From Selaginella moellendorffii (taxonomy: Eukaryota; Plantae; Lycopodiophyta): DNA of 64,000 nucleotides. The number at the start of each line of letters is the position of its first letter. The first letter of the stretch is position 1. The DNA lies in the NCBI RefSeq assembly GCF_000143415.4, contig NW_003314302.1, positions 768,736-832,735 of the forward strand, read 5' to 3'. The notes beneath the pieces were generated by a model. It saw only the letters and a list, made by a program, of their open reading frames with translations, did not search any database and was not told where the DNA came from. Shown piece by piece: positions 1-64,000 of the stretch. A program made the translations under genes and the position numbers.

Positions 1-262
1 TCTTGGGAGAGCTGCGGCTCTCAGCTTCCGTTCACGAGGGCGTGAACTTGTAGGGAAGCGTGGTGGATTGTAAGCAACCAAAGAGAACGACTTGAGAGAC
101 GGTCCATAGGGTTCAAATATAGAGGGAAAGGGCCCATGAATAAGAGTGCACCCCTTTTTCCAATTGGTTAAGGGTTTTGGGATAGTTGGAGTTAAGTGTC
201 CTTGGGTTTGAATAGTACTGGGTTGGGTGACCTCCCGGAAAGTCCAAACTTTGTGGCTTACA
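1..262 (+). mobile_element. Cassandra-like TRIM retrotransposon, 3' part: end of internal region, PPT and 3' LTR (69-262) containing a 5S rRNA-derived domain (190-245)
   Basis: LTR bounded by TGTAAGC (69) and GCTTACA (262), a perfect 7-bp inverted repeat, preceded by purine-rich AGGGAAGCGTGGTGGAT. 190-245 AGTTAAGTGTCCTTGGGTTTGAATAGTACTGGGTTGGGTGACCTCCCGGAAAGTCC matches the A-box/IE/C-box core of plant 5S rRNA, without the 5S 5' and 3' ends. Confidence 0.8.
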
Positions 263-1554
263 GTAGGTAGAAGTTGATGCTCTTACTAGTGTATTTACAA
301 TTGTAGTTAAATACTTCCTCCTCAATTGAGTGGTGTTTTAATATTGTTTCTTGGAGTAAATTCTCTCAGATAATGGTCCCACATTTATAAATGAGGCATT
401 TCACATCTTGATATCTTAATTGGGAATATATCATATTTTCACAAATATTTATCATCTCGACTAAAAATATGCTATATTTTCATAAGTGTTTATCATCCAT
501 AGATAGATGGTTTGGTAGAATGGTTGGTTTGAACCTTCAAAAGAATAATTGTGAAATATGTGAATTTTTAACATTTGGATTGGTTTGTCATCTCTTTAGT
601 ATGTATATGCCCTAAGAATTTATCATTGTGATTGTCATAAGTTACTAATATTAAATTTTGGGATTAATATTTGAAAATCATTCTTCCATTGGTTCGAATG
701 GACTGTATTGAACATTTAGGCTATATATAAGTGGGATAATATCTATATTACAACTCTCATCATCATCCACTTACAGAGTATAAAATAGATGATTTAATAT
801 TAGTTCATTTTCCCAATCTTATAGTACATGGTTTGTTTAAAGAGCTCCTTGCTCAATAGAAGGGATTATGTTAAATGTTATAGCAAATTGGACCACGGCT
901 TTATAAGGTTCAATATAATGTTTAACATGGCTGAAATGCTTTGTACAAAAAGATTATAAACAATTAACACCATCTATAGATCTATTAGTGCCTCCTCTTG
1001 ATTTTCCTCTGAATCTTGACCTATCGACCAACGGATCTTAACTACTTTCCATCTTGCCAAGAGCAAAAGATAATATGAGGTCCAAGTGTATATCAAATTG
1101 ATTTCAATTTGGACCACTTACTTAAATTAGGGTTTTAAAGTTAATCTAATATATACATTTTTGTATTTCTATACTCACAAATGGTGTATAAATATATACA
1201 CTAGTTCAATTTGGTAAAGGTAACACTAGAAGCTCTTTCATTAAGCTTTTCAGTTAGCTATAAGAAGAGAGTATTTATTTTTTATTTTAAGAAATTTATT
1301 TTTAATAAAATAAACTTTAAACATAGAGAAATAAAATTCCTTTTACATTTGGAAGAACATAGAAATTTTAATTAAAAAATCTAATATAAAAGTAATTTTT
1401 AAATTATTCAAATAGTTATAATTTTATATTTAGGTTTTATTATTTTTATATAATAATGTAAAATAATAAATAAAAAGAATATAAATCCTAATACATGTTA
1501 TGTTTTAAAATTTCTTAAGTGTTTATTTAGTAGAAATTTTTGCTAATATATTTA

Positions 1555-2410
1555 ATGGTCTTAAAAACATATATAGTAGTGTTTTCTTATATAAATTTTG
1601 TATATGGAGTAAATATAGACTGGGGGGAAAAAAAAGTTCTTAGTGAACAAGATATTCAAATTATAATTGATCAAGGTTTTTTAAATTTAACAAGTAATTT
1701 AACTCATAATGGTAATTATCCAGAAAATTATAAAGATGCAAGAATGGTTGAAATTAGTAAAGGTGCTGTTTTTGTAAGGATTGAATGTTTAGGAGATAAA
1801 TGTGAATCTGGTAAATCAACAAATAAACAAGTGATTGGATCAAGAATAAAATCTGGAATAAAATATACAATAGATGAATATAAATCACTATTATTATCAC
1901 AACGAGCAGATAAATGTAAAATAACATTAACAAAATATATAATTGAGTACAGTCTTCAATTTCTGTGGACTCCTCAATTACAAAATCTAAAGGCATTTCC
2001 ATTTTCTTATAAAAATATTCATTCTAGGCAAGACTGTGATACGAGTTTAACCACTTTAAATGCTGGTTTTCGAGAATTTTATTGGTAGAAATATATTATA
2101 TTTGAAATCAAATTGTCAACTTGTAGTTTTCTCAGGTAAAAATATTTTATGGCAATCTGAAAATAGTTTCTTTTATGAAGGCAATTGTGTACTTATTTTA
2201 CAAATTGATGAAAATCTAGTTATATATACAGACACAAAATTAGTTTTATGGTCTATAAAAAAATATTGCAAGACATGCATTTCTCTTACATATCTTATTA
2301 TTGAAGATAATTGTGACTTTGTCATTTATGAAGCTTCAGCTCCAAATAATAGTTGGTTGAGAATTAAACTTAGTAATCATATAGGTTGCTTGAAAGATAG
2401 AGTCTCTTGA
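1555..2410 (+). pseudogene. Secreted protein with C-terminal bulb-type (GNA/B-) lectin domain, frameshifted; divergent member of the local family
   Basis: Signal-peptide-like MVLKTYIVVFSYINFVYG. A second frame (2060-2410) has the B-lectin repeats LYLKSNCQLVVF..LWQS, LQIDENLVIY..LWS and IIEDNCDFVIY. Frameshift near 2060-2088. Very AT-rich. Confidence 0.6.
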
Positions 2411-4160
2411 AATTGCAAAATATTAAACTATTTTGAGAAAATGAACTCCTATTCTAAGCCCACTCTCTAGTCCCACTACCACATATTTGAAACAAGAATT
2501 AAAGTCTGAGCTTCTTTCTAATTTTATAAATTAATAATTTTTATTTCATCTGACTATAAATTACTGGATTTTTTTTCTGTCATTAAATTGGACTTAGAGC
2601 TGATGCACAAAATGCCTAGTAGAGGCAACACATTTTCCTTACAAAGCTCAGAATTTGGTCATGGGCATTTCCAGAGAGAGATTGAGCATTTTCTTAAGTG
2701 ATTGAGCACATTTCCATGGGATTTTGGGTGCATGGTGAGGTTCTGAGACTGTTTCACAATAGATGTCAAATCTAGTGGGATCCCTCACTTTTAAATTAAA
2801 ACATCGTGTCTTTCCTAGAGATAAATCAAAATGATGGTAAATTTCAACTAACTATTTCTCTTAGTTTTTATTTTTTTGCATAATTAAGATCTTTTTGCAA
2901 TTTCTTTGATTTTAATAATTTGGCTTTTTGTCTTGGATGAATCCTAGATCTGATTGATCTAGAACTTTTGATTGCCTTTTCAGTCAAAATATTTTGCTTG
3001 CTTTATAAAGGATTTATTCTTTTCTCAAGTCTAGACATTTACAGATTCTTGGCAAAGAAGCATGATAACTATTGGCATAGTTGACAACCCTTCATATGTT
3101 TTAGATTTGCCATTGATTTTTCCTATATCATTGCCCAAGTTTCATGTCATAGATTGCATCATCATTTTTTACTATAAAGTCATTTATCCCACCCTAGTCA
3201 TCCTCCATAAACTTTTTTACATTCTATTACATTCTATTACATTTATGTAATTACATTCTATTCACCTCCCACCACATTTATGTTTACCACTTTTTTTGAC
3301 ATAGGCTTACAACAAAAAAGTCTCCCTTTCTGTGAGGCAACTCTTAGAGACTTTTGGAAGAGATATATATCCATTCTAATGCGCTCTCTTTGTTGCATGA
3401 AAGTTTTAGGTTGTCAAATGCAAACATGTTACAAGATAGTGATTTCAAAGAGCGACCATGCTGTCTCAACATGTAGGAAAACCTTTTTCTAATCACTCTC
3501 AACACCAAGATTGGGTCGTTTAGTTGGCATAGCAAAAGAAGGAAATGCAATAAAGATTAAAAAAAGAAAAAAAAAAAAAAACTTAAGCATCAAAATCTAG
3601 ATCTGGCAACAGATCTAGATATAAAGAAGAACAAAAAAATTAATAAACTAAATGCACAATTCTAAACACTAGAGTAAAGCATTGCTAAAAATCCTTCCCT
3701 TTTAGAGATCATATGTAGTGCCCTTTACAAATGTGAGTGCTCAATAGGTTTATTAGTTAGGGTTTAGACCTAGAAATTTATCAAAAAAATTGTCATTTAT
3801 TCCTAAGTTTATATTAGTTCATATTACAAAGCTATATTTAAGAACAAGTTATGTCAATAAAGATAAATAATTCGTAATTTTGAAAAGAAAATAGGATTGG
3901 AACTACTCTGCTCTGGTCGTCTCAATTTTAAACAATCGAAACACCTGAGCTAAAATGCGTTCTACCTACCTAGCCTCTGGAAAATGCCAAGAAAGAAGCA
4001 TCTTCGTCAACAAAAGTCAAATTTTAGGATATTCTAAGCGTATTCTGGCTATGGCTTGCACACTCGTGATTCCTTGCGCGAGAAGATCCTGGACAGGAAT
4101 GGCTTGCGAGTAGCGGTCGATGGCCACCCTCCAATCCATGGCTCGCAGCGTGGCAATTCG

Positions 4161-4243
4161 ACTCAGATCCCGGTGATTGACCCGAGGAGGAGATCATCGA
4201 TGCGATCGCGAGGGCGTGCAAGGATTGGGGCTTCTTTCAGGTG
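4161..4243 (+). pseudogene. 2-oxoglutarate/Fe(II) dioxygenase N-terminal (DIOX_N) fragment
   Basis: TQIPVID, then after a frameshift EEIIDAIARACKDWGFFQV, the hallmark DIOX_N motif. No downstream catalytic domain. Confidence 0.8.
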
Positions 4244-5247
4244 ATCTGACTATTAGACTAAGATCACTAAACTTTTATACATTTTGGATATTTACTGCTA
4301 ACACTTATCCCCCAAATCGAGTGCTTCTCTCACTGATAGTAGTAAATTCCAGTAGTCATCAAAATTAATTTTAATTTACAGTTTGAATCTTCAACAAGTT
4401 CTAGTACCACCACCGCAAGCTTGTCAAATCTCGTAGTACTTGCACAGACGAAGCCCTCTGCTTTGACTGGAGAGCAAGAAAACGAAGAAAAAAAAAACCT
4501 GCATCCCTACTTGCTTCTGCAGCTAAAGAACTTTGGGCAGCAAACACCGCCCAATCCACCCTTGTCCCCGACGCAGCAGCAGTTCCTCCACAATTCAACA
4601 CGACTAAAGAGAAAGAAGCGATCTTCCAACGTTGATTTCGCCAGCCTAATAAGATCTGAAACGCAGAAGAAAGAGTTCTAATGTACTCCTCTGTGTTGCC
4701 TCCATTCGCATTGAAAACCAGGGCCCAAACAAATCACGGTGACAAACTCCTGGCATCTAAGCCCACACGGTTTTAAACCATGAACACTTCTGGCTCACCA
4801 TGTTGTGTTCTGTACAGCAGCTGCCAAAGCGACCTGCTTCGTTATATTCTAAGAAAAACAACCAAGAATCGTTTAAGCACCTCTGTGCACGAGCTGCAGC
4901 TCCCTGTTCCTTCTCAAAAACTTTTAGTAGAAAGGAGCACTCAAATTTGTAATATGACGGCTTCAAACAACCTATCCCTGCCTTGGTTAGTATGTAAATA
5001 TAATACAGGTATGGCAAGAGGGCCATTTCTCTTCTCTTTATAACACCAAAATGCTTCGAGGTGTAAGTTGCTCCAGCTGCTGAGAAACTGGGAAAGCAAT
5101 TCAAACCATAAGTAAGCTTACTTGATTTGGATGGACGCCGTACGCATTTCCAAAGAATCTCTCCAAAAAACATTGAGAATACGTCCACAGTATATAACAA
5201 GCGTAGAGTTTTGTTGCTATTCAAATCTGAGATTCTTACAAACCAGA

Positions 5248-6733
5248 CTAGCTGCTATCCTCGCTTTTTGACTTGTCTTTCTTCAGCACTTTCAGTGCAA
5301 GGGAGTACACTGAGTTTCGCCTCACAAAAGTTTCCTCGCTCACCTCTTTCACAGCCTGCATAGAATTTTTAGCGCTTTATAAATCACCACCACCTCTAGG
5401 AAATATTTACCTCGGACAAGCTCTTTCCAGATTCGAACAGTATTTCAAGTCTATCTTCCAGTTCTTCGTTGCTCGGGAACCTCTCGGCAGCTCTTGCTGG
5501 TAATCCGTCAATCAGCAGAGTAACTTCTCCTCGAGGCTCGCTTTCTTTAAAACGAGCTTGCGCTTTGCCAAGTGTTCCGCGCCAAAACTGTTTCAATCGT
5601 CGTCAGAAAGTAACAAACTTCTTGAAAACAGTTATTTACTTCTTCGTAGATCTTTGTTAACTCCCTTGCGACCACACAATGCCTGGCAAAAGAGAAATTA
5701 GAATGACACAGCCTAGTGCTAAATCAACCTGTTCGAGCCAAAAGCAGAGGCGCATTCTGCGAGTATGCTGCAAAGCTTGTTTGGAGGAACGAAAAAAATC
5801 TGTGTCGATGTCTCTTCCGCAGCAACAAGGAGCCGTTTGTGCCTGGTGCTCGCATGCGTCGATAGAAATCCTACTGCCTCAGCCTGGCTTTTTGTTAGCA
5901 AACGCTCATAAAGAAACAAAACCCGTATGCACGAAAGACTCACCAAACGAGAACTCGTTTGTTGGTAGTCCGGAGGCGATTAGTGCTGTTAGAGCTGCAG
6001 ATGGTCCGGGAACTGGTATTATTTTATAGTTCTCCTCGATACAAGCTCTAACCTGATAGACATCACGTTAGCACGAAGAGGAAACTGAGAAAAGAAAAAA
6101 ACGGAGCGTACTAGCTCAGCACCAGGATCACTGATTCCTGGCATTCCGGCATCGCTCACAAGGGCCAATGCCTCACGGTTTGCCAGTCTTTCCAGGATTT
6201 CCTCTTGTCTCGTTTGCTCGTTAAACTTGTGATAGCTCATCTGCACAAAAAAAAAACAAACAGTTTTTCTTTCTAAAGGAAACACCACTTGAGAACCAGC
6301 CTTTGGAGTTTTGATATCGTAATGCTGCAACAGCTTCGAAGAGTGCCTTGTATCCTCTGCAAGTATCAGATCAACTGATCGTAATACTCTCAAGGCGCTG
6401 GAGCCAGGAAAACAAAGAATACTTTTAGAGCAGTAGGCAGGAAGAAAAGAAAGAAAAAAAGTAAACGAGAACACACCGCATTGTGATGTCTTCGAGATTT
6501 CCTATTGGAGTAGCGACCAAGTAAAGCCCGGATTCGATCTTTGGCTGCGGGACAAGCTGGAGAACGAGAAGATAAAATAAAGGAAGAATTCATGAAGAAA
6601 ATCATACCGCTTGCTCTTGCGCTGCCGCTAATGCTAGCCTCCCTTTAGCAGAACAGTACGTTGCACGGGTGATCCTCCTATGGCAGCAACTAAGCAGAGC
6701 TTTGGCGGCATTCAGCTCCATCGCCATCGCCAT
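5248..6733 (-). CDS. rsmI: 16S rRNA (cytidine-2'-O)-methyltransferase RsmI-like, probably organelle-targeted, multi-exon
   Basis: Exons encode GLYLVATPIGNLEDITMR, LILAEDTRHS, SYHKFNE, ALVSDAGMPGISDPG, IIPVPGPSA and PRGEVTLLIDG. Transit-peptide-like N-terminus from ATG 6733; TAG at 5248-5250. Confidence 0.9.
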
Positions 6734-6794
6734 TGCAACCTAAAACCCCTAACTAGGGCTATTCATAATGAACGGCCAGGATCTCTTCCCGCGC

Positions 6795-7191
6795 AACTCT
6801 CTTCGATTTCACTTGATTTCCAATCTCGATCTTCCTGTAAATTTTGGCTCCTTTCTCTCACCTCTCGCCCGCCGGGCTGAGCATTCCTAGAAATCCAAGC
6901 AAAGAACCATACTTTGACTTGCCTAGCAAAAGAGCGTGACAAGAACCATACATACCAAATTACAAGAGCAATGCTTGTGATGCTTGCTTTGCGAGGTATA
7001 GTTTGAAGGCGTGTCTTGGTTTGAGCCAGACCGGATCATCCAGCCACCGAGACAAGTTTTTGAAACTATCCACCAAACATTGAAACTCTCTGAGCTCGAA
7101 TTTGTGAGTTCGAGTGTCCTTGAGCACAGATTGGACGATGTCTTTGTTCTCATGCTGGTTTACCGAGATACCACTCTCTCCGAGGCAGGAA
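6795..7191 (-). pseudogene. Degenerate duplicate of the NSUN5 3' end
   Basis: SVNQHENKDIVQSVLKDTRTHKFEL versus the intact SVNQRENEDVVQSVLEHARSHKFKL (8863-9057). 6799-6860 is similar to 8712-8775. A 10-nt deletion removes the YSTC motif. Confidence 0.85.
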
Positions 7192-7288
7192 CTGAGGCGT
7201 TGATCAATTAGATTAGGAAATTTTGTCAAGTTTTGTCTTGGTTAAATCATCTATAATTTAAATTATTATTATTGGCAAATTTACAGAA

Positions 7289-8251
7289 CTAACCAATTGC
7301 CTTCCATAACACTGTACGAGTTTCTAAATTATAAATGAAAACATTTCCTTCTCCTTTTACCACTGCACTTGCCATCGCAAAACAATTTAAATGCAACCTA
7401 CAATCCACATTAGCTTCCCAGAAAACATGATTTGCAGGGCTCTTTATCACAAGCTTTCCATCATACTGCAAATGTGCAAAGCATCCACTGATAGGATCAT
7501 AAGAATGCTCACTAATCCACAAGATTAGACCATCTATTTTGCGAATTAACACCAGCTTGCAGTTCTTCTGTTGCATGGTGAGTCTATATAGTCCATTTAC
7601 TGAGTTCAAACTATTTCCAGCGGGAAGATATGATCCTGAAACTTTGATATGATTGCTTATGATAGATGATCCAAAACTCCAGCAATCACTTATATCATGG
7701 TTACTTTGTTCTCCGGTGACAACACTATCTAATCTTTTAGTACGCAAATTAGTCTCTGGTGGCATGTATACGAGTTGATAGTGTATGGCAAAATTTAAAA
7801 ATTCTGTACGTATCTCAGCACAAAACGTTACTCTAGTTCCATTGTCATACATAGCATCTGTGAACATCTGACTCCTGATGTAGCTGAATGCTTGCCTCAC
7901 TAGGCAAAACGAAATGGTATGGATGGATCAGCCACACAAATACGAATAGAATCAACATATAAAAGTGGGGCAGTGATGTGAAATGAAATCCTCACCGATA
8001 TCGCTCCCAAAGAAAACACAGAAGAGCTGCTTCCAACTCCAAATGTATTATATACTCCATCGTCAGCATAAACAACATCAATACAGTTATCAATCATGTT
8101 CATAACTTCTCTAAACTCTACTAGTGATAAGGCCTTTTAAGCCTACACTGAAGATGGTTGTGGGCAGAGCAGGATACCAGTGTGGCGGGGGCTGACCAAA
8201 ACTAGTCAAAACTAAAGCTAATAATGCAAAGGTGGAGCAAATTGAGAACAT
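7289..8251 (-). pseudogene. Secreted unknown-domain + B-lectin family member with two frameshifts
   Basis: Three consecutive ORF pieces (8111-8251, 7900-8103, 7289-7900) are collinear with the 14255-15229 protein: PPP-WYP, YADD, CVADP, FCAEIRTEFLNFAIHY, CWSF, GNSLNSVNGLYRL, HLQYDGKLVIK. Confidence 0.85.
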
Positions 8252-8667
8252 GTTGGCTAAATAAAATCCACTCAAGAGTTTGGAGTTCTTGGTGCTTTCA
8301 GAGGCTAATGTGCCGAGTGTGTTGAACAAAGCTACAACGGAAAGACCAAGAAAGTTTTTGTCAAAAGATTTGGTTAAACTATTAAGCGTACATGGCTAAG
8401 TTGGATTGAAACAAAATTTGGTTGTTTTCTTTCTGAGAATTGCACTAGATATAATCAATAAATTAAAGGAATTTACTATTAGGAATTTAATTTAAGTTTA
8501 TCTGACCTTGTGAAACTTATTAAAATCCGCTCTAAAATTTGGTGCTTTTCAAGTGTGTTGATTCTGAACAAACAAAAGTTACAACGCCAAGAAAGTTTTG
8601 GTTTCATAAAATATTAAGTATACAATTTTAAATATCAGCTTAACTTGCCCGCAAAACAAAATATCCA

Positions 8668-10753
8668 TCAGTTTAGTTTCTTTTGTTTCTTCTTTTTCCT
8701 CTTAGTTTTCCTCTCTTCGATTTCACTCGATTTCCTTTTGCGCTGCTGCTCAAAAGTTTGGCTCCTTTCTCTCACGAAAAGAGCGACGAAAAAACCATCG
8801 GTTTTGTCTCGCAAGGCATCCGTCCGCAACAAATGCTGCGCTGAGCATTCCAACACAAGGCCTCAGTTCCTTTGGAGAAGCAAGAAGAAGAGTTTTGATT
8901 TACCTCCATCAAACACTGGAAGTCCTCTGTGAGGCCAATTTGGAAGAACAGTCCCGAGCTTGAATTTGTGAGAGCGAGCGTGCTCGAGCACGGATTGGAC
9001 GACATCTTCGTTCTCACGCTGGTTCACCGAGCAAGTGCTGTATACCACTCTCTCCACGGCAGGAACTGGGAAAAAGAGACCAAAGACTTAGCCTGGAAAA
9101 ACTGAGAGACTGGCTGCTTACAGGACAATGCGTGACACAGAGCAGCCTTTTGGAAACTGGCTAACCGATCGATCCTTTGAGCGTCATGTTGAAACTCCGG
9201 ATCGTCTGGAAACTTTACAAGGGCATGAGATTATACAACTGAGAAAACAAATGACTGACCGTTTGCTACTGGAAGCAAGTGATCCATTCTTTGCACTGTA
9301 GTCCCGGAGCCAGAGCAAGACGGGTCCAACAAGATCGCACGAACCTGGAAACCATTTTAAAACTTTTTCCGCAAGAAAAAAGAAACGAAAAGAAACAGAG
9401 GAGACCTTCCTGTAGTCCGACGCGTTTGGATCGAGTTTAAGAAAGTCCTGATGCTTCACTTGTATATCTTTCAGAGTGTTGTCTAGGAAAAAACGACGGG
9501 TTTTTCAGCACAAATAGGAAGGATACTGTTTGCTCCGGCACGTTTGACCGTGTCTTGCAGCACCTGGAGGCGTTTTTTGTGGAGCTCGCAAGCCGTAACC
9601 CGACCTTTTCCTTTCATCAGAGCAGCCAAATGCACGGTTTTGTTCCCAGGAGAGGCACAAGCATCCAAAACCTCGAGAACAAAACACCATAAACTTGAAG
9701 AATAAGGAGGAGAAAAAAAGTTTAAGATAAAAGAGTACCTCCCAATCTGGATCTGGGGAAAGAACATGTGCTGGAATACAACTTGCTTTGCTCTAAGAAA
9801 CAAAACAACGAAGAAAAAAAGCTCTTAACACTGAGAATTCAGCTCAAGTAAATGAGTCACCTGTAGGAAAATGCTACCTTGTAGCACAAGAGAATGGTCG
9901 TGCAAATCCGTGCCGGGCGGAAGCACAAGCAAGTCAGGAAGCAACTCGTCAACCTTGGCCTGCCAGCTAAACAATGTCAAAACGGAAAAAGATCTCACGA
10001 AGAAAACTTACGCCAAGTTCTTCAAGCTTCTCCAGAGCTTCGTCGACTGTTATTTGCAGAGTGTTCACTCTCACGTATCTGGGAATGTCTACCAAAATCG
10101 GTTTGAGGCGAGATATGAATGAAAAGATTGAAACAAACTTACCACAAGATTGTAGCTGTCGACTTTCTGTTGGCAGCAACCCATCAATCTCAGTGACATT
10201 TTTCTTCATCATCAGCCTCACAAATGCTGCTCGAAGTGCTGCCTTTCTCGACAGCACAAAGATTTCTTCTTTTCCCGACGGCAAAATCTCCTGTGTCCAA
10301 CGTAGAATCACGAAAACTTCAGTATCATAGCACAAGGAAAAGAAAAAGGAATTGACTTACTTGCTCAAAGAGTAGATCATGCGTGAGCACATAGAAAAGT
10401 TCATCCTGACCCTGGCGAAGAGAAACAAAGAACTGATAGAGAGAAACAAACACTCAAACCTTGTTTTTCCTTCCTTGAAGAAGACCCACAGAATGCACGA
10501 TGTCCTTGATCACGGGAAGATCTGTGAAACACATTTTTTACACGCGAAAAAGTTCAAGGAGACAAGTCCTCTTACATTTGAGAGTGTTGCAAATGAGAGC
10601 AAGGGTAGCCTTTTTCGCGACGATGGAAGGCTTGTAGACGAGAGACTTGATAGAAGCGAGCGCCCTGTGCTGCGTATTGCCCGCCAAGACTTGCCTGAGA
10701 ATCCGAGCTACCTGGCGGCGCACAAAATGCAGCGCGGGCTTCTTAGCTCCCAT
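8668..10753 (-). CDS. NSUN5: 25S rRNA m5C methyltransferase NSUN5/Rcm1-like, multi-exon
   Basis: PRYVRVNTL, VLDACASPGNKTVHLAALM, ILLDPSCSGSG, VVYSTCSV..ENE and TDGFFVALF motifs; basic C-terminal tail. Confidence 0.93.
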
Positions 10754-10802
10754 AACATTTAGGGCGAAAATTTTGCTCTATGTATTGAAAACATCATTTC
10801 TT

Positions 10803-11614
10803 TTACAGCCTTCCACCATTCTTGACGAGTTTCTGGATTGAATATAACAAATTGCTCGCTTCGTCTTTGATCATAAGATTCCCATCTTGTTCGAGGTGTG
10901 CAATGCATCCACTCACAGGTTTGTGAAAATGCTTGGGTAGCACCATCTGTTTTTGTTAAGACCAACTTGCAATCCATGCACAGTGTCAACCTGTAAAGCC
11001 CATCTAGAAGATAGGATCCTGGAATTCTTTTTGGATTTCCAACAAGACAACACCTGAAACTCCAACAATCACTTTCTTTGCTCGCTAAGATGTGCTATAG
11101 AAACGTGGTGATTGTGATCCATAAGCTACATAATAGTTTATAGCAAAATTTAAGTGTTCTGTGCGTATTTCAGCACAATATCTTATCTCTCCGTCTGCTG
11201 CCTGAGACCTGCCATCGATACCCATCCGATTTCTAATGGAGAGAAATGTTTTGCTTACGTACTGGGACGAGAAACGAAATGGCAAAGAGGGATCAGCAAT
11301 GCAAATCTCAAAGTTTGTTCTTATTAGCAGGGGCGCATGGATATGAAACTCAACTCTAATTGATATAGATCCAATCGGAATCACAATAGAGGAGCTTCCT
11401 ACCGGAAAAGAGTTTAAACCATTGTCATCAGCATAAATCAGATTAACATGATTAACTATTTGCTGGACAATTTATCAAAGTCTGACGCTCCAAGGCCATA
11501 CAAGCCAGACACCCAGCTTGTTGATGGCTCCTCAGGGTATGAATGTGATGGTGGAGATTGGCACAAGGCAGGAGCTAGTGTAAAGAGCAAGAATTTCAAG
11601 AACACATGCATCAT
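10803..11614 (-). pseudogene. Secreted unknown-domain + B-lectin family member with multiple frameshifts
   Basis: ATG 11614 gives MMHVFLKFLLFTLAPALCQSPPSHSYP. Frameshift near 11470. YADDNGLNSFPVGS, CIADP, YCAEIRTEHLNFAINY, then DCWSF, GLYRLTL and HLEQDGNLMIK in shifted frames. Confidence 0.85.
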
Positions 11615-12153
11615 TATCTAATTACTCTTCTTATGCTTTTCTATAACACAACATTCGTTTAATTGTCTTCTTCTTGACTGAACGATATTTGGCTGGTCTT
11701 ATGTTTATTCATAAAAGAAGGACAAGGCAGGTTAAAATAGTTATGGGAGGCCTGACCAAACTTATAGTGCAAGGAGGAGAAAAGGCCAATAATAAGAAAA
11801 AAGAAAAAAAGAAAAAGGTTCTTTCAGCAAAATGTAAGTGTAAGTTTCATCTAATAAAAAATAATAATTTGTCAATGTTAACTACATCAACAATTATTAT
11901 CACAATGAGTATTGTATCCATTCATAGTGTAAGGTTCTGCATTGCTGATGAATTTGCCTTCCACTTTAGTGGCTAGGTCCATCACAAACATGATGGAATT
12001 GATGAAGATCTTAAATCCACATTGAATTGTTCAACTTTGCTACAATATAATTAGTGTGATAAGGTGATTCTTTTTGTCATCAAATTAAGTCTTGTAAGAC
12101 TTTAATTATCTATTCTTGATATATCTTATATTTAGGTAGTTCCTTTAAAAAAA

Positions 12154-12485
12154 GTGACAACATGTTACTCAACATGAGTAGGAAGTGGTAATTTTTTTAT
12201 TGTCTATATCATTTTTACTTTGTGTTTTCTGTAAAGAAAGAAAAAATGGGAAATAAGGAAGAAGTGAGAAGAATGGAAAAAGAAAATAACTAAGCATGTA
12301 AACTGATAGGTAGTCTTTAGTTTAAATTAGTTCTTGTTTTTAGCTCTTTGTATTGTGCCATAAAAGGATGAAGACAATAAGTAAAAAGGAATCAAAATGC
12401 TAAATTACAAAACGAAAAGAGAAACTTTGGTTCAAATAATAAGAAAATTACTATTTCCTTCTCATATTGAGCAACATGTTGTCAC
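12154..12485. mobile_element. MITE / non-autonomous DNA transposon with ~45-50 bp terminal inverted repeats
   Basis: Left end GTGACAACATGTTACTCAACATGAGTAGGAAGTGGTAATTTT versus the reverse complement of the right end GTGACAACATGTTGCTCAATATGAGAAGGAAATAGTAATTTT. AT-rich noncoding interior; no clear TSD. Confidence 0.7.
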
Positions 12486-13305
12486 CTCTCTTGCTTCTTT
12501 TTATTGTTTTTCAGCATCATAATGGCATAGTGTTTTTTTCTAAATCCTAAGTCCACATCAAAGAACTAAGACAGCTGGAAAACTAAAGTCCTACAGGATC
12601 GGAGCTTCAATTTCTCATTCTCTAGTGCATGCAGTAACCTGTCATTATCAAGGTTTTGCAACTATTCTTCAAAAGTCTATATAAAATTTCAAATGTGATT
12701 TTTGAGGAACTAAAAGTCTACCTGGTATTCCCTAGAAGAATCCATTCCCACCTTTTAGCATTGTTAACTGGAAAATGCAAACAGTATTGGAAAAAAACAG
12801 CATACAAACAACTTAAGATTTCATGGTTGTGGATTCTAATTCTGTGCTGATTTAAGGCCAACTTGTCAAAGAATTTGTTAACCAGAAACTCCTTCTAGGG
12901 GACAGATAGCTTGCACACCTATGGGTTGTCTTCCTCAAGATGCTATATGGCTTGTCTTCCTCAAGATGCTACCCTCGTCTGCATCACTAAATGCATCTTC
13001 GTCTTTCTCAATAACCATACCGTCATTGCTATGCATCTCTAAACAAATGCCAATAAACAAAAGCCCAAAACAAAAACAAAGATCAAAACCCCAAAGATGA
13101 GCAACCAATTTATAAACAAAAGCCCAAAACAAAAACCGCTGCTGTGCATTTTTAAACAAATGCCTGAGCTTCCTTAAAATCTCTCGGTGAGCCCGAGCTT
13201 CCTAAGACTTTGGAGTTGACATGGACTGAAGAAAGGGGGAGGTTTTAATTCAAGTTAAGAAACCGCTCCAAGAAGTTGATATCAATTAGTCAAGTTAATT
13301 TTTAA

Positions 13306-13974
13306 TCAATTGCGCTGCCTTGGCTTCCGGGGTTCTTCCAGCCTATAAAATCCTTTGAGTTCTGTCTTCCATCTAAACACCTCGTCTCTTACACTCTTGT
13401 CCTTGAAAACAATCCTTATGGGCTCGGGCTTTCCAAACACTGGCTCTCGCAATTGCAACCTCTCAGTCTCCACAATCCACTCCATGTCAAACTCCTCTGC
13501 CTTGTAGCCCAGCCCGTCGTAGATCACGCTCGCGACGTGATCCCGCAGCTCCTCCTCGTCCTGCTCGTCGCTCTGGAACCAAAGCCGCGGAGCAAACAGG
13601 ATCAAGCTCCGCTCCCAGCGCTCCCACGCCTTGATCTTGTTCATCTCCTCCATCTGGGAGCGAGTGTAATCCTCGGAAATCGCGAATCCCAGCTTCCGGG
13701 CTTCCTCCTGCTTGCCTAGCAGGTGGCTCCGCAGCTTGGAGCCGGCGGCAAATTCGACCAGGATGTCGCGAGGTCTCCTTCGATCCTCGATCTCGCGGCC
13801 AAGCCTCTGGGCGCTCTCCTTGATCTTCTTCGAGACGGTGACCAGGCCCAGTTCCTTAAGGATCGCCTCCACTACTTGGCCAACGTCCTCGCCTTGCTGC
13901 TCCGCCACGCCTTTGAAGCGGAGGTTATTGGCGCGCCTCTCGCGCTCGGCGGCTTCGTCCCGCGACTGGACCAT
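13306..13974 (-). CDS. Intronless protein with two tandem LINE ORF1p-like (RRM-type) modules, no ORF2
   Basis: RRANNLRFKGVAE..ED...V..IL.ELG...AQRLG....RPRDILVEF...R..LL......GFAISEDYT is the typical metazoan-type LINE ORF1 pattern. A second degenerate copy follows (ERSLIL...GLGY...ERL...KPEPIRIVFKD..RDEV). First ATG 13974; TATAAAA at 14013-14019. Confidence 0.7.
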   Translation of the reverse strand: MVQSRDEAAERERRANNLRFKGVAEQQGEDVGQVVEAILKELGLVTVSKKIKESAQRLGREIEDRRRPRDILVEFAAGSKLRSHLLGKQEEARKLGFAISEDYTRSQMEEMNKIKAWERWERSLILFAPRLWFQSDEQDEEELRDHVASVIYDGLGYKAEEFDMEWIVETERLQLREPVFGKPEPIRIVFKDKSVRDEVFRWKTELKGFYRLEEPRKPRQRN

Positions 13975-14254
13975 GGTTGACTGGGAGGTTTCGAGCTTGG
14001 ACCGGACGTGGCTTTTATAATTGAAAACTTGACTTTTCTTCCACGGCACATCAGCCTTTTTAATATTAGAAACATTAAAAAATAACTTAATTTAGCTTAA
14101 TAATTAGAAAATTTATAACGACAAATGAATTAATTTAAATATCCGGAATATTCTAATATCTTTAATAGACAATTGTGAACAATACAAAATTAATTTACCA
14201 TTTAGTTGTTCTCTAAATCCGTCACTATATTCTTTTTTTTAAGTTTTGTGAACA

Positions 14255-15229
14255 ATGATCCACTTTTTGATTGTTTTGCTGATTTTTATTTTGCAAAAGT
14301 TTGCTCATTCTTTAGTTCCACCACCACCCTACTATTCCAATCCCACAACAGTTTTTCAACTGGCTTCAGGTGCATTATCACCAGAGCAATTCGAAGATGT
14401 AATTCGGCTCATTACAACTCACTACGCTGATGCTACTGGGCATAATCCTTACAACCTTTTTCCAGTGGGAAGCACATCAGTGGAGTTTCATATTGGTGCA
14501 ATGACACTCAGGATTACATTTTATATCAACGCCCCTGTTGTTGTTATGTTTTGTGTTGCAGATCCCTTAATAGCAATTGGTTTTCCCTCCCATTCAGTGC
14601 GAACCACTTTCAGAAATATCAGAAATCAGATATTTTCAGATGCCTCGACTTATATTAGAGGAAGGCGGAGGTTTTGTGCCGAAATACGCACAGAATTCTC
14701 AAACTTTGCCATACACTATCGAGTAAACTTTGGTGTTTACCAAGCACAAAACTATGGTATGGCCTTTATTTCTCAGACACCCAAGGTAATTAGAAATACG
14801 TCTAATGTGATGGAGGATGATATTGCTGGAAGTGAGTGTTGGAGCTTTGAATCATCACTTATAGGGAATCAAAACAAAGTTCCGGGGTCTTTTATTCCAG
14901 CAGGAAATAGCTTGAACTCGGTGAATGGGCTTTACAGGCTGACCCTGCGCATAGATTGTAAGTTGGTGTTAATTGAGAAGAGCAATGGAAGAATTTTATA
15001 CTTGAGTAAGCACCCTTACAAGCCTATTGATGGATGCTTGGCCCATTTACAGCAAGATGGGAATTTTGTGATTAAAAACCCTCAAGATCATCCTTTGTGG
15101 TCATCTGATATATATTGTAACCCACAACCCAATTGTGTTATAACAGCAAGTTTAGTGGTGAGGGGCGATGGAAATGTTTTCATTTTTAACTTTGATACTA
15201 AAGAAATAATTTGGAGAGCTATCGAGTAA
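14255..15229 (+). CDS. Intact secreted protein: signal peptide + ~150-aa unassigned domain + bulb-type lectin domain
   Basis: 324-aa intronless ORF with hydrophobic N-terminus. C-terminal GNSLNSVNGLYRLTL.DCKLVL, HLQQDGNFVIK..LWSS and VRGDGNVFIF..IIW form a B-lectin fold. Confidence 0.85.
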   Translation: MIHFLIVLLIFILQKFAHSLVPPPPYYSNPTTVFQLASGALSPEQFEDVIRLITTHYADATGHNPYNLFPVGSTSVEFHIGAMTLRITFYINAPVVVMFCVADPLIAIGFPSHSVRTTFRNIRNQIFSDASTYIRGRRRFCAEIRTEFSNFAIHYRVNFGVYQAQNYGMAFISQTPKVIRNTSNVMEDDIAGSECWSFESSLIGNQNKVPGSFIPAGNSLNSVNGLYRLTLRIDCKLVLIEKSNGRILYLSKHPYKPIDGCLAHLQQDGNFVIKNPQDHPLWSSDIYCNPQPNCVITASLVVRGDGNVFIFNFDTKEIIWRAIE

Positions 15230-15333
15230 TCTCTTTTTTGAACTTACAATGAGAGAGATCGATAGGGACCATACTAAAATTTCCTAATGTTTTCTAAGCT
15301 AAAGTATATCTCGCACCATGTTGAATCTGTTTT

Positions 15334-15630
15334 TTACACGCAAATCCTTTTTAGGACAAGAACAATCCTGTCCACCATCTTCTCAATCTTAACAATCCTT
15401 TGGGAGAGCTCCCTCTGATATTCCTCAATTTCTTTCAATTTCGCGTCAAAACATGCCTGCACCTCGTTGCTGTCATGCTTTCCACAATCAGCTCCAAATC
15501 CTAAACTTTTCTCAAGGTTGTCAAATCTCGAAGTACCACCACATAGATCTTTTACAAGCTTGTCAAATCTCGCAGTACCGCCATTACTATCAGAAGCAGA
15601 TTCAATCCCCAGCCTTTGTAATGAATCCAT
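15334..15630 (-). other. Unassigned short coiled-coil ORF / possible terminal exon
   Basis: 98-aa ORF with internal repeat GGT(A/S)RFD(K/N)L and a heptad-like C-terminus; shares a ~24-nt motif with 4416-4439. Confidence 0.3.
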
Positions 15631-15723
15631 TCTCTTGACAGAACCCTTTTCTCAAGCAAACCTGATTAATACCAAAAACTCAAAAGGGAAAAGGGTTCTT
15701 CCGAGTTTCTGAAAGGTTTACGT

Positions 15724-16685
15724 ACCTGCAGCTGCCCAATCCAACAGTAGAAAAAGCTTCGATGGGACACTTTGCAAACCACGTTCAGAGCACAGCGGCC
15801 GAGGAATCGCGTTCCAGTCGCATGTAGGAACTCCCACACGAGTTTTTTTTAACGATCCAATACTTCCAGCCATGAGAAGTGGGATCTCGTCGTTGGTCCC
15901 GTGAAATCCCCTGCCAATTATCATATCGAGATGTTTAAGAAAAGAAAACCTTTCTTTTCTCACTCTGAAGTCTTGGCGTCCGCGACAGCTGTCGGAATGC
16001 TTTGCAACAGCTTCTAAAGACCTGCCAAACGTTGTCCGATCCCGATGGTTTACTCTGGTTTGAAATAACTTTGTAAAGAACCGTGAGAATGCTTACTCTT
16101 TTCTTGCAGCTTCCATGTTGTCGGGTACATGTCAATCTTTGAGAGTCCTTGAGCTTCTATCAAGTAGTCAAACGTGGTCAGGAGTTCCCAACTTACATTC
16201 GATGAACAGTTGTGCGGATAGATCCACCTGCAGTCCGGTTGAGATCTTGTTGATTGCTTCCACTGCACCGGCCGCTGCAAATACCCAGCTCCCACCTATC
16301 ACATTACAAAAGAAGAAAAAAAAGCGAGTCAAAAGGAAAGAAAAAGAAGCAAAAGCATACCAGAACAGGCTTGACTCCTGTCACAGCTCGCTTCTCCAGT
16401 CCATCGAAGCTGGAGCGCTCAGCTCCCTGCTGCTGCTGCTGCTGTTTCCGTACATTCTGATCCCCGGTGTTTTCAAAGTAACCAGCGCCTCGTTTAACTC
16501 CTCGTTCGAGCGGTTGGACATCTAGTTTAATCCCAGCGTGTACGATTTGTCCGACCGCTCGTTGTGCTTGCTAACAATCTCCAAGTCCTGCTTGAAGATC
16601 GCGTCTTCTTCACTGCTGTAATGCCTCTCATGGTCAATGCACCACCGAGCAAACAGCGCACGACTTGCGTAGGAGCAAACCAGAT
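15724..16685 (-). pseudogene. Papain-family (C1A) cysteine protease pseudogene
   Basis: I29 prodomain LFARWCIDHERHYSSEEDAIFKQDLEIVSKHNERSDKSYTLGLN*MSNRSNEE (TAG at 16522-16524). Mature start APASMDWR, frameshift, AVTGVK. Then GGSWVFAAAGAVEAINKISTGLQVDLSAQLFIEC and TFDYLIEAQGL..MYP. Confidence 0.85.
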
Positions 16686-17139
16686 CAGTCTCATTCTTTC
16701 AGAAAAAAAAGAAAAAAGAAACAAAATGGAGGATATCACGAGAATTGCGCGAGGGAGAACTACAAATGTTGACGCTGCATCACCTGCAGCTAATTTTATA
16801 TTATGGTACACAGAACAAGAGAACGCTTACTTGGTTTTATATTTTCTTTTGGATCATGTTCTCGAGGTTTAAGGCTGCAAAGTCAACAACGAAACCAATT
16901 TCCATTCCCACATCCATCATCATATAAGCTCATGTATGATCCCAGACAGTAAACACAGTAACAAACAATCGAATAGTAACAGCAGTAACTTACACTAGCA
17001 ATCCAATCTGTTGAGCATTCCACTAATCCATGCAATGCCCAGGACTCTGCAAACCATCTGACTACCTTATAAGTTGAAAAAACTAAAATGTACCATAATG
17101 AGAAAAAAGCTTCAGACCAAAATCTCCGGCACCGCAGGC

Positions 17140-18630
17140 TCACTCGGACACCAGAGACGGACTTCGAGGCGCAGGAGACCCTCCCTGTCAAGAACAGTCG
17201 TAAGTTGACGTAAATACAGATAAAATACATACATTAGCCTCGGCTTTGGCGCTGGCTTCACTTGAAACAACATCCCTGGCAGGACTCTTTTCAGCCTACA
17301 CCACCGCCAACTTGTCAGTACAAGCAACAGGTAAAAGCAGAATTACCGCAGGAGAAGGTGAGCGTGAGCGACGCGGGCTGGGGCTTGGGCTCAACTCCTT
17401 CACAGGAGACCTCTACAAAACTCAAGAAAACAATTAAGAAAATACAATGACAATTCACCCCAGCTTACCGACGTCTGAGGCGAGCGTGACCTGCACAACA
17501 TCAATGAAGGTCAGATAATTGTGAAACCGTACTTCTAAATAATTTTACCTCGACCGTGCTACAGGAGACTTGGACACTGACTTCGAGGGGGACTTGGACC
17601 TGCTTCTCGGTGTCCTTGACCGTCTGCATGTACATGGTAAATGATAAATGCATCCCATAAAGAAAAGAAACGCCATACCCGCGGCTGCGACTTCGGCTGC
17701 GACTTCGGCTGCGGCTCCTGCTTCGGGTATAGCTGCGGCTATGACTCCTGCTCCGACTTCGACTCAAGCTGCGTGAAGTGCTTCGTTTCAAGCCCTGAGA
17801 CTTGTCTTCTTTCACACGAATGTACGAGCGAGAAAATGGATTCCGAAACTCCGAATCATCGAGTTTTTTTATCTGTCAAAACACTAGAATCAATCTCCAG
17901 TCCAGTAAAAGAGAATATACAGAAAGAAAAATTAACCGCGTATTTCATATCGTCATAATTGGTGAAATCCACAATGCCAGTAGTTCCTGAGACGACACAG
18001 TTAAACAACTTTCCCCCAAAAATAATACACTGTTACCATTTCCCTCTCGAAACACTTGTGCAAAGCAAACGTCGCCAGCTCGGCGCATATGGTCCTATAG
18101 TTGACAAGTTAAATGGCGACAACAAACAGCAGTGGAAGCGCAATACCTTCAAATCCTGCCACGATGCCGACGAGGGCAATCCAGTGATTATAACTGTCGC
18201 CAAGAAACGTTAAGAAACCAGGTAGCAAACTTCATCCAAAGGCTGTATACACACCTCTATACTCCGAACGCCTGGACACACTTCCTCCCCGGCCGCCATA
18301 GCTGCTGTATCGATCCGAGGACGGAGGGCCTCGGCCACCGTGAGCGATTTCAACCCGTAAACGGTATCCATCGAAGTTGTAGCCGTCACGTCCGCGTATA
18401 GCATCCTCGGCATCTCGAACGTCTTCAAACTCGATGAAGCAGTAGCCTGGAGGCCTCGGCGGGAGTTTCAAGTCAATGTCTACAATGGGCCCATACTGCG
18501 AAACAAGATATGTGGGTTGAGCTGAGCAAACCGAAAACGAGAATACCTTGTGAAACAAGTCGTCAATTTCCCGCTCTCTCACGTCTCCCGGGAGGTTCCC
18601 GACATAAATAGTTCGGCTGGACCGGCTCAT
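17140..18630 (-). CDS. SR splicing factor, SF2/ASF-type (SR30/SR34-like), multi-exon; 3' end approximate
   Basis: RRM1 [34 protein letters not shown]; pseudo-RRM [11 protein letters not shown]; RS-repeat exons. Confidence 0.92.
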
Positions 18631-19267
18631 GGCTTACAGATGGCTGCTTGTAACAGCTCAAAGCCTTCACAGTGCAAGGAAACAAAGCGTCAGTGCCGCA
18701 GAGAAAGAAAATCTAGACACAGACGACCACGCAAACCAAAAAGAGAGAGCCTTTGATCCACACGAGCTCCAAAAGCTCCCTCCATGGCTCGATCTCAAGG
18801 CTCCTCCCCAATAGAAGCGATGACATACCCTCCTGCTTCATCATCCTCTTCCTCCTCCTCCCCTCAAGACACACACGCCAGTTCTAAAGTAAAGGCTAGC
18901 TCCTGGCTCGAGTCCAAGCGCCACGCATCTATCCATGCACACAGGGGCAGTGAATAAAAATGGGCATTCTTCTTTCTCTCCGGACCACTTCCACAGGCAA
19001 ACCACACACGAAAACCAGAAAAAAGCTCCAGCAGCACGAAAGAAAGCTCGAGCGAGCGAGGGAAGGAAGGAATCGGATAATCTCCAGCTCCGAGCCAAGA
19101 AATCAAAGACGCAAGCTCTTCCTCACCTCGATTCGCGTGAAATTTCGGTACCGCCGCCGCGCGCCAAGCGTCTTCGCTCCGCCCGGGCAAACAAAGAACA
19201 AGCGCTCCAAACCCTAGTGGGGCCCAAGATAGAGAGTTTCCGTACAAGCGCACGGACTAGTAAAATT

Positions 19268-20283
19268 TCACAACAAGAAATGTTCCTTGGAATCTTCCGC
19301 GGGCTTCAAATTTTCAAACTTTCCCGCGCTTTTCCGAGCTCCTCCCCCTCCTCGCACCTTTTGCTCGGCGAGCATCCGGTACTTGTCCCGGCGCGTGAAT
19401 CCTGTGCACTGGAACCCTAGCGCGCGCGCGATCCGGTGCTGGATCATGTTGGCGATCTCGAAGCTGCTGGCGCCGCGATCCGTCAGCTCTTGCAGGCTCA
19501 GCCTCTCCAGGAAATTCACCTCGTACCTGGGGCGCGGATTGAGCGCAAAGAAGAAGGGATCCATCGCCTTCCACCCGCGCACCGACGTCCCGTGGAAGAG
19601 CTGGATCTCGCAGTTCATGGCCACCGGCACGACGTTCTCGGCGATCTCCACGAAGAGCTTGGAGAAGCGCAGGAGATAGGGCTCGCGGCAAGTGGTGCCC
19701 TCCGGGCAGACGATTAGGTCACCCCTCCTCAAGTGGTTGCTGATCGTTCGGGCGTCGTGCGATCGACACCGTGTGAGGCGGACGGTCCGGATGGGCGATA
19801 GCAGCTCGCTCACCCAGCTGATGCTATACGTGACGGCCGTCACCCGTCGCAGCACCATGCCCGACAGCATCACCGGGTCGAGGAGCGTCCGGTGGGAGCA
19901 CACGAAGAGATTCCCGGTGGCGGAGGATATTCTGCTTGGACGGGACGACGGAATATTCTCCGGGGGAGTTCCACTGTAGCGCAGCACGACGCCCAGCAGC
20001 GCCTCGGCGGCGAGGATGAGGGGGATGTTAGGGCAGAGGACAAGGATTAGGGATCGTGGGATGGCCAGCGCGATGCCGATGGGGAGCCAGAGGAAGATCG
20101 TGAGCGCCATGGCGGGCGTGGGGCGGACTGCGAGGCGGCCGTCGTGAAAGATCAGGGGTTTCAAGTAGTGCTTGCGCGGGACTGGGCGCGCGTGGGCGCT
20201 CGCCTCCACCACGAATTCTTCCTGGAACAAATTTGAAACAAGGAGCTTGAGCGAGAGCGATAGAGAAAATAAGAGAGAAGAGA

Positions 20284-20314
<31 letters not shown>

Positions 20315-21074
20315 CTCGATCTATGGAGTGGAATGAAAATTTTGCCAGAGAGACACAGAGAGAGAGAAAGCGATGGATTGATTGTGATGGAGAAAGAGAG
20401 AACGTCGAAACAAATATCATCCGGGAGAAGAGGAAATTCTGCGAGAGAGAATGGAAGAAAGACAAGATTTCGCTCACCTTGCATTGCCTGACAAGATCGC
20501 GATCGCTGGAGCAGCAAATACCGATATCCGCCTGGACAGCCGGTGCCGGGATCGACGACGCGATGATCAACCCTGTGCAATACCCGCCGTCAGTGATCTG
20601 GAGCTCCGGCCCTAGAATCTGCTCGGCCCCCAAGAATTCGCGCAGGAAGGGCTCGATCAGCTGCCGAGGGCTCCTCGTCGCGACGACGCAGCGCCTCTTG
20701 CAGTTGACAAGCTTGCTGTAGCAATCCCAGCGCAAATCCTCGAGGTAGAACTTCGGCAGCACGGCCCTGGCCACGGATTCCACTGCCGACGCCTTGAGCC
20801 CGCCCAGCGCGATGAAGACGAGCGCTTGATCGAGGAGGCAAGACTCGAAGATCTTGGCGGCGACGAGCAGAAAGGGATAAGCAAGAAGCAGCGCAAACGC
20901 GCGGATAATGCTCCCGGCCTCGAACGCCACCAAGAACAAGTAGGGAAAGCCGCAAGACGATCGAAGCAGAGCTCCCTCCAAGACGCACAATCCCATCGTC
21001 TTTCTCGTCGGCGCCATTGCCGCCGCCGCCACGATCCTGGCGCTGCCGTTAGCCGTTGCTTGTGCCGGGCTCAT
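19268..21074 (-). CDS. GPAT: Land-plant sn-2 glycerol-3-phosphate acyltransferase (GPAT), two exons (intron 20222-20477)
   Basis: FPYLFLVAFEAGS, ARAVLPKFY, KPLIFHDGRL, CSHRTLLDP, CPEGTTCRE, MDPFFF and FTRRDKY. Confidence 0.95.
20285..20313. repeat. (GATT)n microsatellite in the GPAT intron
   Basis: gattgattgattgattgattgattgattg. Confidence 0.9.
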
Positions 21075-21746
21075 GATTTCCCCCCGCTCCTCGATCTTGC
21101 TGGATTCTTTCTTGCCCGATCCTCCTCGATCGTTGCAGCGCCTCGCAAGAATCTTTAGAAATCCGTGAGCGCTCCTCTATCTACACTACGATCGCATCCG
21201 CGACTGCGAGAGAGAGAAACCTTTCTGAGCTTCGCGCTTCCCAATGCGCGAAAGAAACCTCTCCTATCACTTAGGTTTGCCAATAGCTTTCTTTCGTCTT
21301 CTCATCTCTCACGTGTAGCCACAGCCTCTGGAAATTCCGCGCCGGGAATGTGGTATAGAAATTCCCACCCGGAATGCGCCACCCTTTCAAATGTTTGGAG
21401 CCACTCTGTGTGGCTTCATCCAAATCTCTAGCCAAGAACCGATCCTACTTAAAATGACTAGCCAGTCAAACAAATTTCACCTGTGCTGTGCACCTTTTTT
21501 TACTCTCTTTTACCGGAGCGATGTGTGTATCGTTGTCCGTGAGATTTTACTCCCATGGAACAGATATGTTTGCAGTACTTTCACAAGCATCGAGACGATA
21601 AATCTTTTTTTGTCCCGAGAACGAAGAGAAAAAAATTTTGGGACGAATTATCCAATACATTAATCTGTACGGTATATATACTAAGCATTTTGATCGATTG
21701 ATCGCCGGTCGGCCGATCAATCCAATCGTTTGAATAAATAAATTCG

Positions 21747-21823
21747 CTAACTCTTTTGTCCGTAGCTCCAAGAACAGATGACCCCCTTGTCCGCTGCTCG
21801 CATTTGGCTCTGGAGGATTTTGA

Positions 21824-21891
<68 letters not shown>

Positions 21892-24800
21892 ATCGAGAGT
21901 GGAAGAACAGCGTGAGATGGAGTAGCGGCGGTGGCGATCTGGTGGTGGTGGTGGCCGTGGTGGCCGTGGTGGTGGTGGTGGTGATCGCTGGAAGTGGAAG
22001 AAGTACCTGGACCGGCAAGGACGATACCGTGATAGCCGGAACCATCGCCCGGGAGAACCGGAGTGACCAAGATCTTCGCTCCACTCTCGCCACCACGCCC
22101 AGCACTGCCGCTGCCGCTGCTACCACCGCCGCCACCCTCGCCATCGTTGCAAAGAACAAAGCTCCTCCCGGACGCGTCCCGGACGAGCCTCTTGCCGAGA
22201 GCCATGCTCTCCGCCGCCGCCGCCGCGGCCGCCGCGGCCGCCACAGCAGCGGCGCTCTCCGCCGCCGCCGCCACCGTGATCATCTGCTGCTGCTGCTCCG
22301 CCGCCTCCATCATGTGGCCATTGACAAGCAGGCACTGCTGCCCGTCTTCGAGCTCGATGATGTGACAGTCCTTCCCCACCAATAAACTTAGCTGCTGCTG
22401 CTGCTGGAAAAGCTGATGGTGATGCTGTCCCAGTCCTCCTCCTCCTCCATGCGTTATATATCCGGGTAGTAAATCACTACCACCACCACCACCAGCACCA
22501 CCATTACCACTGCCAAGAGGAGCTTGGACCGGGATCAACCTGGGAGCTCCTTGCTGCTGCGAGAGCTGATATACACAAGACCCGGGTGGCAAGCTTCTCT
22601 GCTGCTGCTGGTGGATCTGTGCTGGACTGGCGTCGCCGGAGCTGTGCATATACGCCTTCATCATCGCGATTCGTGCCTTGTACGCTTGCGCGGTGGCTCC
22701 GCGCTTGGACTGGTTGACACTGCCGCTGCTGTCGCTGCTGGAAATCATCCAGGTCGGGACCAGCACCGGAATTCCCATTCTGTTCGCCACTTGCGGGGAG
22801 TCGCTGGTGGTGATCTTGGAGGCTTTCTCGTGCGGCTGCTGGGTCCAGTCGCCGCCAGCCTCTCTCTTGTGTGGCGAAGCTGTTCCCGGAGCATAAGTGT
22901 GTCGAGCTGACGTCGATTTGTCGCTGGGGCGCACGGACCGTTCCCCAGTGAATTCGACGTCAGACGGCGAAGCTCCTCCTTTGGCAATGGCAGCCGCCTT
23001 TGAAACCGACGTTGGACTGCCCTTCTCTTCGTCCGCATCGTCGTCATCAATGACAATGACGTTTGCCTCTGCCTCCTTTTGTTTCTTCGCAGCTAGAAGC
23101 CAAGGCGGAAGATCGCCAGCGTTTTTCTGATCGCCACCCGGGCGAACTTTCTGCGGTTGCTGCTGCTGTTGTGGCTGATGTTGTTGGCTGCAGCTTTTAT
23201 GAAGGCAGCAGTTCAGTGGTGCACCTCCCAGCTTGGCGGAACCAAGATTTATCTGGTGTCCATTGACCTGACTCAATATCCCATTCGGCAGAAGCCTCCA
23301 TGTACCTGGGAGCGGGATCTGGGAGATTGCACTGTTGCTGGTGTAAGGAACTGGCATCTCTTTCCCCAGAGCAAAAGTTATATGCTCGGCTGGTGCGGCC
23401 GACCTCGACGAGCAGCAGCAAGGAGTATGATATCCGGTGGCAGCAGCGTGTACGCCAGGAACCGAGAAGCTGTAGGGGCTTTTAGCTCCTTGCACATCTT
23501 TGTGACCCGACTCCACCATCACGTTCTGACCGAGGAGCCGCAGGACGGGTTTCTCCGCTTTGGCATCGCTGGACGATGCCTGAGCCTTGAAAGAAACCTG
23601 GTCGACGTCGATCACCGCTGGACGATCGCCGCCTTGCATCCACCCGGGCACTTTCGGAATTTTGGTGGAGGAGCTTGGGAAACACTGCACTGCTTCTGTT
23701 GGATGGCCAACATTCTGGAACGGAAACTTTGACTTGTCCAGAGCCGATACTCGTCCGGGTAACGCCTGATAGTATCCATGCACGCCTGTTTCTTTGAAGG
23801 CGACTCGATCGGTAGCTGTTGCCTTGGCTTCGCTAACCTGATTTTCTCTGTTGTAAGGACCCGCCTTTGAACTTGCTTCGACAACAGGTACCACCGAGAC
23901 GCAGATGCTGTCAGAAGCCTGGCTGCACAAGTCGACCCTTGGTGCTGAAGCCTCGCTGTTTCCGATACTGGTAACAACAGAAGCGGGCGTCGAGGGAGTG
24001 CTGTTAGTCTTCGCCAAGGAGGCTCCTAACGTAGCCATCACAACCGCTGCCTTCCATGTTGGATTGTTGAAGTGGCTGTAGCCAGTTACCGAGTCGACTG
24101 AGGTTGATCTCAGGCTGGATATCATAGAGTCGTAGAGCGGAATAGACCTGGGACGCTGCAAAGCATTCTGCTTACAAGGCGTCATGACCTCCGCCACGAT
24201 CTTGTTCTGCATGCATACCTCAGATTGCGCGGCTGTTGACACAGCCGGAGGGGCACTTGTTGCGACTATGGCCGGATCAGCAGGTGGACCAGTGTTTGCA
24301 GCTTCCATACACGCCTTGGCTCCCTCCGCTGATCTATCAGCATCCGCTTCACTTTCCACCACCGCAGGTACAGGAGGACCTTCAGGAATCTGCGTATCCG
24401 GGGGTGGCAAAGCGTCCGGAGCATCGATGGACGTATCAGTCTGGGTAGGTGCCTCGACTCCTTGAGGCTTTTCGCAATCTGCTTTGTTGGAGGAGGAATC
24501 GTCAGTGACATTGACTGGCCCCGTACACGCTGATCTTTTCGCTTTTTCTGGCGTCTTCTCCTGCTCCACCCCAGCAGGCTGCAAACTCGACGGATCCAAG
24601 CAGTTCGCAGAGCCGTGGCTCTCCGAAAGCTCGCAAGACTTCTCCAAGTTGTCTTGGGCCTGCATCGGGGGCAAGTTATTAGAGCAGAAGAGAGCAAAAC
24701 AAGCAGAAAGCAATCGGAAACTAGCAAACTAGCTCTCATCCTGCTACAACCAGCTCTGCTTCACTGTCCTGGTAACTATAGAAGTCCAAGTGGCGGACAC

Positions 24801-26456
24801 GCCTGGCAAAACTCTCGTGATCACGTCCCGTCTAAACAATTCTAACAACGATGTCTCGGCTGAAACCAAGTGGCAAACCCGCAAAGTCCTCGTTGTTCCC
24901 GTCCCGATGCTTGAATGCAGGCATCCACGTGGACAGGAACCTGGACCACAAGGATTGCCCACCAACCAACTCCTGCCACCTGGAAAGGCCAAGCTCCCCC
25001 GCCAATGGGCCCTCAATAATGCTCTCGACGACGTTGCCATGCCTACTCTTCCCCTTCTCCTGTCGTTTCCGTTGCTCTACAAATCATCCACTTTGCGCTC
25101 TCCCACCGCATAGATGCCCATGCACCTCTAGTTTCAACCTCGCATCGGCCTTACCTATCCCTAGATCTCGCAGCAACCTTCGTGCCTGATCCTGTTCTAG
25201 TGCCTGTATCCCCCTGGAGTATCCCTGGAAATCCCTGCTTCCACCTCTATAAACTCTAAAAGCTACGAGCATATCAAGCATGAAATGAAACAAGAGTAAA
25301 GAGAACGTACCTTGGAATGGCAGTAAGTTCCCGAGCTGATGGACGGAGTCCATGAGCTTGTCACCTCCACGGAGTTGCCGGAGCAATGACGCATCTTCTT
25401 GTGCGGCTCCGACCACTCGCCCGACTTCTGGACGCAGTTCCCTGTGCACTCCCGCCGCCGCCTGCGAGCCGCCCGCTCCCCGGCGTCCGGCTTGATCGGG
25501 CTCACCAGGATCATCGACCGGGAGCCGCGGGACCTTGATCTCAAGTTGCGCTGCGCTTGCCCCGACGAGCTCTTGCTCGCGGCCGCCTCCTTGTCAGCCA
25601 GGACGACGACATGGTTGGGCGCACGTCGCTCACGTACCACTGGCTCGGCGTGCTTGGCAGTCGAATCGGACTTGGGAGATGGAGCCGGATCGGCAGCAAT
25701 TATATCTGTTATGGACCGCATTTTTTGCACCTTTGCGCAGGAGCCCTTGTTGTTGACGGTGGTGTTGGTGCTGCGTAGCGCTACGACTCTCTGGCACTTG
25801 TCAGTTCCTGGCGCCGCCGAGAGGCACCCATCGATGTGAGCGTTGAGAGCTGTTACGGAGTGACACGAAAAAGAGGCGCAAACCGGGCATACATTCTGCT
25901 GCTGCCCATCCTCTCCCACGCCCTCGTCACCTGTGGCTGGCTTGGAAGCACCAGCGTCATCTTCCCTGGCCGACCCTTGAATTGCTTCCACCTCTTCTGC
26001 TCCCGTGTCGGAGGCCTTGTCTTCTATGCAGTCCAGGCCCTTGTCTTTCGCTTCCCCTTCCTCTCCCCCCGTTTGGCCTGCTGCTAAAGTCTCTGACGCC
26101 GCAAGCGAGACACCGGCTTCCATCCTCTTCGATTCCTCCCCTGGGCCGTCCAACCCCTTGGACCCATCACGGGCCTGATTCTCAAAGTGGAATTGCACCT
26201 CGAGCTCTTGCTCGCCGGGATGGACCACTTCCGTCACCACGGCTCTAGCGTCGGCTTCGTCCTCCCCAGAAGAAGCTCTTACGGTTGCCACACTCGTCGG
26301 CGCGGTGGCATCTAGATGTGGCAGTGACTTCCCCTCACTCAGGTATCTCTGCAAGAGCTCCTCGGAAAACGGCCAGGTCTGCCTGATGTCCTGCTTGCGA
26401 ACTAACGAGACGAAACCTCTGCAGTCACAATGATCAAAGAAATGATCACTAAGAGA

Positions 26457-26492
<36 letters not shown>

Positions 26493-26726
26493 CTTCGCAT
26501 CTAAAAGTAAAGGAAATGGGAAAACGTACCGTATGGTGAAATTTGACGTCAAGCAATTCTTCTCGGGAAGAGCTAGATCGAATTTGTTGCTGCTATCGGT
26601 GGCAGTGGCGGCGCTCGGCGCCACTGCCGTTCCTCCTGCAGCCTCTCCAGCCCGAAACGCAAAGATTTCGTCTCCACACGAATGGCGCTGCTGGTGGTGC
26701 TGGCATATCGGCGGTGCCACCTCCAT
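21747..26726 (-). CDS. HAPLESS8/EMF1-related large disordered protein with UBZ-type zinc finger, multi-exon
   Basis: NFTIR|GFV..VRKQDI..TWPFS (EMF1/HAP8 N-terminal motif), VCPVC.SFS...TALNAHIDGCL, KMRSITDI, PVLRLLGQNVMV and C-terminal GAKILVTP. Confidence 0.75.
21825..21887 (-). repeat. Perfect (CAG)21 coding polyglutamine tract
   Basis: 63 bp of uninterrupted CTG on the + strand. Confidence 0.95.
26461..26488. repeat. (GA)n microsatellite in an intron
   Basis: Run of gagaga... Confidence 0.9.
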
Positions 26727-29700
26727 ACTCGTTCCCGCACCTTAATCCCGCTGCTGCGCCATTCGATCGGTCGCCAGGGTCAAGAACACGACGAAATATC
26801 GGCCACTGCAGAGAATGGAGACGGCCCTGCCGAAGAAATCACCACTCGTTCTTCTGGAAAACCTTGCCGCCGGGCCTTGGCTTCTGGAAATCTAGATATT
26901 CTCCATCCCAAACTACAATGCGCGCTCTAGCTATGCCGATCTACAGTCCATGACCTAGCGCCGGTGAGCGCCAGCGCTCCATCGCGGATCGATGGCACTA
27001 GGGCATTCGTATCGAGAGAGAGAACGAAGAGAGAAGGAAAAGGGAGGAGAGAAAGCTAGGTAGACCGATGAATGGAAAATGAGAACTGGAACACCACAAC
27101 AATGGGGGTAAAATAAAAATGAGCGCGGTGACTTCCCACGCGGTGTACTGCCTCCGCTGTTCACATTCACCGCGAAAATATCCTAGTGAGCATCCCCGCC
27201 GTTGAATCGACGCCGCCCTAGATTCGATCATGCTGACGTGGATATTCCTGTCATCTTTGCCGTCCACGTGGCCAGATATCCGGCCCTTGCAGTCTTGTCA
27301 AGGAAGTGGCGTTGGGTCCCAATGCACAAATTCTTTCCCGGTGATAGTTCGCGTAGAGATTATTTTTAGGGCTATATAAACAACAGCCGGTGCTCGATAC
27401 ACCAAGAGCTCGATTGACTTGTATAATGCGAGGAGCTCTCTTTTGTATTATTGAGTGTTTAGTCAACTCGAGGACAAGGCAATGGCCTAGATTGCTCCCC
27501 CAATCGTTGGTTGGACTTGGGAGCCGTCGATTGACGTATGTGCCCCAGGGGAGTCCGCCACCTTTCCGTTTGGAAAGGGCATGCAAACAAGGGGTTAAAA
27601 GGGGCGAACGCTTCGAAGGTCCAGGAACCATCCGCCCTAAAAACCATCGCCGCCAAAAGTCTCCTCACAAGGCGACGCTTTGGTGCCCCGCGAATAGCGA
27701 ATAGCGAATAGCCGGGCCTCGGATTTAAATCTCGGAGCGTGACGGCTCGCATGAATATGCGAATGTTTGGGTCGGCTGATGCCGCCCCCAGTCAAGACGC
27801 CGCCAGTCATTACCTGGTGGCCGAATAGGAGTTTGTGTGTTTTTGACAGGCCCACGTACGAAACTCCCACGTGGCTGTCCCATCTGGCTTGAATGTATGG
27901 TATGGCCGGGCCATGCATTCATCGGCATGGGCATGGATGGCCATGGGGGCGTTACCAAGGGCCTTTTCTCGGAGTCTGGAGTTTCAAAACTGGGGCTATC
28001 GCATCGCTCCATTGAATTAAATGCTTTTGCATTGTTTTCTCACACTCTTTTTAATGCTTCTTTTTTCTCGATTTTGAAACACACGCCCGACAACAACTTG
28101 TTACCGCCCCATGGAGGCTGCCCGTGCTGCCCGTACGGGAGGGAGGGTGCTATGTGCAAATACGTACCTTGCTGCCCATCCCGCCCTAGCTACTTTTATT
28201 GTAGGTTAGTTGAGGTTAGTTCAAAAGGCTGGGAAATATCCTACAGTCCGTGCTGGCACAAGAAGCTTTTCCTTTTTCAGAATATAAAATCTGTATAAAT
28301 TGGTATTTGGATAATTAGAAGTTCTTGACCATGACTTTTTCAAGCCCTAAATATCCTCATAGTTTAACAAATACCATGACAAACTAAAGTGTATTAATTT
28401 AAAAAGTAAATACTTTCAAGAAAGTGAAAATTATTTCTATCTTTGAAGATATGTTTCACTATATAACTTTATATTGAGTACTTCTACCACTAAGATTATC
28501 ATGCATTAACTAGATTTAGTTATGTTAATAATTTAAATATAAATCAAATCTTAGATATTCTTAAATATTTAAATGATATTTTTAATTAAATTTTTGTAAA
28601 AAAAATTAAAAATAAATATTTTTTCTTATGCTGAAAAGTTATCAAACCTCCTTTTCTGTGTGTAAAAATATTACATGCAAAAAGTTATATACACATTAAT
28701 TTTAAATATATACACATGGCACAAATAGATTAAAAAAATTAAAAGTTGAAATATAGAGATTATTAATAATGTGTTTGTTTAGGATATATATATTTTATAT
28801 ATTTTATTATATTAAAAAATATAAAATTATATAAAATTAAAAAATACTTTATGTTTTTTAATCACAGTCTTAAAATTTTTAAAAACCGGGAGCATTTTAT
28901 ATCCAAATATTTGTTCAACTAAGTGGCTGATTTATGTATGCCTCAATTAATTTATAAGAAAATTTAAAATTTAAATATTTTTCAATAAATTGGGCCAACT
29001 AAAATAAAATTGTAAAATTACTCTTTATTTTGGAAAATGTTTTATCAAATAATAATCATATATATATATATATAATGGTTTATATATAATGATAATCTAG
29101 AATGATTGGAATTAAATCATATGTATAAATAAAATAAAACCAAAAAATTAAAATTTTCAACTTATTATGATCTAAGCCTTTTGAATCTTCATTATCCAAT
29201 TTATATTAACTTTTACTATAGTCAATTATTATAACAATGAATATGAGTAATGCAACAATTATAAATAGTAATAGTCATGTGATAGTTACATCACTTTTTA
29301 TGTAATTGTTACCAAAAAGTAAATATGTAATATAATATAATGATAAATTATATGTATATATACAAATATTATAAAGTTCACTTTTATAATTTAGGAAAAA
29401 TGTAATAAATAATCATATTTCTTGTTTAAAGTATTTTAACTTAATTCTAAATAACAAAAACCTTACAGATATTCTTTAAACAATTTTATACAATTTCCCA
29501 GTGTTAATGGAGTAATGTATATCGAGGCTTGCGGCATCCTCAAGGCTGGATGTTTTGTCCATGGCTTGATCCAAGAGTGTGGCTTCCAGAGCGTCCCATT
29601 TGTGGGAAACTAAAAACATGTATATTGTTGGGCATGCTCTCTGAGTCATGGCAAAACCAATCTGCCAATGAACCACGCAAGATGGTTGCAGCATCCATCG

Positions 29701-29744
29701 AGGCATATAGAATTTAGAATATTTCAGGAGCAAAAAGCTACCAC

Positions 29745-30319
29745 CTATGGTCCTCCCAAGATTGCATTCTCCAAATCTTCCCTGCAAAGTGCATAGCTAA
29801 ATTTCCGCTCAATATCTCTCTCCAAGTTACCAGGGCCGCCCTTGAGGTATCTTAAATCCAAAACAAGAGGTAGGAAGCAAATCAATAAAAGAAAAGAGAA
29901 AACAAAGAGACAACAAGCCACCTGATACGAAGCTCCGTGATCTCCAGAGACAATTGCGCGTGCCAATCCGACCTCTCAATCACCCACGAAGCTCTCTCCT
30001 CGGCCGACTGTAAGAATCCCAAGCTCTTCAGCCATGCCTCAATGCAGGGAAGGCTGTGAGAATACAAAGCCGACTTCTTGTCAGGGAGGAGCTTCAGCCA
30101 TTTGTCCGTCGCTTCGGCTTCTGGCGCATTGCTTCGCTTGTCCGCCCTCACTATCACTACGCTACTTCCATAAGTAACACCCTTTCCTCGTCGGCAGAGG
30201 CTAAAGTATCTCTTCCTGGATAAAAGTGGAACCCCCTGCTCGAAGTACCTGATTCTAGAATCGAGAACCCATCCCGCTGCACCGGAAAAACCACCAGGAA
30301 CACTAACCAGCGACGCCAT
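29745..30319 (-). CDS. DUF3143-family (cyanobacterial/plastid) protein, two exons (intron 29851-29921)
   Basis: LYSHSLPCIEAWLKSLGF...W.IER.DWHAQLSLE.TEL.IRYL..GPGNLERDIER.FSYAL.REDLENAILGGP; transit-peptide-like N-terminus. Confidence 0.85.
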
Positions 30320-30406
30320 GCTTCCTGGAGCAGCCCTAAATTGAAAAACCGTATTCGCGGTTAGAGAGAAATATAAGTACCTCCGAAGTACCTGTGATGG
30401 AAGCTT

Positions 30407-32192
30407 TCACTGAGCTGGTGACTGTCTACGTTGGAATCCATTAACTTGCGGTGAGAGGGTGTGATTCGCGATCCCGTTTGGTGGTAGAAACACCCCTGTT
30501 CCCAGTGACATTCCACGTCCAAACTCGAGGCTCTGAAAAGATGAAGATAGCCTGGCCAGTGCGTTTGTGGATGACGATTGACGAGCCTGTGGTCTAGACG
30601 AATCTACCTGCGGTTTCAGCCTTCCAAAAGCTATCAGCACTTGCCGGCTCTGGGAGGGAGAAACCGCGCACTGAACTAGTTCCTTGCTGTTTCTCTGGAG
30701 CACCAAGAGGGACCTGTAAAAGGAGGACTAGCATTGTTGTTGTCAGAGAGAGAGAAGAGCAGCGTTTACCCCGGAGCAAGTGTCAGATTGAATAGTTTAC
30801 CGGCGCTTCTCATTTCCAGATTCCTTTTGAATGTCAACAAGGACAGATCTCTACCGAAAGTCAGAAAGGACCGAGACAATGAAACCATGTATACTGGTTG
30901 GTCAAAACTATGATACGCACGAAGGAGCATAAAATCCTCCTGTAAACGGCACACAGCATTAAAAAAAGTAGAACCAAAACAAAAAGCTGTAATACCGGCT
31001 CAAACACACTAATGCTGCACGAGGTTGGCCTTTTATCTGGAGGAATATCTTGTAGCTTGAGCACGCGCTCGAGAAGAAAATCCAAAAACGGGGGAACGCC
31101 ACCTTCTGCTACAATTTCCTCTGCAAGGTTTCCGTCAACAGAATAGCTTAGTGTCGATAACAAGATCAAAAAATGCGTTTTCTTTTCTGTACCCCTTGGC
31201 ATTACCCTTTGGCATGGAAGACAGTTCTTGCTCTTGTTCTTCAGCGATAATTTCTGATGGTATCGTTCCAAACTGTATCGATCGCGATCGCTTACGTCCT
31301 GCTCAAAGCTCGTAAGCGCTGAATCGTTTTAGAGATACAAAGTTACCTTCGCCACTTTTCACGATGTGGGACTGAGTCACCGCAGCCAGCAATTCAGTAG
31401 TATCAGCGACATTTTCATACACCTCCAGTCCTTCAAGAACATTCACCTGTTGAAAACTATTAGCGATGCCAAAAGCTCGCAGCAACGCAAACAAAAGCTT
31501 GCCTAACAAACAAAATCAAAAACCTGTTCGCCTTCAACGTCTTCCAATCCAACAATAAACTTAGGGGAGGAAAGGTTTGCCGCAGAAAGAGAAGACTTAC
31601 TAGCAGCCTCCTCCGCCACAGACAAGGTGGACACCTTTCTTGACAAAGCTTGATCTGTGTAAACCAAATCCATTAGAGACCACCCAAGCAAGCAAAAACT
31701 CAAAGAAAAAAAAGTTTAGAGATGTTCTTCCAAACCTTCGAGGAGTAGTTCCTCTTTACTGGATGAATCCTCCTTGGCAGGCTCGCGGAGATCCTTGTTT
31801 TGCTGGAAGCTCGATCCTCGAAACGAGAATTTGCCAGAGCTTGGCAACTTCTCGCTGGCTTGAGCGTGATGGATCTTCTTTAGAGTCACCTGCTGGAGCG
31901 CCATGAGAACCTCCGCCACGGAGTAGTAGTGCTGCATGTGGAGAATGGGATTCCAGCTGAATCGCCGCTGCTGGATGCAAGCCACAACCAGATCATACTC
32001 CCCGGGCGAGCCGCTCATCTGCAAATGCTGGCAAAGCGCATCGATAATCGCATTGGCGGCCGCGAATTCGCCCCTCAGCCACGAAATAAATCCATCCCTC
32101 TCGTCGGGAATCCAGTGCTGGGGATGGATCTCGGCGGCGCGGATCGGCATTGGCGCGGCCGGGGAGGAGGGATTTGCCGCATCGGCGGCCAT
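30407..32192 (-). CDS. ALKBH10: ALKBH10-like (plant m6A demethylase family) protein, multi-exon
   Basis: DERDGFISWLRGEFAAANAIIDALCQHL...IQQRR..W..ILHMQHY.SVAEV, VNVLEGL..YE and C-terminal GTGVFLPP. Confidence 0.85.
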
Positions 32193-32432
32193 ATCGGGAG
32201 CTATCGAGAGGAGATCGCCGCGAAAAGAGAAATCTAGCCAGATCGTGAGGGGAATCAGCGGTAGAACACGAAAGGCCGGAATATTTCGATCCCTCTTACC
32301 ATCGATCGCGATTCTTCCTCGCAGCGCCTCGTGGACACCAGGCAAAGATGCGAAGATCCAAAGTAGAATAAACCCTAAGCGTCTTTAATCCGTGTTAATA
32401 AAGCACTCGTTAACCTCACTTTACCAGCTTAT

Positions 32433-33745
32433 CTATTTGGTGCTCTTTTGGAGAGCCTCTTCCAAAACTTTTTGCAGCGTTTTTCTTCTTCTCATCGCGA
32501 GCGCAAGACAATCCTGGAAAAACGAGGAATCGAGGATGCCAAGCTTTCACGATTTTGATTCTAGGAGAAGAGAACGAACCTGGATTGTTGCTGTAGAAGC
32601 AGTGGTCGATCCACCAGCCTTGTGGAGAGCGATGATTTTCTGGGAAGAGTTGAGGATCACGATCATCTTAGTGTCTAAAATGGCTTCCTCCTCGGCTGTG
32701 GGATCCGCGATCAAGGACTTTTGGTTCATGGCTACTGTCAGCGCGAATGGAAATTCACCGAGGTTGAGGCGTCGCGGTTGAGTAAACTCGATCCCATCGG
32801 AGCTTGCTTGGGCATCTGGAGGAGCCTTCGTGATCTTTCCCTCGCTTCTTACACAGATCGCGGGTACCTGTACTGTCCTGAAACTCTCAGCGAAAGAACA
32901 GAAGAGAACAGAGTGGCTTGGAGAAACTTACAATGCGCTAGAGCAGCTACTGACGCGAGCAGTGCTGCGTCAAGAAGTGATCCATCGGCGTCTAAGCAAT
33001 AAACGTCCTGGGAAAGTTGCAAAGAAAATAAGAACCAAATATGAATCACTGTGGTGATGCTACCAGATAGATCATCCAAGCGGCTTTACCACTGACGATC
33101 GAGAGCTCACGTAAATCGACAACACCGGAGCTGGAAGAAGAAAAAATCGGAGCTTTGGGCATGAAGGAAAAAGAAAACCATCATACCTCAAGAGGGCATT
33201 TTGCAGCTGCTCGGTTATGACATATGCCTCCTCTGCTGGCCTTCCTGGCCTCACTCGAGGCGAGCAAATCGGTGGCATTACGAAATCTACAGCTGCTCGA
33301 AAGAAAATTCATACAGTTCAAGACTTCGTCTGAGAAAGGACTCACACAGGCAGCCTTGATCGGGTGTATCAGCAGCCGGCTCCATCGTCTCTAGCTTCGC
33401 TCCAGCCAGCATTGTCTATCGCAAAACCTCCCGAGTCCATCCAATCAATCGATCAAATCAAAGAGCAAAGTCTCACAAATCTTACCGTGTTTCCAATCTT
33501 GACAAGCGCCGATCCGTCCGCCGACGACACAGCGTCTAGAAATCCACAAATGCGTCAGAATACTTCGGAAGAAATCACGAATCCTCCTGCCAGGAAGAAA
33601 TTCCCCACTCACTGAACGACACCGACGTCGGGCGCGATCGCGTGAGCGGCCTCCCATCCGGCCGCACCGACGCATCCAGGTAGCGCTCGAGAAACTGCGC
33701 GGGATACAGGCGCTTGAACGCATCCACCTCGACGTCGTCCGCCAT
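32433..33745 (-). CDS. RRP43: Exosome complex component RRP43-like (RNase PH family), multi-exon
   Basis: DAFKRLYP.QFLERYL..SVRPDGR, ADGSALVKIGNT, MPPICSPRVRPGRP, DVYCLDADGSLLDAALLA, IADPTAEEE and LHKAGG. Confidence 0.9.
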
Positions 33746-33963
33746 AGCTAAAACCCTAAGAATTTCCTCGTGTGCCCTAATTAGGGCTGACGTGACACAT
33801 CACGCCACGTCAGCAGGAGTAGGACAAGCAGGGTTTAAGAAGGGACCCCATTTCCACACAAATATCACCCCCTGGGCTTTCTTTTCTATTCACAAAATTT
33901 GGGGGCTTTCTCTCTCTCCTTGGGCGCAAGAACACCATCGCTACAGCAGCGCGAGCAAGGGTC
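33746..33963. promoter_or_regulatory. Compact bidirectional promoter (RRP43 / KH gene) with telo-box and ACGT elements
   Basis: 218 bp between divergent ATGs; AAACCCTAA at 33751-33759; inverted pair CTGACGTG...CCACGTCAG. Confidence 0.55.
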
Positions 33964-35484
33964 ATGTCTGGGCGATCTTACATGCACTACTCGCCATCGT
34001 CCGCATCCACTGGCAGCCTCTCGCCTCAAATCGGCGGCCTTGGAAGATCTCCCAACGCGCTGCTGGAGCATGACAAGTGAGTAATCCATACCTCGCATCT
34101 CCCATCTCTTCCATCCCATCTTGCTCGCGCTCGCGATATTTCGGTCGATCGCTGGCGATATTTCGATCGGTAGGTCATCGAGCGTCGCGGATCGGAGGCT
34201 TCCGGCTGGATTGGGGCCGCGCTTAGAATGTAGGGAAGAATGGGGTGTGGTGGAGCTCAGAGATCAGAGATCTGGGTTTCTGATCATCTTTTTTCTCTTC
34301 CTTTCTTTTTACCTTTTTATTTCTTCTCTCATCTCGTTTCATCGTTTCTTTGTCTCAGGTACTTCACAGAGTTACTTATGGAGCAAGAAAGTCTGCGACC
34401 TTTCATGATGGTTCTTCCTCACTGCAGCTTCCTACTTAATCAGGGTACGTTACATACACTTGGATCGATTTAAAGTTTTGATCGGTTGTCTCATTTCTCG
34501 AGCAGAGATTCTTCGAGTTTCTAAACTCATAGGCCAGTCACAACTTCTAGACCAGGACACTTTGGACATGGGAAGCCCCCTCGGGTTGATTTCTAATGGA
34601 GGAAGCAGAGATTTAAATGCTTGGGCTGCCATGCAGCACGAGGTTGGTCATGCTTTTCTCTTTGGTTTTTGTTCGTTCTCTAGTTTTGAGCTCGATCTTC
34701 TGTTTCTTTTTTTTTTTATATATGATCCATGCAGAGGACTGTCTTACCTCTCTGGCATGGCAGCCCTGCCGGTTCGCCTGGACCGATTATAAAGAAGACC
34801 TTGCGAATCGAGATTCCTACCGATGATTATCCTAACGTAAGTGTTTATCATTTCGTGCGTTTTGCGTATGCGAGACGAGCTCTTTCGTCATTTCTTGCTT
34901 GCTTGCAGTTTAACTTTGTGGGCCGCCTTCTTGGGCCGAGAGGACTGTCGCTGAAGCGTGTCGAGAACGAGACCGGGTGCCGCGTGATGATAAGAGGGCG
35001 AGGGTCGATCAAGGACGCAGCAAAGGTATGGGTTTTTCTCCCCGCGCACGGCCGTTTCATTTTGTTGCTTAGAGCTCTCTCTCCAGGAGGAGAAGATGAG
35101 GGACAAGCCTGGCTACGAGCACTTGAACGAGCCATTGCACGTCCTCGTGGAGGCGGAGCTTCCGGCCAACCAGATCGACACGCACTTGCAATACGCGCAG
35201 GAGATAATTGAAGACGTGCTTCGGCCACCTCCGGTATCGCTTTTTTTCTATTAAGGTTATCCTCTCTAGTTCTTAGCGCACAGAAGTCACTAGCTATCTT
35301 TTTTTTCACAATAAGTTTCCGTGACTGCTGTCCACAGGACGAGTCTGTGGACGCCGTGAAGAAGGCGCAACTCCGGGAGCTGGCGATGCTAAACGGTACA
35401 CTACGAGAGGATAGTCCATACTTGACAGGTTCGCTGACTTCATTCAACAATCCCGGCATGAAGAGACCGAAAATTCGAAGATGA
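33964..35484 (+). CDS. STAR/QKI-type KH-domain RNA-binding protein (SPIN1-like), multi-exon
   Basis: QUA1-like [30 protein letters not shown]; [39 protein letters not shown]; QUA2 [13 protein letters not shown]. Confidence 0.92.
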
Positions 35485-36912
35485 CGAGGTGACCCTTTGG
35501 TATATAGCTAGGAAGGAGAGAGAAAGAAGTACTAGGGAATGAGCGACGTTACTTTCTCGTACGTGGTGGAGGGGTTTTTGCAGATCCAATAAAGTGGGAT
35601 GAACTCGCTGGACCTCTTGGGGGATGCATCCTTGGATTGGCACGGTACGTAGCTTTGCTCTTCACTTTTGATCGATCTCTTTTCATCTCTTCTTCTCAGG
35701 TAGGATTTATCTAGTGCTCAGGAGGAGTTTGCATCCTTGCTGTGTTCATCCCGCTCCACACTTGAAGAGTATAGCTGGGTACGTGAGAAGTTTGCGAAGT
35801 TTTTAAGGATAGCCAAGAAAACAGGAGTTGGCTTTCGTTTTGGTTTGAAGATATTTCGGTACCTTTTTTAACAGCGAGCTTAGCCGAGAGAGAAGAATGA
35901 AGAAGAATTAATTAGCCCAGAGATGAAGATGAAGAAGAAGGGGAAAAAGGACGAGTGTGTAAGTGTGTGTGTGTGTAGTGTTGACCTTTTTGTGGGAAAA
36001 AGAAGATTCCAAAAGTGTTTGATTCCTGGATTCGCTCCAGATTGATTGATCACGTATCCATGATCATATTGGTGGAGGGAATGGATTTGAAGGACTTGCT
36101 CTTGACTCTTTTTTGACAGTGTCAAAAGCAAGTCCCCTTGCTTGTGTGCACTACACTGCATGATTTGGACGTACCAATGCTGGAATAAATTGTACCAAAT
36201 GGACGCCCAGATTCTATTCCCATTCTCTTGCGACTGTTTACCACAGGTTATCGAAGCAAATACCTCGCTTAACCACGTTACTAAGCTGTGTGTGTTCTTC
36301 CAAATCATTGTGGTTGGAACCTTGATGATTAAAACCAAGGTCAGGACGTGCACGCGATCACATCATTTGTTTGGGCGATTCTCTGCGAGTGGAGGGCTAA
36401 AGTCAAACTTTGGGTGAAATTTGTCAAAGGGTAAAAACCAGTCTCTCTTGACTCTATATTCTAGATTCCCCATGGATAGAAAGTTCTTTCCCCCCCCCCC
36501 CCCCCCCCCCCAAAAACAAGTTGCGGTACTCCCTAGAAATCGAGTAAAGTTTATATGCTCTCACCATATTCTACAGTATTCCCCTCTGGATCGAACCAAT
36601 GTTTCTTTCCTCTTCTTTGGTACTAGAAAGCATTGATCTGTCCCACTGAGACTTGTATCATTTGCGCATTCCGGATGAGAGATTTCTCCATTTTATATTC
36701 TTTAACGCTCAAAGGCATAGTTTAAGTTTTCTTTCAATTTTATTAAGTTAATATTACTATAAATGCCAGGAACACAATGTTATATTTGATATTCTTTACT
36801 TTGATCATAAAATTCTCCATGCCAGTGACCACCAGCCCAGCATTTCAAAGTTCTTCCGTGCAGCACAAACTCGACTTTGTGTTCTTCTGGACAGACCCGG
36901 AATTGTTCTCCT

Positions 36913-36963
36913 GCCACGTGGCGGCCGTATGCGGAGTCCCGCCTTTCCTCCGGTCGAATATTC
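36913..36963 (+). promoter_or_regulatory. G-box (GCCACGTGGC) and P1BS-like site (GAATATTC) upstream of the MYB-CC gene
   Basis: Motifs at 36913-36922 and 36956-36963, about 320 bp upstream of ATG 37279. Confidence 0.4.
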
Positions 36964-37278
36964 TCTGCACCATTCCTATCCGGAATCCGGAATGGTGGTG
37001 GCATCCACGGCCCAGATTTGCCGGGTCGAGCACAGGGACCAAATAAATAGTTTTGGAGGCCTTACATTGTTTGCCTCATTCAATCTCTTTGGTGGGTTTT
37101 CTACTTTGGTAAAAAAAACTATCGATGCTTCGCTTGGGTTGCTTGAAGATATTTTTCGAGTTTTTAAACTTGAATTCCATGGGAGCAGTAGTGAGAGTAG
37201 TGACAGTGGCGATCCTCTTCTAGTTTGTTTTTTCTAGCTTTTTTTTTTTGGAGAGACTCACCCTCACTCCACTTGGAT

Positions 37279-38606
37279 ATGTATCAAGTGAAAAATTTCT
37301 CTCCGGGTACGAATTTCATGTCCCAGCAGCAGCAGCAGCAGCCAACTTTGTACACTGGATTGAGCGTCGAGCAGGCGAAAATCTCTGCGTCCGAGCCTAA
37401 ACCAAGGCTCCGATGGACACCCGAGTTGCATGAGCGATTCGTGGAGGCTGTCACTCAGCTGGGAGGAGCCGAGAGTAAGCCGAAAGTCCCAGAAATCCCA
37501 GAAAGTTCCACTATAAAGTTCTAATGTTATGCCTCTTTCTCGATCACTGCAAAGCTAATTCTAAAATTTGGATTGGAATGGATGTAGAGGCGACACCAAA
37601 ATCCGTGATGAGGATCATGGGAGTCAAAGGCCTTACTTTGTATCATCTCAAAAGCCACCTTCAGGTTTTTTGCTTTTTTTCTTGGATTTTCTGGCTGCAG
37701 TTCTTGATGCTTTGCTTTCATCAGAAATTTCGTCTTGGGAAGCAACTCAACAAGGATACAAACGTCGCAAACAGAAATGGTAGAAAAGCTTTCCTCGCAT
37801 TATACTATTACCTATAATGTTTCAAGCAAGCATTGAGTCCCAAACATTGCTTTACATTTTGTGTGCAGCCAGCATTGTATCATACAACACACCCAATGCT
37901 CAGGATTTGATAGCCCAGCAGGGTCACCTTTCCTCATCCTCATCTGAGTAAGCTCCATCCTTTTTCCCCAAATCTTCTGTAACCACTAGCTTGTCCTCAT
38001 CACTTTGCAAGTTCTCAAATCACAGAAGCTCTGAGGCTACAAATGGAGGTGCAAAAGAAGCTACATGAACAACTTGAGGTAAAGTTTTCTAATTTCTGTA
38101 ATTAATTATAATTTTTAATTTTCTTACAACTTATACAGGTTCAAAGGCATCTACAGTTGCGAATCGAAGCCCAGGGGAAATATCTCCAAGCTCTCTTAGA
38201 AAAGGCGAGGGAGACTTTTTCTGTAGGAGGCCAGGATCTGAACGCTTCAGTAAAACTGGAACTTTCCAAAGCTGCATCAAGTGCCGAGACCACGCTGGAG
38301 CAGCAGCTTCTTTTTGCGAGAGAACAGAGGCTTCAGTCACACAATCTTCATCAGGTATTAGCAGGCCAGCAGCAAAGTGGGATCAAGAAACCAACGAGGA
38401 TATTTGGTGGAATTGAGCCCTGGATGCGTCTCAAACGCGAGGAGGGAATGTTAGATCAAGGTTTAGTAACACTTTCTTTGCAAAAGCCCCAAGCTCATCA
38501 TATAATGGGCAACAAGATGGAGCAAGGTTTGGACCTGAACTGCAAAGAAGTGAACGGTCTTGACTTGAATGAGTTTGGTTGGGCAGCTGGTCCAACAGAA
38601 TCTTAG
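37279..38606 (+). CDS. MYB-CC (GARP/PHR1-like; MYR/PHL-type) transcription factor, multi-exon
   Basis: KPRLRWTPELHERFVEAVTQLGG.KATPK..LTLYHLKSHLQKFR; coiled coil LQMEVQKKLHEQLEVQRHLQLRIEAQGKYL; two C-terminal LDLN motifs. Confidence 0.95.
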
Positions 38607-38729
38607 CAAAAGTTAAGAAGTTAATATAATTCGGAGTAAAACGTTATAAAGATAAAGCTCGGTTTACTCCAAAAGGTAAAGAATTGTATATAAATCAGGG
38701 TTTCGGGTTGTGACTCTATATTTGTGCCC

Positions 38730-39434
38730 ATGCTTCATAGTGAGGACCGATCTTGCAGTCTCACGAAGAGTTTACAGACTTGGTTGAACCAGAGGAAGCG
38801 TTCTCCACGGCTCCGTTCTTCGATCCAACATCCATACCCTAAGTCCAAGACGTTGACTTGGTCAAACAAAGGAAAGCGTTCTCCACGCAAGGCGGCTCTG
38901 GAAGGACCCAAGATAAGTTCTTTCGATAGCGAGATGGTGGACCAAGAACTTAGAGAGCCCAAGCGAAGAAAGGTGGACGGCGATGAGGGTGTCAATTTGG
39001 GCAAATATTCTTGCCATCAAATGGATTCCACATCTTCTTCATACACAAAGTGGAGACCCCAGAAGTACGACAGGCCTCTAAACATCACGGACAAAGCTCA
39101 CTGGTTTCCACTGTTTGGCAAGAGACTGACCAAGGGGGACGTCGATACACTAGACACATTGATCTTCTCTGTCCACGAGGAGTCGAAGCTCCCAAGACTC
39201 GATGATGACGAGAAGATTCCCATGGAGTTTGTGGACGAAAAGGGCGCTGTTTGGGAGTTCGGATACAAGAAGGGGAAGAGAGGGCCGAGCTTGGTCACAA
39301 ATCAGTGGATTCAATATGTGAGAGAGAACTCGCTCCAAGAAGGAGACATTGTGTGCTTCTACAAGAAGATGCTCATGAATCCCTTGGCACCAAAGTTTGG
39401 AATCACTTTCTTCAAAATTCCTAAGTCCAACTAG
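38730..39434 (+). CDS. Intronless B3-domain protein
   Basis: LFGKRLTKGDV..L...FVDEKGAVWEFGY....LVTNQWIQYVRENSLQEGDIVCFYK. Confidence 0.8.
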   Translation: MLHSEDRSCSLTKSLQTWLNQRKRSPRLRSSIQHPYPKSKTLTWSNKGKRSPRKAALEGPKISSFDSEMVDQELREPKRRKVDGDEGVNLGKYSCHQMDSTSSSYTKWRPQKYDRPLNITDKAHWFPLFGKRLTKGDVDTLDTLIFSVHEESKLPRLDDDEKIPMEFVDEKGAVWEFGYKKGKRGPSLVTNQWIQYVRENSLQEGDIVCFYKKMLMNPLAPKFGITFFKIPKSN

Positions 39435-40296
39435 AAACAAAAAAAAATAAATCAGAGTATTATTAAGGTATAACTTGTAAGGTTGGACTTTGATTGTTGA
39501 TGATACTGACTAATCTAAGTCAAAAGTTCCCAAGACTGTCTACCTTAGACAAAGCTGCAGGCCAAAATAGTTCAATAGTTACCGTCACAGCTCATTTACC
39601 TGATCTCTTCACCCAACGAGATAGAGAAAGAGACCCAACAGATGTGGACTTGAGGCTTGGATATTTTTCTAAAGCTTTGGATTGGATGGGGTGTTTTGGA
39701 CCCTTCTGGCTCCTAAGGGGTGTGCAGTTTCGCCACCTTTTCAAAGAGTTTTCTTTTATAAAATTTACAACAAAAATAAAAAGCTGGAAAAGCATAGCAG
39801 CTTTTCAAGGGCATCCATCATCTTCCACTCTGTCTGTATACCTCTGTGCCCAAGCTGGGGAAGTTGATAACTAACTTACTCAATATCCAAAACAACAAGG
39901 TTGGAAAGGCCAATCCTATGCCAAAAAGACATTGAATAGCAACGTCCACGTTCACACACAAGTTGCTTCCAGAACTCAAATGAGCTGGCTAGCATGTTCA
40001 AAAGTCAGTGCTCCAGTGCTGGACCACCTTTGACCAGTCAACTCTTTGTTTTCCTCTTCTGTTTTTTTCACCTTTTTTTTTTCTTCCTAAATGAATGGTT
40101 AGAGTTCTACATTATAATGTAAAATTATGTAGAATGCCTGGGTCCTCTCTTGTGTTACTTATTCTCTTCAATGTTGTCTGTGCCGAGTTGAGTTCTAACC
40201 TCTATTCTTTCTGCCTGTTTTTTCTTGTTTTCTTTCCTGGTTTGATGTGGGATGTGGATGCGCTTTTTGTGGCTTTTGTGGGATGGAAGTGAAGAA

Positions 40297-42295
40297 TCAA
40301 TTGTGTGAGGACGAAGATGAGCCTCCTGCAGCTGAAGTGCCCTGTGACGATGAAGTTGGCGGGTATTGTTGATGTTGATGTTGTTGCTGCTGTTGTTGTT
40401 GCAAGGACCTTGAAGATGAAGATGTTGTGGGGTGTGTTGTCAACCCTGAATGAGAACACAAACACCTGCTGAATTGGTACGTCTCAATGGCGAATTCATT
40501 CCCACAGAAATGCAAGCTTGACTTTAGAAAGTCGGAGTTACCTGGTTGTGTAGTGGAAGCACCACCAGCTGAAGGTGGTGGAGAGATTGCAGACGCACCA
40601 GCAGCAGCAGTAGCGTTGTACATAGCCGATGCGGGCGGCGACGACGAGGACGACGGCGATGGCAGAGGTGAAGTTGGCGCTAGGGGTGAATACTGCACAA
40701 CTTGAGGGTGGCCATGGTGGTGTTGCATGCCTCCAGCAGGAGAATAAGGCTGACCACCACCAGAGGGATAGGTGGATCCAATCTGGTTGAAGCCAGAGTA
40801 TGTATACACTGCTGCTGGATTGCTTATGGTGCTGCTGCCACTACTACTTCCACCATAGACAGCTGAAAGTTGTGGATTCCCGTAAGGATACAGGCTCTAC
40901 AAAAAAAAAAAGGAAAAAAAAAAAAAAAACAAAAACAAAAACACAAGGCAAAGACGCCATAGTACGAAAAGCTTGAGAACTATGGCCTCCTTGGGATTGC
41001 ATAAAAAGCGAAAAAAAAAAACGAGGGAAAGGGATAAAGAAGAAGAATGTGTAGAGAGTATAGAGCTGGAGGAAGATTAGGGATGAGGGTGGTGGTAAGG
41101 TACCTGGTAAGAGTACTCCGAGGGGACGTAAGCGTATCTGGAGGAATAGGTTGGAATAAAACTTCGTTTCGATCGATCGATCGATCGATTGTGGAAGGAA
41201 ACTTACCCGTATGGAGTGGCGGCGTATGAGAACCCGGCTTGAGGATACGAGAATGGAGCGGCGGGCATCTGTGGAAACGATGACGAGGCCCCGCCGGGAG
41301 AATAGCTTGCTGCCCCGACTTGAGAGCTCCCGAGAACTGGGGAGAAGTGACGAACTCTCGAAGCACCTGAATTAACAGCCAAGAATGTTTTTTAATGTCG
41401 AAAGCGCGTCCAGAGAGGGAGTGAGGACATAAGAGAACTAAAAAACCAGTTTTTTCCACGGCCAACAATCAAAGCTGATCGATCTTGTAGCTAGAAGTTC
41501 GAGAAATGGGAAGGAAAGAATCGTACCTTGATGAAATGGTGGGAACCTCGGCCTCACTCCAAGTGCTGCAAGGTTGCAGTTTGCTCGCCGGCCATCGATA
41601 ACCGGCGTTGGATTCTCGCAAGCTCGTCGTGCCGACTCGGGATCCTTGAAAGTTACCTGTTCCAACCAAAATTTTTATCATTTCCAATGCTTGTGAAGTT
41701 ACTGCAGCCAGGCATTTCGATCCACATTCGCTCGGGAAGACAAGATAAAAAAAAGGGTGGGGAAAAAGAGAAAATGGGAAAAAAAAAGAGAACTTTGCCG
41801 GATTCTCATCCGTTAGTTCACTTGGGTCCGTCACGAAAAGAACAAAGAAAAATCACCCAAGCAAGCTGGCAACTTGGCAAGGATGGGATCCACAGACAAC
41901 CCAGCTAAGAAAAGTTCTTAGCCCAAACAGTGGAGGGAAAAAAGAAAAAGATAAAGGAAGAGCCAAGCAAGAGATAGATCATGGATAGAACCAAAACCAA
42001 GAAAGAATCGAGGAGACAAAGGAGAGAAGAAAGGAGTGAATTCACGCACAAAGCCATAGCCTTTGGAGCGCCCAGTGTTCTTGTCCGTGATCACCACAGC
42101 CTCTAGAATCTCGCCAAACTGCTCAAAGTACTGCCGCATCGTGTCGCGCTGCGTCTCCCAAGCCAGGCCCCCGACGAAGATCTTGGTGAGAGTGGTGTCG
42201 CCAAACTGAGATCCCCCTAAACCTCCGTGATGGACGTGCTGGGAATGAGAAGATCCTCCTCCTCCTCCCCCTCCCCCTTGCTGCGGCTCGGCCAT
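40297..42295 (-). CDS. RRM protein, RBM24/RBM38 (ARP1)-like, multi-exon
   Basis: [79 protein letters not shown]; Y/P/Q-rich tail. Confidence 0.92.
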
Positions 42296-42758
42296 TCTTC
42301 CTTCTTTTCTCCGGAAATCTTGGAGCTCCAAAATCCTTGGAACGATTTTCTAGAGCTACTGAAGATCAAACCCACCGGAGAGAGATGGTTCCTGCGCCAG
42401 CGCTTGCGCTCAAGCGGCGCTCAAATCTATAGCAAAGAAGGAGATTTCTCCGTGCGCTCCATGTATCCACCTGTGAGCCTTGGATCCAGGAAAAGAGGAA
42501 AAAATCCCTAGCGCTGTGGAGAGTGAGGAGTTTTAATAAGTGGGGAGGGGGAAAAGCGAGGAGCTTGCGAGCACTATGTTGGTCTCTTGCTGCTGCAGCG
42601 ATCCATCGTCCATATGATGATCAAAGCCAGGCAGGGATGATCGAAAAGAAAGAAAAAAAAGAGAGAAAGGATGCGATTTTTTTTTTTTTTCCGGCGAAGA
42701 ACAGCGAATGGACAGCGGGGACAACGTGCACGCAAGTATTACGAACAGCGAAGAGAAG

Positions 42759-42785
<27 letters not shown>
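42759..42785. repeat. (CA)n microsatellite
   Basis: Run of cacaca... Confidence 0.9.
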
Positions 42786-42789
<4 letters not shown>

Positions 42790-43889
42790 TCTCTTACAAA
42801 AACTCTTGGAAAAAAATCACCCAAGAAGGCAAACCAGGAAAAAAAAAGGCTGGGGCGAAGGCTGGAGGCAGCAAACAGCAGAGGAAACCAGCAGAGGTGA
42901 GATAATAGCAAGACAGCTCACTAAAGTCCAGCAGCCAGCCAAGCACAGAAAAACAAAAAAAATAAAACGAATTTTTTTTTTTATGGTTTTTCACATTTTT
43001 ATTGAGATCATGGCACCCCAGTGACAAAAAAATGGACAAAATCGAGAAGGGAAAAGAAAGAGGGAATGTGGATAAATGTGCCAGGATAAAACAAGGATGG
43101 ATGCTGGGAATGCAAGCAAAAGAGGAGAGAAGAGAGGGCGGTCCACCAAAAAAGGGAGAAGGGAATGAGAGCAGCAGCAAGCACTGGTGGATCTGGCAAG
43201 AGTGCGAAAAAACCTAGTTTTGGATCGTTTTTACAGTTGGAAGAGTCCTCCCTCTCTTCCGGGTTTGTGGGAAAATCTCGTAAGAGAAACTTTGGATAAA
43301 AACACTGTGATCTCGGTTACCATAGCTGCCCGGGCGGGCAGCGGGCAAGCCAGCAGCGCGGGCCCACACACGTCATCCGTTGCCGGTCGCTGACGTGGAA
43401 GATTGCCCCACGTGGCGGCTCCTGAGTTGTTGCCGTGATAAGTAAGGAATTTCGAAAGATACGGCGGTGGGAGGTAGATTCGGGGAATCCCCGGCGGGAT
43501 TTGATTTCTTTACGAGGAAGCAGCGGCCACGACCATGAAGATGGCGCGGAGTGACCTAAAAATCTTGGTTTTAAAAGATTCTAACTTCCATGTGGACCAT
43601 TGGAATCGACAGCGATGTTTGCTTGCTCGCCACAAGTTTGGGCGACGCGCGCCATTGTTTGGTGTAAAGGGCGGCCCAAAATCGAAAGCGTCGAGGCACA
43701 TGTTGGGCGATTATTTATTTTCATGATCGAGAGCCCGAATCCCCAACTTTTGCCTAAATGCCTGTTCCCGCGCTTTTTCTCGTTCGCATTATAGGGTTCT
43801 AACTCCCGCTCTTTTTATTGTTTGAATTTAGGGCTATAAAGGCTTCGACCTAATTAGGGCCCTTGGGTTTAGGGTTTTGCGCGACGAGG

Positions 43890-45155
43890 ATGAAGCAGGG
43901 GCGTGGGAAGAGCGGTAGCGATGGCGGCTTGCTTGGCGCCATGCGCATTCACGCGGTGGCGCTTCGCAGCACGCTCGAGGTACGCCTCCTTTCCGGGTAA
44001 ATTTCCACGCGAATTTCTCCGATTTTCAGATGCTCAACGAGCCAGCGCCGTCCGCCTGCGAGAGAGTACCGTGGAGTGATGTCAAGAAAGGGGCGGAGGC
44101 TGTCTCGAAAGAAGCCACGACAAGTAAGTTTCCATCTCCTCGATGTTCCTTGATGTTATTCCCCTCCTTTTTGGGAGTTTTTAAAGCTTTGTTTCTCTCA
44201 CTCAGCTGGAATGCTGTGGAGTGGGACTCCATCGGCGCAAGAGGCTGCGGACAAAGTGGAGAGCTACATCAACACACTGCAAGGCTTTCTCCTCTTGTGC
44301 CATGGGAGCACTGTGGGGGCTGGCCCGACTCTTTTATCCACCGTCCAGGCCGTCGCGAAAGGAGCGTTGGAATCCAGCTTGTCGCTGCTGGAAAGTGCCT
44401 TATCTCTCGGCTCTCAAGGTGATGCGAGCTTTTCCACGATTTCTTTCGATTCTTTTTCTTTGGTCGACTGGGTATTAAGTAAGCTTTTCTCTTTCTTTGT
44501 TGCAGCTGCGAGGCTGGAAGCACTACCGCCTCTTACAGGCTGCGTGTGGGAAGCTTGCGAGCTTGTACTGAAAGCTCCGTCTGATAATCGTACCGCAGTG
44601 GGAAGGGCCATTGTGCAAGTTGGGACTTCCATAAAGGACGTGGTACGTGAAATGAATGAAATTGAATTGGAGCGAGCGGAAGGAACGATTGATGACGATG
44701 ATGGTGATGGAGGAGGCCGCGGCAGCCATTGCAGCAGCGAAGTTGACCCCGAGACACTGAGCTTTGACGCAAAGTTTTCACCTGGAGAGATGGACGTTGC
44801 CAGCGCTGTCAAGGATGTTATCAGCGCCGTGCTCGTCGTGGTAAGGCAGCTGCTCTACGTGGTTACCAAGGCACAGGATACCAGCGCTCCCGGGAAGCTC
44901 GAGAGCTTGGAAAAGATTTTGGAGCAGGCTAGAAGTATAGGTGTGGACGCAGACGAGCTGGGAGCTTCAGTGTATCCGCCACAGGAAATCCAGGAGATAA
45001 GAGCCAGGAGCCGGGGGATCGAGAGTAGCATCCAGATGGTTTTGGCGGAAGTTACAGCGCTGCACGGCAGCGTGCCCGACGACTTGGCTGTGGCTTGCGA
45101 CAAGTCACAGGAGTCTCACTTGGGACTACACGCGAGGCTTTTGGCACTAGCATGA
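43890..45155 (+). CDS. Cyclin-D1-binding protein 1 (GCIP)-like, multi-exon
   Basis: VSKEAT, LQGFLLLCHGSTVGAGPTL, LTGCVWEAC...P.DN.TAVGRAI, IKDVVREM and DELGASVYPPQE. Confidence 0.85.
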
Positions 45156-45252
45156 CAAAGCCGAAGTTATGAGAATGTGAAGCTCTTGCGACCGACCCTC
45201 GTGTTCTAGATGGTCTCTTCGCGGTAAAGCTCGAGCAGCGAAGAAGACGAAG

Positions 45253-46329
45253 ATGGGAGGATTGCTCCTGACTCTGATGGTGCTGCTGGCGATGGCTGCA
45301 GTTCGTACTGGAGCTCAAAACAGCAGCGTCGAGGCAAGAGCCTTCCTTCCAAAGCTAGACTTTTTCGTTAGTACTTCGGTTGTTTGTTCGTTTTTTCGTT
45401 CACGGCAGCTAGCGATGGGAGATTTGCTGGGGACTTTTATCGGAGCTTCTTCGTCTCTAAACGTATGGAACCCAAATGTGGAGATGACGAACGAGTACAG
45501 TGCCTCGCAAATCACTTTGGTCTCCAGCAACCTGACAAACCTCATTGAAATTGGCTGGCACGCAAGTACCTTTGCTTCTTTGGTAAAGTTTCTCTCTTTT
45601 CTCTTTTACCAGGTCTATCCTCTACTGTACGAGGACAATGAAACTCATCTCTTTGTTCGCTGGACGGTAACTGTCTTTCTTTGTATCGCTGCTTTGCTTG
45701 GAGACTGACTTTATATCTTGATAGATACTCGATGAAAGCGGCCGGATTGGATGCTTCAACACCAATTGCCAGGGATTTATCCAAACCTCTACCAACATAA
45801 TTGTGGGACTCACACTGGACAACATGGTCTCGGATTTAAATGGAACGCAGTACACTACGGCTCTGGCTGTTCTCAAGGTACAAAAAAAGCATTTGATTCT
45901 TCCAGTCGTACAAAGATCTCTAAACCACCACCATTGTCTCAGGATGGTCAAGGAGATTGGTGGGTCTACAACGATAACGAGAAAGTTGGATACTTCCCTT
46001 TCGGCCTGTTACCCGAGATGGACAGCGGAGGAGCCGCTATCGTCTCTTTCGGTGGCCGAGTCTTAAACAAGTGGAACGAGAACCGCCACACGTACACCGA
46101 GATGGGCAGTGGCTTCTTCCCTCTCGCAGGCTACGGCTTTTCTGCTTTCCAAGTCGATCTCGTCGTCACGGATGCTGACAACGTAACAACGAAACTGGTT
46201 GGCGAGCATCTCATACAGCTTACCTTTGACAACGTTGGCGATTGCTACTATACGTACGTCGAGCAGCGGACTGGAAGGCTCTACTTTGGTGGCACCGGCT
46301 ACAATCCCAGATGCCAGACGACCACCTGA
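45253..46329 (+). CDS. Secreted neprosin-domain (DUF239) protein lacking the pro-domain, five exons
   Basis: GASSSLNVWNP, SQI, IEIGWHVYP.LY.D, GCFN..CQGFIQ, WWV...VGYFP, FGGRV, MGSGFFP and YFGG.G.NP.C. Confidence 0.85.
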
Positions 46330-46369
46330 TAGATCTTTGTAAGAATCCTTCGCTTAAGGTACCCTCCCT

Positions 46370-48004
46370 CTATGGAGTTTTTCTCTTGGATCCTTGTCTC
46401 TTGTCACGGTGTTTAGAAACCATCGAGAAAACCTGCGTGGTGGTGTTGTGAGAGTTTTGAGAAACTAGCTTTGCTTGCTTACCTTTTTCACTCCACTAGT
46501 GAGTCCCATTTTCTCCAGAGCCGAGTACTTCACCCATTGCGTTCTTGGAAGTGCTTTGGCCTCCATAGCAGCGTTATCATCTAAAGCCAAGAACTTGATA
46601 AGAAACTTGATAAGAGACTATATCACTTACCGGTGGAGGAGATTTGTAACCATTCCACGAACATATTGAGCCGGATGTGTGAGAAGACATGTCTGTAGCT
46701 TCCAACTTCTTCGCGAGTCTTGACACTGGACTTGTCCAGGCTTAAGCCGAGAGAGCTTCGCAGGTACTTGTTGACGCTTGTTCTTCTCGTCTTGGCGGAG
46801 GTCTTTGGATCTTTAAGCAACACGGCCGGGAACTCCCACAGTCCGGCAAGCAAACCATTCTCGGGCCTTTGTACGAGGAGGAACAACGAGCCATCGTCTC
46901 CAAGTGGAAGAAGTTCCACGACGCACACGGCAGTAAACTCTTCTCGCGGTGCCGCTTTGATGGACTTGGCTGGGAAATCTGTGACGCTCACGGCCACTTC
47001 CTTGTCAACTGACTGCTTTTGAAGAAGAAAAGCCTTGCAAGAGCCGGCTATGGGACACCCCGAGCACAAAGGAGCCTTTGTCTTGCACACCGCAGAGCCA
47101 AGATCCATGAGCGCTTGGTTGAAACTTCCGGGCCTTTCCAAGTCTACAATCTCTCCCGCTAGTTTCCTGGAAGAAAAATTTTTGGCATGAGAGTTCCAAC
47201 TTGCGAAAAGCTTACCATAAAAGTTTGGACTCTCGTGTTGCATCTGAGATAGCTCGTAGCCGAGAGATCACACGGATGACATTCACATCCACTGCGGGCA
47301 CCGGCTGTGAGAAAACAATGAAAACAAAGCAATGAGATAACAAAGAACAAAAAAGAACTTAAATGAAAAAACAGTGAAAACAAAGCAAAGAAAAAGTTAC
47401 CTGCTTGAATGCAATGGAAGCAATGGCACCAGCTGTGTAGTTTCCAATGCCAGGGATTTGCCGCAGCTCAGCTACATCTCGAGGGAAAATGCCCCCGGAA
47501 TTTTCTACGATGTGCTTCGCTCCCTGATCGCAAGAACTCGTGAAGCACAAGCGAAAAAAAAAGAGTTTGAATACCTGCCTCGAGAAGGAACCTCGCGCGT
47601 CTGTAATAGCCAAGTCCAGCCCATAGTGAGTTTACTTCCTATGACGAAAAAAGAAGAAGAAGAAAAAATCCTAAGAACAAAAGAGATTTTTTTCGTTGTC
47701 TACAAACCTCTTGAGAAGCTTGCGAGAGATGGCTCAAGCTCGGCCACTTGCTCATCCATCTGGGAAAATAATCTTTCACTCTTCCTACCGTCGTTTGCTG
47801 GAGCATCATCTCCGAGACCCACACAGAGTAAGCTCTCTCCTCCACATTCTCTCCCACAAAATCATCCGGCCGCCATGGAAGATCGCGCTTGTTTCTATCA
47901 TACCAATCCAGCAAATCCCTCCTGATGATCGTCACCTCGTGCTCGTGGAAGCCGCGCCCGCCCAGATCCTCAATGTCGGGTGGATTTGGAGCGATCGATC
48001 GCAT
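46370..48004 (-). CDS. MUTYH: A/G-specific adenine DNA glycosylase MUTY/MUTYH, multi-exon
   Basis: LLDWYDRNKRDLPWR, VWVSEMMLQQT, WAGLGYY, IPGIGNYTAGAIASIAF, VDVNVIR, FNQALMDLG, Fe-S motif C-x6-C-x2-C-x5-C, GLLAGLWEFP and HVFSH. Confidence 0.95.
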
Positions 48005-48174
48005 CGCCACGAAGAACAATGAAAAACCCCAAAAGTTTGAAGAACCCTAAAATTTGCCGTTGGTCGAATCTTATTGCAAAAGAATAGAACATTCTCACAA
48101 TGTACAAAAACAATTTACACCAGCCTATTTCACGCAATCTCTCTGCAAAGCCAAAAAACCAAAGCAATCGACCT

Positions 48175-50913
48175 TTACACGTCCTTTCCATTTGCTCCAT
48201 TCACCTCTTCTTTTTTCCCAAGCTCTGGAACAGCGCTCGCGGCCGTAGCTTTGTTGGATTTGGACGAAAAATCCCACAGCATGATGCTCGCTGCGAGCGT
48301 CAAGATCATCTTTGGCCTCACCTGGATCAAACAATGGATCGATCAAAAGTTTGTAACTAAGAAAGAAAGGAAGAGACATCTTCTTTCTTTACCTCTACAA
48401 TGTCATCCCACAGGAGGAAGATCGAGCAGCCAAGTTTTCGTGCCACGCTGATGATATAGTTTGCGTTTTGCTTCCTATCCTCGTCTGGATGAAAAGCAAA
48501 AAAAATGAAGGTGGACAACAAAAACCAAGCTTGCCTACCTGTTTCTCCCTTTGTAACTAGATTCCAGTTCACTACTCTTGGCTCCACAGCAGCAAGGAGA
48601 TCGAGAAAGAAGATACCATTCGCCAGACTTTTATCCTATCGCAGGTCCAGGAAAGATTTATGAGATTGACAGAAATCGTGCACAAAAGGCGGGCTTACCT
48701 TGAAGCTGTCCATTCTCGACTCTCTACCAGCACGCTTAACTTTCTCATTTGTCCACTGTAGAATATCCGCATCGGAGACCTCTTTGCCGTGCAGTCTCAG
48801 CTTCTTAAGTACGTGAAGCATGCTATATCTCATCAGTTGCCACAAAAAAGCTGCACAACAAGTGCAATTGTTAGGAGTTCTTCGAGCTTGAGGTAAGCGA
48901 GAAGTACCTAAAATGAGCTTTTTGTTTCCTTGAACAATGTCGTTTCCTGCTACGTTCACTAGCGACAGCTTCATGCCTTTTCCAATGTCCACAACCTGAT
49001 TGCAGTTCTCAACTTTCTTGAACGGCATCTTGATCGGGGGTCTGTTTGCGTGCTTCCAGTTGACACATCCCGGGTTTAGCTTGTCAAGAACCTCGAGCAA
49101 AACCCATCTGCAATCGTAGATTCAAATGTTAGGAGGGTCAAAATTAAATAGAAGAAAACTTACCCATCCCGAACATCCTCGAAGAGATGATGAAGGTAAG
49201 TGTCCATTCCCAGGCTGTTGATCCACATGCGAAACGCGCGTTCCTCTCTCGTGTCCTGCTCATCGTCCTGGATCATCTCGGCAAATGTTACTGCCACCTT
49301 GCTGGTGTCCAGCGTCAGACCATTTCTGAAAAGAGACAGAAAATCAGAGGATGCAATCTTGTTCGATATAAAAACTACTACCGCTCGTGGAAAAGGTGCG
49401 CTATGAATGCCAGGTTCAAATTTGCAGAGCCGTCAACAACATCCTTTGGTGATAAGTACTTTTTGCAGTTGATTTTCTCTGCTTGAGACAGTAGTAATGC
49501 CGCCCTTTCCAACCCATCCTTTTCCAGAGGAGCCAGGCTACAGCTTTCAGGTGCTAACGCATGCAAAAGCAATGTATAAGCTTCACCATCCTATCCACAA
49601 AAGGTTCACTTATTAAGTCCTATTACCATGTTTTCAAAAATTTTGAAGACATACCTTGACATCAGAAGAGAAATTAGTAACTTCTTTCTTGTAGCCACAT
49701 TTTTTCAGATGGAAGTTCATCCACTTCAACAGCATTTTCTCGGCTGGTAGATGCAGGAGCTCTTCAACTTCCTGTGTACGATTAAAAATGTAAGAAAATA
49801 CCACTATCTACATAGATCGTGAAACCATACCTCGCTATCGTTCAGCACCTCCACTAGTTCTGGTGTCTGTTTCAGGTTGACAACCGAAAGAAGCTGAATC
49901 TGGAAAAGAAAAATACAAAATGATGAGAAAGAAACTTTAACGTCTAGATTACTAGCTTACCTTCACGATTTGAGAAATCAAACCAAGAACCAAATGCGGC
50001 TGGCAGGACAAAGGAAAGGTCTCAGTATACTTTAAAGCACATGATCAGAAGTACTAACCCTGCCCTCTGCAAGATCTTCCGTTCCTATATTGACAACAGA
50101 ACAACCGATCGCTTTCGCTGAATTCAGACACAGTTTATGATTCTCGACTCTTTCCCAAGGATTTAGCCTGCTCTTGATGTTTAATGCTCTCTCGTCGATA
50201 GTTCCAGGAGCCGCCACGTTGATAAGCTTGCTTTTCAAAAGAAACAGTGATCCATAAGAAATCAAATAGCCATGTGAGAAAGCGGCACTTACCACAGCAA
50301 AATTCCATCCTTGACAATTTCAAACAAGTCGCCCCCGGATGCATCGATCGGCAAAACAGGATCCAACACGGAGTCGTCGGCCAAGTAGCTGTTGATGTGA
50401 TCAACGTACGCTTTCTTCTCCGAGTCACTGATCGTATGAATCAGCATTGTTGTGGCATCCTTTAGAAACGCGGAGGTTCGGTGAGGGCCGATAACTTTCG
50501 GGCTTCCAATCTTTTGTAGATGCAAATACATCTACACACGCAAATCACCACACTTGTCAATCCAAAGATCTCTCTAGAAATTTTTCTCTCCGTTACCTGA
50601 AGGAAAGATTCGAAATCCAGGCCTCCGGTAAAACCTGGATCGTGCTGCTTCATGATTCCAACGACCTCCTCCGGCGTTAGCGCCTGCTGGAAAAATCCCA
50701 GCTTCGAAGTGCCATGCTCCAAACCAGCCGCGGTGATCCGTCCAGAGTCATCTTTGAGCAAATCAAACTACGAACAGGAGGAAGAGAAGAAAAACCATGA
50801 GAGCTAGAAAAATTTATATCGTGAACCTGCGTCTTCAAGTAGCGCAGCTCCTTCTGAGTGAACTGACTCGCCAGAGATGGATCCGACACCACCACGCCTC
50901 CAAATCCCGCCAT
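48175..50913 (-). CDS. FIM: Fimbrin (actin-bundling, four CH domains), multi-exon
   Basis: [68 protein letters not shown] and [14 protein letters not shown]. Confidence 0.95.
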
Positions 50914-51283
50914 CGCTGCTGCTCTAGACGCGCAATCTGATGCTACATTCTCGCCCTAGGGCAGACTCCTCCCAGATCGATCGCGGGGGCCCTTAAGACA
51001 CGATATTTCGAGGAAATCGAGCGCGATGGAGTGGAAGCGCCGCCCTCTCCCCCATCGCTTGACCTGGAAAATTTGTCCCTCGTAGTCTTTTAGGATTTGG
51101 CCTCGCCGACCATCGTTCGATCCCCCCTAAAAGAATTTTAAAAAACCTTGGACAGTTGTAAGTTTAATTGAGTTGCCCTAAATCGGGATTTAAATTCACG
51201 TAATTTAAGATGAATGTCCATAGGATCTACCATGTACGAAAAGAATAATCTTCGTGGCCGTGATCATTGGGCTTTAAAAGTTT

Positions 51284-52523
51284 TTAGCGCTTTTTGTAGA
51301 GGCAAGGTTTGAGCTCCGGCCAAGAGAGTTTCTTGGAGGAAGAACGATCGTCTTTGTCTTTGCGGAGGTAGAAAAGTAAGAACATTTTGTTCGAATCATC
51401 CTGCCAGGAATCGAGAGATGAGAACGTCTTCTACTAGCAATTTACCTGTTTGACGAGACTGAAGCCAAGGGATTTCAATCCCCTGAGGAAAACTTGAGGA
51501 TCGGCGCCGTGGTTTGCAGGATCAAAGCGGCTCTTCACTTCTGCTATCAAGAGCCATCCTCTGGCACAGCAAAAAGTTTAGTTTCGCCAGCTAAAAACTT
51601 AAGAGAAAGCTTCCTTCTTACTTGGCCTTTAGAACACGATGAGCTTCTTTGAGATAGCTTGGATAATCCGTTCCCATGAGGGACAGGCAAAACACTGCTA
51701 CATCCACTGAGGAACTGGGAATAGGCGTCTGAAAATTCATGAAAAAAAAGAAACAACAATGGATCAATGGACAAAACAATGGGAACAGTGAACAGTGGAA
51801 AGTTTTGGAACTTACACTGGCCATGTTGCACGCGGTGACTACAGGATCATTGGAAACAAGATCGAATGAAAAAACTTTGTTCTTGACGCTTTTGGCGAGC
51901 CTAGCATCACCTAGAAATCACACACAAAAAAACAAACACGATCAACAAGAGAGAACTCTGGAATTGCTCTATGTACCACAGCCAAAATCCGCGACTACCA
52001 AGTTGGAGTTTCTGGAATTTAGCCACTCGATGATCACATCGACTGGAAGCTTGGGCCATCGAGACATTTGTTCTTGGTATCCTGCGTGGTACTAGTTGAT
52101 ACAGTTAGCTTGAGAAAAAAGAATTCGAGGATTCTTGATCAGTTCTCACCAGTTTGAAAGCGTCGGGATCCTTATCAAAGTAGTCTTTAGCTCCTTCTCC
52201 ACTGCATTGCAAGAACAAGAAAACTTTAGAGCTAAGCAAAAAATCGAGATCTCAAACCTGCGAGTGTAGAGAACTTCATTGAGCATGCGAAATTGGCCGC
52301 CGGAAAGCCTCTGCCGCATCTATGGAGAGAGGCAAATCGGATTCAAGAAATTTCTCTCGATTCATACCTTGTCTAGAACACTCGTGGATTTCTTCTGTGA
52401 ATCTTTCCTCCCGGAGTGCTGCCGCTTCTCCAGGCCATCACAAATCCCTGATACTTGATGCGCAGCGCCGCCATTCTCCTTCGCCTTCTTCCCAGAATCC
52501 CCATTCTCTCGCTTGCGCTTCAT
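51284..52523 (-). CDS. RRP8: rRNA m1A methyltransferase RRP8/nucleomethylin, multi-exon
   Basis: [63 protein letters not shown] and LKPCLYKKR*. Confidence 0.93.
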
Positions 52524-52628
52524 CGAAGAACCCTAAACCTCGTGACGAATTGGGAACTGCCACGTGTCTCTCTTGCTCCCCAGAATTAGGGAATGCCGTG
52601 AGCTAGGGCAAGAAGCTCCGGCGCGCGG

Positions 52629-54156
52629 ATGAGCGAGAATGCGGGGTCTCCGGCGGGCGGGGGATTGATGGCACTGGCAGGGCGGAAGATCTTCCTCAGC
52701 ACATTCATGCGCCGCGGCTCAATCTGGGCGCCGACGCTGCTGCTACTGCTCGCCTATCTCGTCCTCCACGGTGCCAGCAATGTGTTCTTTTTCGAGTCTC
52801 GGGCAGTCGTCCAGAGCATCGGCCCAGCTGCCAGGCACCTCAAATCCTCCGAGAGCTTGATTGCGCTGCCGGTAAGCGAGTCCCGGCCTCTTAGAATCTT
52901 CATGCATGATCTGCCTAGCAAATTTACTTACGGGGTAGTGGAGCGCTATCTTAGATCCAGAGGGATTGCTAGGAACGACAAGAGATTGAGGTATCCAGGG
53001 ACGCAGCACAGCGCCGAGTGGTGGCTTTTCTACGATCTAGAACAGGGAGAGGACAGGAGGCTGAGTGATTCGTCGGTGAGAGTGATGAATCCGCAAGAGG
53101 CCGATGTGTTCTACGTGCCGTTTTTCTCGTCCTTGAGCTTGGTGGTCGGGAATGGCAAGAGTGAGGACGATGAAGATCCTTACAGTGATGAAGATACCCA
53201 GGAAGAACTCATGGCATGGCTGGAAGAACAGGAAAGCTGGAAGAAAAACAAGGGAAGGGATCACGTAGTGATTTGCCAGGATCCAAATGCCTTGAAAAGG
53301 CTGAGGGATCGTCTCAAGAACACGGTTCTTTTGCTCTCTGACTTTGAGAGGTTTAAGCCGGATCAAGCTTCTCTAGTCAAGGACGTGGTTCTTCCATACA
53401 CTCATCGGATCGACTCATACTCCAACGAAAACGTAACTCTCGACCGGGACACGCTTCTGTTCTTCATGGGAAACCGCTACAGGAAAGAGGTACTATGAAT
53501 TCTCCGAAGCTTTTCGATAAAAAATCTCTTTGTTCTTTGTTTCCAGGGTGGTAAGATCCGAGACCAGTTGTTTCAAGTCTTAGATGTCGAGCCTGACATG
53601 GTGATGAAACACGGCACGCAATCTCGCGAAGGACGCAGGCTCGCGAAAGTTGGAATGCAAACTTCCAAGTTTTGCTTGCATCCTGCTGGTGATACTCCAT
53701 CGGCTTGCCGGCTCTTCGATGCGATCGTGAGTGTTTGCGTGCCGGTGATCGTGAGCGACGACATCGAGCTCCCGTTCGAGGACGAGCTCGATTACTCCGA
53801 GTTTGCGATCTTCGTTCCTTCGATCAACGCTTTGGAGCCAGGATATCTTGGCTCCTACTTGAGGAGTATCTCTCCAGATTTGCTCAAGCAAAAGCAGCAG
53901 CGGCTTCGCGAGGTGAGATCCATTTGTTCTTCTTTAAGTTGGAGAAAACTCTGCTTTTTTTCGAGTTTTTCACTAAAAGTAATCGTTTATTTTCTTGAAG
54001 GTGAGAAAGTATTTCGAGTATGAAGAGAAAGGGGGCGCAGTAGAAATGATCTGGCTCCAAGTGAAGAAAAAGCTTCCTTTTATACGGACGATGATAAATC
54101 GTGACAAGCGCCTCGTGGAGAGGAGCTCGGGGAACTGCTCGTGTATATGTTCGTAG
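52629..54156 (+). CDS. GT47/exostosin glycosyltransferase, ARAD1-like, three exons
   Basis: Type II TM; QHSAEWW, ADVFYVPFFSSLS, GRDHV, KDVVLPYTH, KFCLHPAGDTPSACRLFDAI and IELPFED. Confidence 0.92.
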
Positions 54157-54360
54157 AATATACTTTGTACGAAAAAAGAATAATCCTGACCAAAAAGATT
54201 CGCTTCCCGCCAGAATTTGTATTTGGCGCCTTTGGGGTGGAGTCTTTAGCATCCTCCCGCTTTCGCCCTAGCCTAGCGCAAGATATTTCGATCGTCTCGC
54301 GATAGCGCCCAGCATTTTGATCTGTCTGCGCTGTGAGGCCGTGACTCGGAAGCTTGATCG

Positions 54361-56045
54361 ATGCGGTTTCTTCTCGGAGATGCAGGTAAGTAGCGTGGAT
54401 TCTTTGCTTTTAGAGAACTAGAACTGGTTCTCGTCTCGGCAGATCTTTCTGGCGCTGGCGCCATGGAGCTGGGACTGGAAAACGCGTTGCCGGATGCGAT
54501 TCTCAAGCGAGGTGAGAAGATTTTGAGATTTTTCGTTTGATGGAAGCTTGTTTCATCGCGGCAGATCTTTCTGGTGCCGGCGCCATGGAGCTGGGATCGC
54601 TAGACACCCAGCAAGGTAAGGCCGTTTCGAGAATCTCACTCCAGCGCATTCACGCATCTCCACACACAGATCTTTCTGGCGCTGTGGAGGGATTGATGGA
54701 CGTGCTACCGGACGCCATCGTCCAGCATTTGCTATGCCTCCTCAGCAATGCCGAGGACGTAGCGGCGTGCTCGTGCGTTTGCAAGAGGTGGAGGGAGCTC
54801 ATGGGCAGCGTGAGGAGGCTGGTCTTTCCAAGGAGTCTCAGCGACAAGGGGCTCCATTCGAGCACCCTTGTGAGCCGGATGGTCCGCAGCACGGCGGAGC
54901 TCGAGGAGCTCGTGGTCTACTGCACGCTTACCTCTGCCGGGCTCATGGAATGCGTAGCGCACGCTGCCAAGAGCTTGAAGCTTCTCGAGTTTCGGGTGGA
55001 GGAGGGTTCGGACAAGGCTTGCGTGGGCAAGCTCGAGGTTCTCAGCTGCAGCTCCTGCGACTTAGAGACACTGAGGCTGTGGGGAGGAATTCTTCTTCAC
55101 TCTCCGGTGGGCTTGAGGAGTTTCACAGGCTTGAGGACGCTCGAGGTTGTGGGTGCTCGGATCCGAGACGGTGCTTTGAGGGGGATTCTGGCAGCCTGTC
55201 CGGCTCTCAGAGAACTGGCTTTGCTGGGCTGTGATGGGATAAGGTCGGTGTGCGTGGAGCTGAAAGAACTGGAGAGATGCCGCCTTGATTTTTGTGGATC
55301 TGGAGATAATTGTTTCGTCTCAGTGGCCGCTCCGAAGCTCAGAGTCTTGGAAGTTCAGGGAGCCTCGTACATTCGTATCGCGGAAGATTCGTCTCTACAG
55401 CATTTGTCTATCGCAAAACAGACAGGTACTCATTCTTTGTTTCAATCCAGCTTTGACACTGTTTGTTTTTATTTTTGGCAGGAATGCTTGCCAATGTGGA
55501 AGTGGGAAAACTTCCTGCTCTGGCGTCCCTGTCTATCAGAGGTCTTCAATGGGATTGGGGTGCTATCCAGAAGATGCTGCAGTCTGCCACACAAGTCGAG
55601 ACGCTCTACATGAAGATTGAATTTTGTGGTGATGACGAAGCTTTTGAGCCTTTCCGTGACATCGACTTTGGAGATTTTCTCACGAGCCATCCTAAGTTAA
55701 AGAAGCTTGATGCCCATGGGGCATTGTTTGCTTCCTTGGTGCTGAAGGAGGAGGTAGACTTGTATACTCAAGCCATTGCTCTTAGTCTAACATCTTTTTT
55801 GTCTTTTGTAGATTGCCACTCCTCCGCTTGCTCTGCGCTTAGAAGAAGCAAACATAACCATTAGATCGCCTCTCAATGCAGAGAGGAAGCTGCAAGTCTT
55901 GAAGAGTATGATAAGTTGGAGTCCACTTTTGAGGAAAGTTCGGCTAAGAATAACACAGATGAAGTGCACTGACATCGAAGCTGACGAATTTTTTCTCAAC
56001 CTCATTAGATTGAAATGCGTTTACGATTTCATCACAATTGACTGA
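54361..56045 (+). CDS. F-box/LRR protein (At1g10780-like) with duplicated 5' exons; start uncertain (54361, 54463 or 54696)
   Basis: MDVLPDAIVQHLL..LSNAEDVAACSCVCKRW; LRR-like L.LWG, LEVVGA, CPAL.ELALLGC; KIEFCGD and IRSPLNA. Confidence 0.85.
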
Positions 56046-56173
56046 GGTCATAAAAACTTCACAACTCTCTATCCATCAGTAACTAACATTTTCTCTCCTT
56101 TTGCAGATTGATAATCACAGCATTTATTTGCTAAGAGCCAATGTAAGTTCTTCCCAGATTGATAGATAAATGG

Positions 56174-57670
56174 ATGGATTCCCAGCTTCTCGGTGCTATC
56201 AAGTCGTGCAACACGCTTCAAGAAGCCAGAGATTTGCACTGCCTCGTCCAGCCCAGCAACTGCAGCGTCTTCCTGGCCAATCACCTCATTCAGATGTTCG
56301 GCAGATGCGGCAGTGTCGACCAGGCACGCAATATTTTCCACTCTTTGCATCCAAAGAACTCCTTCTCATGGGTACTAATGCTCTGCGCATGTACCAGGAA
56401 CGGGCATCTGGAGGAGGCCAAGGCGGTCTTCGATGCAATGCCGCACGCAAACAACCTGGTGGCACACAACGCCATGCTATCAGCATACGCCCAGCACGGG
56501 CACCCACAGCAAGCCATGGACTTCTTCGCCAGCATGCCAGAGAGAGATTTAATCTCGTGGAATACAGTGCTGGATCTCTCCTCGTCCACCAAGTATCCAG
56601 CCAACGCGAAGCTCATCTTCGAGACAATGCCGGAGTGGAACTTGGTCTCCTGGACAGCGATGCTCGCCGCGTATGCTCAGTCCGGGCATCTCCACGAGGC
56701 CAGAGAGCTCTTCGCCGCCATGGAAGAACGCGACGTGGTCTCCTGGACAGTGATGCTCACAGCCTACACTCAAGCCGGCAGCTCCATCGCAGAAGCCAGG
56801 GGGTTGTTTGACGCAATGCCAGAGAGAAACTTGGTATCATGGACAGTGATCCTAGCCGGCTACGCGCATAGTGGCGAGATCGACCAAGCCAGGGAGATCT
56901 TCTCCGCGATGCCAGAGAAGAACTTAGTGTCATGGACGGCGCTACTCACGGCCTGCACACGCCGCGGCCGAGTGGAAGAATCCAGGGCGGTGTTTGACGC
57001 TATGCCGGAGAGAAGCCTCTTCGCGTACACGGCTATACTCGCGGGCCACGCACAGGACGGGGACCTCGACCGCGCAAAGGGCGTGTTTGACGAGATGCCG
57101 GGCCGGGGCATTGCGGCGTGGACAGCGATGCTGGTGGCCTATGCCCGGAGGGGGCATCTCTCCAAAGCCAGGGCTCTCCTCCTCGCCATGCCCGAGAGGG
57201 ATATCATCTCGTGGAGCTCCATGCTCGCGGCGGTAGCTCACAGTGGAGACTCCAGTGGCGCGGCGAGGCTCTTCCAGTGGATGCAAATGGAGGGCGTCGC
57301 GGCGGAGAGAGCGTCACTGCTGTGCGTGCTAGTGGCAGTGAGCGATGCCGGGGATCTTGCCAGTGGCTGCCGATGGTTCGCTTCCATGGAGCTGGACTAT
57401 GGCGTGGCGCCGGGGAGGATCCACTACTGCTGCGTGGTCGATCTGATAAGCCGGGCTGGGCGATTGGACGAGGCCGAGGAGGTGGCGCTGGGAATGCCGG
57501 TGGAGGAGCGTGGAGAGAGCCCGGACTGGTGCCTGTGCTTGCTGGGCGCTGCTGGGAGTCAGAACGATGCCAGAGCCGGTGCCCGGGTTGCGAGAGCGGC
57601 GTTGGAGATGGATCCGGGTAGCAGCCAGTCGTTCGTGTTGCTGGAGAAGCTTTGCGGCTTGTCAGTGTGA
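56174..57670 (+). CDS. PLS-class pentatricopeptide repeat protein with E domain, no DYW, intronless
   Basis: Repeated ~31-aa units NLVSWTAMLAAYAQSGHL.EAR.LF.AMPE; IHYCCVVDLISRAGRLDEAEE; E-like W..LLGA...GARVA..ALEMDP. Confidence 0.92.
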   Translation: MDSQLLGAIKSCNTLQEARDLHCLVQPSNCSVFLANHLIQMFGRCGSVDQARNIFHSLHPKNSFSWVLMLCACTRNGHLEEAKAVFDAMPHANNLVAHNAMLSAYAQHGHPQQAMDFFASMPERDLISWNTVLDLSSSTKYPANAKLIFETMPEWNLVSWTAMLAAYAQSGHLHEARELFAAMEERDVVSWTVMLTAYTQAGSSIAEARGLFDAMPERNLVSWTVILAGYAHSGEIDQAREIFSAMPEKNLVSWTALLTACTRRGRVEESRAVFDAMPERSLFAYTAILAGHAQDGDLDRAKGVFDEMPGRGIAAWTAMLVAYARRGHLSKARALLLAMPERDIISWSSMLAAVAHSGDSSGAARLFQWMQMEGVAAERASLLCVLVAVSDAGDLASGCRWFASMELDYGVAPGRIHYCCVVDLISRAGRLDEAEEVALGMPVEERGESPDWCLCLLGAAGSQNDARAGARVARAALEMDPGSSQSFVLLEKLCGLSV

Positions 57671-58021
57671 ATGATAAGTTACTTGACGAGACTTTTATCC
57701 ACCAAGAAGAGTAGGGAGTTCCTGGCTGTCTGGTGATTGCCATCCACCAAGAAAGTTAGCTGGCTGGCTGGCTGGCTGGAATCCTTCTTGTGGATTGTCA
57801 ATGGATGAAGCTCGCCTAAACTTCCACCTTTTGGCGATTTGATTCCCCATCCAGAGTTCCGGGCTGCCTCGATCGAGAGAGTGAGTCGATCGATCTCGCG
57901 AAAACTGCGTCCATCGTCTACTACTTTACAAAAGCTGCCAGAGGAAGAGAACTGTTAGATCACCCACCAAGGACGAGCGAACTTCACACGACAAACCTGT
58001 GGAGAGACAGTCCGGGATGCG

Positions 58022-60178
58022 CTAGCAGCAAATCGGGCAGCGAATGAGTCCATTCTCGTTGCAATCCGGGCAGCGGCTCACCTGGCTCATCCCGCTGGGA
58101 AGATCACGCACCACCAGCTTGCAGCTCCCGCTACACTCGAGGCAGGGAATGAACCGGAGCCCGCCACAGCCATCGCAGACGCTAAACGGGTCTTCCTTCC
58201 GGATCCCTTCCAGCATCTTCACGAGCTTGCCTTCCTCATGTAGCCTCCTCACCTCCTCCGCGCCACCAATGTAGCGTCCTCGGATAAACAGCCGTGGAAC
58301 GCAGCACGCCGCCGCGGGCTCTATGTTGTCCAGCAGCTCTTTCAACTCCAGGCGGAAGTCCGAGTGCATGGAAACGTCCCTCTCGTCGATGTAGACCCCC
58401 AGGCTGTGCAGGATCATCTGGACGCCGTGGCACTCCTCGTAAGTTTTCCGGATCCCCCTCAGGCTGGTGCAGTAGAGGACGACGTTGTTCTCTCCCCCTG
58501 GCGGGCACCGCAACTCGAATCGCTCCAGAGGATCCTTTGCATCGTCCTCGTCCTCCTCGCTGTCGAGGAGTCCCATCTCCATTGGAGACGCGAGAACTTT
58601 GGAGAAGGAGATCTTCTTGGCCGTGCCCGAGGCCGCGAGGCTGTCGCGGAACGTCCAGAAGCTGTCCCACAGCACCAGGCCGGACGAGGGAGAAGACTTC
58701 GCGGTACTGCCACCTTTGCCGATGACTTTGGCCGGGATGGAGTTATAACGCGGCCCTTTGATGAGTGGCGCCTCTTCGTTGCTCGATTCATCGGAGTAAG
58801 CTGTTGCTGTCCCAGTTGTCGTCGTTAAGTCGTCCTCTTTCCCAGAGCACCACTCCTCGGCGGACAGGCTCTGGAAAGCTCGCTCGATCGAGGCCAGGAG
58901 CTCCGGATCAAACAGAGGCCCGCTCGCGTGCATGGGGCTCTTTATGTCCCCACTAGCACCACCGTCACCCCCCACAAGGTACTCATTTTGCTTCCTCTGG
59001 CCTCTGTCGGTGGTGGAGCAATAGCAGCAGCACTTACACGGCCTTCTTATCCCAAGGCCGCATTTTTTCTCCGCCACGCTGCTCCCTCGTCGAAACAAAG
59101 GTGACACCTCCTCTCCCGGCCCCTTCCTCGTCACCAGAGAAGTTAATGGCGTTCTCGTCGGCGTGCTCGGTCCCTGCTGCTGCTTGCGAGGAGTCCGATC
59201 AAACTTTGGCGCGCTGTTCTCCTTGTTCCCGGACGCAAAGGTGGCCGTTTTCTTGGCCTTCTTGGTGCCAGTGGAGGCGGCGTTGGTCTTCTTCGCTGTT
59301 GGAACACTGGGAACGGCACGAGCAGAAGGAGAGTTGGACAAGAGCTTGCCGCAGCTGCGGTTCCGGCACCGGCTGTTTACGTAGAAGTTGTAGATCTCCT
59401 TGAGCACCTTCTCGAGCGCAGCGGGCGATATCCCATCGATGGTGAGAATGGAGTCGAGCTTTTTGGCCGAGTGCATGGCCGCCGACCAGGACACCGAGCG
59501 GTGGTACAGGCGTCTCTTCCCCGCGTGGCGAGCCGAGAGGAAGGGGCTCTTCTTTCGCAGCGATGCCGAGGCTGGCGACGAGCAGCTGTCGCTCAGTAGC
59601 AGTGACCTCGAGCAGTCTTCCTCGAGCCCGTCCATGAGCTCCCAGATGTTGATCACCTCCGGCGGCTCTACGGGCTTGTTGATCTTGTCACAGCTGACGA
59701 GCTTGTTGACGCAACAGGCTGTCGAAGACGATGAAGCCACCGATGCGCCGGAGACGTCTATGGAAGTACAATTTTGAGGAGGAAGAGAAGCCGCCCCCCC
59801 TCCATCTCCTCCTCGACTTCCATTCCCAGTAGCTGGAGCTGGATTGATCGAGACCACCACCTCCTTGTCCGTGCAGTCCTCATAGTTCGTGATCGCTGGA
59901 GACGAGTAGCAATCTTCGTAGTTCGTGGGAGCTGGCGAGGGGGACGAGGAGATGTTGTTGTTGTTATTGCTGTTCCATCGCAGTAGACCATAGGTTGTGG
60001 ACGTGAGCGCAACAAAGTGGTGGTGGTGATGTCCACCGCCGCGAGATCGCCGCTTTCTCAATGGCGTGGAGACGCTCCTTAGCAGTGAGGATTTGCTGCT
60101 GCTATGGTGGTAGTTCCTGGAATTGCCGCTCCCAGATGTCGGTGTACAGTAGAGACAACGCGATGAAACGCACCCCAT
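58022..60178 (-). CDS. Glutaredoxin-like domain protein with Cys-rich C-terminus (At5g39865/GRXCR type), intronless
   Basis: N-terminal MGCVSS; ALTSTTYG, EVINIWELMDGL, LFDPELLA, VVLYCTSLRGIRKTYEEC, ERDVSM, PRLFI.GRYIGG and CxxCGG.RFIPCxxCSGS...CPDCNENGLIRCPIC. Confidence 0.93.
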   Translation of the reverse strand: MGCVSSRCLYCTPTSGSGNSRNYHHSSSKSSLLRSVSTPLRKRRSRGGGHHHHHFVALTSTTYGLLRWNSNNNNNISSSPSPAPTNYEDCYSSPAITNYEDCTDKEVVVSINPAPATGNGSRGGDGGGAASLPPQNCTSIDVSGASVASSSSTACCVNKLVSCDKINKPVEPPEVINIWELMDGLEEDCSRSLLLSDSCSSPASASLRKKSPFLSARHAGKRRLYHRSVSWSAAMHSAKKLDSILTIDGISPAALEKVLKEIYNFYVNSRCRNRSCGKLLSNSPSARAVPSVPTAKKTNAASTGTKKAKKTATFASGNKENSAPKFDRTPRKQQQGPSTPTRTPLTSLVTRKGPGEEVSPLFRRGSSVAEKKCGLGIRRPCKCCCYCSTTDRGQRKQNEYLVGGDGGASGDIKSPMHASGPLFDPELLASIERAFQSLSAEEWCSGKEDDLTTTTGTATAYSDESSNEEAPLIKGPRYNSIPAKVIGKGGSTAKSSPSSGLVLWDSFWTFRDSLAASGTAKKISFSKVLASPMEMGLLDSEEDEDDAKDPLERFELRCPPGGENNVVLYCTSLRGIRKTYEECHGVQMILHSLGVYIDERDVSMHSDFRLELKELLDNIEPAAACCVPRLFIRGRYIGGAEEVRRLHEEGKLVKMLEGIRKEDPFSVCDGCGGLRFIPCLECSGSCKLVVRDLPSGMSQVSRCPDCNENGLIRCPICC

Positions 60179-60965
60179 GTCCTCGATTCCTGCCACAATA
60201 GAAAGAAATGCTGATCAGAGCTTGCATAGACGATGGAAATCTTCGCAATGCGCCTCGATCTAGACGATCGATCGATATTTAGCTTCATCTAGCCTGGATC
60301 GATGGATTCTAGCCAAGCTGTACTCGCGAAACCAGAAAAATCCGATCGAAACACCCCAGACTGCCTAGATTCTAGCAATGCGCTCTCCAAATCCCGAAAT
60401 ATCGATCCATACGCACCTTAGCAGCCGCGATCGAAGAGCATCACATCGATCGGCGCCTCGTCGTCATCCATCCACGCCTCGCGAGAGAAGAAGCGCATTC
60501 CTCTCAACCAAAAACCCTAAAGTTCCTCCTTGTAAATGGCACGATCCCAACGGCTGGATTCCAGCCTGACGTTCCCCAGCGTTTTTTTCTTAACCCCAAC
60601 GGTCAAGAAGGAAGGCCACACCAACGGCCAGGATCCCTCCAATCCAAGCCGTCCAAACAAGTTTGTTACTTAGTGCTAAGTGTCTCATAACTTAGATAAT
60701 TATATGACGGCTTCCCAAGTTTGATCGAAGTAGGATTCTACACACACAAAATCATCACAAACTCGATCAAAGCCTCCTCCAATTAAAATCATACTTACTT
60801 CCTTGTGCCGATCAATCCAAATAGCTCCCAGCACCAATCTATAACTCGATCAGATAGAAGTTCTTGCAAGATCACACGAACTTACTTCCGTGATGACCGA
60901 ATCCATTCAAGCAGCTGCAGTACCGGGATCTGTAAGAACACCAAAGTTTCGCTCTTACTGTTAGA

Positions 60966-62708
60966 CTAACACCAAAGTAGCTTACCGCTGCTGCGATAAA
61001 AATCTCTTTTTCCTGCTCTTCCGCTTTCCTCGAGTTGATGGTAGAACTCCACGACGAGGGGATGAACTCTGATCTTCAAGGCATTGAATCCCAGTAGCCG
61101 GATCCCCTCCAAGCTCCTGGCCCGCGAGAGCGCGACGTAAACCATCCCACACTCGAACGATCGCGTCAAGTCCGTTTCCACCAGATCCAGCGTCATCCCC
61201 TGGCACTTGTGGATGCTCAAAGCCCAGGCCAGGATGAGAGGAATCTGGCACCTCGTCGCCACCTCTTTCTCTCCATCCATCACGCTCCAGCTCTCGCGTT
61301 TCACCACGATCTTCCGAAGCCCTCCACGAATCCGAAACACCACCACTGGCCACCGCCGCTGTTCATGGCGCTCAACATCTCGTTTCTCTCCTCCCTGTTC
61401 TTCCTTGCCTTTGCCGTCTCGCCAAGAGAAGTATCTTCCCCGTGCTCCCTGTTCTTCGTGTTCTTGCGAAGAAAAATCACGTCTTGGAGACTCTGGGACC
61501 ATGAAATCCACCAAGACGCCTCTTGTTCCATTCACCAGTCCTCCCAGTGTGTCGATGTTCTTGACGAGCATCACCTCCGCGCCGACGGCTAGAGTGATCT
61601 GGCTCTCGGCCCGGCAGCCGCTCAAAAGATGGATCTTTCCAACGTCGCGAGCGATGTAAGTCACGGGCTCGCCACCCAGCGCGGCAAGCTTCTCCTTGTT
61701 CACTCGATCGACGCTCTGGAGATGAGGAAAGAGCCGCGTCGGAGGAGGAGAAGACGATGAAGCAGCGCTCACCACACTGCAAGCCTTGAGAGACTCGATC
61801 GTCGACGACGAGCATCGCCCACGACGGATCTCATCCAAGATCGCCACAAAGTTCCTGTCCGATTGTCGGAACACGTACGTGAGCTCCATCTGGAGATCGA
61901 AGCACTCCCTCCAGCATCGCGCCTGGAACGCGAAGTTCTTGGTCTCGCCAGCTTTCTGGACGGGTGGGAGCTGGAAGAAATCGCCAGTAACAAGCAGCTG
62001 CAAGCCCCCAAATCTCTCCGGCCGATTCCTCACCGCCCTCCCAACGTAATCGACCTTGTCCCAGAGCTCCGCGTCGATCATGCTGATCTCGTCAATCACC
62101 AGTGCTTTGGCAGTCGTCCACCGCGATCGCGATTCCTTGCTCGCCATCACCGCCGCCGCGAGCCGGCGTTCATCCAGCTGCCCCAACCCCACGCCCGCGA
62201 ATGAATGGAGAGTGGTTCCGCCGATCGAGCACGCCGCGATTCCAGTGGAGGCCGTGACGAACACCGCGAACTCGCCGTGCAACTCTCGCAAAACCTTGAT
62301 CGCGTACTCGAGGATGAAGCTCTTCCCTGTTCCCGCCGATCCAGTGACGAACACCGATTTCTTCGCGGCCACCGCCTCTAGAACCCGCAGCTGCTCCAGC
62401 GACATCGTAATCCTGCCATCGCCTTCCCTCTTGTGGATGGAGTCTTCCAGCTCTATCTTGCTTGGATCGATTCTACCCCCAAAATGCTCCCCTAGATCGA
62501 TCCAGTCTTCCGTAATCCCTACATTCTCGATACCTTGCCGCGCAGGACTCCACTCCATCGCGGCCGGGGAAGCGTGACTCGCAAGCCTCGCATTTCTCCT
62601 CGCGATCGCGAGCTCTCGCTGCCGATGCATTCGATCCCTTTGCTCCTGGGTGAGCGTCGACGCAGGCGTCGACACAGCGCGCTCCAGCGATTCCTGCGAT
62701 AGATTCAT
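60966..62708 (-). CDS. PIF1: PIF1-family 5'-3' DNA helicase (cellular type, not Helitron Rep-fused), intronless
   Basis: FVTGSAGTGKS, TASTGIAA..IGGTTLHSFAG, LVIDEISM, FGGLQLLVTGDFFQLPPV, VFRQSD, GLVNGTRG, QIPLILAWALSIHKCQGMTL and YVALSR. Confidence 0.95.
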   Translation of the reverse strand: MNLSQESLERAVSTPASTLTQEQRDRMHRQRELAIARRNARLASHASPAAMEWSPARQGIENVGITEDWIDLGEHFGGRIDPSKIELEDSIHKREGDGRITMSLEQLRVLEAVAAKKSVFVTGSAGTGKSFILEYAIKVLRELHGEFAVFVTASTGIAACSIGGTTLHSFAGVGLGQLDERRLAAAVMASKESRSRWTTAKALVIDEISMIDAELWDKVDYVGRAVRNRPERFGGLQLLVTGDFFQLPPVQKAGETKNFAFQARCWRECFDLQMELTYVFRQSDRNFVAILDEIRRGRCSSSTIESLKACSVVSAASSSSPPPTRLFPHLQSVDRVNKEKLAALGGEPVTYIARDVGKIHLLSGCRAESQITLAVGAEVMLVKNIDTLGGLVNGTRGVLVDFMVPESPRRDFSSQEHEEQGARGRYFSWRDGKGKEEQGGEKRDVERHEQRRWPVVVFRIRGGLRKIVVKRESWSVMDGEKEVATRCQIPLILAWALSIHKCQGMTLDLVETDLTRSFECGMVYVALSRARSLEGIRLLGFNALKIRVHPLVVEFYHQLEESGRAGKRDFYRSSGKLLWC

Positions 62709-62769
62709 CGCTTCCCTCCTTCCCACAAAACCCTAAATGTTTTTTTCCGAAGTACACGAACGTTTTATT

Positions 62770-64000
62770 TTATCTTCCAAAGAGATTTTTTCTTCGTCTA
62801 CGCAACTCCAGACCTTTCTCTCTCTCTCGCCAAAATCTTAGAACCTCCTGGAACTGGAAAAAGGAAGAGAGTGAGTGACTTTGATCCTCGCAAGAACTTG
62901 CAAGAAAAGAAAAGAACTTACGCGAGGGAGATCCAAATCCTCGTTGCTACTGCTGCTACAGCTGCTCACGCCTTCTTCCATCCGTGCCTCGGAGCTCGAT
63001 CGAGGAAAACTTCGCAGCGCTCGGATCTGGTCGCGCAAATCAATCCCAAAGTCGTGAAGTTCTCGCAACTTTCCAGCGCTGCTGCTGTAGCTATAAGTTC
63101 TTCGTCTGCTGCTAGCCGCAGCGCTGCTGGGGCTGCTCTGGGAAAATTCGAAGCCTCGGAGATTTCTTCCAGGCTGTGGAGTAGTTTCTGACGATCCGGA
63201 GGACCCTGTGATCGAGCTGTGGAGCTTCGAGCACGATCCTGGCGATATGACTTCCTGGAGAAATATATCCTGTTCTTCGTCACGATTGTACTGAGCTCTT
63301 GGGGACGTAGGCTCGTCGATGATTTCTTCTTCTTCCGAGCTCTCGCAGCCATAGTCGTAGTAGTCGCCAGCTTGTTTCAAGCAAAACTCCACCACCTTCA
63401 TGCACTCCTTTGCATCGTCCTCCCCGATCGAAACTGGAAGTCTTGACTCTTTCGAGAAAGATGGCAAGCTCTCGTCGTCATGAACTTGTCCCGCTCTTGC
63501 TACGTGACGAGATTCTTTTGTCTCGCTCTCCTGTCCTGCTGCTAGAAAACGATGTTCTTCCTCCAAATTATCCCCCAAGTGCTGCCTGGAGATCTTTGTC
63601 ACGGATTCATCCGCTTTCTCGCGAAAAGCCTCCTGGAATCTGGCCTCCTGCGTTTCCTGGCTAGAATCCACCATCACTGCCTGGCCATCTTTGAAGAGAA
63701 GCGATTTATCATCATCAAAGCGTTGTTCGTTGCTTGACGACGAGGTTGTCACTTGAAAAGCCTCCTTTTGATCGTACAAACTCAAGATCTCCTGATGTGC
63801 TTCCCAGTTTCTTATCCCATGATCATCGTGTTGCTCTTCCGGATTTCTTACCATCGGATCATCAAACTCCTGCTGCTCTTCTAGACTTCTTGTCACTATG
63901 ACTTCCGCATCACCATCTTGTTCTTCCAGGCCAACATTACAATGTTCGTCGATACTATCACCCTCGATCCAAGCATCACCAACTTGTTCTTCCAGTTCTT
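62770..64000 (-). CDS. 3' portion of an unidentified acidic/Ser-rich protein (runs off the window)
   Basis: Open frame 62838-63896 and beyond; probable splice at ~62920 to a last exon EVLRFWREREKG...FGR* ending at 62770. Confidence 0.5.

Follow-up and report, generated by a model that had tools for sequence, protein, structure and literature searches.

Gene organization at the locus

The window analysed here, the whole 64-kb stretch of Selaginella moellendorffii DNA, carries on its minus strand an uninterrupted ORF of 222 codons at 13306–13974 (ATG at 13974, codons 13309–13974, stop at 13306–13308). The exact 222-aa protein is an annotated product of S. moellendorffii (GCA_000143415.2, scaffold GL377606.1), and the ORF is single copy within the window. 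Its frame is open from stop to stop over 13309–14091. An upstream in-frame GTG at 14049 would make an ORF of 247 aa, a start that is irrelevant in a eukaryote. An earlier, sequence-only reading of this DNA had described an uninterrupted GC-rich frame amid AT-rich DNA, and this is borne out by composition: G+C is 0.59–0.61 in 13400–13999 and 0.30–0.40 in both flanks. By codon position the ORF has GC1, GC2 and GC3 of 0.63, 0.36 and 0.76, and its GC3 exceeds the values of three host genes in the window (0.58–0.65) and, by a wide margin, that of the neighbouring lectin-like ORF (0.35). The features discussed below are as follows.

Features of the locus (window coordinates)
13306–13974, minus strand: intronless coding sequence, 222 codons plus stop (annotated P0001); from ORF calling, intact on both haplotypes
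13630–13968, minus strand: module 1 (residues 3–115), ORF1p-type RRM with linker and start of the CTD helix; from the query-free profile, AF2 and Foldseek
13585–13662, minus strand: long helix (residues 105–130) between the modules; from AF2 secondary structure (H105–130)
13351–13569, minus strand: module 2 (residues 136–208), a second, diverged RRM-like module; from the profile, hhalign and shuffles
14013–14020, minus strand: TATAAAAG motif; from the sequence, kept on both haplotypes
13975–14254, no strand: AT-rich 280-bp spacer (31% G+C) to the divergent lectin-like ORF; haplotype divergence 4.3%

A TATA box had been placed about 40 bp upstream of the gene. The motif TATAAAAG does occur 39–46 nt before the ATG, and the second haplotype has it unchanged, although it is weak evidence by itself because TATAAA is common in the AT-rich DNA of the window (about 0.6 per kb per strand). 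A sigma-70 promoter scan was discarded as not applicable to a plant. The 280-bp spacer is a possible promoter region common to the ORF1-like gene and the lectin-like ORF.

The lectin-like ORF (14255–15229, plus strand) is intronless, 324 aa long and has a signal-peptide-like start; it faces the ORF1-like gene head to head across the 280-bp spacer and is not itself a called gene. Its match to B_lectin is weak (E 8e-4, below the Pfam cut-off), and paralogous pieces of it lie at 7319–7992 and 10956–11178, both on the minus strand. On the other side, the DNA downstream of the ORF is repeat-rich and rearranged between haplotypes. Short direct repeats occupy 13027–13164, where the other haplotype has one unit deleted, and an 88-nt inverted repeat pair of MITE-like appearance lies farther downstream of the gene (12147–12234 and 12405–12492, 73% complementary, 170 nt apart).

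Origin from a type II LINE ORF1

A phmmer search of 1.84 billion representative proteins with the ORF translation returned 47 matches (E 7e-7 to 9e-4), all on residues 3–115. Most of the aligned matches have an N-terminal coiled coil, then an RRNNLR-G-E/HR-G/PRPILVKF-type block, an I-EDLT helix and WT-DG strands, and a coiled coil–RRM–CTD layout is common to them. The type II class of ORF1p, with coiled coil, RRM and CTD, was defined by Khazina and Weichenrieder (2009) and is summarised in PMC4120745. A family profile built from 46 homologues, with the query left out, matched residues 3–115 at 93.5 bits (E 8e-31), and the profile of the aligned phmmer matches led to human LINE-1 ORF1p (2yko, E 2e-16) across coiled coil, RRM and CTD.

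Structure prediction gave a similar picture. With the family alignment, AF2 modelled residues 1–125 at pLDDT 85–98, and the ten best matches of this model in a Foldseek search of the PDB were all human L1 ORF1p chains, with a TM score for 2w7a of 0.60–0.68 when normalised by target. The AF2 model made without an alignment (pLDDT 39) was unusable. Comparison with L1 ORF1p structures had been suggested in the sequence-only reading, and both the family profile and the fold lead to that protein. At the level of Pfam, the alignment, which comprises the query and 46 matches, has 4 of its 47 sequences matching PF02994 (Transposase_22) and 4 matching Baculo_FP_2nd. Clusters of Baculo_FP_2nd and Transposase_22 at 0.85–0.88 in the ESM Atlas were treated as a lead only.

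Taken singly, the ORF is far less expressive, and one might suppose that its resemblance to ORF1p is spurious and that it is an unrelated orphan. Even with E relaxed to 1, no Pfam family matched it and it fell below the PF02994 gathering score, a single-sequence PDB search gave no match, and a word-based homologue search returned only the ORF's own protein. This supposition is refuted by the 47 independent phmmer matches converging on one region, by both profile results and by the Foldseek matches, and we give it next to no credence.

Homologues are also found directly upstream of an ORF2 with endonuclease (EN) and RT domains (loci L004, L005 and L003, the last from Riccia sorocarpa). Because the phmmer matches, the query-free profile, the match to 2yko, the Foldseek results and the EN/RT-linked homologues agree, we regard an origin from type II LINE ORF1p as secure; judged from sequence and modelled fold, the ORF almost certainly descends from the ORF1 of a LINE whose ORF1p belonged to the human L1 ORF1p class. 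The LINE-ORF1 derivation claimed earlier is thereby upheld and its class specified as type II (Transposase_22-like). The features of plant type I ORF1 were sought in the ORF translation, which gave no Pfam match (DUF4283 and others) and has no Cys/His knuckle. Among the ORF1p homologues, P0043 (330 aa, from NCBI/ENA contigs) has a PHD finger at its N-terminus, in agreement with the type II variant with PHD finger described for CR1/L2 elements (PMC4120745).

Two modules and lost domains

Module 1 has the same non-canonical RRM and first CTD-region helix as type II ORF1p (PDB 2yko/2ldy/2w7a; PF02994) and keeps all ten near-invariant residues of the family (R14, G22, E25, E29, R57, G59, R69, I71, D102 and T104). 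It is basic, with a pI of 9.3 (family median about 10), whereas module 2 is acidic, with a pI of 5.0.

The existence of a second ORF1p-like module, which had been recognised from the sequence, is supported by profile methods. The query-free profile that gave 93.5 bits on residues 3–115 also matches residues 136–208 through profile positions 122–191, at 13.7–16.6 bits (E about 3e-7 for a single target), and these positions are the same as in the module 1 match. None of 3000 shuffles of the C-terminal half scored above 4.1 bits, and hhalign aligned this half with the family alignment at 88.5% probability over 84 columns. In the AF2 model the order of helices and strands in module 2 fits an RRM, but at low confidence (pLDDT 40–69). 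Compared directly, the two modules do not recognise each other (BLASTP not significant; Smith-Waterman P 0.49), and the duplication is therefore visible through the family profile only. The tandem RRM is unique to the Selaginella protein among the 48 family members examined.

The protein is shortened at both ends relative to its family. The profile match to module 1 begins at position 101 of 268, and the coiled coil is absent; upstream of the ATG there are just 25 in-frame codons from the GTG, or 39 in the stop-to-stop frame, while 43 of the 48 family members begin in the coiled-coil part. At the other end the match breaks off at position 212 of 268 and does not extend into the CTD strands, with the first CTD helix alone matched (40 of the 48 members extend to position 225 or beyond). 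Helix 105–130 corresponds to the first post-RRM helix of the ORF1p family, and the second RRM-like module occupies the place of the CTD strands. Set against type II ORF1p, then, the Selaginella protein keeps the hallmark residues and the profile and fold matches to L1 ORF1p, but it has two RRM-like modules instead of one, lacks the coiled coil, the CTD strands and a downstream ORF2, lies below Pfam detection and resides in a lycophyte.

A 98-aa ORF lies 1.3 kb upstream (15337–15630, minus strand), with a coiled-coil-like C-terminal part and no Pfam match. It is the second-best six-frame profile match in the window, at coiled-coil positions (E 0.29, not significant). Because of this E value, and because the lectin-like gene intervenes, it was not counted in the gene.

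A stand-alone ORF1

When three LINE ORF2 proteins were used as tblastn queries, neither the 64-kb window nor the second-haplotype locus (L002) yielded any EN or RT, and no poly(A) run follows the ORF stop. The gene is thus stand-alone, as had been claimed. No convincing terminal inverted repeats or target-site duplication were found around the ORF; a 16-nt inverted pair near it was rejected as being at chance level.

These results bear on the suggestion that the ORF is a member of an unrecognised repeated element, either an ORF1-only non-autonomous LINE (compare mammalian HAL1) or a gene fragment captured by a transposon. The sharp compositional island does suggest inserted DNA, and the repeat-rich downstream region, rearranged between haplotypes, would also suit this suggestion, which implies further copies elsewhere in the genome. 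However, the ORF has a single copy in the window, is without flanking terminal inverted repeats, target-site duplication or poly(A), and occupies the same site on both haplotypes. Nor was any close paralogue found among 15 billion predicted proteins, the annotated Selaginella proteome included. We consider membership in a repeated element improbable.

Type II ORF1 in liverwort LINEs

The sequence-only reading had taken the ORF1 motif to be of a metazoan type. This holds in part: the type is not limited to metazoan LINEs, with ORF1 of this family preceding EN/RT in two liverworts. In Riccia sorocarpa (LINE region L003:10000–14400, CM100799.1) a family ORF1 at 10644–11417 is followed by a decayed endonuclease at 11489–12312 and an RT at 12656–14384. 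Calypogeia fissa (LINE region L006:4715–8374) has a fragment of ORF1 at 4715–5158 (E 2e-23), separated by 1.9 kb from an RT gene downstream of it. Sequences related to the Riccia RT abound in Riccia itself and are also present in Calypogeia and in a fern, Adiantum nelumboides.

The liverwort ORF2s match Exo_endo_phos_2 (PF14529) and show no zf-RVT domain, suggesting that the elements may not be ordinary plant L1 or RTE. An attempt to place the Riccia RT through PDB matches found R2 and L1 ORF2p about equally close, and the element was left unclassified. The same Riccia sequence holds a 2413-bp unit repeated in tandem at 100% identity (L003:4469–10465), which contains the N-terminal part of ORF1 and an endonuclease that shares just 37% identity with its downstream counterpart. 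Gene model P0032 (417 aa) spans this array as a chimera, and a double RRM match in Riccia was dismissed as a chimeric gene model over the tandemly duplicated locus.

Published surveys report only type I variants of ORF1 (DUF4283, zf-CCHC) for plant L1 (PMC5203782) and only L1 and RTE among land-plant LINEs (PMC9033089). Since type II is missing from these surveys and yet seen in liverworts, the elements seem under-described. The presence of type II ORF1 upstream of EN/RT in liverworts makes a plant LINE source possible for the Selaginella ORF.

The liverwort LINEs and the Selaginella ORF have the ORF1p domain family and a land-plant host in common, and the Selaginella module is 23–41% identical to the liverwort ORF1s. 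The liverwort elements retain all of the parts lost here, from the coiled coil and CTD to EN and RT, and Riccia has them in multiple copies. The closest pairwise matches of the Selaginella module (32–38% identity) come from metagenome or sequencing-run contigs. When the RRM modules were placed in a tree, the Selaginella sequence had a long branch and fell outside the liverwort clade, but a single clade of plants was not rejected (AU p 0.37); the tree supports a claim neither of plant monophyly nor of animal affinity. The Selaginella module is thus not clearly kin of the liverwort LINEs.

Second haplotype and possible signs of selection

A protein 90% identical to the 222-aa product is annotated on scaffold GL377600.1 (EFJ21035.1 / SELMODRAFT_417634). 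Both loci are flanked by the same HAD/acyltransferase gene, RRM_1 gene, NSUN5 and TP_methylase gene, and EFJ21035.1 is therefore the allele on the second haplotype. Its 249-aa model (L002:10001–10957) includes a spurious intron after codon 193; in the DNA of GL377600.1 the 222-codon frame is intact, with stop and TATA motif as in the first allele.

Between the alleles there are 11 substitutions, of which 5 are non-synonymous and 6 synonymous, and no indel in 669 bp. The resulting dN of 0.0097 and dS of 0.042 give a dN/dS of 0.23, a ratio that rests on these 11 substitutions. Divergence between haplotypes is 1.64% in the ORF, compared with 2.94% substitutions and 254 gapped positions in intergenic DNA of the same 20-kb haplotype pair; the immediate flanks of the ORF reach 4.3% and 4.6%, with many indels. 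At the intergenic rate 15.3 non-synonymous changes would be expected where 5 are seen (Poisson P 0.002). The synonymous excess has a binomial P of 0.019; simulated with the 9:2 transition bias of the actual substitutions, it has a P of 0.085, so that the P for purifying selection spans 0.002–0.085 depending on the null model. A reservation on these values is that mutation and indel formation may be slower in GC-rich unique DNA than in AT-rich spacers.

Word-based and phmmer searches, covering 15 billion predicted proteins, found no orthologue in another species. Look-ups of the exact proteins of both alleles returned the genome annotation record only, with no transcript or run assembly; they are uninformative on expression because two would-be control genes were also blank.

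A neutral relic would account for part of this evidence. The ORF would then be a LINE ORF1 fragment from which deletions took the 5' coiled coil and everything downstream, its frame would be open by chance, and the JGI gene model would merely reflect an open frame. Consistent with such a history, the coiled coil, CTD strands, ORF2 and tail are all absent, module 2 is barely recognisable, and neither an orthologue nor a transcript record was found (with the look-up blank for the would-be controls too). An open frame is also not demanding at this divergence: among random sets of 11 substitutions the probability of any stop is 0.34, and the frame stays open in about two thirds. Nor does the test for purifying selection reach the 0.05 level once transition bias is taken into account. 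A relic fits less well with the dN/dS of 0.23, with non-synonymous change at one third of the intergenic expectation, with zero indels beside indel-rich flanks, and with the retention of every hallmark residue in module 1. The extent of the preserved DNA points the same way. The GC-rich homologous block coincides almost exactly with the ORF, and no other part of a LINE occurs in the 64 kb. Insertions made by TPRT preserve the element's 3' end rather than ORF1, and a block that matches the ORF so exactly is therefore unexpected from random deletions. We see a neutral relic as a real possibility, albeit one we lean against.

The allele comparison, with its low dN/dS, lack of indels and non-synonymous change below the intergenic rate, is suggestive of domestication, although the counts are small. 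It is plausible, and in our estimation an even call, that the plant has kept the ORF as a domesticated gene. The domestication put forward in the sequence-only reading thus gains from the allelic ratio and from the comparison with intergenic DNA, and is held back by the small counts, the simulation P of 0.085 and the lack of an orthologue. The degenerate acidic module 2 and the loss of the coiled coil and CTD strands could equally be decay.

Comparison with domesticated ORF1 proteins and proposed function

The closest parallel to a domesticated Selaginella gene is L1TD1 (PMC4161310, PMC11014241, PMC11925450), which likewise is stand-alone, derived from ORF1, furnished with duplicated ORF1p-like modules and without an ORF2. 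Orthologues of L1TD1 occur across mammals, and its expression and RNA binding are documented, whereas for the Selaginella ORF the corresponding evidence is the allele comparison; the Selaginella ORF also has an independent origin, in a plant, a much smaller protein (222 aa) and a far more degenerate second module. A precedent for host-level reuse of LINE ORF1 outside animals is the EKA/AVRk1-AVRa10 effector family of powdery mildews, which evolved from a LINE ORF1 (PMC4641428). These are fungal, multi-copy effectors with a different ORF1 type, unlike the Selaginella ORF.

We tentatively propose, at somewhat below an even chance, that a lycophyte independently domesticated a type II LINE ORF1p as a small tandem-RRM RNA-binding gene, a plant counterpart of L1TD1. 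The source LINE lineage would then have an ORF1 type that surveys have not recorded in plants and that is EN/RT-linked in liverworts.

We hypothesize that the Selaginella protein is a small RNA-binding protein in which module 1 would bind single-stranded RNA through its ORF1p-type RRM surface, with the basic RRM and the long helix as the binding part. Lacking a coiled coil, it could not form the ORF1p trimer that packages LINE RNA, and we therefore propose a monomeric tandem-RRM mode of action. Such a protein might serve as an RNA binder or RNA chaperone, or as a decoy that hinders the assembly of LINE ribonucleoproteins. The acidic, degenerate module 2 could be a structural partner of module 1, or provide an interaction or auto-inhibitory surface. 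Transcription may start in the AT-rich spacer common to the divergent lectin-like ORF.

If the ORF is a neutral relic, it is the trace of an extinct or rare LINE lineage and of modest interest. The surveys' picture of plant LINEs (PMC5203782, PMC9033089) is broadened by the type II ORF1 seen in Selaginella and in LINEs of liverworts. In the literature L1TD1 is presented as the sole case of a protein-coding gene domesticated from L1 (PMC4161310, PMC11014241). If domestication in Selaginella is true, it would be a second, independent domestication of ORF1, in a seed-free plant, and the RNA-binding module of ORF1p would be reusable more than once and in a different layout, as a monomeric tandem RRM without a coiled coil.
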